This document shows, in pieces, positions 1 through 60,474 of a DNA stretch of 60,474 nucleotides (position 1 is the stretch's first letter; each line of letters starts with the position of its first letter). The notes under the pieces were generated by a model that saw nothing but the letters and a program-made list of their open reading frames with translations, had not been told where the DNA came from and made no database searches. Source of the DNA: a virus (taxonomy: Duplodnaviria; Caudoviricetes); IMG/VR virus record IMGVR_UViG_3300020365_000015, positions 1 to 60,474 of that record; one strand, 5' to 3'. The translations under genes and the position numbers were made by a program.

Positions 1-2
1 AA

Positions 3-119
3 GCACCAGTGAAAGAACCACGCTTCGACCTCCGTATCATTCAAGAGCGTGAGTTTGTTCTTGAAAAGTGCGACTGGTCTGGCGGTTATCTCTACAAGAA
101 TGCATACTACCAGGGTTGA
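3..119 (+). CDS. 3' end of conserved cyanophage hypothetical protein (partial)
   Basis: Frame from nt 3 reads APVKEPRFDLRIIQEREFVLEKCDWSGGYLYKNAYYQG, stop TGA 117-119; truncated by the window start. Confidence 0.7.
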   Translation, partial: APVKEPRFDLRIIQEREFVLEKCDWSGGYLYKNAYYQG

Positions 120-144
120 CACCCTGACCAATACATAGTATACT
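111..144 (+). promoter_or_regulatory. sigma70-type early promoter
   Basis: TTGACA 116-121, 17-nt spacer, TATACT 139-144; the -35 lies within the inverted repeat CAGGGT-TGAC-ACCCTG (111-126). Confidence 0.85.
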
Positions 145-166
145 ATCAATCCACGCTTCTCCTCCA

Positions 167-394
167 ATGTCTGCTCCTCAGTTCTATCTTGTTGCTGATG
201 GCAATGCTTATGCAATCGATGGTGATGATCTCTATGGTGCGCCAGTTAATCTTGACGGCACTGTTGATTGGGATTGCGCCTATGATTTTGATCCCTGTGA
301 TGAAGATGTTGAATACGTAGCACACATGTGCTATTATCTTAAGCAAGCACAGCAGCTTACTCTCGAACAAAACAGCGAGGTTTTCGTTAAATGA
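167..394 (+). CDS. hypothetical protein (acidic, 75 aa)
   Basis: ATG 22 nt after the -10 box; overlaps next gene by ATGA-type coupling. Confidence 0.75.
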   Translation: MSAPQFYLVADGNAYAIDGDDLYGAPVNLDGTVDWDCAYDFDPCDEDVEYVAHMCYYLKQAQQLTLEQNSEVFVK

Positions 395-639
395 ACATGC
401 TACAAGAGCACATCCGCGAGTACATCAACCCGTATCCTAACAGATACACTCGTGGAGACTATGAAATTCGTGTCCTTCCGCATGAAGATCTAGATTACGA
501 TGGTGAACAGAAGTATTGGCGCTTGTTCAAGAAGTTTCCTAACGACTTCGCGGCAGCAGCAGTATCTCTGCTCCCTGATGATGTAGAATTCAAAGAGTAC
601 GATCACCTCGCAAACATCCTGTTCGCAACCAAACTATGA
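391..639 (+). CDS. hypothetical protein
   Basis: 82-aa ORF coupled to both neighbours. Confidence 0.75.
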   Translation: MNMLQEHIREYINPYPNRYTRGDYEIRVLPHEDLDYDGEQKYWRLFKKFPNDFAAAAVSLLPDDVEFKEYDHLANILFATKL

Positions 640-884
640 GCTCCTTCAACTACACTGACGACAGCAGCACCGTAGAGCGCCTGTCTGAGCAACGTGATGA
701 CATCTATGAGTATGTTGTCTCCCAGTTCCGTGTTCACATGTCCAATGATGACATCGACAGTGCTATGGCACTTGCTGATGAATTCTATGAGTGGATGGAC
801 CCCAATCAACTGGAAGAAGAGGTGACAGCATTCTTTGATGAGCATGAACTCCGTAATCTCTATCAATCAAAGATCAATGACTGA
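636..884 (+). CDS. hypothetical protein (acidic)
   Basis: 82-aa ORF, ATGA overlap with upstream gene. Confidence 0.75.
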   Translation: MSSFNYTDDSSTVERLSEQRDDIYEYVVSQFRVHMSNDDIDSAMALADEFYEWMDPNQLEEEVTAFFDEHELRNLYQSKIND

Positions 885-1026
885 CATTACTATCAGTGAT
901 GAGATGCGTGATCTCATTGTACAGTACATGACAGCATGTAATGAGGGCAGGTATGCTGACTCTGAACAACTATTAGAACAAATCAAAGTACAAGGACAGA
1001 TTGATCATGAAGAACGTTCTGCTTAG
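877..1026 (+). CDS. hypothetical protein
   Basis: ATG 877 (MTDITISDEMRDL...) within track ORF 835..1026; tiles the operon. Confidence 0.6.
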   Translation: MTDITISDEMRDLIVQYMTACNEGRYADSEQLLEQIKVQGQIDHEERSA

Positions 1027-1684
1027 TGCTTTAACAGCACTATCATTAACATCAGCAGGTATTGCCCTCGCTAATGAGAACAAAATCACCCAAGGATACA
1101 ATAGCATGGATGCTATGGGTTGTATGCTACTGCGTGAGTGTACCAAAGATGTAGAGGAAGTTTATTCACTCCTTGACATCTCCTCACAGTATGATAATAC
1201 TGATGAGTTCACACCATTAGCAGCAGAGTTCAATGCTATGCTGATGGCAATGCATCAGGTTGGTATCAAAGTATATCTTGCTGATCAACGATACTTCCCC
1301 GTCATGCATCGTGGTGTTTATCACACTGTATCCAACAATGTGTATCTCAACAGGAGATACATGGGTGAACCACATATCCTGATGCAATTGATGAGGCATG
1401 AAGGATGGCACGCTGCACAAGACTGTATGGCAGGCACAATTGAGAATAGTATGATCGCTATCATCAAACCAGAGGAGGAAGTTCCTATGATCTGGAGAGT
1501 GCTAGCAGAGCGTACATATCCTAAGAGTGCTGTACCATGGGAGGCAGAAGCGCAATGGGCGGGTAGAACTGAAGGCATGACCATGAAAGCACTCCAAGCA
1601 TGTGCTAGGGGTAAAATGTGGACAGAATACCAACCGACTCCTCTGACACGACAGTGGTTAGAAGAGAATAAATACATCGACTGA
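1007..1684 (+). CDS. secreted/periplasmic protein with HEXXH zinc-metallopeptidase-like motif
   Basis: N-terminal signal peptide MKNVLLSALTALSLTSAGIALA; RHEGWH motif with downstream WEAEA (candidate third ligand). Confidence 0.7.
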   Translation: MKNVLLSALTALSLTSAGIALANENKITQGYNSMDAMGCMLLRECTKDVEEVYSLLDISSQYDNTDEFTPLAAEFNAMLMAMHQVGIKVYLADQRYFPVMHRGVYHTVSNNVYLNRRYMGEPHILMQLMRHEGWHAAQDCMAGTIENSMIAIIKPEEEVPMIWRVLAERTYPKSAVPWEAEAQWAGRTEGMTMKALQACARGKMWTEYQPTPLTRQWLEENKYID

Positions 1685-1705
1685 TTTTATTACACACTGA
1701 TAATC

Positions 1706-1969
1706 ATGGCACAAATTCCTCCTTTTAAGACTGATTCTGAAACTGCTGCTAACTTGTGGTGGGACATGTTTGAGCAGAAGGTTGAAACAAAGTATCGTAT
1801 GGCGACAACAATGGCATCTCGCTTCTGGCCAAATAAAGATTGGAATGATCTTACCGATGCACAATATGAGATGATTACTCATTATTGTAATGTAATCATG
1901 TTTGAAACAACTGAATCTGTACGTGCAAAAGTAGAAGTCGGTACACAAGAATACGAAGATCTGCTCTGA
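1706..1969 (+). CDS. hypothetical protein
   Basis: 87-aa ORF; TGATG coupling to next gene. Confidence 0.7.
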   Translation: MAQIPPFKTDSETAANLWWDMFEQKVETKYRMATTMASRFWPNKDWNDLTDAQYEMITHYCNVIMFETTESVRAKVEVGTQEYEDLL

Positions 1970-2295
1970 TGCCTACCTTAACTGTTCAACAATATGCCAG
2001 CACGGAAGACCTCTACATCGAAATCCCCAAAGAACTCGACTGGAAAGAAGGCGACACCCTCTGCTGGCAAATCGACACGCAAGGCAACATCGTCATCCAC
2101 AACACAACAAAACCTAAAAAAGAATACCCAGAAACTTACTACGACTCCCAAAGTGAAGGGATCGACTTCGACCAAACGTACAACGACTACATCGAAGAAA
2201 CCGCAAAAGAAACCTTCGGACAATACTACCACAGTCCAGAAGCGCAAGGCGGTTGGTACGCGGTCAAAGAAGAAGCAATCAAACGATACTCTTAA
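1969..2295 (+). CDS. AbrB/MazE/SpoVT-like DNA-binding domain protein with acidic tail
   Basis: LYIEIPKELDWKEGDTLCWQIDTQGNIVI resembles the swapped-hairpin pattern IP-(x)n-W/L-x-EGD-x-L; coupled start. Confidence 0.6.
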   Translation: MPTLTVQQYASTEDLYIEIPKELDWKEGDTLCWQIDTQGNIVIHNTTKPKKEYPETYYDSQSEGIDFDQTYNDYIEETAKETFGQYYHSPEAQGGWYAVKEEAIKRYS

Positions 2296-2299
2296 GATC

Positions 2300-2467
2300 A
2301 TGAATTCAAGGAAGATCGAGTTCTTCCCACATATTGAGACGTTCCCTATCTTCCTTCATGACCTTACAGAATCCAAACGATGCTGGTTCACATGCCCAGA
2401 ACACGCCCAAAAGTACATCGATAGATACAAACACGATTACAAGTGCTACCAATACACAGGTAAGTAA
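2300..2467 (+). CDS. hypothetical protein (may start at ATG 1994 with a basic overprinted extension)
   Basis: MNSRKIEFFPHIETFPIFLHDLTESKRCWFTCPEHAQKYIDRY; same frame open from ATG 1994. Confidence 0.65.
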   Translation: MNSRKIEFFPHIETFPIFLHDLTESKRCWFTCPEHAQKYIDRYKHDYKCYQYTGK

Positions 2468-2597
2468 TCCTACTGTCCCACTTGTACTATCATTCCTTGC
2501 ATGTTTAGTCTTCGCCCTAATCATCATAGCATTAGGATATATCAAAGGCAATATGCATATCGAAGCAGTATACCACTCTCTTACTAACTTCACATGA
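2334..2597 (+). CDS. small membrane protein (start uncertain)
   Basis: Hydrophobic helix VPLVLSFLACLVFALIIIALGYI; stop overlaps next ATG. Confidence 0.5.
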   Translation: MRRSLSSFMTLQNPNDAGSHAQNTPKSTSIDTNTITSATNTQVSNPTVPLVLSFLACLVFALIIIALGYIKGNMHIEAVYHSLTNFT

Positions 2598-2758
2598 ACC
2601 TCTCTTTGCAAGAAGTCGAACACATCCTTACAGCACTCAATAACATGTCTAATCATGATATTGCCCGTGCTAGAGAGATGATTGTACCAGGCACTACTGA
2701 TCATAACAAACTAATAGACAAACTACAAACATACAAGTACAGACTCCAACGACCATGA
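2594..2758 (+). CDS. hypothetical protein (54 aa, not in ORF track)
   Basis: MNLSLQEVEHILTALNNMSNHDIARAREMIVPGTTDHNKLIDKLQTYKYRLQRP*, ATGA overlaps on both sides. Confidence 0.65.
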   Translation: MNLSLQEVEHILTALNNMSNHDIARAREMIVPGTTDHNKLIDKLQTYKYRLQRP

Positions 2759-2835
2759 GTGCCCTATTTGTACTATCATTGATGATATTACTTACAATCA
2801 CAATGGAGATGACATGGGGTGTTAAACGAAGATAG
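2755..2835 (+). CDS. putative 26-aa membrane peptide
   Basis: MSALFVLSLMILLTITMEMTWGVKRR*, ATGA-coupled to upstream ORF. Confidence 0.35.
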   Translation: MSALFVLSLMILLTITMEMTWGVKRR

Positions 2836-3037
2836 AAATAAACAATGGACTCATGGTGGACTACCACGACAAAGTGTCAACATACTACGACTAATCTCTG
2901 AACTAGAAGGATCATACCAATTGACCAAATACATGGCATTTGATGAAGATAATGCTATACTAGATGAGATGAAGAAACGATACTACAAACTGTACTTTCA
3001 AACAGTTAAACAAGAGAAGAATGACACCAACAATTAA
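2819..3037 (+). CDS. hypothetical protein (start uncertain)
   Basis: 72-aa ORF, GGLPRQSVNILRLISELEGSYQL. Confidence 0.6.
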   Translation: MLNEDRNKQWTHGGLPRQSVNILRLISELEGSYQLTKYMAFDEDNAILDEMKKRYYKLYFQTVKQEKNDTNN

Positions 3038-3221
3038 ATCATTTACATGCACATCAACTGAACCATACGATAGACATTACTACACAGTAGATGACAACGT
3101 ATTCCATGATTATGAACAACTAAGGGCATGGTGGTGGCAACAGGGTATCACTGAAGGACTAACAGTTAATGTAATGGACTATACAACACAGAAGCGCGTC
3201 AGTCAGGCACAGGGTTTTTGA
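3021..3221 (+). CDS. hypothetical protein
   Basis: 66-aa ORF, FTCTSTEPYDRHYY...YEQLRAWWWQ. Confidence 0.65.
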   Translation: MTPTIKSFTCTSTEPYDRHYYTVDDNVFHDYEQLRAWWWQQGITEGLTVNVMDYTTQKRVSQAQGF

Positions 3222-3362
3222 ACCATCTCTCCCCCTCGGTGAACATATTATTAAATCATTAAAAAAATATACCATAGTAGCTCTGTAGATACTGTAAAGA
3301 TACCTGGAAGGCACTCCAGAGACGTTGGCTTAGCACGCTACCCATCGAAAGTCAACAAAGCA

Positions 3363-3421
3363 TGTGCCACCCCTCAAAGTGGCACAGAGACCCTCAGAAA
3401 CCCTCAGAAGTACGGTATATT
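3363..3421 (+). promoter_or_regulatory. inverted-repeat promoter element, copy 1
   Basis: TGTGCCAC-N8-GTGGCACA (perfect IR, 3363-3386), 29 nt, TATATT 3416-3421. Confidence 0.7.
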
Positions 3422-3447
3422 ACATTCATGGGAATCCAAGATTCTCT

Positions 3448-3513
3448 AAAAACTCAAAAATCTTAAATATTCACTTTTTTGACTTTTTAAGAATTTAAGA
3501 TTTTTGAGTTTTT
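3448..3513. repeat. perfect 21-bp AT-rich inverted repeat with 24-nt loop
   Basis: AAAAACTCAAAAATCTTAAAT (3448-3468) and ATTTAAGATTTTTGAGTTTTT (3493-3513). Confidence 0.95.
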
Positions 3514-3539
3514 CTTAAATTTCAACTTTTAACTCTTTC

Positions 3540-3776
3540 ATGTTCGTGACTAACTACGAAAACCTTAATAGTTCAGCTATTAATACACTAAAAGTAGAAG
3601 AAACTAGTGTATTAATCACATATAATAGTAATATTGACAAAGAATACGAGTTTTCTTGTCAAAACACTGATAAATTCAGTGATAAAGTGTCAAATACTCT
3701 AAAAAACAGTGAAAGTATTGGTAAACTAATCAATACTAGTATTAAACAAGGTATTCTCGTTCCTGTCACTAAATAA
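3540..3776 (+). CDS. KTSC-like small protein
   Basis: SSAI...VLITY....EYEF...ESIGKLINTSIK resembles the KTSC pattern (SSxI...LxVxF...YxY...SxGxxxNxxIK); recognised by eye. Confidence 0.55.
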   Translation: MFVTNYENLNSSAINTLKVEETSVLITYNSNIDKEYEFSCQNTDKFSDKVSNTLKNSESIGKLINTSIKQGILVPVTK

Positions 3777-3810
3777 TCACTCAATTGAGTTAGAAACTAA
3801 CTACAAAACA

Positions 3811-3969
3811 ATGGGCAAAAGGTACAATCAGAACGACAACTCAAAGTATCAACAATTCGATGATGACTTTGAAGACTTTGGTTACGAAGTGAAGAATATT
3901 CGCAGACAGACTAAGAAGAAGGTCGCAAAGTTTAAACGAGAAGTCAATGAGTATGATGACACTTATTGA
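3811..3969 (+). CDS. hypothetical charged protein (52 aa, not in ORF track)
   Basis: MGKRYNQNDNSKYQQFDDDFEDFGYEVKNIRRQTKKKVAKFKREVNEYDDTY*. Confidence 0.65.
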   Translation: MGKRYNQNDNSKYQQFDDDFEDFGYEVKNIRRQTKKKVAKFKREVNEYDDTY

Positions 3970-4012
3970 ACTGGCACAGTAAATCCCCATTCGTCCCTTG
4001 ATCGTGTATTGT
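3955..4012 (+). promoter_or_regulatory. inverted-repeat promoter element, copy 2
   Basis: GATGACAC-N8-CTGGCACA (3955-3978), 28 nt, TATTGT 4007-4012. Confidence 0.65.
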
Positions 4013-4035
4013 ATACATGTTCGAGGGATTTTTTC

Positions 4036-4200
4036 ATGTTCATGCACAGACTACCAAACGGTCAGTTAACAATGCACGAAGGATTGCCACGTCATCTTGC
4101 TATCAAACGCATGGAAGATTACAAGCGTTGGGAACAAGAACACCGTGAAGAATTAGAGCGTGATTCTCAACAACTGTTCGACGATATGTTCGGGGGTTGA
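4036..4200 (+). CDS. hypothetical protein
   Basis: ATG 4036 after GAGGGA SD-like sequence; MFMHRLPNGQLTMHEGLPRH... Confidence 0.65.
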   Translation: MFMHRLPNGQLTMHEGLPRHLAIKRMEDYKRWEQEHREELERDSQQLFDDMFGG

Positions 4201-4210
4201 TATCACTAAC

Positions 4211-4405
4211 ATGAACAACAACAACAATTTCGTTCCCAATCCTATGCTTGAAATGTTGATGCAACGTGAACAACTCATGGAAGACATTGATTCTATTGTT
4301 GAAACATTTTGTTGGGAGATGTGGGAAGGAAAGTATCCCGAAACCCAAGAAGAATTGACCCGCATTTTGTGTGATGCTGTCTGTAAGAATTTCCCTGTTA
4401 AGTGA
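4211..4405 (+). CDS. hypothetical protein
   Basis: ATG 4211 within track ORF 4160..4405; REQLMEDIDSIVE...LCDAVCKNFP. Confidence 0.7.
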   Translation: MNNNNNFVPNPMLEMLMQREQLMEDIDSIVETFCWEMWEGKYPETQEELTRILCDAVCKNFPVK

Positions 4406-4424
4406 TACAAACTGGTCAGCCGCC

Positions 4425-4482
4425 CCAGACAGTTGACAAGGTGGCACACAAAATAGGCACAGCACCCCAGATCGTGTATTGT
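4425..4482 (+). promoter_or_regulatory. inverted-repeat promoter element, copy 3
   Basis: CCAGACAG-N8-GTGGCACA (4425-4448), 28 nt, TATTGT 4477-4482; shares GATCGTGTATTGTnTACA with copy 2. Confidence 0.65.
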
Positions 4483-4488
4483 GTACAC

Positions 4489-4671
4489 ATGAACAAAACA
4501 CTCCTTTCCAATCCCCAGACCCTGCAGGACCTGCAGGACTTCATGTTTGACACCATGGCATCTGCTGAGATGGCAGTCGATTGGTTCTGTGATCGCTTCA
4601 ACGTGTCCGCAACGGATGACGTGATAGATTACGTATGCGATGCCCACTTCGGCATGTTCGCTGACCAGTGA
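4489..4671 (+). CDS. hypothetical protein (probably leaderless)
   Basis: ATG 4489 lies 7 nt after the -10 box; MNKTLLSNPQTLQDLQDFMFDTM... Confidence 0.7.
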   Translation: MNKTLLSNPQTLQDLQDFMFDTMASAEMAVDWFCDRFNVSATDDVIDYVCDAHFGMFADQ

Positions 4672-4719
4672 GCAAAGTGGCACAGCATCGGTTGTGCCCT
4701 GCCTCATCTCCTGTATTGT
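4661..4719 (+). promoter_or_regulatory. inverted-repeat promoter element, copy 4
   Basis: CTGACCAG-N8-GTGGCACA (4661-4684), 29 nt, TATTGT 4714-4719. Confidence 0.65.
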
Positions 4720-4746
4720 ATAGAAGTCAACCAAACGACACCAAAC

Positions 4747-5088
4747 ATGCGTAAGATCGAACAGCAAATGAATGCCGCTATCAAGGCAGACAAGAACTGG
4801 TCATCAGGCAACACCCAAGTTGTTACCAACGACGGTGTGTCTACTGTGTATCTCCACGGCAACAAGATCGCCATGGTTGATGACACCTCGCTGACCATCT
4901 TTGATGGTGGATGGCAATCCAACACCACCAAATCACGACTCAATGCATTGTGCTCTGAATTCTGCATTGCTGGTGAGGGTGTATTCCAGAAAGACTTTGC
5001 ATGGTATGTTCGCAAGTTCACTGGTGCAATCAACGGCAAAAATGTATACATGACTGAGAACTTCTGCTCTGGTTATGTGTTCGCCTAA
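4747..5088 (+). CDS. conserved cyanophage hypothetical protein
   Basis: 113 aa, MRKIEQQMNAAI...VYLHGNKIA...GGWQSNTTKSRLNAL. Confidence 0.85.
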   Translation: MRKIEQQMNAAIKADKNWSSGNTQVVTNDGVSTVYLHGNKIAMVDDTSLTIFDGGWQSNTTKSRLNALCSEFCIAGEGVFQKDFAWYVRKFTGAINGKNVYMTENFCSGYVFA

Positions 5089-5122
5089 GGGCGACACTTT
5101 GCACACTAACTAACACCAACTC

Positions 5123-5281
5123 ATGACTGACAAAGTTGAACTCTTTGCGTTTCTGTATGATAAATGCAGAGAAGATCGCGACTTGCTTATCAACATTCTT
5201 GGTGAATATGTTGACTCTTTGAGTGATAGCAAACTCATTGAACTTGAAGACTTTCTTGTAAACAACTTCGGAGACAATTGA
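5123..5281 (+). CDS. hypothetical protein (52 aa, not in ORF track)
   Basis: MTDKVELFAFLYDKCREDRDLLINILGEYVDSLSDSKLIELEDFLVNNFGDN*, TGATG-coupled to next gene. Confidence 0.65.
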   Translation: MTDKVELFAFLYDKCREDRDLLINILGEYVDSLSDSKLIELEDFLVNNFGDN

Positions 5282-5469
5282 TGACTAAAGACAACATCAT
5301 CGACCGCGACGAATTGCAAGCAAACTATATCAACCGCGTCTTAGACGGTCTTGATATTAAAGACATGATGGCAATTCTTTATGATCAATTTGATGAGAAT
5401 TTTGACAAGTATACTATCGATGAACTGATTGAAGAGGTGAACGAATACTATCCAGATTTGCTGGACTAA
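5281..5469 (+). CDS. hypothetical acidic protein
   Basis: MTKDNIIDRDELQANYI...EEVNEYYPDLLD. Confidence 0.75.
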   Translation: MTKDNIIDRDELQANYINRVLDGLDIKDMMAILYDQFDENFDKYTIDELIEEVNEYYPDLLD

Positions 5470-5541
5470 GTAACACGAATTCCACACTGCAGACAGTTCA
5501 ATGTCCCATTATGCCATGCCATCCCTGCCTGTAGTGGGTAG

Positions 5542-5601
5542 GGGTTCACTTGACAGACTGTCCACCTATGTCGCCATTGGCAAGGGTCTTGCCTCTATAA
5601 T
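5542..5601 (+). promoter_or_regulatory. inverted-repeat promoter element, copy 5
   Basis: GGGTTCAC-N8-CTGTCCAC (5542-5565), 30 nt, TATAAT 5596-5601. Confidence 0.6.
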
Positions 5602-5626
5602 TAGATCATTCAAACGCAACTGATTC

Positions 5627-5854
5627 ATGTTCGCAGTTCAACCCGTCGCCTTCGGCAACTTTGATGAGCACGGTGCAGACTACACCCCAACCATTCAGGG
5701 TGCCTATCGTATCGCAGGGCAACGCATGGCATCGGGTGAGTCTGACCAGATGATCTATCGTCTCACCACTGGAGAACCCATCGCATGGGTGCGGGTCTAT
5801 GAAGGGGAGAACGTCGATGCTGTGACGCCTGACGCACTGGCACTGCTCGCCTGA
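5627..5854 (+). CDS. hypothetical protein
   Basis: 75-aa ORF directly downstream of copy-5 promoter. Confidence 0.75.
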   Translation: MFAVQPVAFGNFDEHGADYTPTIQGAYRIAGQRMASGESDQMIYRLTTGEPIAWVRVYEGENVDAVTPDALALLA

Positions 5855-5879
5855 TTCTGCCCACCTGACCCCTTACAAT
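5821..5879 (+). promoter_or_regulatory. inverted-repeat promoter element, copy 6
   Basis: TGTGACGC-N8-CTGGCACT (5821-5844), 29 nt, TACAAT 5874-5879. Confidence 0.6.
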
Positions 5880-5885
5880 AGACCC

Positions 5886-6062
5886 ATGAACAAAATCACT
5901 TTCGACAGCAACGGCATCTACGCTTCCAACCCCATGCTGGCACGTATCGCCATGGAGTGCATTGAGCGTGAGCGTCAGGAACGTGCCTGCCGTGCTGCCA
6001 TGCATGACCAGGACCTAGATGGTGGACAGTGGGGAGTCTGGAACATCAGTGATCGCCACTGA
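5886..6062 (+). CDS. hypothetical protein (58 aa, probably leaderless, not in ORF track)
   Basis: MNKITFDSNGIYASNPMLARIAMECIERERQERACRAAMHDQDLDGGQWGVWNISDRH*; ATG 7 nt after TACAAT. Confidence 0.7.
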   Translation: MNKITFDSNGIYASNPMLARIAMECIERERQERACRAAMHDQDLDGGQWGVWNISDRH

Positions 6063-6081
6063 CCCCAGCACCGTCTACAAT
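6022..6081 (+). promoter_or_regulatory. inverted-repeat promoter element, copy 7
   Basis: GTGGACAG-N8-CTGGAACA (6022-6045), 30 nt, TACAAT 6076-6081. Confidence 0.6.
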
Positions 6082-6105
6082 ACACACATCAACAACACAC
6101 AACAC

Positions 6106-6348
6106 ATGGCAGACAACACCTACAACGGTTGGACAAATTGGGAGACATGGTGTGCATCACTGTGGATCAACAATGAAGAGCATTTGTATCGCACCGCTCG
6201 CATTTATGGGCACAGTGGATATGATAAACTCGTCCCATATCTGCAGGCATATAGCATGACAAATGGAGACGGATTGATGTGGGAAGATAGCAACATCGAC
6301 CGTGAAGAGATGGACGAAATGTTAGAAGAACTCTGCAATAACTACTGA
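6106..6348 (+). CDS. phage hypothetical protein (YNGWTNWETW type)
   Basis: ATG 6106; MADNTYNGWTNWETWCASLWINNEE. Confidence 0.8.
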   Translation: MADNTYNGWTNWETWCASLWINNEEHLYRTARIYGHSGYDKLVPYLQAYSMTNGDGLMWEDSNIDREEMDEMLEELCNNY

Positions 6349-6363
6349 GCAGACAGTATACCT

Positions 6364-6394
6364 GGGGGACAGTTAATTGCCCCCCTTATTTGTT
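6364..6394 (+). terminator. putative intrinsic terminator closing the early region
   Basis: GGGGG(A)CAGT-TA-ATTGCCCCC stem followed by TTATTTGTT. Confidence 0.55.
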
Positions 6395-6457
6395 ACTTAG
6401 GGTCGCCAAGCGAAAATCGAAGGGTCCCTCTAACCTACAAAAGTATCCAGACGCTCG

Positions 6458-6464
6458 CTAAATA
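6458..6464 (+). promoter_or_regulatory. T4-type late promoter
   Basis: CTAAATA upstream of the first late-region ORFs. Confidence 0.6.
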
Positions 6465-6521
6465 ATTTTGAAAATGGTTTTTTCAAAACCTTGAAAACCA
6501 AAAAATTTTCCCAGCAAAAAA

Positions 6522-6770
6522 ATGAGTGAAAACCGTTTCAAGACCTTTGATGATATTGTGAATAACTTTGAGGAGTTTTGCGATGCATTTGAGGGACGCG
6601 CCGCTGAGGCATTCATGAGAGGAGATCAAAATGATGGAAGAGTTAATCAAGCAGCAGCAGAGTCTGGAGCAAGCACTCCTAAAGCTGTCAGAGAGGTTGC
6701 AGAACCTGGACCAACGGATCACCCAGCTGGAGCGCCCTACGTTGATGTACCGCAGACCTTCGGGGAGTGA
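6522..6770 (+). CDS. hypothetical protein
   Basis: 82 aa; first ATG after late promoter; overlaps next ORF by 140 nt. Confidence 0.5.
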   Translation: MSENRFKTFDDIVNNFEEFCDAFEGRAAEAFMRGDQNDGRVNQAAAESGASTPKAVREVAEPGPTDHPAGAPYVDVPQTFGE

Positions 6771-6861
6771 GTACGAAAGTCTCTCAGACACGTTAGATTA
6801 CCTGCATAACAATGTCGAGGGGATCAAGGGTGATCTACTGAAGGTAGCGAAGGCAGTCTAA
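6631..6861 (+). CDS. conserved coiled-coil hypothetical protein
   Basis: AGGAG SD upstream; heptad Leu pattern; LMYRRP...LDYLHNNVEGIK; TAATG coupling. Confidence 0.75.
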   Translation: MMEELIKQQQSLEQALLKLSERLQNLDQRITQLERPTLMYRRPSGSEYESLSDTLDYLHNNVEGIKGDLLKVAKAV

Positions 6862-7847
6862 TGTCTGATATGGTTGCTATTGTACCTAATCAAGAGGTAC
6901 TTACGAGTGGTGTTGGAGTAGTGGGAGATTTCTTTATGAATCCCCTACCCCAGGTGCCCTTGTATCAAGATATGTTAAGGATGGCACCGTTCCCTGTGTT
7001 GTATGAGAATATCAACCCAGCGATGGCGATTACTGTACAATCGATCGGTGGATGTCCATTAGATAAGATTCCGAATTTAATTACGAGTGTTACGCTAGTA
7101 CCTGGGCAGGGAGCGACTGGATACAGTGGGAGTGGTAACGAGATTGTCTATCCCTTGATTGATATTGCTGACAAACCCGTCCCGAACATTCCAGACTTCC
7201 TCATGCCGAACTGGCAGGAACCTCGTATTACCTACGGCAGTGTGGCAGGACCTCCATCGCCTACAATGACCCTTGTAGCGCCTCTGAGGGGGTACTACGG
7301 GGAGAAATACTTCTATGATGCAGACTATATTTACGCATCATATTATGCGAACAGTCCCGAGTTCACAGGGGACTTCTTTGAGGAGTTAGATGCTGGGAGG
7401 ATTCCTGATGTCAATCGTCTTACTCATGTCAGTCTGTTAGGAGGTAAGAGGGTACTGCGTTTCACCGACTTACCTCCAGATATTGATCAGATCGAGGTAG
7501 ATTATTTTCCAGCGAATGGAATACCTTTGGACCTCAGGGAAATAACGCCGAGCGACGAGGTAGATACTACAACGATTGGTAGTGATTACTTGTATTCATT
7601 GATTCCAGAGATCAGTAGTTGGGTTAAGTGGAAACCATCGTTTATCAAGACGATGAGGTATTACTATACATTAATCGTTACTCATACATGCCCACCGTTT
7701 GTTACAACATTCCAAGGTAGTATGATTGTAGAGAACAATTGGACTCCAGCAGCGAACCGACTGTCATACTACATAGACAAGCAGATTGGTTTCCTAGATA
7801 CTATTGACGGGGAATTTACACTTGAGGTAGGAGATGGCGACACTTAG
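6861..7847 (+). CDS. hypothetical protein, probable virion/baseplate-associated
   Basis: 328-aa Pro-rich ORF coupled to the PAAR gene; function inferred from position only. Confidence 0.75.
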   Translation: MSDMVAIVPNQEVLTSGVGVVGDFFMNPLPQVPLYQDMLRMAPFPVLYENINPAMAITVQSIGGCPLDKIPNLITSVTLVPGQGATGYSGSGNEIVYPLIDIADKPVPNIPDFLMPNWQEPRITYGSVAGPPSPTMTLVAPLRGYYGEKYFYDADYIYASYYANSPEFTGDFFEELDAGRIPDVNRLTHVSLLGGKRVLRFTDLPPDIDQIEVDYFPANGIPLDLREITPSDEVDTTTIGSDYLYSLIPEISSWVKWKPSFIKTMRYYYTLIVTHTCPPFVTTFQGSMIVENNWTPAANRLSYYIDKQIGFLDTIDGEFTLEVGDGDT

Positions 7848-8133
7848 ACCAGTATCAAGAATTAAGGACATTACCACAGGACACCAATGCTATGCCCCTT
7901 CAGTAGGTGTTACATCAGCGAAGACCGTATTTGCTGATGGTTTATTGGTTCATTGTGTAGGAGATACCTTCACACCTCATACCTGTGGTAAGGATACGCA
8001 CCCAGACGTGCTTGTAGGAGGTTCTGCAAAGGTTATCGTCGAGGGTAGACTAGTTTCCCGTCTAGGGGATCCATTAGCGCCTGGAGGGGCATTAATGGCA
8101 GAGGCATCTTGGACTGTATTTGCAGCAGGATAA
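7834..8133 (+). CDS. g5.4: PAAR-domain baseplate spike tip (gp5.4-like)
   Basis: D-x-T-T-G-H, TVFADG, HCVGD, PHTC, THP, SRLGD motifs of PAAR proteins. Confidence 0.85.
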   Translation: MATLRPVSRIKDITTGHQCYAPSVGVTSAKTVFADGLLVHCVGDTFTPHTCGKDTHPDVLVGGSAKVIVEGRLVSRLGDPLAPGGALMAEASWTVFAAG

Positions 8134-8147
8134 ATCTGTGATATAAT
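8119..8147 (+). promoter_or_regulatory. sigma70-like promoter with extended -10
   Basis: TTTGCA 8119-8124, 17 nt, TG-A-TATAAT (8139-8147). Confidence 0.55.
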
Positions 8148-8170
8148 AAACAAGTAATTTTGAATAAGTT

Positions 8171-8317
8171 ATGGCACGAAGCAAAGTTGGATTAAGTGGC
8201 GGTACGATGATCGAGTCGAAACCGAAAAAGACTCGTCAAGGATCGGGACAGCACACCAAGTATGCAGCGACATCACGCAACAACAAAAAGAAGCGTTATC
8301 GTGGGCAAGGTAAGTAA
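8171..8317 (+). CDS. small basic protein (48 aa, RYRGQG C-terminus; not in ORF track)
   Basis: MARSKVGLSGGTMIESKPKKTRQGSGQHTKYAATSRNNKKKRYRGQGK*, TAATG-coupled to next gene. Confidence 0.75.
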   Translation: MARSKVGLSGGTMIESKPKKTRQGSGQHTKYAATSRNNKKKRYRGQGK

Positions 8318-8949
8318 TGGCAGAGTATATTGAGAATATGTTCTCAATACCAATCTTCCACTTGTATGCGGATGATTGGGAGAACAAAAAAGAAAAGATT
8401 GTTGAGATTGCTTCTAGAGCAAAGTTCGATACCAAACCAGGAGAGTATTGCCCTTCTGATTACTACGATAAACAACAATCTTATTGGCATGAGTTAGCAC
8501 CACTGATCACACCAGAGATTCAACGTTTTGTTGATCGCACTGGTGAGAACTTTAGTGTTGATCGATTTTGGTTTGAACGTGCCACTCCTGGTCAATGTCA
8601 TCTTCCACATAACCATGGTGCTACTGGTTTCAGTGCAGTCATGTTTGTTGAATTTGATGAAGAGGAGCATGAACCAACTCACTTCATCTGTCCGTTCAAT
8701 GAGTCTACTCAAGGACTGCAACAGATCTATGTTCCTAGGGAGATTAAGAGTGGATCAGTAATTTTCTTTCCTGCATCCATTCATCACTACACTGTACCAA
8801 GTCAAAGTGAAAAACCTAGACTGATTCTTTCATGGAACTTGGCATATGCTAGGATGACCCATCCTGATTTGGATATTCTGCAACCTGTTCCTATTAATCA
8901 GACTGAGATTCCTAAACAAGAGAAGAGAATTAAGCTTAATTACGTATGA
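8317..8949 (+). CDS. 2OG-Fe(II) oxygenase (TIGR02466-like)
   Basis: HLPHNH, FSAVMF, FFPASIHH and RLILSWN motifs. Confidence 0.85.
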   Translation: MAEYIENMFSIPIFHLYADDWENKKEKIVEIASRAKFDTKPGEYCPSDYYDKQQSYWHELAPLITPEIQRFVDRTGENFSVDRFWFERATPGQCHLPHNHGATGFSAVMFVEFDEEEHEPTHFICPFNESTQGLQQIYVPREIKSGSVIFFPASIHHYTVPSQSEKPRLILSWNLAYARMTHPDLDILQPVPINQTEIPKQEKRIKLNYV

Positions 8950-9635
8950 ACTTAATCTGCAATCTCCCTGCCCAGAAGGTATGGGTACGTAAAGAATACT
9001 TACGAGATCACCAGGACTGTCATGGGGAGTTTGTTGAGGGCGTCTGGGTGTGTGCAAAGAGCATACCTGGACGTGCTTTCTACTTTGAGACGTACTTGCC
9101 CGAGTATGGTGCAATGTATGATAAACTTCCTATTAGTGCGTTTGTACGATCCCCCCAAACCCCAGTCACAGACATGAGTTTGGAGAATCTACAATTCTGG
9201 AATTGCATGGACTATGGTGTTGCATGTATGAGTAAAGGATTTGTACAATCGATGGATTGTGAGGTGTTTACCCGCGACCATGGATTGATGAGAGGTCAGT
9301 ATTTGTTTACATTAGACAATTACCATGCAAATCCTGATGTAATAGATAATAATGTAAGTGAAGTGCCACAAGAGCACAAATCCCATAATTGTATTGCATT
9401 GAACAACGGTCAGTTTGCATTGTATCCCAATAATAGGATGCGACTGTATGACCTCTCTATAACCCCTGAGGACCCCAAGTTCCCTGACTTCAAGGTTTCT
9501 ACCATAGAATACCAAGTAGAGGCAGGAATCGACTGGGGACGCCTTGGAGACACTGATAATTATTTTTGGGAAACTAATGCTGAGCGAAAACTACGGACGG
9601 AGACCACAAATGGACAAGAGAGTGGACAAGAGTGA
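8946..9635 (+). CDS. conserved T4-like cyanophage hypothetical protein
   Basis: NLP...WVRKEYL...GAMYDKLPISAF...LQFWNC...EHKSHN...YPNNR. Confidence 0.85.
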   Translation: MNLICNLPAQKVWVRKEYLRDHQDCHGEFVEGVWVCAKSIPGRAFYFETYLPEYGAMYDKLPISAFVRSPQTPVTDMSLENLQFWNCMDYGVACMSKGFVQSMDCEVFTRDHGLMRGQYLFTLDNYHANPDVIDNNVSEVPQEHKSHNCIALNNGQFALYPNNRMRLYDLSITPEDPKFPDFKVSTIEYQVEAGIDWGRLGDTDNYFWETNAERKLRTETTNGQESGQE

Positions 9636-9780
9636 AGATTTCGTGAAGGAGGGTATGACCCTTATTACTGAAGTTGACAGCGAGCGTCATCTAAGGAGAG
9701 CGAGAAAATTGAAGGATGTTAAAGAGGGTGAAATCTTTGACAACCAAGAGGAGTGGGCGGACGGATTCTGTGGCAAGTGA
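9610..9780 (+). CDS. hypothetical protein
   Basis: ATG 9610, MDKRVDKSEDFVKEGMTLITEVDSERHL. Confidence 0.65.
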   Translation: MDKRVDKSEDFVKEGMTLITEVDSERHLRRARKLKDVKEGEIFDNQEEWADGFCGK

Positions 9781-9809
9781 TAAATAGAAACAGCCTATTG
9801 CTGTGTCTA
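9780..9809 (+). promoter_or_regulatory. late promoter plus overlapping hairpin before g25
   Basis: ATAAATA 9780-9786; TAGA-A-ACAGC / GCTGT-G-TCTA stem 9785-9809. Confidence 0.65.
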
Positions 9810-9810
9810 A

Positions 9811-10203
9811 ATGCCTGCCTTTGAGACATTCAAGGACTTGAGTGTTACGTTCAAAACGCATCCTGTCACTGACGACCTAGTCACGGTAAGGGACAAAGCA
9901 GCTATCGTTCAATCGATTTTTGCTTTGCTCCTTACTAACAAAGGCGAGCGTCCATTCAAACCAGATCTAGGGTGTGATATTCAAAAATCTTTATTTGAAC
10001 CACTAGATTACGCTACTGCTGGTATCATCAGATCGCAAGTTAGCGAAGTTCTTATCAAGTATGAACCAAGAATCACTGTTGATTCTGTACGTGTCATTCC
10101 TGATGAACTGAACAATGGATATATCGTAGAGCTCTACTATACAATTGTAGGTAGAGACGACACTCCAGAGGCATCCGAATTCTTCTTAGAGCGTACACGA
10201 TAA
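9811..10203 (+). CDS. g25: baseplate wedge subunit gp25
   Basis: FKDLS...HPVTDDL...GERPFKPDLG...YEPRI; position before g6. Confidence 0.93.
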   Translation: MPAFETFKDLSVTFKTHPVTDDLVTVRDKAAIVQSIFALLLTNKGERPFKPDLGCDIQKSLFEPLDYATAGIIRSQVSEVLIKYEPRITVDSVRVIPDELNNGYIVELYYTIVGRDDTPEASEFFLERTR

Positions 10204-11999
10204 TGCCTTATACTCAGGTTTCTAATCTAGATTTTAATGACATTAAAAGTTCTCTGAAGGAATACCTCAGAGCGACATCAGACTTTACTGACTATGATTT
10301 TGAGGGTAGTGTCTTATCTACGCTTCTAGACACCCTTGCCTATAATACCTATTATACGGCGTTCAATACCAATCTGGTAGTCAATGAACTATTCATTGAT
10401 TCAGCGACCCTCAGGGACAACGTAGTAGCGATTGCGAAGCAATTAGGGTACAGACCCAAGAGTGCAACTGCACCAGTAGCGTATATTGACTTTACTTGCA
10501 CATATGCAAACCCAACAACTGATACCGAACTCCTACTGAAGAAGGGAACTGGTTTTATCGCAAACTTTGATAACACCATCTATCAGTATGTTGTAGAAGA
10601 AGATGCAAAGGCACAGGTTGCTAATGGTGTAGCGACTTGGAGTGGTGTTCCCATCAGAGAGGGATCGGTTATTGTTAACACCTTTACAGTTAACACATCT
10701 CTGAAGAATCAAAGATTTATTTTAGACAACCAACAGATTGATACTAACACTATCAAGGTTAAAGTATTCCCAAGTGGCGGATCATTTAGCGAACCATATC
10801 TTGTAGCAGATAACATCCTCAATATTGACGGAACATCTAAAGTTGTGTTCCTTGACGAGATTGAAGATGAGAGATATGAAGTTCTGCTAGGTGATGGTGT
10901 TCTTGGTAAGAAGATTGAGAATGGTTCTCGTGTTGAGGTGTCATATGTTGTCACCAACGGACCAGAGTCAAATGGCGTAAGAACCTTTGTATTCAATGGT
11001 GTCCTAGAAAACATCAATGGTGCATCTCCTACTAACATTTCAGTTGATATTGTATCTGCTGTAGCAGCATCAGGTGGTGAGGACATTGAGACCACTGAGA
11101 AGATTAAGTACAATGCTCCTAAGTCATATGGCGCACAGGACCGCGCTGTGACCGCCCAGGACTACGGTACAATCGTTCGTAAGGTATACCCTGCCACCAG
11201 CGACATTCTGGTCTTTGGAGGCGAAGAACAAGACCCTCCACAGTATGGCAAGGTATTCATTGTATTGAAACCAAGAGATGCATCTTACCTTACATCATTC
11301 ACCAAGAATCAAATTATTCAGGAATTGAAGAAGTATGTAGTTGCTTCTGTAGAACCACAACTAATTGATCCATCAATTCTGTATATTGAGATCAGCAGCA
11401 AGATCTATTATGATGGATCTATTACTGATATGACACCTGCTCAAGTAAGAGACAAGGTTATTGGTAATTTACAAGCATTCATTGATTCTTCTGGTATGGA
11501 GAAGTTCAATGGCACATTTAGATACAGTAAAGTAGTCGGTATTATTGACGATTCTGATCGTGCAATTAGTTCAAACTTAACAGAGGTCTTTATGAGAAAA
11601 GACTTCTTCCCACAGTTGAATTCTTCCTTCTATTATGAGATCTGTTTCCAGAACCCATTTGCTAAAGATTGCGATGGTCCAGTCTTGTCCAGCACTAAGT
11701 TTAGAGTGACTGAGTACCCCAATTTCGATGTGTATATTGAAGACAGGGATGGCAAAATTGTCCTATATAGACTAGACGCTCTATCTGGTGAAAAAGTCGT
11801 TCTCGACAGCGAAGTTGGCGAAATTGATTATGCAAAAGGTGAACTTAAAATGTACAACCTGACCATCATTAAAGGAACAACTTTCGACAATCGTATTTCT
11901 GTTAGAGTCAGACCACTATCTAACGATATCAGGGCACTCCGTGAGGTTTATCTTGATGTTGATGTGGCAAATTCCAGTTTCGTTGCATACAAAGAGTAG
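10203..11999 (+). CDS. g6: baseplate wedge subunit gp6
   Basis: LDFNDIK...FTDYDFEGS...LAYNTYY...QDRAVTAQDY. Confidence 0.95.
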   Translation: MPYTQVSNLDFNDIKSSLKEYLRATSDFTDYDFEGSVLSTLLDTLAYNTYYTAFNTNLVVNELFIDSATLRDNVVAIAKQLGYRPKSATAPVAYIDFTCTYANPTTDTELLLKKGTGFIANFDNTIYQYVVEEDAKAQVANGVATWSGVPIREGSVIVNTFTVNTSLKNQRFILDNQQIDTNTIKVKVFPSGGSFSEPYLVADNILNIDGTSKVVFLDEIEDERYEVLLGDGVLGKKIENGSRVEVSYVVTNGPESNGVRTFVFNGVLENINGASPTNISVDIVSAVAASGGEDIETTEKIKYNAPKSYGAQDRAVTAQDYGTIVRKVYPATSDILVFGGEEQDPPQYGKVFIVLKPRDASYLTSFTKNQIIQELKKYVVASVEPQLIDPSILYIEISSKIYYDGSITDMTPAQVRDKVIGNLQAFIDSSGMEKFNGTFRYSKVVGIIDDSDRAISSNLTEVFMRKDFFPQLNSSFYYEICFQNPFAKDCDGPVLSSTKFRVTEYPNFDVYIEDRDGKIVLYRLDALSGEKVVLDSEVGEIDYAKGELKMYNLTIIKGTTFDNRISVRVRPLSNDIRALREVYLDVDVANSSFVAYKE

Positions 12000-12006
12000 T
12001 AGTTAA

Positions 12007-15000
12007 ATGACCGTAAAGACGAAGAGAATCTCAACTCTTATTGAGTCGCAACTTCCTGAATTTATTTCTACCGAGTATGAACTTTTTGGAAAGTTCTTAC
12101 AGAAGTATTATGAATCTCAGGAGGTACAGGGCGGTCCTTTGGATGTTATCAATAACATTCAAAAGTATGCTGATATCGATTATTATGAGAAGAATCTACT
12201 AAAGCAAAAAGATACGTTAGCAGTAACAGTATCTTCTGCTGATACTACTATTACATTGCTAGATGCAACGTCTTTCCCAGAGAAAGATGGTTATGTAAGA
12301 ATTGATAACGAGATTATCTTTTATAGAAACAGAACTGATACACAACTTCTAGAGTGTGTTAGAGGTGTTAGTGGCAACACTACACTAGGTGATCTGTATG
12401 AGACCACCAACTTTGTCAGCACTGAAGCTGCTGTACACAATGCAAACAGAGACGTTTATAACGTCAGCAATCTATTCCTGTATGCATTTGTCAAAAACTT
12501 TGAAAATCAATATCTTGGATCTTTTCCAGAGAAGTATCTGAAGGGAGAGGTTGACAAGAGAACACTAATCAAGAACATTTCTAAGTTCTACAAGTCAAAG
12601 GGAACTTCTAGTTCGATCAAGTTTGTTTTCAACACCATTATTGCTAAGGATACTGAGAACAAACCTGATGTATACAAACCAAGAGATTTTACATACAAAT
12701 CATCTGAAGCAGATTGGGTCAATGTCTATGCATTGAAAGTCAAAGTTATCTCTGGCGACCCAACAAATCTAATTGGACTTCCTGTCGTTCAGAATGATGA
12801 AGAAGCAGGTTATGCATCTGCTACTGTAGACAATGTTTATGCAGATGGCACTATTGATGGTGAAAAGATCTGGAACATTGTACTTGCTCCAGAGACTGTC
12901 AATGGATCCTTTGGAGTTTCCACGAAAACCAGACTAGAGCAGAATCTCTCTGCTGGTGCAAGTGCTGGAGACAAGATCAACGTCTTTTCTACTGTTGGTT
13001 GGGAAACTTATGGCAAGATTCTTATCAACGAAGAAACTATTGAGTTTGACGATAAGAATGTAGTTCAGTTCAACATTCTAAAGAGAGGTGTTGCAGCAAA
13101 CCACACCGCAGGTGATTCTGTATACAAACCAATCACTATCAAAGGTGGCAATGTAGAACTACTAACACTAGGTGTAGTCTACAATTTAGATGCTACAGAT
13201 GCACAAGCATTTGCTTCTAGTGGTGATACCATTGAGGTTTCAAATCCTGGATTTGAGACTTCTGATCCTAAGATTGTGCAAACTGGCACTAATCAACCAA
13301 GATGGATCATTGGTGATCTAGAACCTGTATCTTCTACCACTGTTCCTACTATTGCAGCAGGACTCAGTGATGTTCCAACAAACGTTTCATCTATCTACGG
13401 AGATGATGAATACTATTATATCACAAGTTCTAGTTTCCCATCATATAATATTTTTGATGGATCGAATCCTGAGCAGACACTGCAGGATCAAAAGCATCTG
13501 AGAATTATCAGAAAGCAGTCAACTGATACTACAGAGATTTACAAGACTTCCAACAGAGACGTTGGTATTCTATTAAATGGTGTTCCTGTCTTTGGTTATA
13601 AGGACAGAGATAGTCTCAAGTATGGCATACTACAAGAGATCAAGGTTAGTGCTAGAGGTAGAAACTATGCAAGACCACCATTTGTTCTTATCAATGGTGT
13701 TCCAAACCAAGCAAGAGCATATTTGAATGGTCAGGTCATTGATAGAATCGAAGTTAACACAGGAGCAATCTTTACTGACGTTCCTAGAGTAGAAATCCTC
13801 TCTGGTCGTAATGCAAAGGTCAGTGCTGTTGTAACTGGTGGTAAACTTACAAGTCTTGTCATTGATGATCCTGGTGAGTTTTATTCATCTCCTCCAATTG
13901 TAAGAATTAGAGATCTTTCTGGCAAAGGAAGATTTGCTGATTACAATGCCATCATCAATACTGCTGGTGCTATCACTGGGTTTGAAAAAATCAGTGAAGG
14001 TAATTTCTATACCCCTGGTTCTGTAGTTGTTGACATCTTGGCAGTTGGCGAAGACGCTACCGCAACTCCAGTTCTCAAGGAATGGGTAAAGAACAGATTT
14101 GTATCACTAACAGGTGAGTTGGATACAGAATTTGGTTATGTCTTTGAAAACTATGACTACGTTCAGAACTTTGGATACGGTCAAGTTGCTAATCCAAAAT
14201 CTCTACGTGTTCAATTAGGAGACAATCTTAACTTAGCAGGAACTGAACCTGCTAGTAAGACTCACTCCCCAATCTTAGGATTTGCTTATGATGGCAATCC
14301 TATCTACGGACCTTTTGGACATGAGAATCCATTAGATGCATCTACACCTATTGTAAGGATGACATCTAGTTATTCAATTAAGGGTTCACGTACTGCTGGA
14401 CCTGATGTTCTTCAGTATCCTATAGGTTCTTTTATCGATGATTACCAATACAACCACAGGAGCGGTTCACTCGATGAGAATAACGGACGATTTTGCATTA
14501 CCCCCGACTTTCCAAAAGGAACTTATGCTTATTTCATTACTATTGATAGCAATCAAGTACCGCAATTTCCATATGTCGTAGGAGACAACTTCTATTCACT
14601 ACCAGTGGATAGTAATTACAATTCTCCAATCAATCAGAATGATATTCCCAAGAATGCTAAGAGACTGTATACTCCTGGTATGCCTGGTAATGGTGGCGGA
14701 CTAATTGCTAAGATTGCTGATGTAAATTCTGGTGGAGTTGAGGGTGTATTTGTAGAAAGATCTTCAAATAACTTCTCTGTAAACTCACAGGTCTTCTTTG
14801 ACAATCTAAACACTGAGGGTGAAGATGCAGAAGCAATTGTTTCTTCAGTCAAAGGCAAGCAAGTTAATTACTTAGAATCAAAAGAGAATAAGGTAGTAAA
14901 ACTCACTACCATTCAAAATGCATATCTTTTCCAAGATGATGTTCTAACACAACCATCATCTACTGCACGAGGAACAATCGTTGGAACTGTGCAGAATGAC

Positions 15001-18000
15001 AATACTATTGTATTGAAAGATGTTGTTGGAACATTTGACAACACAGGCACATTCTCTGCAGCAACCAAAACATTCATTTTTGTTCTAGATCAAGATAGTT
15101 CATATACAAAGGGTGCTATCTTAAGTCTAACAGATGGTGTTAACCCACCAATTGCTACAGGTGAGGTTCTGGAAGGAACTAGCAGACAGAATACAGTACA
15201 GATCAAAGTATTGTCTGGAACTTGGATTCTAGATGATGATTACTTCCTCCAGTCAGACAATCTATTCAATACCTCTGGAACAAAGATTACTGTTATTACA
15301 TCTCTTAGTGATAACTTAGAACCATTTGAAGTAAATCAGAGTGTTGCTCTAGTAGAGACCGCAACTCCACACGGTCTTGGCGTTGGTGATACTGTTAATG
15401 TTGATATCAATCCAGACGACTCTACGAAGACACAAACTTACTACGTAAGGAAGAGACTATATCAAGACGTAGTATTCCAATCTTTCTCAAACGAAACAAC
15501 CATCAATTACAGTGGTGTTGGTAGATTCACCATTATGAATGGTGGTGCTGATTACACTGAAGGTGTTTACACAGATGTTCCACTGAAGGGTGGATCTGGA
15601 ACTGGAGCAACAGCAGTCATCACTGTATCTGCAGCAGGCATTGTAAATGACATCCAATTAGAAACTGGTGGTAAGAACTATAAGAGAGGAGACTTCCTCA
15701 AGGTAGACGATGATGAACTAGCAAGATCTGGAGCATCGTTATCAACCTCTCGTCTTTCCGTCTATGTTGATCATGCTGGTGTTGGATCACAATCATCAGA
15801 GATGAGAGTTGATAGTGTCGATGGATATGCATCTGGCGATTTACTACAAGTTGGTAGCGAAATTGTTGAAATTTCTTCGATCACTGGAGATGTCCTCAAC
15901 ATCCTCAGAGGTAGAGCAGGAACAGAAGCAGTTAACCATTATGATGGTGCTTCGATTGAACTTTATAAACCAAGATATAACTTTGCAGAAAATTTTGCTA
16001 TTACAGAAAATGCTGGTACTGGTTATATCAAGTCATATGATCTAGAGACTCAAACAGCAACTGTTATCTTTGAATATGGAATTGATAAAGTAAGTGCAGA
16101 GAGTCTTACTATCAGCACAACATTCTTTGATAGCAGCACCCCAGGTAGACTTGTAAAAGTAAGTTCTGTTGGAGTTCCAACATTCAGATTTGAAATCTCT
16201 CCTGACAATGTAAACTTTACAGACAATCCTGACTTAGATATTCAAGAATTCTATAGGTATGTCTTCGACACCTCTCACTCTTCAATGACTGGTGTTCAGT
16301 TTAGCGTAAGTCCAAGCAGCAATTTTAACCTGCTAACTCTAGAGCAAATTGTTTCTACCATCACGCCAGGAATTACTGGATCTTTTGTTGACCTCAAATT
16401 TGGATTTGGATCTAGATTAGCAGATAATGATTATAGTGTAAAGACAGGAACAAACTTCTCTAGTTTCTATTACTTTGATAAAAATGGCAATGTTGCATCA
16501 GGCAACGCACAACTGAACATTATTCAAGATCCTTTACAGGGTGAAAAGAGGGTTAATTACGTAACTCCTACTAGGTTTGTATATGACGTTCCATCCACTC
16601 CATTGTGGGACGGATCTGGTCAAATTTCATATACAACGAACGGGCAGTTTGCCATCGGTGAAATTAATAATATCAATATTATTAACTTTGGTCAGAACTA
16701 TAAAAAGCTACCAATTATCACTGGTGTAGATCCATCTCTAGACTATAGAGGTGCTGCTACTGTCAGGTTTGATTCACAAACAAATACGATTGTTGGTGTC
16801 GATATTACCAATAAGGGTTCCAATTATGTCAACCCAATTGCAATCATCACTGATGGCGATGGAACAGAAGCAAGATTCAAAACAATTTCTAGAAACGGTC
16901 AACTGTTCTCTATCACTGTAGAGAACCCTGGCAAGAATTACACTTATACTCCAACAATCAGAATCATTGAAGGTGATACAGATCTGTTTGCTGAGAGTAG
17001 TGAGATTGGTGTTCCAAGAAGTGTTAACATCATCAGGAATGGTGGTGCTTTCCATCTAGACAAAACTGTATCATCAACCATCACATCGAAGTATGCAGTT
17101 GCACTACGTGGTATTACTGGCGACTTCCAAAAAGGTGAAGTTGTAGAACAGAGAATTAATGGTGCTGTTGTTTTCAGAGGATATGTTTCTGAATGGAGAA
17201 TTGGTTCTAATATTCTCAGAGTAGAAGATATCTCTGGTATTATCAGAGAGAACGTAAGCATCACAGGTAGAGCATCCCTATCTACTGCTACTGTAAAATC
17301 TGTATTTGTTTCTACCTTCTCTGAGAAGATTACAAGTTTCTATGACAATCTAGGATACTACACTTCAGATAAGGGCAAACTAGGTGTAGCAAATCAGAAA
17401 CTCACTGATAGCGATTTCTATCAAGACTATTCATACGTTATCAAGTCTAAGACATCAATTGAGCAGTGGAGAGACCTTATCAAGTCTACCACACACCCTG
17501 CTGGTTTCAAACTGTTTGGACAAGTTGATATCGAAGGATCTGCAACTACATCCATGCCATCAGGTCTTGGTAATAAGGCAAGTCATTTTACATCGATTCA
17601 ACTTTGGAATCCAGAGAAGAATAAGATCACTAGTGATATCAAGCAGAGAGTTGTTACTCAGTCCATTCAAAAAGTTCAGAACACTAGAATTCGTAAAGGA
17701 CAAGGTTCTGCTGCTACATCAGAGTTTAACTTCAATGAAACTCGTGCATTTGACTTTACTTTAAATGCTGCCTTTGATGGATATTATGATACTGACGGTA
17801 GATTGCAAGGAACAAGAACATTTGCTCTATCTGATGATTTGGGCAATCCATTCTTCCCAGTTAGTGCAGAGAATCTAATCATCACACTAGATGGTGTTTT
17901 ACAAGAACCAGAAGTTGCATATACTGTTAACTCTAACCAAATTACGTTTGCACAACCACCACTTGGTGATAATGTAAAACTAACTGGTCAGAACTCTGGC

Positions 18001-21000
18001 GCTGTCACCGCATATAAAGGTGTCAAATTCTATGGCAGAAACTTTAACTTTAACAAGTCTCAGTTTAACCCAAGATACATCAGAAAGATCAGAAACATTT
18101 TCCAACGTAATGGAAGATGGATTGATGCTGCTAATCAAATTGAAAGAAACAAAACATTCATTATTCAAGAAGCACTTGGATATGGCAGAGACAAGTATGC
18201 AGTAATTGACTGGAGTACAAAACTAGATGATTACACTGCTGATGTAGGATATCTACTTGATTCTTACATTCACGATTTAAGATTTGGTGGAAACGCAAAA
18301 GTTGTCGATTATGCTACAATTTTCTCCAATACTGATTATATCAAGAAGAACAGTGCTGAGTCTCTAGACATTTATCATTATGCTACTAGACTAGCAAGAC
18401 TCGCTATTAGAAATTGGGATATAACAGACGAGAGTGTTTCTTACCTACAGGGAGACAACAGAATCACAGTTACCAGCACAAAGGACTTGGCAATTGGAAT
18501 GCATGTCAGTTCTGGTAGAGCATTCCCATTGGGAACAAAGATTGTCTCTATTGATAGTCTGACACAGATTACAGTTGATAATTTTGCTGATGCAAACTCT
18601 GGTGGTGCAGGTGGTGCATCTATTCAGCAGACAAATATCAGTGGCACCACTAATGGTCAGAGTGTTGTCTTCCCAACTAGTGTCGCTGCTGTTCTGCCAG
18701 GAGATGAATTCCAAGTCGGTCTAGGAGATACTGCATCTGTTCCCATCTCATTCTCTGGTATTGAGAGTGCAACATTCTATCTAAGTGCTATCACTACTGG
18801 CACATTCTATGATGCATCAAATCTAATTGAAGGCAACTTAGAATTGATTGCTGAGAGAGCACTTGAAGATGCAATGGCTTTGATGCCAAATCAATATTAT
18901 GAGTATATCATGTACCCCGAAAACCATTGGTATAACTTAAAAGACTATATCGAGTCTGTTGTGTATCATCTCAGATATGGTGGTAATGAGAGGATCGTAT
19001 CTTTCTGGGAGAGGGTAAATCTTTCATATCCACCACAGGAATCTTTAACTGTAGGTTTACCAGCACCAGATGCAGTGGTTCTCGGAAAACCTTTCCTAAG
19101 ATTCCACGAAGAGTTCCATGCAATGGCATTGTATGAATCAACCAAGCATATGGTTTCTGCGATGCGTAATACTCTTCAGGCATCTCCAAATGATTTCTCT
19201 GGTGCAAATCGTCAACCATTTATTGACAATTCGGTAGCTGCTGATACTCAGTTCCCATATTGTGTCGAAGTTGAATCCGCTTTATACACAATGCAACAGA
19301 TCGTCCAAGGATCTGTATATTATGAAGATAATACTTCATACACTGGTCCTGTTGACCCAACACCACAGAATCAGAACAAGCGTGGAAATTGGACAGAAGT
19401 CTTGACATATTCAAATTACAATATCATTGCTGATCCACTAATTCCTTCTCAAGAATGCAACGATGTAATATCATCCGTTGATACATTATATGATACAGTT
19501 GATGATATTTTCAATGATATCAATGTAGAACTCGCTGTTCCCGACTTCATTGATGGGGAGAACAAGGAGTTTGAACTATATTGGAGTAATGGCGATCCTG
19601 TAATTACAGAAAAGGATGAAAACCTACTAATCACTATTAATGCTGTATTACAAGCAACCAAGTTCAATGCTTCTTATCCTGGTGAAGATGCATACTATAT
19701 TGATAGAACTGTCTCTCCAAACAGACTAGTATTTGATGTTGCTCCTATCTGGGATCAAGATGCTGGTGCTAAGACTCTAGGAGAACCAACTGCTGTAGAA
19801 AAAGTTGCTGGTGTTGGCATTGGTAATTACAAGAGACTTACAATTGATAAAAACCTTGTCAATAATGTAAGATCTGGTCCATTCCTAATTCTCGATCTAG
19901 AAGACCGCACTGTACAAAGTGTTGACGAACCAGATTACTTATTAGTATTTGTAGATGGTGTTCTACAAGTACAGGGTGAGAGTTATAATGTTTCTGGACC
20001 TAACATCTTCTTCGAGTTCCCAGTTACGGAACAAATGAAGGTTGACATGAGATATCTCTATGGTAGAGATGTTGGTCAGATTCTAAACATCTATGATTAT
20101 AACGCTGATCAGTATTTTGCACAAGCAAATATCGATATCTACACAACCTCTGGTATTAATGAATTCATCGCAGGTCAGTGGTCTGGTATCTACAGAGGTG
20201 GAGTCATGCAATTGGTGCAGTTCCGAGCAGACGGAACTACCAATGCACTAGGTGAGATTACTGATTATTCTATCAATGGCAACGTATTTTCTGCTAAAAT
20301 CTTTGGTGCTCAGGCAGTCATTGAAGATTTAGATGTACATGTTTGCATCAAAGGAAGATACAATATCAATCAAAAGTTTGAGATTGACCAGTCTCAGTCA
20401 TCTCTTACATATGAGAGAGATGAGAATGGTAGAATTACTTTAAGAGGCACCGATCAAATTTGGAGAGGTACGTATCTAAGGAATACTTACAGAAATCCAT
20501 TCATCAGTCTATCTAATAGCACTCAAATTAGAGTAGAGGGTCAGGATACTTTCAGAAGAATCCAGAAACTTCCTTCTACACTAACAAGTAAAGAGCAAAG
20601 AATTCAAGAAGATGTATCGAATTCTTACTTTGGATTTGTTGAAATTGCTTCATACAATGGTATTAGCAGAGGTGAAGGTCTCAGTATTGTTGCTGAGATT
20701 GAAAATGGATCTGTTGTAAACCTTGTATGGAACCAGCGTAGTTATGATCCTATTACACAACCAACAGCATATCAATATTATACACCACCTGTAATCAACT
20801 TTGTACCCAAAGATGGCAATGGTGGTGGTGCATCTGCTAAAGTTATTGTAAGTAAAGGACAAGTCATCAGTGTTGAACTTGTCAATGGTGGTTCTGGATA
20901 TACCGAGGCACCTCAAGTAGTTGTAGCACGTAGATACGAAGTTATTGAAGAGACTGACATTGGTGTATCTCTCATCAATGTTGGCATCAATAAGGAAGCA

Positions 21001-22566
21001 ATCCTTACGATGTCTGGATTCTCAACGATTGCGATCCTTGGTAATCAGGTATCTGGTGTCAACACATTTACTTCTATTCTATTCAATAGTCCAATTGACT
21101 CAGACAGAGTAATCACTGCTGAGATGCAACTGGTTGAAGAATGTAGTGAGGATCTATCTGCTGGTCTAGTCAGACCTCTTCTGAAGATGGATGACTTCCT
21201 GTTCGATGACTCTAATCTGAGCACAATCGAACACGAAGCGACTCAGATCAATATTTCTATTGCAACTCCATATATTGTTAATATTGAATCTGAATCTACT
21301 CTCACTGCTACTGCTACTAGAGAGATTACTTCTTCTGTTGCTAATGTAATCAACAATACTGCACTCTCCAATATCAACTACTATGAGGTTGCATCCTTCT
21401 TGGATGTTCAACTTGATCCTGGTGATACTGTAGTATACGTTGCAGATACTAGCAAGTTTAAGACAAATGGTTATCTACTAATCGGTAAAGAGATTGTACG
21501 CTACATGCGTAAACTGGGTGATCGTTTCATGATGGTCCAGAGAGCGCAGGATGGCACTACTGAGGGAACATGGGCAGCAGGAACATATCTCAGACAGATT
21601 CCAGATCCAGTATCTATCGCATACGGTGGTATTAGTGTTGTTGAGTCTGAATCTCAGATTGTTACTCTCAAAGGCGGACCAGAGATTGGCGGTAGTGAGT
21701 CCTACAAGCAACAGCAAGTTATCGCGCCAGTTAACACAGTTCAGAAGGTTCATAAAGTAATCCAAGCTGAACTGCAAATTGGTATTGCTGTTGAAAGTTC
21801 CTTCTCTATCACCACTCAAGTTAGATATAAACTTGAGCAACCACTGAGTGCTGTAACTCCAACATCCCTGTCATACCAAGAGACTACGGTTGCTGCACAA
21901 GTTCAGATTCTGCCTACTGAGATCAATGTTTACAAGGGCGCTCTGGAAATTCTTCTTATTCCACCCCCAGGCGGAGTAGTTGATGGATATCAAGAGAGTA
22001 TCTTTATCACTGATCCTGTTGAGACTAGAATAAATGGTTTTGTTGATCTTCTGAATGATTATGGTGTTACAACTAGGTCTGGTCAAACAGTCTTTATTAC
22101 CAACTCGGTATCTGGTGTATCATCAGAGTATATTGGTCAATATACAACAACAAATGTTGGTCCTACTCTAGGAAACTGGTATTCCGCATTTAGTGATGGA
22201 AGTGCCAAAGTATCTGCTCCAACTATTGAGATGATGTCCGCATATTTCGCATCACTGACAGTTGGCGACTTTGAAGAGAGAAAGAATTCCAGTTATAGTA
22301 AGTCTGGAATTAAATTCAATCTAGGCAACCCATCTATCCAGAACCCAATAACCCAGTGTACATCTGGAGTTTCTAGTGGTACTGTAAGTGTAAATGACAC
22401 ATCTTACTTTGAAGATAGTGGATACCTAATTTACGATAGATTGGGTCAACTCAACGTTGTACAATATACATCGAAGACATCCAATACATTTATCGGAATT
22501 ACCCAACTACGCGGAACTAATTTACCAGTAAGTGGAACGGAAGTTCAACCGTTTACAATTTCCTAA
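12007..22566 (+). CDS. g7: giant baseplate wedge initiator gp7-like protein (3519 aa) with YHYH-like domain
   Basis: IESQLPEFI...FLQKYYE, FYKSKGT, DSDFYQDYSYVIKS...HPAGF; HSPILGFAYDGNPIYGP...LDENNGR; located between g6 and g8. Confidence 0.85.
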   Translation: MTVKTKRISTLIESQLPEFISTEYELFGKFLQKYYESQEVQGGPLDVINNIQKYADIDYYEKNLLKQKDTLAVTVSSADTTITLLDATSFPEKDGYVRIDNEIIFYRNRTDTQLLECVRGVSGNTTLGDLYETTNFVSTEAAVHNANRDVYNVSNLFLYAFVKNFENQYLGSFPEKYLKGEVDKRTLIKNISKFYKSKGTSSSIKFVFNTIIAKDTENKPDVYKPRDFTYKSSEADWVNVYALKVKVISGDPTNLIGLPVVQNDEEAGYASATVDNVYADGTIDGEKIWNIVLAPETVNGSFGVSTKTRLEQNLSAGASAGDKINVFSTVGWETYGKILINEETIEFDDKNVVQFNILKRGVAANHTAGDSVYKPITIKGGNVELLTLGVVYNLDATDAQAFASSGDTIEVSNPGFETSDPKIVQTGTNQPRWIIGDLEPVSSTTVPTIAAGLSDVPTNVSSIYGDDEYYYITSSSFPSYNIFDGSNPEQTLQDQKHLRIIRKQSTDTTEIYKTSNRDVGILLNGVPVFGYKDRDSLKYGILQEIKVSARGRNYARPPFVLINGVPNQARAYLNGQVIDRIEVNTGAIFTDVPRVEILSGRNAKVSAVVTGGKLTSLVIDDPGEFYSSPPIVRIRDLSGKGRFADYNAIINTAGAITGFEKISEGNFYTPGSVVVDILAVGEDATATPVLKEWVKNRFVSLTGELDTEFGYVFENYDYVQNFGYGQVANPKSLRVQLGDNLNLAGTEPASKTHSPILGFAYDGNPIYGPFGHENPLDASTPIVRMTSSYSIKGSRTAGPDVLQYPIGSFIDDYQYNHRSGSLDENNGRFCITPDFPKGTYAYFITIDSNQVPQFPYVVGDNFYSLPVDSNYNSPINQNDIPKNAKRLYTPGMPGNGGGLIAKIADVNSGGVEGVFVERSSNNFSVNSQVFFDNLNTEGEDAEAIVSSVKGKQVNYLESKENKVVKLTTIQNAYLFQDDVLTQPSSTARGTIVGTVQNDNTIVLKDVVGTFDNTGTFSAATKTFIFVLDQDSSYTKGAILSLTDGVNPPIATGEVLEGTSRQNTVQIKVLSGTWILDDDYFLQSDNLFNTSGTKITVITSLSDNLEPFEVNQSVALVETATPHGLGVGDTVNVDINPDDSTKTQTYYVRKRLYQDVVFQSFSNETTINYSGVGRFTIMNGGADYTEGVYTDVPLKGGSGTGATAVITVSAAGIVNDIQLETGGKNYKRGDFLKVDDDELARSGASLSTSRLSVYVDHAGVGSQSSEMRVDSVDGYASGDLLQVGSEIVEISSITGDVLNILRGRAGTEAVNHYDGASIELYKPRYNFAENFAITENAGTGYIKSYDLETQTATVIFEYGIDKVSAESLTISTTFFDSSTPGRLVKVSSVGVPTFRFEISPDNVNFTDNPDLDIQEFYRYVFDTSHSSMTGVQFSVSPSSNFNLLTLEQIVSTITPGITGSFVDLKFGFGSRLADNDYSVKTGTNFSSFYYFDKNGNVASGNAQLNIIQDPLQGEKRVNYVTPTRFVYDVPSTPLWDGSGQISYTTNGQFAIGEINNINIINFGQNYKKLPIITGVDPSLDYRGAATVRFDSQTNTIVGVDITNKGSNYVNPIAIITDGDGTEARFKTISRNGQLFSITVENPGKNYTYTPTIRIIEGDTDLFAESSEIGVPRSVNIIRNGGAFHLDKTVSSTITSKYAVALRGITGDFQKGEVVEQRINGAVVFRGYVSEWRIGSNILRVEDISGIIRENVSITGRASLSTATVKSVFVSTFSEKITSFYDNLGYYTSDKGKLGVANQKLTDSDFYQDYSYVIKSKTSIEQWRDLIKSTTHPAGFKLFGQVDIEGSATTSMPSGLGNKASHFTSIQLWNPEKNKITSDIKQRVVTQSIQKVQNTRIRKGQGSAATSEFNFNETRAFDFTLNAAFDGYYDTDGRLQGTRTFALSDDLGNPFFPVSAENLIITLDGVLQEPEVAYTVNSNQITFAQPPLGDNVKLTGQNSGAVTAYKGVKFYGRNFNFNKSQFNPRYIRKIRNIFQRNGRWIDAANQIERNKTFIIQEALGYGRDKYAVIDWSTKLDDYTADVGYLLDSYIHDLRFGGNAKVVDYATIFSNTDYIKKNSAESLDIYHYATRLARLAIRNWDITDESVSYLQGDNRITVTSTKDLAIGMHVSSGRAFPLGTKIVSIDSLTQITVDNFADANSGGAGGASIQQTNISGTTNGQSVVFPTSVAAVLPGDEFQVGLGDTASVPISFSGIESATFYLSAITTGTFYDASNLIEGNLELIAERALEDAMALMPNQYYEYIMYPENHWYNLKDYIESVVYHLRYGGNERIVSFWERVNLSYPPQESLTVGLPAPDAVVLGKPFLRFHEEFHAMALYESTKHMVSAMRNTLQASPNDFSGANRQPFIDNSVAADTQFPYCVEVESALYTMQQIVQGSVYYEDNTSYTGPVDPTPQNQNKRGNWTEVLTYSNYNIIADPLIPSQECNDVISSVDTLYDTVDDIFNDINVELAVPDFIDGENKEFELYWSNGDPVITEKDENLLITINAVLQATKFNASYPGEDAYYIDRTVSPNRLVFDVAPIWDQDAGAKTLGEPTAVEKVAGVGIGNYKRLTIDKNLVNNVRSGPFLILDLEDRTVQSVDEPDYLLVFVDGVLQVQGESYNVSGPNIFFEFPVTEQMKVDMRYLYGRDVGQILNIYDYNADQYFAQANIDIYTTSGINEFIAGQWSGIYRGGVMQLVQFRADGTTNALGEITDYSINGNVFSAKIFGAQAVIEDLDVHVCIKGRYNINQKFEIDQSQSSLTYERDENGRITLRGTDQIWRGTYLRNTYRNPFISLSNSTQIRVEGQDTFRRIQKLPSTLTSKEQRIQEDVSNSYFGFVEIASYNGISRGEGLSIVAEIENGSVVNLVWNQRSYDPITQPTAYQYYTPPVINFVPKDGNGGGASAKVIVSKGQVISVELVNGGSGYTEAPQVVVARRYEVIEETDIGVSLINVGINKEAILTMSGFSTIAILGNQVSGVNTFTSILFNSPIDSDRVITAEMQLVEECSEDLSAGLVRPLLKMDDFLFDDSNLSTIEHEATQINISIATPYIVNIESESTLTATATREITSSVANVINNTALSNINYYEVASFLDVQLDPGDTVVYVADTSKFKTNGYLLIGKEIVRYMRKLGDRFMMVQRAQDGTTEGTWAAGTYLRQIPDPVSIAYGGISVVESESQIVTLKGGPEIGGSESYKQQQVIAPVNTVQKVHKVIQAELQIGIAVESSFSITTQVRYKLEQPLSAVTPTSLSYQETTVAAQVQILPTEINVYKGALEILLIPPPGGVVDGYQESIFITDPVETRINGFVDLLNDYGVTTRSGQTVFITNSVSGVSSEYIGQYTTTNVGPTLGNWYSAFSDGSAKVSAPTIEMMSAYFASLTVGDFEERKNSSYSKSGIKFNLGNPSIQNPITQCTSGVSSGTVSVNDTSYFEDSGYLIYDRLGQLNVVQYTSKTSNTFIGITQLRGTNLPVSGTEVQPFTIS

Positions 22567-22587
22567 ATATCCGTATAAATATAAATA
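22563..22587 (+). promoter_or_regulatory. cluster of T4 late promoters
   Basis: CTAAATA 22563-22569, TATAAATA 22574-22581 and 22580-22587. Confidence 0.85.
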
Positions 22588-22623
22588 ACTCAGGCACAAA
22601 CACAACGTCGGACAAAGAAACCC

Positions 22624-24465
22624 ATGGCTGCTATTATCTCTGATAAGTTTCGTATTTTTAACGCGAAACAGTTCCTCGAATCCTTAACAGAAGGTCCTTC
22701 TGACACTAGTGCAGAGAGATCTAGAATGTACTTCTTTGTTGGGCGACCCCAACCCTGGAGAGCATACTTGGAAGTATACTCCAAGGGATCAACCAATTTT
22801 ACAGTTGGAAACGAAGTGTTTGTTGGAACATATGGTTCCACCGCTTTCCGTGCCACTGTTGCTGAAGTTTATGATAGTGCCCTTCTTCTGACCGACGTTT
22901 TTGGCAGCAACGGAACTAACTCTGTACCTCCTGTAGGCAGCGATCTTCTAGAGACTGCTGATGGCGGTTCGACAACTACAAGTGCTACTGCTAAGTCTGG
23001 CGTTTATCGTTATGCAACCGAGGAGATTCCACCCCTTCCCCTCGATAACCAGAGAGAAAAAGTCAATATCTATGACGAGATCATCGCTGCTAAGCGTATT
23101 ACCGATGCTTTCGCAAGAACTGTTATCCGTCGCTACAACTGGGACGTAGTTGCTAATCCCAAGTTCGACATGTGGAAACCTGACTACTCTGACACTCCTG
23201 GTGGCGGTGGTCAAGTTGGTAAGACAACTGCAACTGGTCAAACCTCAATTGCAGACGCTAAGTTCTACGTAATGAACTCTGATTACGAAGTATTCAAGTG
23301 CCTCTACAACGGTGAGGGTCCTGGAAACCTTTCTGGTCAGAATGCTACTGAAGAACCCAAGACTTCTGGCGGCAACTATGATGCTGCTACTGGTCTCTAC
23401 ACTGAGACCTCTGGTGCTGGATACATCTGGAAGTACATGTATACCACCCCAACCGATGATGTCCTAAGATTCCTATCTTCTGACTTCATGCCTATCGTTC
23501 TTCCTTCTAACAACTCTCGTGTTAACGTAGCAGCATTGGCAGTTGCTGGTGCTGTTGATGTTGTTCTCGTCGAAGACGGTGGTCTAAACCTCCCCGCATC
23601 ACAGACTCTTTACGCTGCTGTCGTTGGAGACGGCACAGGCGGTAAGGTTAAGTTTGAGACTGATGGTTCTGGTACAATCACATCTGCTGAGATTGAAGCT
23701 CGTGGATCAGGTTATACCTATGCTAGCGTACTTCTAAGCAATGGCAGCCTCTTCTCTGACGCTGGTCTAACCACTGGTGTTGCAACTCCTGCTAACGCAG
23801 TTGGTGCTTTGGAAGTTGTTCTACCTCCTCAGGGTGGTCATGGTTCTGATCACGAACTAGAACTGAACGGTAAGCGCGTAATGACCAACATTCGCCTAAC
23901 CTACTCTGAAGGTTCTGGAGACTTCCCTGTTGATAACGACTTCCGTCGTATCGGTATCATCAAGGATCCATACAACTACGGAACTACTACCTTCTCAACC
24001 GCAGACACCCTCTCTGGTTTGAAGGCAGTCAAGATCACTGGCGCAACTGCTGATTACATCCCCGACGAGACTATCACCCAGACTGTAACTGGTGGTACTG
24101 CATACGGTACTGTCGTTTCCTGGACTCTCGACAGCGGTTCAACCACTGATGGTGTTCTCAAGTACATCCAGACTGTTGATTCTCACGTCGATCAGGGTGT
24201 TGTAAGAGCATTTGAGGCAAGCGGTGCTAACGCTATCTCTGGTGGTTTATCTGCTGCAGCAGGTAATGTCGCCACTGGATATACAGGCGCTCTCCTTGGT
24301 TCCACCTTCGCAACTGGTCTAGATCCAAACAACCCTGGTGCAGGCGGTCTTGCAAATCCAGAGATCGAAAACAACTCTGGTGATGTTATCTACCTAGAGA
24401 ACCGTCGTCTAATCACTCGTGCTCCTGACCAGATTGAAGACATCAAACTAGTCATCGAGTTCTGA
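22624..24465 (+). CDS. g8: baseplate wedge subunit gp8
   Basis: MAAIISDKFRIFNA, FYVMNSDYEVFKCLYNG, GYIWKYMYT, NDFRRIGII, QIEDIKLVIEF. Confidence 0.93.
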   Translation: MAAIISDKFRIFNAKQFLESLTEGPSDTSAERSRMYFFVGRPQPWRAYLEVYSKGSTNFTVGNEVFVGTYGSTAFRATVAEVYDSALLLTDVFGSNGTNSVPPVGSDLLETADGGSTTTSATAKSGVYRYATEEIPPLPLDNQREKVNIYDEIIAAKRITDAFARTVIRRYNWDVVANPKFDMWKPDYSDTPGGGGQVGKTTATGQTSIADAKFYVMNSDYEVFKCLYNGEGPGNLSGQNATEEPKTSGGNYDAATGLYTETSGAGYIWKYMYTTPTDDVLRFLSSDFMPIVLPSNNSRVNVAALAVAGAVDVVLVEDGGLNLPASQTLYAAVVGDGTGGKVKFETDGSGTITSAEIEARGSGYTYASVLLSNGSLFSDAGLTTGVATPANAVGALEVVLPPQGGHGSDHELELNGKRVMTNIRLTYSEGSGDFPVDNDFRRIGIIKDPYNYGTTTFSTADTLSGLKAVKITGATADYIPDETITQTVTGGTAYGTVVSWTLDSGSTTDGVLKYIQTVDSHVDQGVVRAFEASGANAISGGLSAAAGNVATGYTGALLGSTFATGLDPNNPGAGGLANPEIENNSGDVIYLENRRLITRAPDQIEDIKLVIEF

Positions 24466-24483
24466 TTAAAACAAACAATAATC

Positions 24484-24513
24484 AATCCCTCCAGCGATGG
24501 GGGGATTTTTTTT
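24484..24513 (+). terminator. intrinsic terminator
   Basis: AATCCCTCCA-GCGA-TGGGGGGATT stem with GNRA loop followed by T-run. Confidence 0.9.
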
Positions 24514-24520
24514 ATCTGTA

Positions 24521-24557
24521 CTAAATACTAGAGACAAGATGCTAGTATTTGGCGGAG
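24521..24557 (+). promoter_or_regulatory. late promoter with overlapping hairpin and SD
   Basis: CTAAATA 24521-24527; AAATACTAG (24523-24531) / CTAGTATTT (24542-24550); GGCGGAG 24551-24557. Confidence 0.75.
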
Positions 24558-24561
24558 TACC

Positions 24562-27500
24562 ATGCCACAGAAGACTAACCTTAATGTAAATCCTTATTAT
24601 GAGGACTTCGACGCAAATAGAAATTTTTATAAGATTCTATTTCGTCCTGGGTATTCTATTCAGAGCAGGGAACTAACACAACTTCAGTCTATTCTACAGA
24701 ATCAGATTGAATCTTTTGGTAAGTATGCTTTCAAGCAAGGCGACTTAGTAGTTCCTGGTGAAGTTGGTTTAAATACCAAACTCGATTATGTTAAGTTATC
24801 ATCTGTATCTGAGGTTGCTGTAAATGAAGGCAACACAGTTGTTTACAAGAAGTATGACATCAGTCAGTTAGATGGTCTTCAATTACGAGGACTAAGTTCT
24901 GGTGTTGTTGCAACGGTACTTGCAATTAAACTAGCAACTGAAACTTCTGCTGACACTTTATATGTCAACTATTTGAATAGTGGCGATTCAAATACTTCTA
25001 GCACCTTCCGCCAAGGTGAGACTCTAGAAGTTGTTGATGGTGTCAATACTCCTCTTCTTGTCGTAGGAACAGATGGTAGTGTCTTACCAACTAGCATTAC
25101 AGTAACAAATCCAGATACACAAGAGACTACATCTGTCAATAGTCCCGCTATGGGATATGCTTCTGCTGTTAAGGTAGAAGAAGGCATCTACTTTGTCAAT
25201 GGATATTTTGTACGTAATCAGACTCAACTACTTGTCATTAATGATTATTACAATATCCCTTCTGCAAAAGTAGGATTTAAGATTACAGAAGAGATCGTAT
25301 CACCTGAGCAAGACGATAGTCTATACGATAACTCTATTGGATCTTCCAATTATACCGCACCTGGAGCACATAGACTCAAGATTTCCCTTGATTTGGTAAG
25401 GTATAACCTTGGAGAGTCAACTGATAAAAACTTTATTCAGTTAATTACTGTATATAAAGGATCTGTACAAAAGAAAGTCAGTCCAACTAACTACAATCTC
25501 CTAGAGCAAACTCTAGCACGTAGAACTTTTGATGAGAGTGGAGACTACGTTGTTGAAAATTTCTCTGTAGATATTAGAGAATTTGCACAAAGAAATAATA
25601 ATGGTGGTCTCTATGCACCAGATGAGTTTAACCTATACAATGGTTATACAGAGACCGAAGCTTCTAGAAAGATGCTCACTAGCATTGGTCCTGGAAAGGC
25701 ATACATCAGAGGATATGAAATTGTCAATAAAGAGACAAAATATCTAGAAGTAAACAAAGCAAGAGAAAGTCTCTCTAGCGATAATGTTCTACTCAAATCA
25801 AAAGGACTACCAACATTCTCCGTTAACAATGTATATGGCAGTGTTCCACTAAACAAAGAGGGTGGAGATCTTACTGCATATCCATATGTCAACCTATACA
25901 CATCATTCAATGATGGTTCTGTAGGTTTGAACAATACAGAAGCGTCTACTGATAAGAGACAGACACTCAACAGAAGAGGTAAACTCTTTAATGCCAATCA
26001 GGCAATTAAGACTATTACTATTGAAGTAACTAGTGCTACTAATCCAATTGGATCTATCACTGATGGAACTTTTGAAAGCACCATTGGCACTCTACACTTT
26101 ATTAAGTCTAGGAATGATGGTGGAAGTCCAATTTCTACTGGATCGATCCAATCTATTGCATTTGCCAGTGTTAACAAACCACTGATCAATCCTTCAGATA
26201 CAGTTAAGTTCTTGGAACTGACAATTGTTGGAGACAAGGATGATCTAGATCTAGTAATGCTTGAGTGTGATTTAGGTGATTCAAACTTAAGAAGAAAACT
26301 ATTCTTATCAAGCAATGATGCTGCTGTTGATGCAAATCCATTTGGACATATTGTAGACTATAGTGATAGCATCACTCCACTTATTGGTAGAGCAAAACCA
26401 AATAACTTCTTCTTACAAAATAGAGGTGCTGGTTTCAATTCTGATTCTGATGTTGTTCTTTCAAGAGGTCGTCTAGCAGAAGGAACCGAAGCATACAATG
26501 CAAACTTTGGTCTATCATACTTTGATCCTCAGTTCTTCACTAAAATCAAATTAGATACTGCTCCTAGCGCAGGTTTCTCAGTTGGTAAGTATATCTTCGG
26601 ACTGAAAAGTGGTGCATATGGTGTTGTCGAAGGACCACCTAATGGCAAGTATTCAATTGGTGCAACTCTATTCGTAAAAACTCTATTCGGTAGATTCCAA
26701 TCTGGCGAGACTCTTAGAGATGAAGCAGGCAATACCAATAGAATTGCTACTGACAATACTATCTCACACTTTATTGTTGTCAATAGAGGTCTTGGATATG
26801 CAGATGGTTTGAGACTAATGATTAATGGTGTCAGTTATGATCCTTCTGTTGTAGAGGTTCTACGTAGAAACAATGGTGAAGTTTACAAAGTTTCTATCAA
26901 CAATAGAACAGCACTTCTTACCGAATATGTCCAACCACCAGCAGTTTCTATCATCCAACCAGATGGTTCCACAGAACCAACTCAAGGTTCGGTAATTTTA
27001 CCAGTTCTTACCAGAAATGCAGTAACAACTTACACCCCACAAAATGTTAAGTCTGTTGCAGCAGAATATGGTTCTGGAAATGCAAACGTATTTACTGCTG
27101 ACGTTGTAGTAGATGATCGTTCTCTGTCCGAGATCAAGTCAGTCACTGACTTCACCTTCTTTGGATCTAAGGGATATAACTTTATTGAATCAACCAGTTT
27201 CAATGCAGATGCTAGTATTCTACTACAGCAAGGAGACATTGTACAGTTCTCAGACGTTGATAACAATCTAATTCGTGCAACTGTACAGTATGCAACTGAG
27301 CAAGAAGGTGTTGCTAAGTCTAGAGTATATCTCGACATTGCACTACCTGGAGATGTTGTTAATACCAGCATTGTTCGTTTACGTCCAAGAGTACAAAATT
27401 CCAACCAAGGATCTCTAGTATTCCCAACAGGTAGTAATCAGATTAAAAAGATTGCTGCTAATTCTGAAGATACGAAGATCAAATACTATCTACGTAGAGA

Positions 27501-30500
27501 CTTCCTGACTACTGCATCTACTGGCGGCGGTACTATTACCTTTGCTGCACAACTAGAATTTGGTACTCAGAGATTTGTTTCCTACAGTGAGCAAAACTTT
27601 ATCATCACAGTGTTGGATAAAGGAGATGCAACTAACATTGAAGATGGAGATATCATCTATGTTGATAAAGATAGTGTAGAAATTACATCTTCTACTGATA
27701 CTGCAAGTGGTTTAACTTCTGGTAGTATTAGTCTAAATCTACCATCATCTTATTTTGGAAGCATTGCATCTAATGGCAACTTCCCCAAACTAAAACTAAC
27801 TGCAACTATCGAAGTTGAAAATGCAAAACCAAGACTGAAGACTTCAGTCGAGAATAAGAGAATTGTTGTTTCTTCTGCTGGTGATAGAGTTATCCCATTC
27901 AGAGGAACTGATTACGATACAGATATTGTAGAAATTCTATCATACTCTGATGCATACAGACTGAGATATGTCTATGAGGGTTCTGCAACTCAACCACCAC
28001 AAGTTGACACTTCAGGAAATCTCATCTCTGGTAATGATGTAACTGACAGATTCACATTTGATAATGGTCAAAGAGATACAATCTATGACGTTGCTAGAAT
28101 TGTTCTAAAACCAGGATTTGAGCAGACTACTGGTCAACTCTTAATTGCGTTTGATTACTTTGAACAGTCTCAAGGTGATTTCTGTACAATTGATAGTTAT
28201 CTACATGAAGCAGGTGTACCAGAAGATGAAATTCCTTCCTTCAACTCATCTGTTCATGGCAATGTAAGTCTGAGAAACGTTATTGACTTCAGACCAAAAG
28301 TGGACAGCACTGCTGTCATTGCTGGTTTCCAAGATACATCATCATTGTCATATAATGTTGGAGCATTCTCTGGTGCTGGTGCTGTTGTAGCATCTACTCC
28401 TGCACCTGATACCAACCTAGAATATACAGTATCGTTTAGTCAGATTCAGTATCTTGATAGAATTGATGGTGTATTCCTCAATAAAAAAGGTGAGTTCGTT
28501 GTCAAGGAAGGCAATTCTTCACTGAACCCATCTAAACCAGATCCAATTGATGATGCTGTACCTCTGTTCTATGTACACATCCCTGCATTTACTCAGTCTA
28601 GTAAGGATGTAAGAATTACTCCTGTTGACAATCGTCGCTACACGATGCGTGATATTGGTAAACTAGAGAAGCGTATTGAGCGTCTTGAGTATTATACTAC
28701 ACTCAGCATTCTAGAGCAGCAAGCTCTAAACATGCAAGTCAAGGATGAGATTGGTCTAGACAGATTTAAGAGTGGTTTCATTGTAGATAACTTTGAAGCA
28801 CATAGAAGTGGCAATCTCTCTGCGTTGGATTATCAATGTTCTATTGATTCACAGCAATCAGTATTGCGTCCTCAGTCAAAAGAAGACTCCTTTATCTTAA
28901 AAGAAGTCAACACTAGAGAAGATCAAAGAATCGTATCTGGATATAAGAAGTCTGGTGATGTCATCACACTACCATATTCAAGTCTATCTTTACTTGGTAA
29001 TGACTTCGCATCCAAGACTCTAAATCCAAATCCATTCGTTGTTCTCCAGTATGTTGGAGATGCTGAAGTATCACCAAGTATTGATCAGTGGTATGATGAC
29101 TCACAAGAACCACTAGTTGTAGATACTAACACAGACATCTATAAGATCTTCCTTGCTAAAGAGGATGTCAAAGAGAGTCTTTCCAGTCTACACAACTCGT
29201 TTGTAATTAACTGGGTTGGTTCTTCTTCATCGTTTACTGCAATCAATTCCCTTGGTGGTGTTAACAGTCAAGATGCAGTTGCAACTGTAAGTGCTGCTTC
29301 TGTAGGTAGCACCTCAAATATTAGTCCACAAAACAATGAAGTTGGCAAGGGCGTACAGAGCAAGATTACCAGAGGTAATAATGTATCGACAGCACTGCAG
29401 TTCTTTGCTAGAAGTGTACCAATCAAGTTCGTTGTAAGAAGACTAAAACCAAATACTGAGATTTCAGTATTCCTAGAAGGTAGAAACATCAGCAGATGGG
29501 TCAACCCCGATCTACGATTCACTGGTATCGCTGGAAGTTCTCCATCTGCATTCAACGGTAAAATCACTACTGATAGTGATGGCAACGCTAGTGGTATCAT
29601 TCTTCTACCTGCAGGTGCTCCTCCTAGAGAAAATGCAACTTGGGGTGGAGATGTAGATACCGTTGATTATGATATTGCTGCAGAAGAAGTAAGAATTTCT
29701 ACAGGTATCAAGACCTTTAGATTTACTTCGAGTGCAACTGATGCAGATAAGACAACAGTAGATACTTACGCCGAAGTTAAGTATTATGCAACTGGTATTC
29801 TACCAGAGAATCCTGTCAGCATCATCTCTACAAAACCATCTTTCTTCAAAGCAAATGAGGGTGTACAGTTTGTAGATAGCAATACTGATAATCCAGTAAG
29901 ACCTAATCCACTTGCTCAAACGTTTAAGATTGAGAACTATGATGGTGGACTATTTACAACTGGTATGGATCTATTCTTCAGCAAGAAGAGTTCTACTATT
30001 CCAGTAAAAGTATACCTTACTAATGTTGATTCCGACAAACCTGGCAAGAATATTATTCCTGGAACTGAGAGAGTTCTCTCACCATTCACATTCCTGAAGT
30101 TCTTCACCAACGGAAACGTATTTGTTACTCAGGGTGAGAGTATTACTGGTGCAACTTCTGCTGCTAGTGGTCCTCTTGCTAAGGTTATTGATAAGAATGG
30201 TGTTGAGTTAGTCCCATCTTCCTCAGGAAAATACTTGCTTACTAATGAGCAAGTTTACACGATGGTCTTGGATAACCATAATGGTCGCTCATTCAGTCAG
30301 AACGAGACTCTAATCATCCCATCTGTTGTATTGGCAAATGCTACCGAGGGTAAGACATCTGTACTAACCATCGCAAAGGATAGTGGAAAACTTTCTTCTA
30401 TTCGTGTATTGAATCCTGGTGATAACTACGAAAGTGCAATTCTAACCATCGAGAGTCCACAACTCCCAGGCGGTTCAGTCGCAACAGCAAGAGTAGGTGT

Positions 30501-32679
30501 ATCTGGTGGTAAGGTTTATAACACCGAGATCTCTCTAACTGGTTTCGGATATACCGAAGCACCATCAGTTGTTGTCAGAGGCGTCGGTAATGGCGCTGGT
30601 GGATGCGTAGTGGAGACTTCCATTGAGATTGATACACCCGCAGTTAGAATGGGCGTAGCAGTCGATCAGGAAGGTTTGACAAACTCTACCATTCCAACAC
30701 ACTTCGAGTTCGATCACCCTGTTTATCTACAGAATGACACCGAATATGCTCTAGCAGTAGAAACTGATTCTACAGATTATGAACTCTGGGTATCTCGTCT
30801 AGGAGAGATCGACGTTGCAACTAGCACCGTCATTACTACACAACCTTCACTGGGTTCGGTATACAGATCTCAAAACGTTGATGTTTGGACAGAAGATATT
30901 TTTGAAGATCTTAAGTTCACTCTTTACAGAGCAGAATTTGCTATTGATAGACCATGCGAACTTCTACTTAAGAATGAGTCTCTTGGTTATGAACTTCTGA
31001 ATAAGAATCCATTTGCTACTAACGCAACTGCAAATACAAATGCAACTTCTAGACTATTCAAGAATAACAATAGTATTGTAAGAGTATCTCATAGAGATAA
31101 TGGTTTCGAGGGAACTGGAGATTCTTATGTATTCTTCAGAACTGCACAACAGACTGGTGGTGTTACATCAGATGTTCTCAATACTTCACTATTCAAAGTT
31201 TCAAACACTGGTGTAGACTCATACAATATTGTTTCCAGCATCCAAGCATCTGGTAATTCTATTGGAGGTGGCGATACAGTCTATGCATCATACAATAGAA
31301 AGTTTGAGACTCTATATCCTCAGGTTCAGTATTTGACATTTACTGGAACTAAGATTGAATCTATGGTTAAGACAACCAACATGATTCCTGTTGATTCTAG
31401 CACAACCAATTATACATCATATTCACAATCTGAGTATGAGAAGACTTTCTTAAATGAACCACATTATTTTACAAATCAGAAAGTTCTTGCTTCTGAAATC
31501 AACGAAACTCTAAATGATCTAGATGAGTCTCTAGTGTATAAGTTAGATCTCTCATCCACAGTATCTTACCTATCTCCTGTAGTTGACCTTGCAACTAGCA
31601 GTGTCAAAACTTCGACAAACAGAATTGATAATGCATATGGTCAGGAAGATAGATTCGGAAGAAGAGATCAAGTTGTAGAGTTCTATCCAGTATACTCGTT
31701 TACAATTTCTGATCTAGGTGCTGTTGATATTACCAACAACCAGTCTATTGAAGGTTATACTTCCAAAGCATCTGGAACCATCGCTAAGGTAGATGGCACT
31801 ACAGTATGGGTAAGAGTTAAGACCACACAGTTCTTCCAGAAAGGTGAAAGAGTAACTCTTGGTAGTCAGTTGACATTAGTAGAAAATGTTGGTGGCGAAG
31901 ATCTACCACTAGGTAAGATTGGAACAAATCCATCACAGGTTCTAGTTAATATCAACGATGCATCTACAATTGTTGCTAGAAACCCATCTACTATCACTGA
32001 AACATATGATAATGTCATTACTGGTAAGACTGTTATCTGGAATAATCAAACTCAAGAGTTGACTATTAGAGTTGATACCCAACCAATTCTGGATGACTTC
32101 ACAGGAAGAATCCAAGACAATACTGCATTCAATAGAAATGCAATTGTTGGAGATCAAGTAGATGATATCTTTAGAGTTGGAGACTTTATCAAGTATCCAG
32201 AGCAAACAGATGACGAGGCATACTTCTTAGAGGTTGGCACAGTATCCTACACCAATGGATCTGAATTTGTTCCCGAAGATAGTTCTAGAAACAGTTCTTC
32301 GATTGCGAAGTATCTCACCAAGGAAGTTTCTATCAGCAGTCCCGCTACTGCAATTGATGTACACCTAACCGTCAACGTAAAAGACTTTGCAAATGTCAGG
32401 GTTCTTTACAAGTACAAGAAAGCATCATCGCAGGAAAACTTCGATGACCTTGATTGGGAATACTTCAATGCAGATGGATCTCCAGATAACCTGGAAATTG
32501 CTACTCCAGAGAACAGCATTTCTAGTGTTGTTGAGAAGCAATCTTCTTATCAGGATGTCAAGTATAGTGTATCAGATCTACCTGAGTTCTCATCCTTTGC
32601 GATTAAGGTTGTTATGAAGGGTGTAGATCCCGCGTTTGTACCTAAGATCCAAGACATTAGAGCTGTTGCTGCTTTCTAA
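24562..32679 (+). CDS. large virion structural protein (VrlC-like / DUF4815-like)
   Basis: MPQKTNLNVNPYYEDFD...RELTQLQSILQNQ, APGAHRLKI, RRYTMRDIGKLEKRI, DRFKSGFIVDNF, PLAQTF. Confidence 0.85.
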   Translation: MPQKTNLNVNPYYEDFDANRNFYKILFRPGYSIQSRELTQLQSILQNQIESFGKYAFKQGDLVVPGEVGLNTKLDYVKLSSVSEVAVNEGNTVVYKKYDISQLDGLQLRGLSSGVVATVLAIKLATETSADTLYVNYLNSGDSNTSSTFRQGETLEVVDGVNTPLLVVGTDGSVLPTSITVTNPDTQETTSVNSPAMGYASAVKVEEGIYFVNGYFVRNQTQLLVINDYYNIPSAKVGFKITEEIVSPEQDDSLYDNSIGSSNYTAPGAHRLKISLDLVRYNLGESTDKNFIQLITVYKGSVQKKVSPTNYNLLEQTLARRTFDESGDYVVENFSVDIREFAQRNNNGGLYAPDEFNLYNGYTETEASRKMLTSIGPGKAYIRGYEIVNKETKYLEVNKARESLSSDNVLLKSKGLPTFSVNNVYGSVPLNKEGGDLTAYPYVNLYTSFNDGSVGLNNTEASTDKRQTLNRRGKLFNANQAIKTITIEVTSATNPIGSITDGTFESTIGTLHFIKSRNDGGSPISTGSIQSIAFASVNKPLINPSDTVKFLELTIVGDKDDLDLVMLECDLGDSNLRRKLFLSSNDAAVDANPFGHIVDYSDSITPLIGRAKPNNFFLQNRGAGFNSDSDVVLSRGRLAEGTEAYNANFGLSYFDPQFFTKIKLDTAPSAGFSVGKYIFGLKSGAYGVVEGPPNGKYSIGATLFVKTLFGRFQSGETLRDEAGNTNRIATDNTISHFIVVNRGLGYADGLRLMINGVSYDPSVVEVLRRNNGEVYKVSINNRTALLTEYVQPPAVSIIQPDGSTEPTQGSVILPVLTRNAVTTYTPQNVKSVAAEYGSGNANVFTADVVVDDRSLSEIKSVTDFTFFGSKGYNFIESTSFNADASILLQQGDIVQFSDVDNNLIRATVQYATEQEGVAKSRVYLDIALPGDVVNTSIVRLRPRVQNSNQGSLVFPTGSNQIKKIAANSEDTKIKYYLRRDFLTTASTGGGTITFAAQLEFGTQRFVSYSEQNFIITVLDKGDATNIEDGDIIYVDKDSVEITSSTDTASGLTSGSISLNLPSSYFGSIASNGNFPKLKLTATIEVENAKPRLKTSVENKRIVVSSAGDRVIPFRGTDYDTDIVEILSYSDAYRLRYVYEGSATQPPQVDTSGNLISGNDVTDRFTFDNGQRDTIYDVARIVLKPGFEQTTGQLLIAFDYFEQSQGDFCTIDSYLHEAGVPEDEIPSFNSSVHGNVSLRNVIDFRPKVDSTAVIAGFQDTSSLSYNVGAFSGAGAVVASTPAPDTNLEYTVSFSQIQYLDRIDGVFLNKKGEFVVKEGNSSLNPSKPDPIDDAVPLFYVHIPAFTQSSKDVRITPVDNRRYTMRDIGKLEKRIERLEYYTTLSILEQQALNMQVKDEIGLDRFKSGFIVDNFEAHRSGNLSALDYQCSIDSQQSVLRPQSKEDSFILKEVNTREDQRIVSGYKKSGDVITLPYSSLSLLGNDFASKTLNPNPFVVLQYVGDAEVSPSIDQWYDDSQEPLVVDTNTDIYKIFLAKEDVKESLSSLHNSFVINWVGSSSSFTAINSLGGVNSQDAVATVSAASVGSTSNISPQNNEVGKGVQSKITRGNNVSTALQFFARSVPIKFVVRRLKPNTEISVFLEGRNISRWVNPDLRFTGIAGSSPSAFNGKITTDSDGNASGIILLPAGAPPRENATWGGDVDTVDYDIAAEEVRISTGIKTFRFTSSATDADKTTVDTYAEVKYYATGILPENPVSIISTKPSFFKANEGVQFVDSNTDNPVRPNPLAQTFKIENYDGGLFTTGMDLFFSKKSSTIPVKVYLTNVDSDKPGKNIIPGTERVLSPFTFLKFFTNGNVFVTQGESITGATSAASGPLAKVIDKNGVELVPSSSGKYLLTNEQVYTMVLDNHNGRSFSQNETLIIPSVVLANATEGKTSVLTIAKDSGKLSSIRVLNPGDNYESAILTIESPQLPGGSVATARVGVSGGKVYNTEISLTGFGYTEAPSVVVRGVGNGAGGCVVETSIEIDTPAVRMGVAVDQEGLTNSTIPTHFEFDHPVYLQNDTEYALAVETDSTDYELWVSRLGEIDVATSTVITTQPSLGSVYRSQNVDVWTEDIFEDLKFTLYRAEFAIDRPCELLLKNESLGYELLNKNPFATNATANTNATSRLFKNNNSIVRVSHRDNGFEGTGDSYVFFRTAQQTGGVTSDVLNTSLFKVSNTGVDSYNIVSSIQASGNSIGGGDTVYASYNRKFETLYPQVQYLTFTGTKIESMVKTTNMIPVDSSTTNYTSYSQSEYEKTFLNEPHYFTNQKVLASEINETLNDLDESLVYKLDLSSTVSYLSPVVDLATSSVKTSTNRIDNAYGQEDRFGRRDQVVEFYPVYSFTISDLGAVDITNNQSIEGYTSKASGTIAKVDGTTVWVRVKTTQFFQKGERVTLGSQLTLVENVGGEDLPLGKIGTNPSQVLVNINDASTIVARNPSTITETYDNVITGKTVIWNNQTQELTIRVDTQPILDDFTGRIQDNTAFNRNAIVGDQVDDIFRVGDFIKYPEQTDDEAYFLEVGTVSYTNGSEFVPEDSSRNSSSIAKYLTKEVSISSPATAIDVHLTVNVKDFANVRVLYKYKKASSQENFDDLDWEYFNADGSPDNLEIATPENSISSVVEKQSSYQDVKYSVSDLPEFSSFAIKVVMKGVDPAFVPKIQDIRAVAAF

Positions 32680-32687
32680 TTCCGCGC

Positions 32688-32894
32688 ATGAATTATATCA
32701 AAGTTGAAGGGCATGATGGTCTCGTTAGAGACGAGACCACTGGTGCCATCTTGAATCACGACGATTCTGCTATACAAGCTCGTCGTAAACAAAAACAACT
32801 GAATTCCGCGTTGGAAGACATAAATATGTTGAAGAATGAAATCTCTGAAATCAAATCACTACTTAGAGAGTTAGTAAAAGATGCCCGCAATTAA
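32688..32894 (+). CDS. small conserved hypothetical protein
   Basis: IKVEGHDGLVRDETTGAILN plus coiled-coil end; contains ATAAATA 32820-32826. Confidence 0.8.
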   Translation: MNYIKVEGHDGLVRDETTGAILNHDDSAIQARRKQKQLNSALEDINMLKNEISEIKSLLRELVKDARN

Positions 32895-35800
32895 CGTCGC
32901 AAGAACTGATACCTTTGAACAGCAAAGGGTCAAAATCAATGACATTTCACAAGCGATTTTCAATATCACTGCTGGTGGTAGTGATCTCGCTACTGGCAAA
33001 TTAAGGATTGGAGATGGTACTAAAGCAGAACCATCTCTGTCCTTTGAAAACGATACTACGGTAGGTATCTACAGAGCGAATGTTGGCGTCTTGGGATTTG
33101 TTGCTCAAGATAAAAAAATCCTCAATATTGACTCTACTCAAATTCTTGCTTTCCAAGATTTTAATCTACAGAAAAATATTGTAGCGGAAGCAATTATTTC
33201 AAATGCTGGTGCAAATTATGATGCTGGCATTTATCAAGATGTCTTTGTTAATGGAGGTAATGGCAACGCACTTTCATTAGACATTGAAGTTATTGCACAT
33301 GATGGAGTCATTAACAATACAGGTGAAGGATATACACCTGGAACGTATAATGACATTCCACCCACAGGTGGAAATGGATCTGGAGCATCTCTAAACTTCA
33401 CTGTACCAGAGATTGAAGGTACTATCACAAGTGCTGGATCTGCATATGCTCCTGGAAACTATAGCAATGTCTTACTCACATCTGCACAGGGTGGTACTGG
33501 TGCAAGAGCAGACATCGTAATTACAGGAGATGTCGAATATAACGGCAGCATTACCAATGGTGGATCTGGTTATACAGAGGGAACATATACTGCAGTTGGT
33601 CTCTTCGGACAACCAACAACAACCTATACAGCTACTGCGGTATCTAACCCAGGAACTCCACCTCCATCTGAAGTATATGCTATCAATGGAAATACACAGC
33701 AAGCATTAAATCTACTAGTAGGAAATACCTATAGATTTGATGTATCTGATGCTAGCATGGGAACACACCCATTAAGATTTCAGAATCAAGATGGCACCCC
33801 ACTAGATCCAACATTTTTCGATACTATAACTGTTGGTGCTGGCGGAGTTGCTGGTGCATTTGTTGATTTGGTTATCAAAATTGGTGCTCCAACCACTGCT
33901 ATCGAATACTATTGCACCAATCATCCTAATATGGGTGCGGCAATTAATTTGTCAAGTGGTTCTGTTGGAGATTTTGGTTCTGGACTTACTGTAGACATCG
34001 TAGTTGATGCAAATGGTATCGTAACTGGAGTAACTGTCAATGAAGCTGGAACAGGGTATGCTCCCAATGATGTTCTAACTGCTGAAGACACTATTCTTAT
34101 TGGTCCTGGATCAAATTTTGAATATACATTAGGCGGATCATTTACATACACAGGAACTGTCAATAGTCTTCTCTTCACAGATCAAGGTTCTGGATATGAA
34201 CAAGGAGATACTCTATCTGTAGCGGACAGTAATGTTGGAGGCGCAGGTGGTGCTGGATTCTTATATACAATTACATCAAATCCTGGAAGTGTTACCAATC
34301 TCTTCTGGCAAGATAGAGGAAATGGATATCAAGTTGGTGATGTACTCAATCTTTCCCCAGCAGTAAATGGACTTGCTACCACTTTAAGTGGAACTACCTC
34401 TGATGTTACTGGATCTTGTTCAACTGCAAGCACAACGATCACTGTTGCTGCTACCACTGGTATTGTGGCAGGAATGGCGGTAACTGGTACTGGACTTGAT
34501 GCAAATACAACTGTAGTTAGTATTGCAAGTGCGACTGAGGTTGTTGTATCTCTCAATCCAATTTCAGATGAAGCAAGCACTACATTTACTTTCACTGGTC
34601 CTAATCAAAACGACGTAATTGAAGTTGTTTCAGTTGCTGGAATCTTCCCTGGAATGCTAGTGGAGGTTGCTTCTGGTGCTGGTGTTTTACAACCCAATAC
34701 TACAGTTGCTAGTATTGATGCAGCAAATAATGCAGTTACTTTATCTCAAGATGCTGAGACCCCTGGTAATGCAGTAGTAAATTTTGTACCTCCATACGGA
34801 GCAGGAACCACTGCATGGGAATATGAAGTAGACCGTGTTGGAGTTATCGACACAATTGGTGTTAACAATCCTGGTAATGGTTATGAAATTGGTAATGAAT
34901 TAACAGTTGATCCTTCGCTGCTTATTCAACCAGAATCATTTGCTGTTACCAATCAGTCTCTCACAAAACTAACATTCACAACACCACCTGCTGCAGGAAC
35001 ATTTACAACTAGCGACAGAATCACCACAGATGGTGCTATCTTCTTCGAGGTTCGCCTAGTATCAGAATCTGGTGGAACGACAAATTATCTCTTAGTTGAA
35101 AATGCACTTGTTAATGCTGGGGATGATATTGAAACAGAAGCAAATTCTGGAACAACATATGAAGTTGGTACATCTGATTCTGTTTTCAGATATTCAATTG
35201 ATGGATCTCTAGAACCAAATATTGTTCTTTATGTTGGAAGTCAATACACATTTGATTTATCAGATAGTTCTAATCAAGGTCATCTGTTTGCTCTCAGTGA
35301 ATTTAGAGATGGAAATTATGAACCAAGTCTAGTAGACAATGTAACAACAGATATTACCGCAGGTAGTGCAGAGATTACGGTCACTGCTCAACAAGCTGCT
35401 GATATCTTGCCACGAATGGCAATTACTCAGACATCTGGCAGTGGCATTCCTAGTGGAACTACAGTTGTATCCGTTGATACAGGAACTAATGTAGTTACCA
35501 TGAGCAATGCAGCACTCATTAGTGCAACTGGCGTGGTGCTGGACTTTGCTGGAGCTGAATATGTTGATGGAGTAACCAGAACATCTGATAGTTTAACTAT
35601 TATTGTTAGAGATACAACTCCATCACTATACTACTACTGTGCATCTGGTCCTGGTCATGAAAACGAAGGTGGAGAAAATGGTGAAGAAATTTTACTAACT
35701 GTTGATCCAAACAATCCTAAAGTTTTCGGATCTAATGCTCTGTTTGTAGTTTCTGATATTACAACCAGTAATTCTATTGGACTTGATATTGTTGAAGGCG

Positions 35801-37707
35801 AAGTTACAGCATCGACAATTACTACAACAGATGGTGTAGTAGGTACACTTCAATCAACTGATTTTACTTCTGCTACAGGAACATTCTCAACTTCTTTGGC
35901 AACTCCTCTACTGAATAGAGAGGGTGCTAATTTTGAATTAAAAGCAAATTCATTCATTGTAACTGCAGGAATTAATGTCTCTGATAAACTGACAATTTCA
36001 AATACTACTGGTAATCTAGAGACCAGCGGTTATGTCAAAATTTCAGATTACCTATTGGTTGACAATCTACTCAAGATTGACACCAATACTATCTCAACAA
36101 TTACACAGCAAGACATTGTTCTACAACCTTCTGTTGGACAATTAGTTAAGTGTGATGCTACTAGTGCATTTGTTGTTCCTGCTGGTACTACCATCCAAAG
36201 ACCAGGCGCTGCTACTGCTATTGATGGATCTATTAGATACAATACTCAAACAGAGCAGTATGAAGGATACAATGCAAATAATCAATCCTGGTCATCACTT
36301 GGTGGTGTTAGAGACCTAGATGGAAACACTTACATTCTAGCAGAAGAAACTACAGGAGCAAACGATAATACGTTGTGGTTTATTAACGACAACATCAATA
36401 CCATGAAGTTTACTCCAAACTACATGGAGTTTGTAAATGTAAAGAAAGCAAGATCTTTGAATGTATCTGCTCCTGCATTTGTTGAGTGGAGAGCAAACGT
36501 TCCTGTAGCATTAGGTGAGTTTGTTAAGTATAAAAATAATCTTTATGAAGTAACTGTTGGTGGTACAACAGGAACATCTGGTGCTGAACCTATTCACACA
36601 TCTGGAGCAGTAGCAAATGGATCTGCTGAACTAACTTGGTCTCAAATTGCTGTTGCACCAATTACATTTGAAGACTACGAAGAGTTTAGATTCGATCCAT
36701 TCGGATCCTCTCCAGTAAGAATTAACAATAACCTCAAGTTCCAAGAAGCTACTATCTCGACAACAGTAGATGATCTAGTCTTAGCACCAAACAGTGGTAA
36801 GAAGATTGTTTGTGATGCAGCAACCACACTTGCTCTACCTGTAGGTGCTGACGCTGATAGAGGTGTTCCTGTTCAAGGTTCTGTCAGGTTCAGTACAACA
36901 TCAACGCAGTTTGAAGGATATGATGGAACCAACTGGGGTTCTCTTGGTGGTGTTAAGGACGTTGATCAAAACACTTATATTATTCCAGAATCTTCTCCTG
37001 GCGCAAACGAGAATACGTTGTTCTTCTATAATGATGGACAAAAGAGTGCTGAGATGACAACAACTGCATTCGACTTGTATGCAATTGATACAGTCAGATC
37101 AATGACATCTGATGAATTTGAATTGACTGCATCTTTATTAACTATTGATCAGGCTGCAACTACATTAGATAACACTTCCACCACAACTACATTCTTACAT
37201 TCATCTAAGCAATACTTTGACATCGGACTTTCTGCTGGTGTTACAGTAGATCCTATTTTAAGACTAGATGACCAGGGTGATGTTTACTTTAATACAACAT
37301 TCGGTTCTGGATTCAGTGGCGTTAAGATCTTTGATTCAGAACTTAAAGAATTTGAACTTGCAGATTTTCGTATTCTAACAGAGAAGATTACTTTGATCAA
37401 AGGATCAATTGATAACGGAGGAAGCGAGATTTACGATACTGCAACTGAAGAAAGTGCAAAGGTTGTTGTTACTGCACACAACCCAACCACAAACGATAAG
37501 CAAATGATTGAGTTTGGATGTATTGATGATGGATCAGATGTTTACTACACTGAGTACAACAATCTCTTAACAGGAATTAGATTGTTTGAACCAACTTTTG
37601 AATACACTGCAAATAATACCGTCAGACTAAATATTTCAGTTGGGGATGACGTTGGTGGCACACAGAACGTCAAAATCACCGTTGTTTCGCACATTACTAA
37701 GAAATAA
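32881..37707 (+). CDS. virion structural / tail-fibre-associated protein (1608 aa)
   Basis: MPAINVARTDTFEQQRVKIN start; GxGYT repeats; two GSxRY/F...QxEGY...WxSLGGVxDxDxNTYI modules; cupredoxin-like and CBM-like inserts. Confidence 0.8.
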   Translation: MPAINVARTDTFEQQRVKINDISQAIFNITAGGSDLATGKLRIGDGTKAEPSLSFENDTTVGIYRANVGVLGFVAQDKKILNIDSTQILAFQDFNLQKNIVAEAIISNAGANYDAGIYQDVFVNGGNGNALSLDIEVIAHDGVINNTGEGYTPGTYNDIPPTGGNGSGASLNFTVPEIEGTITSAGSAYAPGNYSNVLLTSAQGGTGARADIVITGDVEYNGSITNGGSGYTEGTYTAVGLFGQPTTTYTATAVSNPGTPPPSEVYAINGNTQQALNLLVGNTYRFDVSDASMGTHPLRFQNQDGTPLDPTFFDTITVGAGGVAGAFVDLVIKIGAPTTAIEYYCTNHPNMGAAINLSSGSVGDFGSGLTVDIVVDANGIVTGVTVNEAGTGYAPNDVLTAEDTILIGPGSNFEYTLGGSFTYTGTVNSLLFTDQGSGYEQGDTLSVADSNVGGAGGAGFLYTITSNPGSVTNLFWQDRGNGYQVGDVLNLSPAVNGLATTLSGTTSDVTGSCSTASTTITVAATTGIVAGMAVTGTGLDANTTVVSIASATEVVVSLNPISDEASTTFTFTGPNQNDVIEVVSVAGIFPGMLVEVASGAGVLQPNTTVASIDAANNAVTLSQDAETPGNAVVNFVPPYGAGTTAWEYEVDRVGVIDTIGVNNPGNGYEIGNELTVDPSLLIQPESFAVTNQSLTKLTFTTPPAAGTFTTSDRITTDGAIFFEVRLVSESGGTTNYLLVENALVNAGDDIETEANSGTTYEVGTSDSVFRYSIDGSLEPNIVLYVGSQYTFDLSDSSNQGHLFALSEFRDGNYEPSLVDNVTTDITAGSAEITVTAQQAADILPRMAITQTSGSGIPSGTTVVSVDTGTNVVTMSNAALISATGVVLDFAGAEYVDGVTRTSDSLTIIVRDTTPSLYYYCASGPGHENEGGENGEEILLTVDPNNPKVFGSNALFVVSDITTSNSIGLDIVEGEVTASTITTTDGVVGTLQSTDFTSATGTFSTSLATPLLNREGANFELKANSFIVTAGINVSDKLTISNTTGNLETSGYVKISDYLLVDNLLKIDTNTISTITQQDIVLQPSVGQLVKCDATSAFVVPAGTTIQRPGAATAIDGSIRYNTQTEQYEGYNANNQSWSSLGGVRDLDGNTYILAEETTGANDNTLWFINDNINTMKFTPNYMEFVNVKKARSLNVSAPAFVEWRANVPVALGEFVKYKNNLYEVTVGGTTGTSGAEPIHTSGAVANGSAELTWSQIAVAPITFEDYEEFRFDPFGSSPVRINNNLKFQEATISTTVDDLVLAPNSGKKIVCDAATTLALPVGADADRGVPVQGSVRFSTTSTQFEGYDGTNWGSLGGVKDVDQNTYIIPESSPGANENTLFFYNDGQKSAEMTTTAFDLYAIDTVRSMTSDEFELTASLLTIDQAATTLDNTSTTTTFLHSSKQYFDIGLSAGVTVDPILRLDDQGDVYFNTTFGSGFSGVKIFDSELKEFELADFRILTEKITLIKGSIDNGGSEIYDTATEESAKVVVTAHNPTTNDKQMIEFGCIDDGSDVYYTEYNNLLTGIRLFEPTFEYTANNTVRLNISVGDDVGGTQNVKITVVSHITKK

Positions 37708-37709
37708 AA

Positions 37710-38210
37710 ATGGCATCTATAAACGAAAAGTTTGATTCAGCTGGTGGATTTTCTGTAGAAAAAACAGTTCACATTGATGAACTGCATAATATCCAGAATA
37801 TAAACACAGTCGAATTAAAAAATTCATTCTATGCTGATAGCAGACATAAAACTGTTATTCTCCGTGGAGTTAATACTGCAGTTTTGCAGTTAGATGACAT
37901 TGGAACGCAACCTGTAATTGAAAACAACACTCTTAATTTTATTACAGGAAGAGTTGTCGCAGTAAATCCACAGGGCACTGTTTATTCAGCAAAGTTAGAA
38001 TCAGTTGTTCAGTGCGGTGCCGCTGGAGCAACAACAGTTCTATCAACAATGACCACCGTTATTAAGGACGATATTCCAACTGGTCAGACATGGGATATCG
38101 TTCCATTAGGATCAACAAACCGTTTCAGTTATTCAACTACCAGAGCAGGTACAACTAATACGATCAAGTGGTTAGTAGCTACTGAGATTATTAGTATTGC
38201 ATGGACCTGA
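37710..38210 (+). CDS. virion structural protein
   Basis: 166-aa beta-rich ORF between two fibre genes. Confidence 0.75.
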   Translation: MASINEKFDSAGGFSVEKTVHIDELHNIQNINTVELKNSFYADSRHKTVILRGVNTAVLQLDDIGTQPVIENNTLNFITGRVVAVNPQGTVYSAKLESVVQCGAAGATTVLSTMTTVIKDDIPTGQTWDIVPLGSTNRFSYSTTRAGTTNTIKWLVATEIISIAWT

Positions 38211-38212
38211 TG

Positions 38213-38219
38213 CTAAATA
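38213..38219 (+). promoter_or_regulatory. T4-type late promoter
   Basis: CTAAATA, with GGCGGAG SD-like sequence downstream. Confidence 0.7.
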
Positions 38220-38254
38220 TAACAGAGGATAACTAGGCGGAGCACGCGAGCGTC

Positions 38255-41200
38255 ATGAGTTTTAATATCAATTCCGATAAAGAGTTCATTAGAGGTTCAA
38301 AACCTCAACTCATCGGTGATAACGAACTTACTATTAGAGCAGGTTCTGGAACTCTCGAAAGGGAGATCATTAGAACACAATTAGATACCAATACAGGATT
38401 GCCCCGTGTTGGTATTAACAGAACAGGACAAAGAGTTAACGAAGTTAACATCACTGCTGGTGGTTCTGGATACACATCTGCTCCTAGTGTTGTTATTGAC
38501 CCTCCAAGCACTCCTGGTGGACTGCAGGCACTAGCGTCTGCGTTTATCTTCAATGGCAAAGTTATTAACATTGCTATTAATAATCCTGGCAATGGTTATA
38601 CTACTGCTCCTGGTGTAACTATTTCTGGTGGTAATGGCACAGGTGCAACTGCAGATGCAGTTCTTGATACTGTCGATTTTGAACTTGACATCAATGGTGC
38701 TATTAGAACTTCTACGTCAATCATTTCAGACACGGCGAGAATTCTAAACCTTGATATTGATAATGTTGTTACTCCTGACCTAGTATTAAGAGGTCCAAAC
38801 CTCAAGACATACATGAATGGCACTGGAACCCTTTGGGATTCCAATGTTATTGTACAGAAAGATTCTTACAGATATTTTGGCGCAAACGTATACCAAGCTC
38901 TTGAAACTGGTACTACTTCCTCTGATGCACCTGTACATACCGATGGTGTAGTAAACAATGGCACTGTTCCATTCAAGCACATTGGTCTTAGATCAAATGA
39001 TCAGAATGCATTTGCATTTGGTGAAACTGGCGAAGCAGGCATCTTCCCTCGTTCTATTACCCCATTACTTGGTGATAGATCCGATAGAATTGCTACTACA
39101 GAATATGTCCTCAACCTAGCGACAAATGACGTTGGTGGACGTATCTACGTTTCTGAACAGATTGGTTCTGACCTGAACGATGGTCGTTCTGCAGTTAACC
39201 CTGTTCGTACAATTAAGAAGGCAGCGCAACTAGCGTGGGCAACTCCTGGCGTCAAAGAAACGCTAGTTGTTTCTGGTGGTGATTATCTAGAAGATAACCC
39301 AATCTCCCTACCACCAGATTGTTCTATTGTTGGTGATAACTTACGTCTTGTAATTATCAGACCAAGAAATCCTGGCAAGCACATTGTCAAGTTTGGTGAT
39401 AAAAACTACGTTATTGGTGTTACCTACAGAGACCAGATTGATGCTAACGGCGATCCCGTTGCTACTTGGGACTTTGCTATGGTCTTTGATGACAAGCAAA
39501 GAATTTGTATTGACAAAGAAGCAAATGGCGACTTTGGTACAGCATTCCCAATTGGTCATCAAATTTTTGGACCAGATAGATTCCGTGTTAATTTCCAGCA
39601 GAACACAGGTCTACAACAACTTCAAACTGGTTTAACAGTTGTTGGTGTTAACACTGGTGCAAGAGCAGAAGTTATTGATGTCACTTTCACAACAACTACA
39701 GGTGCTAGTGCATATATTGGTGGTACATTAGATGTTGAACTAACAAGTGGTTCTTTTGTAGAAGGTGAACAATTTAGATACATTACTTCTGCTTCAGCAG
39801 GAAGTGCCATCACTCAGTTTACCATTACTGAGACTAGTGGTCAAAATACATTTAGAACTACTTCTGATCCATCATCATACATCCCTGGCGGTACATACAT
39901 TTATCTGGATGATATTGACGATAGCAGTTTCAGTCAAGGATACTATGAAGTTGCTAGCATCACTCCAGATGATGAAAACACTCCATCTTATTGGGATGTT
40001 CAGGTCGTTCCTATCCTCGGATCTCCAACATGGAGTACAACAAATTCAGAATCGATTCTGATCTATGAAGCTAGTGTAGTATCATACACATTTGACTCCA
40101 CAAGTCTGAAGTCGATTAGAGCAGAAGGTGAAGTTGTATCTGTTGATGATGATGTAACAAATACTTTACCTATTCAGAGAATCGACTTCTCTCTACAGGG
40201 TGATCCAACTATTGCAACTGGCGGTTTCCAGAATGCACAGTTTGGTAATGCTGAAGACCTTGGCGGTATTGTATTCTATACCAACGAGCTAGTTGGTAGA
40301 GCAAATACTCACGACTTCAAAGAAGGTCAAGAAATTTTAATTCAAGGACTACCATCTGGAGGAGGAACTGACCTATCGTTCCTCAACGGTAAGCAGAGAA
40401 TCTATAAGGTTCTAGAAGACGCTGATGGTCGTGCAAGAAGATTTGTTATTCCTAAAAAGTCATCAATTAATGATGCAAACTTTGATCCTGGTCAAAACGC
40501 TACAGTAAGCACCTTCTCTAAGAGTATTACTTTATCACTACTCAACTCACCAAACACCTTCCCTCTTGCAACACCCGTAGAGAGAAGGTTCCAAGATGCT
40601 TGCACATTTATTCGCAACAACAGAGAGTTTATTGCAGATGAAGTAGTCGGAAGAATTAATTCCGAATTCGCACAAGACCACTTTGCGGTTTATGATATTA
40701 GTGGTAATGACCTCAAGATTTTCCTAGGTACTTCTAGATTTGAGCACATCTATGATAACACAAACCCAACAGGTGTTGTAAAATTTGGTGGTCAGTCATA
40801 TAACATTACCGATTTCTTATATGACAATACAGTAACTGGTGTTGCTACTGTCACACTTCAGACTATGCCAGCTGGCATTGCTGAAGATTCTGTTGTACAG
40901 TTAGCAGATATTGTATTCACTTGTGATAATGGAACTAAAACTTATCCAAGTTTCAATATTCCAAACGATGATGATCAATGTCGCGAAGACGTTATCCACT
41001 TCTGTAATGCAATTGTACGAGATTTAGAATTTGGTACAAACCATAACGTTATTGAAGCTGCTCAGAAATATATTGTCAATGGTAAGATTACTTACATTGA
41101 AAATGAAATTATTCAGAATGTTCGTGCAGTAGAGTATGCACGTCAGTTGTGCATTCATGCAATGAGAAACTGGAGAACCGAAAACGGAACTCCATCGGAT

Positions 41201-44200
41201 CCAGTATATGTACCACAATATTCTTCTATAACAAGATACTTTGATAATACTGTAATTACATCAACAGCAGGAAACCCTGCTTGTGCTGATGTAAAAGCAG
41301 CAATTGATACTCTTGCATTCCTCTGGGTAGATGTTATCACTAATAATACAAGTGGAACATATCTAGACGCAGCATATCTGATTGCAAGAAACGCAGAACT
41401 TATTGCAGATCAGGCATTACTAGACACTGAAACTGCCTTCCCTTCTTTAGCATTGAGTGATATCAATCAAAGAAAGTGTCGTAGAGATATCAATATTGTT
41501 CTCAATGGATTAGTCAGAGACCTGTGTCTTGGTGGAAACTCTGGAATTGTTGAAGTTGCAGAAGCATACTTTACTGGAACTGCACTTACAGGAGTTCCTG
41601 AAGCACAAAGACCAGCAACTCTTTATGCATTCCAGAGAGTAAGACAATACGCAATCTACGCGATGCGTAATTGGACTACTGGAAACACTACTGAGACTGT
41701 AACTCCACTAAGTGCAAACTACAACTCCACTTCAGGTTCTCTAACCATTACAATTGCAGATCCAGTTACAATTCCTGTTGCTGGACAAGATAGAATTGCA
41801 TTCACTGAAGCAGCGATTCTATTTGATTGCAATTCTGGAACTCATGGAAGTCCACAACCAACTGATAGAAACTATGGCAAGAGTCTAGACATTCTAACCT
41901 GCTCTAGTGCTGGTGGTATTACAACAATCACATGTAATGTTGGTGATGCGGGTAGTGCTGCTGGTGATGCACATCAATTCAACTCTGCTGTTGCAGACGG
42001 AACGATTCTAATCACGAATCCTATTGTACCTTCATCACCAATTCCTAAGTTTGAAGATTGGAATATCCTATTAGATCCTACTGCAGGAACTCCAATCGGT
42101 AGTTTCACACCTACAGATGCTTCTTATGATCCTTCTAATGGTGAGTTTGAGATCACCGTTGGATCTGGTCATGGTGTAACAACTGGAAACGTTATCAGAC
42201 TTGCTCCAGAATCATTCACGTTCACTTGTGCCATGGATGGTAACAAGTCAGAACACTCTTTACCAGAACCAGATCAACCAGCAAATGGTGCAAGTCTGTC
42301 AGTTACTGGAACAACATCTACTACTATCAAAGTTAATGTTGGTGCTTCTGGTCCTGATTTAAACATGACTCCAAGTGCAGCGACATATTATCCTGCAACT
42401 GGAGCACTTGAATTAACAATTGGAGCACATAATCTAAGTGTTGGTGAGGGTATCACAATTGATGATAACTCCCTGTCGTTCACCTGCGACATGGATAACA
42501 ATCAGTCTGTTAAGACATACCCACGTCCTGGTATCGACCCATTTGCTGGTCGATCCATGAAGATCACTGGCACAACACAGACAACAATTACTGTTAATGC
42601 TGGCGTTTCACGTCCAAACCAATACTTCCAACCATCAGCGATCTCTTACGATGCATCAAATGGTGATATGACTGTCACTGTTGGACAGCATGGTTTGGGT
42701 GTTGGTAGAAATGTTGTTATTGAAGATAATTCTCTCACATTTACATGTGATCAGGACGGCAACCAGACTCAGCACACTTATCCACGTTCTACTGATCCAG
42801 CATCTGGATCATCTCTTGAAATCACTGCTGTTGGTTATTCAGCACATACAGTTACCGATGCTGATTACACACCAGCGACAGGTAATCTAGAACTAACTAT
42901 TCCAAATCATGGTTTTGCTAACGGTGATTACATCAAAGTTCTCAACGGAACCTTACTATTCACTTGTGATCTAGATGGAAATACAGTTCAGAAATCTTAT
43001 CCTCGTGCTGGATATGATTATCCATCTGGTCGCTGGTTAGAAATTTCTAATGTAACTACAAGTACATTTGAGATTAACATTGGTGGATCATCTTATACAG
43101 GCAACCACACCTTTACTGGTGCTATTAGCAATGGTGTTCACAGACAAGACGGTACGTTTACAGTTAACGTAGGTAATGCTGGTTCTGCCGCTGGTTCTAC
43201 TCACACATTTGTAAGTGCGACAGCACAAGCAATTAAGCATGAACCACAGTCTGCACATACATTTACTGGAGCAGCTTCTGGTTGCGTTAAGCATCTTCCA
43301 CAGTCCGCGCATACATTTGTAAGAACTACTACGAATTCTGTAACAGCATATCAATCTGGTCAAGGACCACTATGTGCTAACGTAGAATCAACTATTGCTA
43401 CAGCAATGGGTCTATTTGAGGATATCCTCGAAGGATCTACTGAACCTGGAGCAACCACAGTAAACACAGGAACATTATTCGATCCTGCAGATATTATTTC
43501 TTATCCAGATTCTTACATCTATGATCAGAATAATGTCAGGATGGCAGTTCGTGCTATCTATGATGATTACCCAATCATTGAAGCATCACCATATACTCAG
43601 AACTCTTCTGTTATCTCCTTCCTTGGTGGTAGTGGTGCTCTGGTCGATGGTTCTAAGGTCAAGCAACCCAACTGTCCTTTCCCTGGTCTAGAACTAGACG
43701 GAACAGCATCCTTCCCCAACCAGGGTAAGTCGATGGTTGCTTCTGCATTCACCATCGTCTCCTTTGGTGGTACAGGATATAAGGTTATCGAAGATGGTTA
43801 TACTCAGTTGGTTTCCGTCTTCGTTATCTTCTGTGCTGACGGTGTTCTTGCTGAGTCTGGTGGTTATTGCTCCATCACGAACTCTGCAACTAACTTTGGT
43901 ATTCACGCTCTCCGTGGTGTTGGATTTAGAAGAGAAGCATACAGCTTTGACACTGGAACAATCACCAATGTATCCTCCACTCCAACTGGTAGAGCAATCC
44001 TGACAGTTGATGGTCTTGGAAGAGAACCCCTAGAGCACTATGTCGTCAAGATTGACGGATACGAAAATACAAATGAAGTAGAATACTTCGTCGATGTTGT
44101 AAGTGATGTAGGTGCTGGACCACCATTCCAAGCAGATCTTACCATCGATGATGGTCAAGGTCAACCTATGGACCTTACTGATAGTTCTACTGGTCTACCA

Positions 44201-47200
44201 GTTTCTACTGGTGTTCTTACTGGTAAAACAATCAGACTACACAGACCATCCATCGTTAACTCCTCCTCCCACACCTGGGAATTTGCAGGTTCAGGTACTA
44301 ACTACCTAGCACTACCTGAGAACGGTGGTACTAAGGATGAGGCAGAAGAACAGGTATCAGAAAACTATGGTCGTGTATATGTCTCAGGTACTGACGAACT
44401 AGGCGACTTCAAAGTTGGTACGTTCGCTAGAATTGAGAACAGAACTGGTGCTATTACCTTCACGGGTACAGTTACTATCTCTGAAGTTGAATTCTTGAAA
44501 CTGAAGGGTGGCGACGTTGTTGTTACTGGATTCTCTGCTGATAATACTCTTGGTGGAGCAGCAACCAGCGACTCTGTACTACCTACACAAAAGGCAGTTA
44601 GAGATTATATCACTAACAACCTTGGTCCTTTCATCAACAAACCATATTCTACAAACGCTGTTCCTAGAGCACTGGTTGAACTTACCGATTCTGGTAAGAT
44701 CTCTGTTGACCAGATCCCAGCACTCAGACCATTTGAAGTCTATACGGTTGCTGATGAAGCAGCAAGACTTAACATCGAAGGCGCACTTGCTGGTGATATT
44801 GCTATCCAACAGGATACAAATGGATCATTCATTCTTAACAACGATCTAACAAGTCAGTTCCTAGCATTCCAACCAGACCCAACTATTCAGTTTACTCTGA
44901 ATGATATCTTTACTGGTAGCGTATCTACTGGTCGTGTTCAGGCAACTGAGTATAGAGAAGGTGTTGTCTATACCCTAACTCTAACTAATGGTGGTTCTGG
45001 ATATACTCAACCACCTACAGTTACTATCTCTGGAACACTTGCTCAAGGTGGTGTAGAAGCTAGAGCAGAATGTACCATTGCAAATGGCGAAGTTGTAACT
45101 ATTTCGCTAATTGAGTACAATGGATTTGTTGGTGGTAAAGGATATACTTCTGCTCCAACTGTTACCATTGCTGCACCTCCTGGAGCAGGAACACAAGCAC
45201 AAGCAAATGCTCTACTTGAGTCAAGACTCTATGGTAATATTGTTAACCTGATTCAGATTGAAGATACCGATACTATTGAAAGTAGCGATGTTCCATCTGT
45301 AACTGTTAACTTAACTAGAGTTGTCAACACATCTGCTTCTACAGCAAGCAACTGGGTATCGCTATCATCCAATCAGATTGCTGCTTCTGACATCACTACT
45401 GGTGTTCTTGAGACAGATAGACTCGCATTGGGTGGTGCTGCAAACTCCTTCACATTCTTAAGAGGAGACTCAAACTTCGCGCTTGCAGTTCAGTCTATTA
45501 AGGGTGCTGAAATTAGATACTTTGCACAACTGTATAGTAATGCAAGTGCTGGTTCCAGTCAACTTGTATTCACTACAAACTCAGACTTCCTGAATGGTCA
45601 TGAAGTTGTTGCTAGTGTATTAGGTATTCAGCAAAATACCAACATCACTGGAGTATTAACATCTGCTGGACTAACAACGATTTCGTTGAATAATCCACTT
45701 ACTCAAACAATTAGTTCTGGAACAATTCTAGAGTTTGAGCGTGGTGCATCACCAATGGTCTTTGAGTCTTCATACACTCAAGGAAACTTTGTTGATGATG
45801 TCATCATCGCAAACGGTGGTAGTGGATTTACAAACGGTCAGTATTTTGATCAACCTCTTGATGGTGGCACTGGTACTGGACTAAAAGCAACAATCACAGT
45901 TTCTGGTAATGCAATTACAGCTCTTACTGTAACTGATGGCGGTACTGGATATAATAATGACTTCTCTATTATTACTCCACCAACAGAGATTGGTGCTGGA
46001 TCCAGCATGGTTCTGGAAGCTAAAGTATCAACCGTTAATAGACAGTATGCGAACGTTGCACTTGACGTTGCAAGAGTAACAGAACTAACAATTTCTTCTG
46101 ACTTGTATGGCACAATTGGTGTCTCAAGATTTAAGAAAGATCAATTCAATATTGGTACTGCTGGCAATGGTTCTATTGAACTCAAGACTGGTCCTGGTTC
46201 AGGATTAGATGCTGACCTACTTGATACCAAGCAAGGTTCTTTCTACACCAATGCAACAAACCTCTTCTCTGGAACAGTACCAACTGACCGACTAGCAGGT
46301 TCTTACAACATCAGTGTTTCTGGTTCTTCTGGTAATACCTTAAGACTAGCGACTGGTACTAACAACCCAACCTCCAACCCATCACCAAACAACTTCGTCG
46401 AAGGTTTGGTTGCTAACACAATCAACAACTCCGCTGATGGTTTGAATGATGGTGGTTCTCAACACCTTGTTCTTACAATTAGAAACAAAGGTCAGGGTCT
46501 AACTGCTGAAGGTGGTGTCAGACAAATGGCATTCACCGACAATGATAACATCTATCTACGTGGTTCTGGAACTGGTGTTACTACATTCGGTACATGGGCG
46601 AAACTCTGGACATCATTGAATGATGGTCCTGGTTCAGGACTAGACGCTGATAGACTTGCTAACAAGCAGGCATCTTGGTATAGAAATGCATTGAACATCA
46701 ACTATGGTGTTCTATCTGACAATAGAATTCCTGGATTCTTACAATCAACCAAGTTTAGAGATGAGATTGTTATTCAATCTTACAATGGAGATCCTAAGTA
46801 TCAGGTTTATATCTCTGGTCAAATTCTCAACACTACTCCATTCACTCCTGGTAATGCGGTTAACCTATACAACGCACTTTCACAGGCAGTTGGTAGAATC
46901 GAGATTGACAACATCATCATTAACGATGATCTCGATGATAACTTCAATGATTATACCATCATTGTTGGTAGACTAACAAGTGGAGACTTCACCGCACAGG
47001 GTGGCGCTGAAACTATTGGTAGTGCATCCAACAAAATTCCATTCGATGAATACTCACTTGATGATGGCAACGTTGTAGAAGTTGCAACATTAGAAAGTGA
47101 TGGTGGAACTGCCAACTTAAAACTTGGTAGAAGAGATGGACAAGCATCTTCTCCTGGTGTCTACTTCAGTAGTTCACAGTTGGTTGCTAACTACAACACT

Positions 47201-48508
47201 GCAATTGTTGCTACTGGTGGTAATGCTACCGATGGATCGGGTACATTAAACGCACTCGTAGTTAATGCTGATGGATTCAACATTAATGGTAATGTTATTT
47301 GGAACGCTGGTAATATCCAGTTCCAGTCTTCAAACGTTGCAAATACTGCAGTAAAACGTGATGGATCTGGCAACTTTGCTGCTGGAACTATTACTGCTTC
47401 ACTAACTGGTGCTGCATCAGAGAACGTCCTCAAGACTGGCGATACCATGACTGGTACGCTAAACATTTCTGGAACTGGTTCTAACCTAACAGTCGCTGGA
47501 ACGTCTCTATTGACAGGTGTTGTCACCGTATCTAACGATCTTAACGTTGATAACGGTGTACTATTTGTTGATGTATCTTCTAATGAAGTTGGTATTAATA
47601 CAACAAATCCAGTAGCAGCTCTAGATGTTCGTGGTGATATCTTCTTACAGAATGCTAATCCAACAATTTATTTTAACGGAACTTCTGATAGCAACAACAA
47701 TCCTGCCACTGCCGACATGGCAATTAAGGCAACTCCAGAAGGTCTTGATTTCTATGAACCAGAAGATGGTAATAAGATTCAGTTTAGAATCTATGATGAT
47801 ACTGGTGTAGATGCACCATATGGTTACCACATTAATGGAACAAGAATTCTAGACCAGTCTAGAAACCTCACCAATATGAATCAAATCACGATTCAGCAAG
47901 GTGGTGCGGCACAAATTAATTTCTATGGTAATAGTGGAACTAGATATTGGAAAGTTGGTTCTAACACAAATACAACTAATGTCTTCGCGTTTGAAGCATC
48001 TGATTCAAATGGATCAACTGCCTTCACTGGAGCACCTGCTCTAGCACTTCATGGTACTACGAATGCAGTAACAATCAACACTACTGCAACATCTGGTACT
48101 GATCCAACTGATGGATCTACTGTTAGAAACTATAAGTTCAATGTCCAAGGAGACATGAACATCAACGGTCAGTTGTTCCAAGACAATGCTGAGTTTGTAA
48201 CATCCAGATGGACTGAAGCAACCAATGGTAATGACATCTACAGATTGTCTAAGGTTGGTATTAACAAAGCAGATCCACAATATACTTTGGATCTAGATGG
48301 TGATTTTAATATCACTGGTATCCAGTATATCAATGGTAATGCACAATGGTTAGATGCTAACGGAATTATCAAGATTGTCCAAAACGCAGACATTGCAGAG
48401 AACATTAATATTACCAATTCTACCGATTGCTTCTCTGATGGTCCGATTGTAATTGCAAACGGATATACAGTTGATATTGGTACTGGATCTTCATGGTCAA
48501 TTAGATAA
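38255..48508 (+). CDS. long tail fibre protein (3417 aa)
   Basis: VGINxT and GSGLDADxL fibre motifs, GGSGYT repeats, RIYVS...GSDLNDG...TIKKA beta-helix-type start, C-terminal DGPIVIANGYTVDIGTGSSWSI. Confidence 0.85.
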   Translation: MSFNINSDKEFIRGSKPQLIGDNELTIRAGSGTLEREIIRTQLDTNTGLPRVGINRTGQRVNEVNITAGGSGYTSAPSVVIDPPSTPGGLQALASAFIFNGKVINIAINNPGNGYTTAPGVTISGGNGTGATADAVLDTVDFELDINGAIRTSTSIISDTARILNLDIDNVVTPDLVLRGPNLKTYMNGTGTLWDSNVIVQKDSYRYFGANVYQALETGTTSSDAPVHTDGVVNNGTVPFKHIGLRSNDQNAFAFGETGEAGIFPRSITPLLGDRSDRIATTEYVLNLATNDVGGRIYVSEQIGSDLNDGRSAVNPVRTIKKAAQLAWATPGVKETLVVSGGDYLEDNPISLPPDCSIVGDNLRLVIIRPRNPGKHIVKFGDKNYVIGVTYRDQIDANGDPVATWDFAMVFDDKQRICIDKEANGDFGTAFPIGHQIFGPDRFRVNFQQNTGLQQLQTGLTVVGVNTGARAEVIDVTFTTTTGASAYIGGTLDVELTSGSFVEGEQFRYITSASAGSAITQFTITETSGQNTFRTTSDPSSYIPGGTYIYLDDIDDSSFSQGYYEVASITPDDENTPSYWDVQVVPILGSPTWSTTNSESILIYEASVVSYTFDSTSLKSIRAEGEVVSVDDDVTNTLPIQRIDFSLQGDPTIATGGFQNAQFGNAEDLGGIVFYTNELVGRANTHDFKEGQEILIQGLPSGGGTDLSFLNGKQRIYKVLEDADGRARRFVIPKKSSINDANFDPGQNATVSTFSKSITLSLLNSPNTFPLATPVERRFQDACTFIRNNREFIADEVVGRINSEFAQDHFAVYDISGNDLKIFLGTSRFEHIYDNTNPTGVVKFGGQSYNITDFLYDNTVTGVATVTLQTMPAGIAEDSVVQLADIVFTCDNGTKTYPSFNIPNDDDQCREDVIHFCNAIVRDLEFGTNHNVIEAAQKYIVNGKITYIENEIIQNVRAVEYARQLCIHAMRNWRTENGTPSDPVYVPQYSSITRYFDNTVITSTAGNPACADVKAAIDTLAFLWVDVITNNTSGTYLDAAYLIARNAELIADQALLDTETAFPSLALSDINQRKCRRDINIVLNGLVRDLCLGGNSGIVEVAEAYFTGTALTGVPEAQRPATLYAFQRVRQYAIYAMRNWTTGNTTETVTPLSANYNSTSGSLTITIADPVTIPVAGQDRIAFTEAAILFDCNSGTHGSPQPTDRNYGKSLDILTCSSAGGITTITCNVGDAGSAAGDAHQFNSAVADGTILITNPIVPSSPIPKFEDWNILLDPTAGTPIGSFTPTDASYDPSNGEFEITVGSGHGVTTGNVIRLAPESFTFTCAMDGNKSEHSLPEPDQPANGASLSVTGTTSTTIKVNVGASGPDLNMTPSAATYYPATGALELTIGAHNLSVGEGITIDDNSLSFTCDMDNNQSVKTYPRPGIDPFAGRSMKITGTTQTTITVNAGVSRPNQYFQPSAISYDASNGDMTVTVGQHGLGVGRNVVIEDNSLTFTCDQDGNQTQHTYPRSTDPASGSSLEITAVGYSAHTVTDADYTPATGNLELTIPNHGFANGDYIKVLNGTLLFTCDLDGNTVQKSYPRAGYDYPSGRWLEISNVTTSTFEINIGGSSYTGNHTFTGAISNGVHRQDGTFTVNVGNAGSAAGSTHTFVSATAQAIKHEPQSAHTFTGAASGCVKHLPQSAHTFVRTTTNSVTAYQSGQGPLCANVESTIATAMGLFEDILEGSTEPGATTVNTGTLFDPADIISYPDSYIYDQNNVRMAVRAIYDDYPIIEASPYTQNSSVISFLGGSGALVDGSKVKQPNCPFPGLELDGTASFPNQGKSMVASAFTIVSFGGTGYKVIEDGYTQLVSVFVIFCADGVLAESGGYCSITNSATNFGIHALRGVGFRREAYSFDTGTITNVSSTPTGRAILTVDGLGREPLEHYVVKIDGYENTNEVEYFVDVVSDVGAGPPFQADLTIDDGQGQPMDLTDSSTGLPVSTGVLTGKTIRLHRPSIVNSSSHTWEFAGSGTNYLALPENGGTKDEAEEQVSENYGRVYVSGTDELGDFKVGTFARIENRTGAITFTGTVTISEVEFLKLKGGDVVVTGFSADNTLGGAATSDSVLPTQKAVRDYITNNLGPFINKPYSTNAVPRALVELTDSGKISVDQIPALRPFEVYTVADEAARLNIEGALAGDIAIQQDTNGSFILNNDLTSQFLAFQPDPTIQFTLNDIFTGSVSTGRVQATEYREGVVYTLTLTNGGSGYTQPPTVTISGTLAQGGVEARAECTIANGEVVTISLIEYNGFVGGKGYTSAPTVTIAAPPGAGTQAQANALLESRLYGNIVNLIQIEDTDTIESSDVPSVTVNLTRVVNTSASTASNWVSLSSNQIAASDITTGVLETDRLALGGAANSFTFLRGDSNFALAVQSIKGAEIRYFAQLYSNASAGSSQLVFTTNSDFLNGHEVVASVLGIQQNTNITGVLTSAGLTTISLNNPLTQTISSGTILEFERGASPMVFESSYTQGNFVDDVIIANGGSGFTNGQYFDQPLDGGTGTGLKATITVSGNAITALTVTDGGTGYNNDFSIITPPTEIGAGSSMVLEAKVSTVNRQYANVALDVARVTELTISSDLYGTIGVSRFKKDQFNIGTAGNGSIELKTGPGSGLDADLLDTKQGSFYTNATNLFSGTVPTDRLAGSYNISVSGSSGNTLRLATGTNNPTSNPSPNNFVEGLVANTINNSADGLNDGGSQHLVLTIRNKGQGLTAEGGVRQMAFTDNDNIYLRGSGTGVTTFGTWAKLWTSLNDGPGSGLDADRLANKQASWYRNALNINYGVLSDNRIPGFLQSTKFRDEIVIQSYNGDPKYQVYISGQILNTTPFTPGNAVNLYNALSQAVGRIEIDNIIINDDLDDNFNDYTIIVGRLTSGDFTAQGGAETIGSASNKIPFDEYSLDDGNVVEVATLESDGGTANLKLGRRDGQASSPGVYFSSSQLVANYNTAIVATGGNATDGSGTLNALVVNADGFNINGNVIWNAGNIQFQSSNVANTAVKRDGSGNFAAGTITASLTGAASENVLKTGDTMTGTLNISGTGSNLTVAGTSLLTGVVTVSNDLNVDNGVLFVDVSSNEVGINTTNPVAALDVRGDIFLQNANPTIYFNGTSDSNNNPATADMAIKATPEGLDFYEPEDGNKIQFRIYDDTGVDAPYGYHINGTRILDQSRNLTNMNQITIQQGGAAQINFYGNSGTRYWKVGSNTNTTNVFAFEASDSNGSTAFTGAPALALHGTTNAVTINTTATSGTDPTDGSTVRNYKFNVQGDMNINGQLFQDNAEFVTSRWTEATNGNDIYRLSKVGINKADPQYTLDLDGDFNITGIQYINGNAQWLDANGIIKIVQNADIAENINITNSTDCFSDGPIVIANGYTVDIGTGSSWSIR

Positions 48509-48514
48509 TAAATA
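48508..48514 (+). promoter_or_regulatory. late promoter for Gly-rich gene 1
   Basis: ATAAATA. Confidence 0.65.
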
Positions 48515-48537
48515 ACGTTATAGGAAATCGGTAAAAA

Positions 48538-49548
48538 ATGTCTCAAGTAAATGCTGATAGGATTAATGTGGGAATGGCTGTTAAGGTTCCATCCTTAACC
48601 CAGTCCCAAATTAATGGTCGTTCCACTCAACCTGGAGATATTGTATACAACTCTACTGAAGAGAGTATGCAAATTTACAATGGATTGGAAGGGCAATGGG
48701 AATTTATTGGAGAAGGTTCATCTCTCTATGATTTTACTACAGCAAAATTTACCCCTGGTGGTAAAAGTGGATCCCAAGGTCCATCTCTAGCACAAGTTAG
48801 ATCTGGTATTAGTGGCAATGATGGATGGAAAACCGATACGAACTTCCTAAATGTCAATGCAGGTATTATTGAGTGGACTGTACCTGCTGATGGCACTTAT
48901 ACAATTCAAGTAAAAGGTGCTCAAGGTGGCAGAAGTAATTGCTATGGTCCAGCTGGTGGTAAAGGAGCAGAACTATCAGGTTCGTTCTCTTTGTCAGCTG
49001 GTCAAAAATTAAAAATGGCAATTGGACAAAGAGGTGGAGATAATTGTTATGACTGTGGTGCGGGCGGTGGAACATTCGTTTGTGATGTTGCAAACCAACC
49101 TTTAATCATTGCTGCTGGTGGTGGTGCAGGATCTGCTTCGGGATATCCCTATGGCGGAAATGGATATCACGGTAGACATGATATCCAGAACGGTTCTCTA
49201 GGATACAGCAGCAGACCAGGAGGTAGTAATGGTGGTGGAGGAAATGGATATGGAAATGCTGGAGGTGGCGGTGGTTTAACTGGCAACGGCAGCGGTAGTT
49301 GGTTTGGATACTCCTTCACTAATGGAGCTCAGGGTAGAGGTAATCAAGCGGCAGGTGGTTTTGGCGGCGGCGGTGGCGGTGGAGGCACCAATGGCGCTGG
49401 TGGAGGTGGAGGATACTCTGGTGGCGGAGCAACTCAGTGGAGTTTCTGGGGTGCTGGCGGAGGATCTTATAATGGTGGAAATAATGCAAATGGACAAACT
49501 GGCGTCCAATCAAATGATGGAGAAATCACAATTACATTTAACGGATAA
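48538..49548 (+). CDS. glycine-rich putative adhesin / fibre-tip protein, paralog 1
   Basis: WTVPADGTYTIQVKGAQGG...GGKGA...AAGGG...GGFGGGGG...GGGGGYSGG; polyglycine-II (ALK/LTK-like, gp38-like) pattern. Confidence 0.75.
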   Translation: MSQVNADRINVGMAVKVPSLTQSQINGRSTQPGDIVYNSTEESMQIYNGLEGQWEFIGEGSSLYDFTTAKFTPGGKSGSQGPSLAQVRSGISGNDGWKTDTNFLNVNAGIIEWTVPADGTYTIQVKGAQGGRSNCYGPAGGKGAELSGSFSLSAGQKLKMAIGQRGGDNCYDCGAGGGTFVCDVANQPLIIAAGGGAGSASGYPYGGNGYHGRHDIQNGSLGYSSRPGGSNGGGGNGYGNAGGGGGLTGNGSGSWFGYSFTNGAQGRGNQAAGGFGGGGGGGGTNGAGGGGGYSGGGATQWSFWGAGGGSYNGGNNANGQTGVQSNDGEITITFNG

Positions 49549-49553
49549 TAAAA

Positions 49554-50012
49554 ATGCTATACATTAAACTAGTTGACGGAGAACCAACTCGTTATACAAT
49601 TGAAGAATTTTTAGAGGAATATCCTGATGTAAACGTGTACACCAAAGTAAACGGTATTCCAGATAAAGAAGTATTAGAAGAATATGACGTATACCCTCTG
49701 GTAGATTCATCACCACCAGAAGAGGGAGCTTTTAAAGAAGGAAAACCTCAGCGTCTTTATAATGGAGAATGGGTACAAACTTGGGAAATTATTCCTGGAG
49801 ATCAGGTCAAATTACCACCAGATGCTGAAGAAATTTCTCCACTCTTTTTTACTACACCAGAACAAAAGCAAGAGAGACTTGCTATTTGTTATGCTTGTGA
49901 TAGATGGAAACCCAGTACAAGACAATGCAAAGAGTGTGGGTGCTTTATGGACCTCAAGTCCAAAATTAAAGCAGCAGATTGCCCTCTTGGCAAGTGGGGC
50001 AAAGTAGTCTAA
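49554..50012 (+). CDS. small partner protein with C-terminal Cys-rich domain
   Basis: YIKLVDG...EEYPDV...W motifs; RLAICYAC...CKECGC...CPLGKW. Confidence 0.75.
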   Translation: MLYIKLVDGEPTRYTIEEFLEEYPDVNVYTKVNGIPDKEVLEEYDVYPLVDSSPPEEGAFKEGKPQRLYNGEWVQTWEIIPGDQVKLPPDAEEISPLFFTTPEQKQERLAICYACDRWKPSTRQCKECGCFMDLKSKIKAADCPLGKWGKVV

Positions 50013-50015
50013 ATA
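50009..50015 (+). promoter_or_regulatory. late promoter for Gly-rich gene 2
   Basis: CTAAATA. Confidence 0.65.
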
Positions 50016-50036
50016 CAATATAGTGTAGTTATAGCA

Positions 50037-51071
50037 ATGGCAGATACATCTAAACTTACAGTCAATGTGGCAAATCCAGCTAATCAGCTGATTTTTGCTA
50101 GGATTACTGCTGCACAAAGAGATGCACATTTTGCAAACACTCCACCTGAAATAGGAATGATCATCTTTAATGATGATGATAAAGTATTAGAATTCTGGAA
50201 TGGCACAGAATGGAAAGTTGCTCTGGGTGAAAGAACTGGAGGCGGTGGAGCAACCAGATATGAATTCCAAACCTTCACCTATGAAGAGCAAAATGCAGGT
50301 GGAAACGGTCATAGTGCAAGCACTATTATATCAAGAATTAGTGGCAATGATGGATGGAAGAACAATACTGAATACTTGAACATTAACAATGGTGTGTGGA
50401 CTTGGGTGGTCCCACAGACAGCAAATTATCAAATTGAATGTTGGGGTGCTAAAGGTGGTAGAAGTAATTGCTATGGTCCTGATGGCGGAAATGGTGCATA
50501 CGCAAAAGGAGTTGTAAGGTTAAGAGGTGGCGACAAAGTAAAAATTGTTGTTGGCAAAAGAGGAGACGGTAATTGCTACGATGGTGGCGGCGGTGGTGCA
50601 ACTTATTTCTGCACCGAAGATAATGACGGACTCGTTATCGCCGCTGGTGGCGGCGGTGGATCTGCTTGTGGTATGAATGGTCCTGGTCCACACTATGGAC
50701 AGGCAAACTCATCTGGTGGAGGAACTGCTTGGGGATCAGGTGGTTCTGGTGGATCAGGAGGAACAGGTGCAGGACCAACTGGCGGCGGCGGTGGTCTAAC
50801 TGGTAATGGTGGTGGTCCTTGGGGTGGAAAGTCATTCTCTAATGGATCAGAAGGAGGATCAAATGCCCGAGGTGGTTTTGGCGGCGGCGGAGGTGGTGGA
50901 GGCACCAATGGCGCTGGTGGAGGTGGAGGATACTCTGGAGGTGCTGCTTCTAGATGGTGTTTCTATGGTGCAGGTGGAGGATCATTCGTTACAAGTGATG
51001 CACTTAGTGAACAAAAACAAGGCAACAATAGAGGATCTCACGGCAAAATTACAGTTACTAAGGTTTCATAA
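50037..51071 (+). CDS. glycine-rich putative adhesin / fibre-tip protein, paralog 2
   Basis: Same architecture as 48538..49548; shares GGRSNCYGP and GGTNGAGGGGGYSGG. Confidence 0.75.
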   Translation: MADTSKLTVNVANPANQLIFARITAAQRDAHFANTPPEIGMIIFNDDDKVLEFWNGTEWKVALGERTGGGGATRYEFQTFTYEEQNAGGNGHSASTIISRISGNDGWKNNTEYLNINNGVWTWVVPQTANYQIECWGAKGGRSNCYGPDGGNGAYAKGVVRLRGGDKVKIVVGKRGDGNCYDGGGGGATYFCTEDNDGLVIAAGGGGGSACGMNGPGPHYGQANSSGGGTAWGSGGSGGSGGTGAGPTGGGGGLTGNGGGPWGGKSFSNGSEGGSNARGGFGGGGGGGGTNGAGGGGGYSGGAASRWCFYGAGGGSFVTSDALSEQKQGNNRGSHGKITVTKVS

Positions 51072-51073
51072 TA

Positions 51074-51349
51074 ATGAAAAGATATATTAAATTGGTTGGT
51101 GGTTTTCAACCAAAAGAAATCACACTTGAAGAATTGATTGAAGAGTTTCCAAATGTAGACTTTTGCGATCCTTATTTTCAAGATACTATGGATGCAAAAC
51201 TGGCAGAACATAATGTTTACGAACTTCACCATTCAGATAAACCAAGACTGCCAGGTGAGTATGTAGAGGGTCCTCCTCTTTTCATGCAAGAATCTGGTAT
51301 TTGGATTGAGAATTGGATCACCAAGACCAAAACCCCTTGGGATAAATAA
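51074..51349 (+). CDS. small partner protein, paralog of the 49554 N-terminal domain
   Basis: YIKLVGG...TLEELIEEFPNV...EGPP...WIENW. Confidence 0.7.
   Translation: MKRYIKLVGGFQPKEITLEELIEEFPNVDFCDPYFQDTMDAKLAEHNVYELHHSDKPRLPGEYVEGPPLFMQESGIWIENWITKTKTPWDK
51342..51348 (+). promoter_or_regulatory. late promoter for Gly-rich gene 3
   Basis: ATAAATA, followed by AGGA SD. Confidence 0.6.
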
Positions 51350-51373
51350 CATTAATAGGAATACTTTAAAAAA

Positions 51374-52408
51374 ATGTCTGTCTTAAATGTAAACCACCTT
51401 TTTATTAATAGCAATTTGAACATTCCTTCCATGACAGAAGCGTCTAGAGATGCTATGTCAAAAGTTATTGGACAGGTAATTTACAATACTACTAAAGGAC
51501 AGTTTGAAGTTTGGACTGGTGATCCCGACTCAGAAAATGATGATGATTATGGTGTAGGTTGGATTAGTTCCCCTGGTCCAGAATTGTATGAATTTTCTTC
51601 AGCAACTTTTACCCCTGGTGGTAAAAGTGGATACACTGGTCCATCACTATCACAAGTTAGAGCTGGAATTAGTGGAAATACTAATTGGAAAAATGATACC
51701 AATTTTCTAAACTCTAGTGGTGGTGTTATTTCCTGGGCAGTTCCAAAAGATGGAACTTATAGGATTACTGCAAAAGGTGCTCAAGGCGGTAGAAGTAATT
51801 GCTACGGTCCAGCTGGTGGTAAAGGAGCACATGTAACGGGAAGCTTTACTCTCAGTCAAGGTGATGTCTTGAAATTGGTTGTTGGACAAAGAGGTGGAGA
51901 TAATTGCTATGATTGTGGTGGAGGTGGAGGATCATATGTCACCACTAATTCAAATAGTCCATTGGTCGTAGCTGCTGGTGGTGGAGGAGGATCTGCTTCA
52001 GGATATCCTTATGGTGGTAACGGTTATCATGGTAGACATGATACTACCTCTGGCAGTTTGGGATATAGCAGCAGACCTGGAGGCAGCAATGGTAGCGGAG
52101 GAACTGGATACGGCGCTTCTGGCGGTGGTGGTGGTCTAACTGGTAATGGTAGTGGCAGTTGGTATGGATTTGCATTTACCAACGGAGCGGAAGGTAGAGG
52201 CAACCAGGCTCAAGGTGGTTTTGGCGGCGGCGGAGGCGGCGGCGGTACTAATGGCGCTGGTGGAGGTGGAGGATACTCTGGCGGTGGAGCAACTTACTGG
52301 AGTTTCTATGGTGCTGGTGGCGGATCTTACAATGGCGGAACGAGTCAGCAGGGATCAACTGCAGCGCAGAACAACGATGGTGCGATTACAATTACATTCC
52401 AAGGTTAA
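51374..52408 (+). CDS. glycine-rich putative adhesin / fibre-tip protein, paralog 3
   Basis: Very close to paralog 1 (SASGYPYGGNGYHGRHD, GSLGYSSRPGGSNG). Confidence 0.75.
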   Translation: MSVLNVNHLFINSNLNIPSMTEASRDAMSKVIGQVIYNTTKGQFEVWTGDPDSENDDDYGVGWISSPGPELYEFSSATFTPGGKSGYTGPSLSQVRAGISGNTNWKNDTNFLNSSGGVISWAVPKDGTYRITAKGAQGGRSNCYGPAGGKGAHVTGSFTLSQGDVLKLVVGQRGGDNCYDCGGGGGSYVTTNSNSPLVVAAGGGGGSASGYPYGGNGYHGRHDTTSGSLGYSSRPGGSNGSGGTGYGASGGGGGLTGNGSGSWYGFAFTNGAEGRGNQAQGGFGGGGGGGGTNGAGGGGGYSGGGATYWSFYGAGGGSYNGGTSQQGSTAAQNNDGAITITFQG

Positions 52409-52441
52409 TAAATAACATAGTATCATTAGTTTTTGATTACT

Positions 52442-52645
52442 ATGGATCCCGCAACACTCAAGAAAAATTTTGAAGAGCAAATTGCTACTACAGAAAAGCA
52501 AATTGCAGAATTAGAAGATAATCTCCAAAAAGCAAAGGAGTATAAGATTAAACTACAAGGTGGTCTTGAAACTCTAGGTATTCTGGAAGGCGAAGGCGCT
52601 GCTCCTGAGGGAGAACCTGAAGCACCAGAAGAAGCTGCTGAATAA
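52442..52645 (+). CDS. small acidic coiled-coil protein (possible fibre assembly chaperone)
   Basis: ATG 52442; heptads plus KLQGGLETL; ATAAATA upstream at 52408-52414; function inferred from position. Confidence 0.7.
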   Translation: MDPATLKKNFEEQIATTEKQIAELEDNLQKAKEYKIKLQGGLETLGILEGEGAAPEGEPEAPEEAAE

Positions 52646-52650
52646 ATACC

Positions 52651-52687
52651 AAATCCCTTCTTCCTAAATAGGTAAGAAGGGATTTTT
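52651..52687 (+). terminator. terminator-like hairpin containing a late promoter and the g13 SD
   Basis: AAATCCCTTCTT-CCT-AAAT-AGG-T-AAGAAGGGATTT then TT; CTAAATA at 52664-52670. Confidence 0.75.
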
Positions 52688-52694
52688 GTGTGTA

Positions 52695-53495
52695 ATGGCA
52701 TCTCCAAGTTCTAAGGCTGAACTCATCACATATTGCAAGAGGCAACTTGGTGAACCCGTCTTGCAAGTTAACATTGACGATGAGCAAGTTAACAACGTTA
52801 TTGATGACACATATCAGTTCTTCCAAGAGAACTGTTATAACGGAATGGAAAGATGCTATCTAACACACGCATTAACTGCTGACGATATTACTAGATTCAA
52901 AGCTACTACAACAACTACTGCTGGTACATCGGATTGGAATGAAGCAACAAACTACATTCCAATCCCATCCCATGTAACTGGTATTAGTAAAGTTTTTGGA
53001 TTGGTAAGTAATTCAATTAGATCTAATCTCTTTGGTGTTGAATATCAATTGTATCTAAATGATCTCTATGCATTTGGATCACTAGATATTCTCAACTATT
53101 TTATGACTAAGCAATATCTAGAAACACTAGATATGGTTCTGAACAATGGTTCATTCCAGCAGTTCAGATTTACAGCACGTCGTGATCGTTTATATCTTGA
53201 CGTAGATGCTGACTTCCTCGCAGAAGATAAGTATCTGCTGATTGAGGCACATAGGATGATTGATCCTACAGATGCTACAGAGATCAATAATGACATGTTT
53301 GTCAAGAAGTATGCTACTGCTCTCATGAAGAAGCAGTGGGGTATGAATCTAATTAAGTATAACAACGTTCAACTTCCTGGCGGTGTTACACTTAATGGTA
53401 GAGAGATCTACACAGACGCACTTGCAGAGATCGAGAAGATTGAATCTGAAGTTCTCAGTAAGTACGCAATCCCACCAATGGATATGATCGGATAA
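52695..53495 (+). CDS. g13: neck protein gp13
   Basis: MASPSSKAELITYCKRQLGEPVLQVN...KKQWGMNLIKY...LPGGVTLNG. Confidence 0.95.
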   Translation: MASPSSKAELITYCKRQLGEPVLQVNIDDEQVNNVIDDTYQFFQENCYNGMERCYLTHALTADDITRFKATTTTTAGTSDWNEATNYIPIPSHVTGISKVFGLVSNSIRSNLFGVEYQLYLNDLYAFGSLDILNYFMTKQYLETLDMVLNNGSFQQFRFTARRDRLYLDVDADFLAEDKYLLIEAHRMIDPTDATEINNDMFVKKYATALMKKQWGMNLIKYNNVQLPGGVTLNGREIYTDALAEIEKIESEVLSKYAIPPMDMIG

Positions 53496-53496
53496 A

Positions 53497-54618
53497 ATGC
53501 CTACCAGTCCCTACTTCCCAACGTACTATCAAGGTCATAGTGGCGAACAGAATCTCGTTCAGGATCTTGTGGATGAGCAAATCAAACTGTTTGGTACAGA
53601 CATATACTATATCCCTAGAGTAGTTCTCCAAGATAACACACTGGATGAAGTTAGATACTCTAAGTATCAAGAGCAATTCCAGATTGAGATGTTGCTGCAG
53701 AACGTCATGGGTTTTGGTGATAATGCAGAATTCATCTCCAAGTTCGGTTTAAGAATTACAGACGAAATTATCTTCCGTGTGTCTACAAGACGCTGGGATG
53801 AAGAAGTAGCAGAACATACTCCCGACCTTACAATTGATAGTAGACCTAATGAGGGAGATCTATTATACTTCCCACTAACAAAAGATATCTACGAAATTAA
53901 GTTTGTTGGTAAAGAAGAACCATTCTTCCAGTTTGGTAAGATTCAATTCTATGCTATCACTGCTGAGATCTACGAGGTTGGCAGCGATACATTCGAGACA
54001 GGCGTTGAGGAGATTGACGATATCGAACAACTCTTCGATCCTGCTATCAAACTATTCATGGATCCTGGTGGATCTGGAGACTTCCAAGTTGGTGAAGAGG
54101 TTGTTGGAGATGAGTTCCTGGCAAAAGCAACTGCTGCTATTACAGGAGATGCTGTATCAGGTATCACAATCACAGATGGTGGATCACACTATAAGCAAGG
54201 AACTCCACCTTCAGTAACTATTACAGGAGACGGGACAGGTGCGACAGCTACTGCTACGGTTAGTTCTACTGGCATTGTTAACGGCATTACTATCACCAGT
54301 GGTGGCACAGGTTATACTACTGCACCTACTGTCGTCATTGACTACTCACCTAAAGACAACAGAGCAGAGGTCAAGTCCTGGGATAGCACAACTAGATCCC
54401 TCCAAGTCATCAACAGAACAGGAACCTTCACTACTGATGAAGTAATTACTGGTCTAACTTCAGGTGCTAAGTGGAGTCCTGAGACATTTGACACTCTAAA
54501 TAATACGAACAGCACGGTAGATCAGAACAGACAGATCGAAGATAGTGCAGACAACATTATCGATTGGACTGAAGGTAATCCATTCGGTGAATATGGTAAT
54601 CAGACAGGTAGCTTCTAA
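53497..54618 (+). CDS. g14: neck protein gp14
   Basis: EQNLVQDLVDEQIKLFG...YYIPR...SKFGL...RPNEGDLLYFP...NPFG; with a GGxGYT insert. Confidence 0.93.
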   Translation: MPTSPYFPTYYQGHSGEQNLVQDLVDEQIKLFGTDIYYIPRVVLQDNTLDEVRYSKYQEQFQIEMLLQNVMGFGDNAEFISKFGLRITDEIIFRVSTRRWDEEVAEHTPDLTIDSRPNEGDLLYFPLTKDIYEIKFVGKEEPFFQFGKIQFYAITAEIYEVGSDTFETGVEEIDDIEQLFDPAIKLFMDPGGSGDFQVGEEVVGDEFLAKATAAITGDAVSGITITDGGSHYKQGTPPSVTITGDGTGATATATVSSTGIVNGITITSGGTGYTTAPTVVIDYSPKDNRAEVKSWDSTTRSLQVINRTGTFTTDEVITGLTSGAKWSPETFDTLNNTNSTVDQNRQIEDSADNIIDWTEGNPFGEYGNQTGSF

Positions 54619-55418
54619 TGTTAGGATCACATTTTTATAATTCAATTGTTCGTAAGAACATCATTGCGTTTGGTACGCTCTTCAATAATATTGAGATGAA
54701 GAGTACAGATCCTAATACGGGTGAAGTATTAGAAACACAAAAGGTTCCTCTCAACTATGGACCTAAGCAAAAGTTCCTTGTTCGTCTGGCAGAGAATAAT
54801 GCATCCAGTAAAGTGGCAATCACATTGCCACGTATTTACTTCGAGATGAATGGTATCGAATACGATTCTACCCGTAAAACATCACCAATTCAGCAATACA
54901 AAACAATCGTTGCTGATAATGGTAATGAAGTCAAGGTGCAATATGTTCCTGTTCCTTATAATTTAAATTTTGAACTAGGAGTTATTGCCAAGTCTCAAGA
55001 TGATGCATTGCAAATTGTAGAGCAAATTCTGCCATACTTCCAACCATCTTTGTCTCTGACTATCAATATGATTCCAGATATGAATGAAAAAAGAGATGTT
55101 GCTATCTTACTTAACAACATCTCTGGTGAAGACGAGTGGGACGATACTTTCTTGAATCGTCGTTATATCACATACACATTGAACTTCACAATGAAGTCTT
55201 ACCTCTACGGTCCTTACAGCACTTCCGATATTATCAGGAAGGCGATCATCCACGAAACAATTGGCGATCTTGCTGTCAGTCGCAGAACTATTACAAGAAC
55301 ATATACACCCAAAGCAACAACAGATATCAACACAGATGGCGTCATCGATGCTGCTGATGATGTACTAGTCAATGCTGGTGATGACTTTGGATTTAATGAA
55401 GGGATTGAATTCTTATGA
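54618..55418 (+). CDS. g15: tail sheath stabiliser/completion protein gp15
   Basis: FGTLFNNI...VPLNYGPKQKFL...TLPR...QIVEQILPYFQP. Confidence 0.95.
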   Translation: MLGSHFYNSIVRKNIIAFGTLFNNIEMKSTDPNTGEVLETQKVPLNYGPKQKFLVRLAENNASSKVAITLPRIYFEMNGIEYDSTRKTSPIQQYKTIVADNGNEVKVQYVPVPYNLNFELGVIAKSQDDALQIVEQILPYFQPSLSLTINMIPDMNEKRDVAILLNNISGEDEWDDTFLNRRYITYTLNFTMKSYLYGPYSTSDIIRKAIIHETIGDLAVSRRTITRTYTPKATTDINTDGVIDAADDVLVNAGDDFGFNEGIEFL

Positions 55419-55825
55419 GCCTAGAAGAGAACATGGAGGAGATCCTCAACATTAGTGCAGAACCTGTTGAGGAGAGCAAACCTTCCAAACCACAACCACC
55501 ACAGGTCGATAGAGACGACCGTGAGAAGGATTACCAATATACCAGGGGTGAGTTATACTCACTCATAGACAAGGGTCAGGAGGCGGTTAACGGTGCCTTA
55601 GAGGTCGCTCAGGAGTCTGGGCACCCTAGAGCATATGAAGTCGCTGTAGCGGCGATGAAGCACGTTGCAGACATGACTGAAAAACTGCAGGATCTTCATA
55701 AGAAGATGAAGGATCTTGACGAAGAAAAGAAAGGTCCATCCAAAGTTACCAACAATGCTATGTTTGTTGGTAGCACTGCTGAACTACAGAAGATGCTCAA
55801 GCAAATGGGCGGGGGTAAACGCTAA
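55415..55825 (+). CDS. g16: terminase small subunit gp16
   Basis: DYQYTRGELYSLIDKGQEA...HPRAYEV...NNAMFVGSTAELQKML. Confidence 0.95.
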   Translation: MSLEENMEEILNISAEPVEESKPSKPQPPQVDRDDREKDYQYTRGELYSLIDKGQEAVNGALEVAQESGHPRAYEVAVAAMKHVADMTEKLQDLHKKMKDLDEEKKGPSKVTNNAMFVGSTAELQKMLKQMGGGKR

Positions 55826-55853
55826 ATAACTTAGTAAACCCTCGTCGGTTATC

Positions 55854-56276
55854 ATGAGAGATTTTAAAGAATTCAGAGAACTCTGTGAAGCAAAACGTGG
55901 TCTCTACGCAAATATCCACGCTAAACGAAAAAGAGGAGAAGCACCTGCGCGTCCTGGTAGTAAGGACTACCCCGCCAAGGATGCTTTCAAAAAGGCGGCG
56001 AGGACTGCCAAAGAAAGTTTTGAACTCGAAGAAGCAGCCTGGACCCGAAAGGAAGGCAAGAAAAAGTCTGGAGGTCTTAATGAGAAGGGACGTAAATCTT
56101 ACGAAAGAGAAAATCCTGGAAGCGACCTTAAAGCACCAAGCAAGAAGGTTGGAAATCCCCGTCGCGCATCGTTTTGTGCTCGAATGAAGGGCATGAAAAA
56201 GAAGTTGACTTCCAAGAAAACCGCCAACGATAAGGACTCACGTATTAACAAATCCTTACGTGCCTGGAATTGCTGA
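55854..56276 (+). CDS. basic protein (DUF6321-like), probable head internal protein
   Basis: CTAAATA 55822-55828 upstream; GLYANIHAKR, GGLNEKGR, RRASFCARM, SLRAWNC motifs. Confidence 0.8.
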   Translation: MRDFKEFRELCEAKRGLYANIHAKRKRGEAPARPGSKDYPAKDAFKKAARTAKESFELEEAAWTRKEGKKKSGGLNEKGRKSYERENPGSDLKAPSKKVGNPRRASFCARMKGMKKKLTSKKTANDKDSRINKSLRAWNC

Positions 56277-56311
56277 AACAACTAGATATAATTAGATTGA
56301 GCGTCTTTACA

Positions 56312-56461
56312 ATGATGAAATTCCAGACGGATGATATTACAAGACTAATACGTGCTTGTCGTATGTATCAGGATCAAACTGGTTCTGAATATATGTGGGA
56401 GCAATACGAAAAACTTATAGACAAATTAGAATACTACGAAGAAGAGCATAACGAAGAATAA
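56312..56461 (+). CDS. hypothetical protein
   Basis: TATAAT 56287-56292 upstream; RLIRACRMYQDQTGSEYMWEQY; TAATG coupling. Confidence 0.75.
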   Translation: MMKFQTDDITRLIRACRMYQDQTGSEYMWEQYEKLIDKLEYYEEEHNEE

Positions 56462-56684
56462 TGTACAGGGAACCTCACCTACAGAAAAAGTCAGACGAGT
56501 GTGCTGCTTTGTGGTGGGAGTGGCACAGACTCTGGATAAAAAAGCATTAGGTGCGCCAGAGGCGAGAAAAAAATGGTCCCAATGTGTTAGTGAATTTGGG
56601 GAAATGGTAAGTCAGGAAGTCAAAACAAACCCACGCTACAATAAGCTACAGATAGACATTGGTAAAGAAGAACCACCTAGATAA
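56461..56684 (+). CDS. split small gene: 29-aa frame-0 ORF (56461-56550) continuing in the -1 frame to 56684 via A_AAA_AAG
   Basis: MYREPHLQKKSDECAALWWEWHRLWIKKH*; -1 frame KKALGAPEARKKWSQCVSEFGEMVSQEVKTNPRY...; heptamer 56538-56544. Confidence 0.6.
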
Positions 56685-56702
56685 AACAGTTGTATAAGTT
56701 TT

Positions 56703-57026
56703 ATGAAGTTCTTCTTTGCACTTCTTGCTACACTTTTTCTTGCTACACCTGCTTGGGCTGTAGATGTAATGATGGGTGCTAATGGCAACCTAGTTTTTGA
56801 ACCAGCAGAGGTTACGATTGCGGCAGGAGAATCAGTCCATTTTGTAAACAACATGCTACCTCCTCACAATGTGATTGTTGAGGATCATCCTGAACTCGGA
56901 CACGAAGGTCTCGCTATGATGCCTGGCGAAGAGTTTGACGTTGCATTCCCAGATGCAGGAGACTATACTTACTGGTGTGGTCCTCACAAGGGAGCAGGCA
57001 TGATCGGTACAGTACATGTAGAATAA
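56703..57026 (+). CDS. petE: plastocyanin
   Basis: Signal peptide ending AWA; PPHNV and YWCGPHKGAGM type-1 copper ligands. Confidence 0.97.
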   Translation: MKFFFALLATLFLATPAWAVDVMMGANGNLVFEPAEVTIAAGESVHFVNNMLPPHNVIVEDHPELGHEGLAMMPGEEFDVAFPDAGDYTYWCGPHKGAGMIGTVHVE

Positions 57027-57529
57027 TGAAAAAATTCAACACTGTTGTTTTAGACATCACTGTTGCAATACTAGACTTCCTCTATCAAGGAAGAGAATAT
57101 CCACGTTTTTGGGTGCTTGAGGAAATCGCTCGGGCACCCTATTTTGCGTTCTTAAGCGTATTGCATTTCAGAGAAAGTATGGGACTACGTGGTCCTGAGC
57201 ATCTATATTTGATGAAAGAACACTTCGATCAATCAGTCAATGAAACAGAACATCTGGAGTATATGGAGAGCAGGGGCGGTAATGCTTATTTTATTGATCG
57301 CTTTGTCGCCAAGCACCTCGTCCTTATCTATTATTGGGTCAATGTGGTTTATTACTGGGTGGCTCCTCGCTCTGCATACCATATGTCTTACGAAGTAGAA
57401 ATTCATGCGGCAGAAACTTACGCAAAGTTTCTTGCCTTTAATGGACACGATGACAAGATCCTTGAGATCTTGAATGACGAACTTACACACGCTAGGGAAC
57501 TAGAATTAGCAATGGAGAAGATTAAATGA
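57026..57529 (+). CDS. ptoX: plastoquinol terminal oxidase
   Basis: ATG 57026; RFWVLEEIARAPYFAF, NETEHL, EIHAAETY, DELTH di-iron motifs. Confidence 0.95.
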   Translation: MKKFNTVVLDITVAILDFLYQGREYPRFWVLEEIARAPYFAFLSVLHFRESMGLRGPEHLYLMKEHFDQSVNETEHLEYMESRGGNAYFIDRFVAKHLVLIYYWVNVVYYWVAPRSAYHMSYEVEIHAAETYAKFLAFNGHDDKILEILNDELTHARELELAMEKIK

Positions 57530-58563
57530 AAGTAGGAATGATCGGACTCGGACGGATGGGAGAAGGTATGTCCCGCCGTCTTATCGCAGCAGGACACGAA
57601 GTACATGGATATCGCAACAACTATAAAAAAGCTGAAGAGCAATTTGAAGCGGGTTATATCAGTGGATGTACCACTTCTTTGGAAGGTCTTGTTCAAGTAG
57701 TACATGCTGGAACGTCTTTAACTGGAGATGTCCCAGGTGTTTTTATGATGGTAGTACCAGCAGAAACCGTAGAGGACACACTCAATGAGTTATTACAATT
57801 TTGTGTGGAAGGCGATATTATTATTGATCATGGCAATTCCAATTTTAAGGACTCTCGACGCAGGGCAGAAAGGTTGTCTAAGTTGGGCATCCAATATATT
57901 GACTGTGGCACTAGTGGTGGTGTTTACGGTTTGGAGCGTGGATATTGTCTTATGGTTGGTGGTGCAGATCATGCAGTATCCGTCTGCCGTCCTATCTTTG
58001 ACGCACTCAGCCCAGGCATCGATGGTGCCCCCAGGACCGATGACGGAAGCTGGGTCTCACCTGCTGAACGAGGTTGGTTGCGTTGTGGAGGACCTGGCGC
58101 AGGTCATTTTGTAAAGATGGTACACAACGGTGTTGAATACGGCATGATGCAAGCATATGCCGAAGGGTTCAATATTTTACACGAAGCGAACGCAGGTGCC
58201 AAATATGTCAAGGAAGGAGATGCTGAGGTCGCTCCAATGGATTGTCCAGAAGATTATTGCTATGACATTGACGTTGCTGAAGTGGCTGAGTTATGGCGTC
58301 GTGGCAGTGTGGTTGGTTCTTGGTTACTTGATCTTACCGCTACTGTACTACGCAGCGATAGAGAGCTTAGCAAGTTCGATGGTGGAGTATCAGACAGTGG
58401 TGAGGGTCGTTGGACTGTTCACAGTGCTGTGGATCTCGGTATTCCAGCCCCTGTTATTACTACTGCTCTCTTTTCAAGATTTGAATCCAGAAGACTGGGA
58501 AGATTCGCAAACAAAGTCTTAAACGGTATGCGTGCTATGTTTGGTGGTCATGACGTTCGCTGA
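57526..58563 (+). CDS. gnd: 6-phosphogluconate dehydrogenase (short type)
   Basis: GLGRMG, IIDHGNS, GTSGG, GHFVKMVHNGVEY, DSGEGRW, MRAMFGGH. Confidence 0.97.
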   Translation: MKVGMIGLGRMGEGMSRRLIAAGHEVHGYRNNYKKAEEQFEAGYISGCTTSLEGLVQVVHAGTSLTGDVPGVFMMVVPAETVEDTLNELLQFCVEGDIIIDHGNSNFKDSRRRAERLSKLGIQYIDCGTSGGVYGLERGYCLMVGGADHAVSVCRPIFDALSPGIDGAPRTDDGSWVSPAERGWLRCGGPGAGHFVKMVHNGVEYGMMQAYAEGFNILHEANAGAKYVKEGDAEVAPMDCPEDYCYDIDVAEVAELWRRGSVVGSWLLDLTATVLRSDRELSKFDGGVSDSGEGRWTVHSAVDLGIPAPVITTALFSRFESRRLGRFANKVLNGMRAMFGGHDVR

Positions 58564-58681
58564 TGTCCTACTTTGGGGAGCACTACCTTTTGTATGTGCC
58601 ACCATCTATTTCGGGAAACGAAAAGGTGAAAATGTCTACTACGAATCAGATAACTATGACGGAAACGGAACAGCTCACTAA
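58550..58681 (+). CDS. ndhP: NDH-1 complex subunit P homolog (43 aa, not in ORF track)
   Basis: MTFADVLLWGALPFVCATIYFGKRKGENVYYESDNYDGNGTAH*; one TM helix plus the FG...Y-x-S/T-D-x-Y-x-GNG-S/T-AH C-terminal signature of cyanobacterial NdhP. Confidence 0.85.
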   Translation: MTFADVLLWGALPFVCATIYFGKRKGENVYYESDNYDGNGTAH

Positions 58682-59996
58682 AGGGATTGTTATCTTTGGC
58701 GCTACAGGAGATCTGTGCAAGAAGAAACTAATCCCAGCATTACACAAACTGTGGGAGAAAGATCTTCTCCCACCCAACTTTTTAATTACTGGATGTTCTA
58801 GGAGAGATCCTAGTGTACAAGTATGGAAAGAATCTCTTGGAGAATATCCAGAAGAGTTCTTACATCATCTAGATTATGTCTCGGCAGATCTAGACAATAT
58901 CGATAGTCTCTCCAATCTACCAAATTATCTTGACGATAATACGTACTTCTTATCCGTACCGCCAGAACGCTATGAGAATGCTATCATCAATCTCAAAGAA
59001 ACAGGAAAGCTCGACGACCCTGAAAGATCCCGTGTGGTTGTGGAGAAACCCTTTGGGCACGATTTTAAATCTGCTGATCATTTACAGTCAGTGGTGGAGC
59101 GACATCTACGCGAAAAACAGGTCTATCGCATTGACCATTATCTTGGCAAAGATACTGTTAATAACATCCTTGCCACTAGGTTTAGTAATATACTTCTTGA
59201 ACCACTTTGGAACCGCAATTACATAGAAGAGGTCCAAATCTATGCTACCGAAACCATTGGGTGTGAAGGACGTGCTCAATATTATGAAACTGCTGGAGCA
59301 GTTCGCGACATGCTTCAAAACCATATCTTGCAGGTTCTGTCGCTCATTGCTATGGAAGCACCCTGCCGAATGTCAGCAAAAGAAGTCAGACGAGAGAAGA
59401 CAAAAGTCTTAGCTGCAACTAGACTATCAGAGAACATTATTCTTGGACAGTACGATGGCTACCGTAACGAAGAGGGCGTTGATCCTAACAGTGGTACTCC
59501 TACCTATTTTGCTGGGTCTCTATTCGTCGATAACTGGCGTTGGGAGGGAGTTCCTTTTAACGTCATGACTGGCAAGAAACTACCATACCAATGTGTAGAG
59601 GTAGTAATCAAACTCAAAGCACCACCGCTAAAGTTATATGAAGGAGAAGTCAAAGACCGTATCGTCATGCGCTTACAGCCTAATCCTCATCTCGATATCC
59701 GTATGGATATTAAGTCACCTGGGCTCAATGACGACTTGGAGTTGGCAACACTCACCCACGACTATCCACAGGACAGAGCAATAGATGGATATGAAAAACT
59801 TCTATATGACATTATCAACGGGGATCAATCCCACTTTGTTCATGCAGATGAAGTTATGGAGTCATGGAGAATCGTAGACGATCTCCTATGTACTGGTGAT
59901 AGTTGTCCTATTCGTACTGTACCTTATATTTACGTTGGTGGATGGGGTCCACAACATAAGACAGAAAGAATAACTGATTGGGATTATCCAGCATGA
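58656..59996 (+). CDS. zwf: glucose-6-phosphate 1-dehydrogenase
   Basis: IFGATGDL, EKPFG, YRIDHYLGK, RDMLQNH; start placed at ATG 58656 because the upstream part of the track ORF is occupied by ndhP. Confidence 0.97.
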   Translation: MTETEQLTKGIVIFGATGDLCKKKLIPALHKLWEKDLLPPNFLITGCSRRDPSVQVWKESLGEYPEEFLHHLDYVSADLDNIDSLSNLPNYLDDNTYFLSVPPERYENAIINLKETGKLDDPERSRVVVEKPFGHDFKSADHLQSVVERHLREKQVYRIDHYLGKDTVNNILATRFSNILLEPLWNRNYIEEVQIYATETIGCEGRAQYYETAGAVRDMLQNHILQVLSLIAMEAPCRMSAKEVRREKTKVLAATRLSENIILGQYDGYRNEEGVDPNSGTPTYFAGSLFVDNWRWEGVPFNVMTGKKLPYQCVEVVIKLKAPPLKLYEGEVKDRIVMRLQPNPHLDIRMDIKSPGLNDDLELATLTHDYPQDRAIDGYEKLLYDIINGDQSHFVHADEVMESWRIVDDLLCTGDSCPIRTVPYIYVGGWGPQHKTERITDWDYPA

Positions 59997-60148
59997 GTTT
60001 AAACAGACGCCATGGTCCACTCAGTAAAGAAGAAGTGGCAGAACACAGGGAACTACGAAAGAAGTTATACGAACGTATTAGACAACTTCGTATGACTGAG
60101 TATATTGACGACGACGAAGAACCAGAAATTTTCTTGGACGTATCATGA
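59993..60148 (+). CDS. hypothetical protein (51 aa, not in ORF track)
   Basis: MSLNRRHGPLSKEEVAEHRELRKKLYERIRQLRMTEYIDDDEEPEIFLDVS*, ATGA overlaps on both sides. Confidence 0.65.
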   Translation: MSLNRRHGPLSKEEVAEHRELRKKLYERIRQLRMTEYIDDDEEPEIFLDVS

Positions 60149-60324
60149 TATTAGAATTTGCTAGATTCTGTGGAAGAACACTAAACAATCCACTAGCATG
60201 TGGATTCATGGCGTGGTGTTTGGTATTTGTTCCTATCTTAGGAATGTGGGCTGTACATAAATATGGATGGGAACATTGGGAACCTTTTAGTCGTCATGAA
60301 CCTCCTCCTCCGCCCCCTGAATGA
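60145..60324 (+). CDS. small membrane protein (59 aa, not in ORF track)
   Basis: MILEFARFCGRTLNNPLACGFMAWCLVFVPILGMWAVHKYGWEHWEPFSRHEPPPPPPE*. Confidence 0.7.
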   Translation: MILEFARFCGRTLNNPLACGFMAWCLVFVPILGMWAVHKYGWEHWEPFSRHEPPPPPPE

Positions 60325-60457
60325 TATTAATGACCCCGTTTGGAGTGTGATCTTCTCGATCATGTTGCTCCTGGCGGGGGTTTTTTATGTCGTCTCCTAT
60401 ATACTAGGAATTGACGAGAGAGAATCTCATGGGCAAGATGACACCCCCAAGTCGTAA
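60296..60457 (+). CDS. small membrane protein
   Basis: ATG 60296; MNLLLRPLNDINDPVWSVIFSIMLLLAGVFYVVSYILG, one TM helix. Confidence 0.7.
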   Translation: MNLLLRPLNDINDPVWSVIFSIMLLLAGVFYVVSYILGIDERESHGQDDTPKS

Positions 60458-60474
60458 GAGTTGTTACAACTTTC
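60429..60474 (+). CDS. 5' end of probable thermonuclease-like endonuclease (partial)
   Basis: MGKMTPPSRKSCYNF matches, from memory, the N-terminus of a conserved cyanophage nuclease; only 15 codons visible. Confidence 0.5.
   Translation, partial: MGKMTPPSRKSCYNF

Follow-up and report, generated by a model that had tools for sequence, protein, structure and literature searches.

The 60,474-base stretch of DNA analysed here, referred to as the window, is an IMG/VR virus record that is estimated to be 31% complete and that represents a fragment of a T4-like cyanomyovirus (Kyanoviridae), its nearest named relatives being Synechococcus myoviruses such as Sf-CH1b and S-RSM4. The subject of this analysis is a small gene in the window that is split between two reading frames (Table 1) and is flanked by a hypothetical gene on one side and by petE, the gene for plastocyanin, on the other. 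A PTOX-like ORF and gnd follow petE, and the same layout is found in annotated relatives, although the position of the split gene relative to the petE-PTOX-gnd-zwf cassette differs among phages, since it heads the cassette in some of them and is located after zwf in others. A search of positions 56000-57300 against Rfam (E <= 1) returned 0 matches, and between 55800 and 57100 no terminators were seen and promoter-like sites were not in excess.

An earlier note, made from the letters of the window alone, had proposed that this gene is expressed by a programmed -1 ribosomal frameshift, and the individual elements on which this proposal was built were confirmed in the sequence. The ATG at 56461 overlaps the stop codon of the upstream gene (TAATG) and thus provides a coupled start, the frame-0 ORF of 29 codons ends with ATA AAA AAG CAT TAG, and the heptamer A_AAA_AAG is in X_XXY_YYZ phase, with its first A being the third base of codon 26 and with 17 nt between it and an upstream GGGAG. 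Likewise, the -1 frame is open from GCA at 56544 to the TAA at 56682-56684, and the 46 codons of this segment together with the 28 codons before the shift give the predicted product of 74 residues. The heptamer on its own does not occur above chance, as AAAAAAG was counted 8 times on both strands of the window compared with 12.7 times expected from shuffled sequences; it is the conservation of the heptamer in relatives that exceeds chance.

Table 1. Features of the split gene and its downstream neighbour, with positions counted from the first base of the window.
Feature	Position	Strand	Description
Frame-0 ORF	56461..56550	+	29 codons and TAG; helix 1, the N-terminal part of the predicted trans-frame protein, is encoded by codons 1-28
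Candidate 5' stimulator	56512..56523	+	Codons 18-21, TGG TGG GAG TGG; G-rich Shine-Dalgarno-like core GGGAG at 56516-56520
Slippery heptamer A_AAA_AAG	56538..56544	+	Proposed site of tandem -1 slippage of a tRNA-Lys pair
Frame-0 stop TAG	56548..56550	+	Two codons past the slip site; ends the 29-residue unshifted product
-1 frame segment	56544..56684	+	46 codons and TAA; loop and helix 2 of the predicted trans-frame protein
Candidate stem, 5' arm GCGCCA	56553..56558	+	RNAalifold; begins 8 nt past the heptamer
Candidate stem, 3' arm TGGTCC	56574..56579	+	Same 6-bp stem; 15-nt loop
petE (plastocyanin gene)	56703-57026		Downstream of the split gene

Homologs of the gene were collected by BLAST searches of phage records, by a protein-pattern scan of IMG/VR and by a second IMG/VR scan. 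The protein-pattern scan, in which the 61-residue ORF of the -1 frame served as the query, yielded 50 stretches and 47 confirmed loci, while the second scan relied on a block of 23 bases located some 65 nt past the site, was hence blind to the heptamer, and yielded at least 80 loci. The loci were anchored on this 23-base block and on the conserved gene start and were then classed, with class A comprising genes that need a -1 shift and class B comprising genes with one uninterrupted ORF. The heptamer-blind sample of 80 loci contained 36 class A genes, 43 class B genes and 1 truncated locus. Pooling of this sample with the first set and with the divergent isolate genes of S-CAM1, Sf-CH11 and Syn19 gave a set of distinct genes, 42 of class A and 35 of class B, and five isolates added later (S-CAM22, S-BM3, S-H25, S-IOM18 and Sf-CH1b) were also found to belong to class A, so that 47 class A sequences were compared. 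When a class B protein was used in a tblastn search, the family was detected in 56 phage records, all of them from Synechococcus phages or Syn2 and each counted at one place, of which 39 gave two-frame matches (20 named phages) and 17 gave one-frame matches (12 named phages). The site was checked by sequence in 13 of the 20 named two-frame phages, which span nine genera of the Kyanoviridae (Gibbetvirus, Scyllavirus, Yushanluvirus, Charybdisvirus, Nilusvirus, Anaposvirus, Pontusvirus, Alisovirus and Tefnutvirus). In addition, there is a divergent second subfamily with a Pro-rich C-terminal tail (WNEPPP-like), whose members lie downstream of zwf and upstream of an endonuclease/thermonuclease gene instead of next to petE, and which carry the same heptamer at the same offset.

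The frame was found to be split in 47 of 47 class A sequences (42 distinct genes and the 5 further isolates, from at least nine genera), and the heptamer A_AAA_AAG is present in phase at nt 78-84 of the gene in all 42 distinct genes as well as in 5/5 further isolates. The length to the slip site, within the 29-codon ORF, is identical in every class A relative, and the class A alignment is free of gaps over the first 186 nt. Among 26 distinct class A genes the mean pairwise diversity upstream of the heptamer was 0.217, 0.124 and 0.409 at frame-0 positions 1, 2 and 3, respectively, while downstream of the heptamer it was the third position of the -1 frame that showed the highest diversity (0.339 vs 0.107 and 0.169 at the other two positions). 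Similar results were obtained when parsimony changes were counted on a tree of 29 class A genes with a total length of 3.62, with 2.36, 1.28 and 4.67 changes at frame-0 positions 1, 2 and 3 upstream and 1.61, 1.10 and 4.35 changes, in -1-frame order, downstream. As judged from these substitution patterns, both frames are under purifying selection and the frame of constraint switches exactly at the heptamer.

The conservation of the heptamer itself exceeds the requirement of the encoded amino acids. On the same tree, 0 parsimony changes were found at all 7 heptamer columns compared with about 4.5 on average at the remaining third positions, and only 4 of the 55 third-position columns of the coding sequence are unchanged. 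Codon 26 is CGA, CAA, GAA, ATA, CTA or TTA, and thus specifies Arg, Gln, Glu, Ile or Leu but ends in A in every gene. The third positions of the codons for Lys27 and Lys28 show 0 changes, the pair being always AAA AAG, whereas AAA and AAG are mixed at Lys9 and Lys10 (7 and 4 changes, respectively), and in 5 class B genes with a homologous KKH motif the Lys-Lys dicodon is spelled in three ways. The invariance of G84 does not count as independent evidence, since this base is also the first base of codon 29 in the -1 frame (Ala or Asp). Moreover, class A forms one side of a weakly supported branch (66/93), and much of its conservation therefore goes back to a single ancestor, albeit over 3.6 substitutions per site. 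A stop codon at the position of the frame-0 TAG is present in 41 of the 42 class A genes and in 3 of the 5 further isolates; it has been lost in S-H25 and S-IOM18 (Tefnutvirus) and in one IMG/VR gene, all of which retain the heptamer and the split frame, so that both features persist independently of the stop. An in-frame N-terminal motif was present in 0 of 52 clusters of -1-frame ORFs from a library of 5.8 billion proteins, and no A7-type revertants were found among the 120 class B matches listed of 211. Since the insertion of one A would be a single homopolymer mutation, the fact that no in-frame revertant was found argues for selection of the split state. The alignment across cyanophages that had been suggested as a check of the proposal therefore came out in its favor, with a conserved split frame, an invariant heptamer and purifying selection in both frames. 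Together, the conservation and the frame switch support the core of the earlier reading, according to which a programmed -1 shift would join the 28-codon frame-0 part to the 46-codon -1 part.

The existence of the class B genes allowed an assessment of the joined protein. In the 35 distinct class B genes the N-terminal part matches frame 0 of the window and the C-terminal part matches its -1 frame, and a class B query retrieved 211 similar full-length database proteins encoded by single ORFs, all of them unnamed (120 of them listed). Moreover, 13 residues are invariant in an alignment of 66 class B sequences, and all of these are also invariant in class A, where frame 0 accounts for 7 of them and the -1 frame for the other 6. 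Since a sister group encodes the same protein in an uninterrupted ORF, the trans-frame product is, by this comparison, a real protein. Uninterrupted homologs had been named beforehand as an observation that would speak against recoding; such homologs indeed exist in the form of class B, but as a sister group they indicate that the joined protein is real and not that the window contains an error. Comparison of the relatives thus demonstrates, at the level of sequence, that the frame of constraint switches, that the heptamer does not vary and that the joined protein is real.

An AlphaFold2 model of one class B member (L035) contains helices at residues 5-26 and 32-56 with a mean pLDDT of 83, and predicts a helical hairpin in which each helix carries a single invariant Cys. 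The helix boundaries of this model place the slip site in the inter-helix loop, the length of which varies from 14 to 18 residues in class B. In two class B genes, L051 and L052, this loop contains A_AAA_AAG in phase at nt 87-93 of the gene, and CAT comes next; both appear to represent the ancestral form of the split genes and might yield a -1 by-product. As these genes already possess the heptamer and the CAT in the loop, the split may have originated from a small deletion beside a pre-existing slippery dicodon. A probable origin of the class A site is an indel beside a Lys-Lys dicodon, in a loop of variable length, after which selection would have maintained it.

Family and structure searches gave little information on the function of the protein. 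The -1-frame ORF of the window matched PHROG 8483, a family with no assigned function, with E = 9e-29, and the C-terminal parts of class B proteins matched it with E-values from 1e-15 to 1e-19. The ORF of the window, including part of its out-of-frame N-terminal stretch, aligned to positions 3-57 of this 58-position profile, while class B proteins aligned only from positions 6-15 onward; it thus seems that PHROG 8483 lacks helix 1, does not take account of the recoding and has inherited an N-terminus from the wrong frame. The homologs in S-SM2 and Syn19 are labelled as the cyanophage cluster 'T4-like GC 972'. No Pfam match was found above cut-offs, a Foldseek search of the PDB gave nothing with E <= 0.001 (best 0.71), and the ESM Atlas provided no usable match. 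A wide structure search with VIA gave a best Z of 8.3, a value within the range of generic helical hairpins. Our guess is that the protein is a small redox- or metal-responsive factor tied to the petE/PTOX/gnd/zwf cassette.

From the sequence signature, we consider it likely that this small cyanomyovirus gene is expressed via a conserved programmed -1 ribosomal frameshift. Translation would start at the ATG at 56461, and 28 codons encoding helix 1 would be read until AAA occupies the P site and AAG the A site (56538-56544). Both tRNA-Lys(UUU) would then slip one base back onto A_AA and A_AA, and decoding would resume in the -1 frame with GCA at 56544 and continue for 46 codons, which encode the loop and helix 2. 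The shift would yield a hairpin of two helices, 74 residues long and with an invariant Cys in each helix, while ribosomes that have not slipped would terminate two codons on and release a 29-residue peptide consisting of helix 1. That the shift is ribosomal, rather than taking place at another level, is what we infer.

According to Atkins et al. (PMC5009743), A_AAA_AAG is highly shift-prone in E. coli, the sole tRNA-Lys of this bacterium forms a stronger pairing with AAA than it does with AAG, and a C on the 3' side tends to promote shifting. The base 3' of the heptamer is C in 40 of the 42 class A genes. In a 2.58-Mb marine Synechococcus chromosome (G001) one tRNA-Lys with the anticodon UUU was found and none with CUU, with 48/48 tRNA matches typed; this chromosome is a single metagenome-assembled genome that was reached via a mis-binned phage contig and is not a proven host. 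Having a single tRNA-Lys (UUU) is what makes A_AAA_AAG slippery, and this holds for G001.

In addition, two elements near the heptamer are candidates for a stimulatory role. Codons 18-21 include a Shine-Dalgarno-like core (GGAGG or GGGAG) in 40 of 42 class A genes vs 14 of 35 class B genes, and the codon for Arg19 is AGG in all 33 class A genes that have Arg at this position. This element, located 17-20 nt upstream of the heptamer in class A, may function as a 5' stimulator. Downstream of the heptamer, RNAalifold predicted a 6-bp stem, all 5 core pairs of which can form in 35 of the 42 class A genes, with one compensatory pair. In the alignment 95% of the cells of this stem are paired vs 30-44% when the partner is slid, but the support for the stem is modest, because four of its six pairs are equally dictated by the codons for Ala-Pro and Trp. 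The stem is common to one class B subgroup, and in the copy of the window one of the pairs is a C-C mismatch; the fold of window positions 56538-56640 was no more stable than that of shuffled sequences (z = +1.15). The 6-bp stem is accordingly listed here as a candidate that may act as a downstream stimulator. A different hairpin, CGCC-AGA-GGCG, had been proposed in the earlier note; it is present at 56554-56564, 9 nt past the heptamer, but does not qualify as a conserved stimulator, as it forms in only 12 of the 42 class A genes.

The assumption made by GenBank annotators corresponds to a split gene, in which the 29-aa ORF1 in frame 0 and an ORF2 in the -1 frame with its own GTG, TTG or ATG start would be translated separately and their products would assemble non-covalently. 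Such -1-frame ORFs are annotated in records, at least one ATG, GTG or TTG precedes the heptamer in the open -1 frame in 40 of the 42 class A genes, and S-CAM3-type genes have an ATG two codons before the heptamer. However, most of these potential starts arise incidentally from conserved Trp codons, xxG TGG being read as GTG, and they vary between lineages; 2 of the 42 class A genes lack any ATG, GTG or TTG before the heptamer in the open -1 frame. Since variation upstream of the heptamer follows frame 0 and not the -1 frame, the annotated N-termini are not under protein-level selection. Separate starts would also leave both the invariant heptamer and the A-ending codon 26 unexplained, and we regard this arrangement as improbable. 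Termination followed by reinitiation was rejected, as there is no -1-frame start codon near the frame-0 stop.

Alternatively, the two frames could be joined by transcriptional slippage, with RNA polymerase adding an extra A in the A6/A7 run so that part of the mRNAs would contain an uninterrupted ORF. One inserted A would lead to an identical protein, and the run consists of seven A in those genes in which codon 26 is CAA or GAA (15/42). Known bacterial sites of transcriptional slippage consist of 9 or more A or T, a length that is not reached in any of the 42 genes, and in 27 of them the run is only A6 (codon 26 being CGA, ATA or CTA). Moreover, what is conserved is the phased heptamer and not the length of the run, which has been lengthened in no lineage. 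In contigs of 3 DNA metagenomes and 1 metatranscriptome library no base was inserted into or deleted from the A-run, and two of the DNA contigs bridge the run with at least 31 nt on each side. The metatranscriptome contigs likewise show A6 without insertion, although the RNA contig reaches only 23 nt past the site and contigs hide rare variants, so that these data are compatible with rare A7 transcripts. On balance, slippage of the polymerase appears distinctly improbable.

A sequencing or assembly error, or a recently inactivated and decaying gene, is scarcely credible: although single-base indels in homopolymers are the commonest artefact and a common mutation, and although uninterrupted homologs exist, the A-run is in an identical state in 13 isolates that were sequenced independently, in dozens of contigs from IMG/VR and in independent metagenome contigs, purifying selection acts on both halves of the gene over a total tree length of 3.62, and no revertants were seen among 52 clusters of -1-frame ORFs or among the 120 class B matches listed of 211. 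The alternative of a miscounted A-run (A6 instead of A7), which the earlier note itself had raised, is thereby excluded by the 13 isolates and the independent metagenome contigs.

With a programmed ribosomal frameshift as the preferred reading, the cyanophage gene can be compared with known systems. It resembles the tau/gamma site of E. coli dnaX in its identical in-phase heptamer and in the single tRNA-Lys(UUU) of the type of host, and also in its candidate stimulators, a G-rich Shine-Dalgarno-like element 5' of the heptamer and a stem that begins a few nt 3' of it. In contrast to dnaX, where the shifted ribosome stops almost at once and a shorter product results, the shift in the cyanophage gene would lead to a longer, conserved protein, with termination in frame 0; in addition, the upstream element lies at a distance of 17-20 nt compared with the classical dnaX spacing of about 10 nt, and the stem has only 6 bp. 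In the IS3 family (IS911, IS150) an A_AAA_AAG-type site is located near the end of a short upstream ORF, a frame-0 stop follows soon after, and the functional long product is the -1 fusion of orfA and orfB. The cyanophage gene shares the position of the site near the end of a short ORF, the stop shortly past it and, as proposed, the long -1 product. However, unlike these elements it encodes no transposase and is not a mobile element, its product would have 74 residues, an overlapping long orfB is lacking, and uninterrupted orthologs exist in sister phages. Similar to the G/GT system of phage tail assembly chaperones, it would represent a conserved phage -1 shift by which a single start serves for both a short and a long product, but the locus is found beside a hypothetical gene, petE, PTOX and gnd and not between the genes for the tail tube and the tape measure protein.

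To our knowledge, no conserved -1 frameshift is known in T4-like cyanophages. No report of the site was found in the literature searched, including passages of PMC2908710, PMC5009743, PMC3037559 and PMC10885494, although supplementary cluster tables (e.g. that of PMC3037559) could mention the cluster. From its sequence features the site would be a new, well-supported member of the known class of A_AAA_AAG -1 frameshifts. In GenBank/RefSeq records of S-RSM4, S-H9-1, S-H9-2, S-CAM3, S-SM2, S-CAM1 and Syn19 the gene is shown as an ORF of 46-66 residues starting from a GTG or ATG in the -1 frame, and in the records of S-BM3, S-H25, S-IOM18 and Sf-CH1b it has no annotation. An evident annotation slip of another kind concerns the neighboring gene in S-SCSM1 (NC_070962.1, 127683-128006), where the product of the plastocyanin gene is named 'tail tip protein Tal' and 'plastocyanin (petE)' appears only in the note. 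Furthermore, petE-bearing contigs that are filed under metagenome-assembled genomes of Synechococcus, Euryarchaeota and Bacteroidota resemble cyanophage contigs binned into cellular genomes; one of them comprises 193,981 bases and has its own tRNAs (Leu-TAG, Arg-TCT, Thr-TGT and Leu-TAA).

A separate observation concerns the 23-nt block at 56607-56629 (GTAAGTCAGGAAGTCAAAACAAA) in the -1-frame part of the gene, which is nearly invariant, including its synonymous sites, in petE-adjacent genes of both class A and class B. The codons for Ser51 (AGT), Gln52 (CAG), Glu53 (GAA) and Thr56 (ACA) are the same in 26/26 genes, and the exact pattern was found at the at least 80 IMG/VR loci of the second scan and is missing from the divergent subfamily that is not adjacent to petE. 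The depth of metagenome contigs spikes at this block, and no Rfam match to it was found. The conservation of its synonymous sites suggests an element that acts at the nucleotide level, for instance one with a role in regulation or recombination at the boundary of the petE-PTOX-gnd-zwf cassette.

T4-like cyanophages rank among the most numerous viruses of the sea. An unlikely extension of the frameshift reading is that the shift serves as a tuned regulatory device, the efficiency of which would be set by the state of the host tRNA-Lys(UUU), i.e. its charging or wobble modification, or by ribosome load. Such a device would determine the ratio of the 29-residue peptide to the full Cys-bearing hairpin, and would thereby couple the activity of a small redox- or metal-responsive factor, encoded at the head of the petE-PTOX-gnd-zwf cassette, to host physiology. 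The sensing of tRNA-Lys supply and a disulfide-capable long form, both raised in the earlier note, are speculative. If true, this would explain the retention of the split state in phages of at least nine cyanophage genera, as opposed to its one-step reversion in the homopolymer. The sister clade, which has the same protein in one frame, provides a natural control, and the two groups together offer a clean system for asking why a frameshift is kept though one base would remove it. In addition, the finding corrects the annotation of this gene and draws attention to a small Cys-bearing protein that travels with the phage genes for photosynthetic electron transport and the pentose phosphate pathway.
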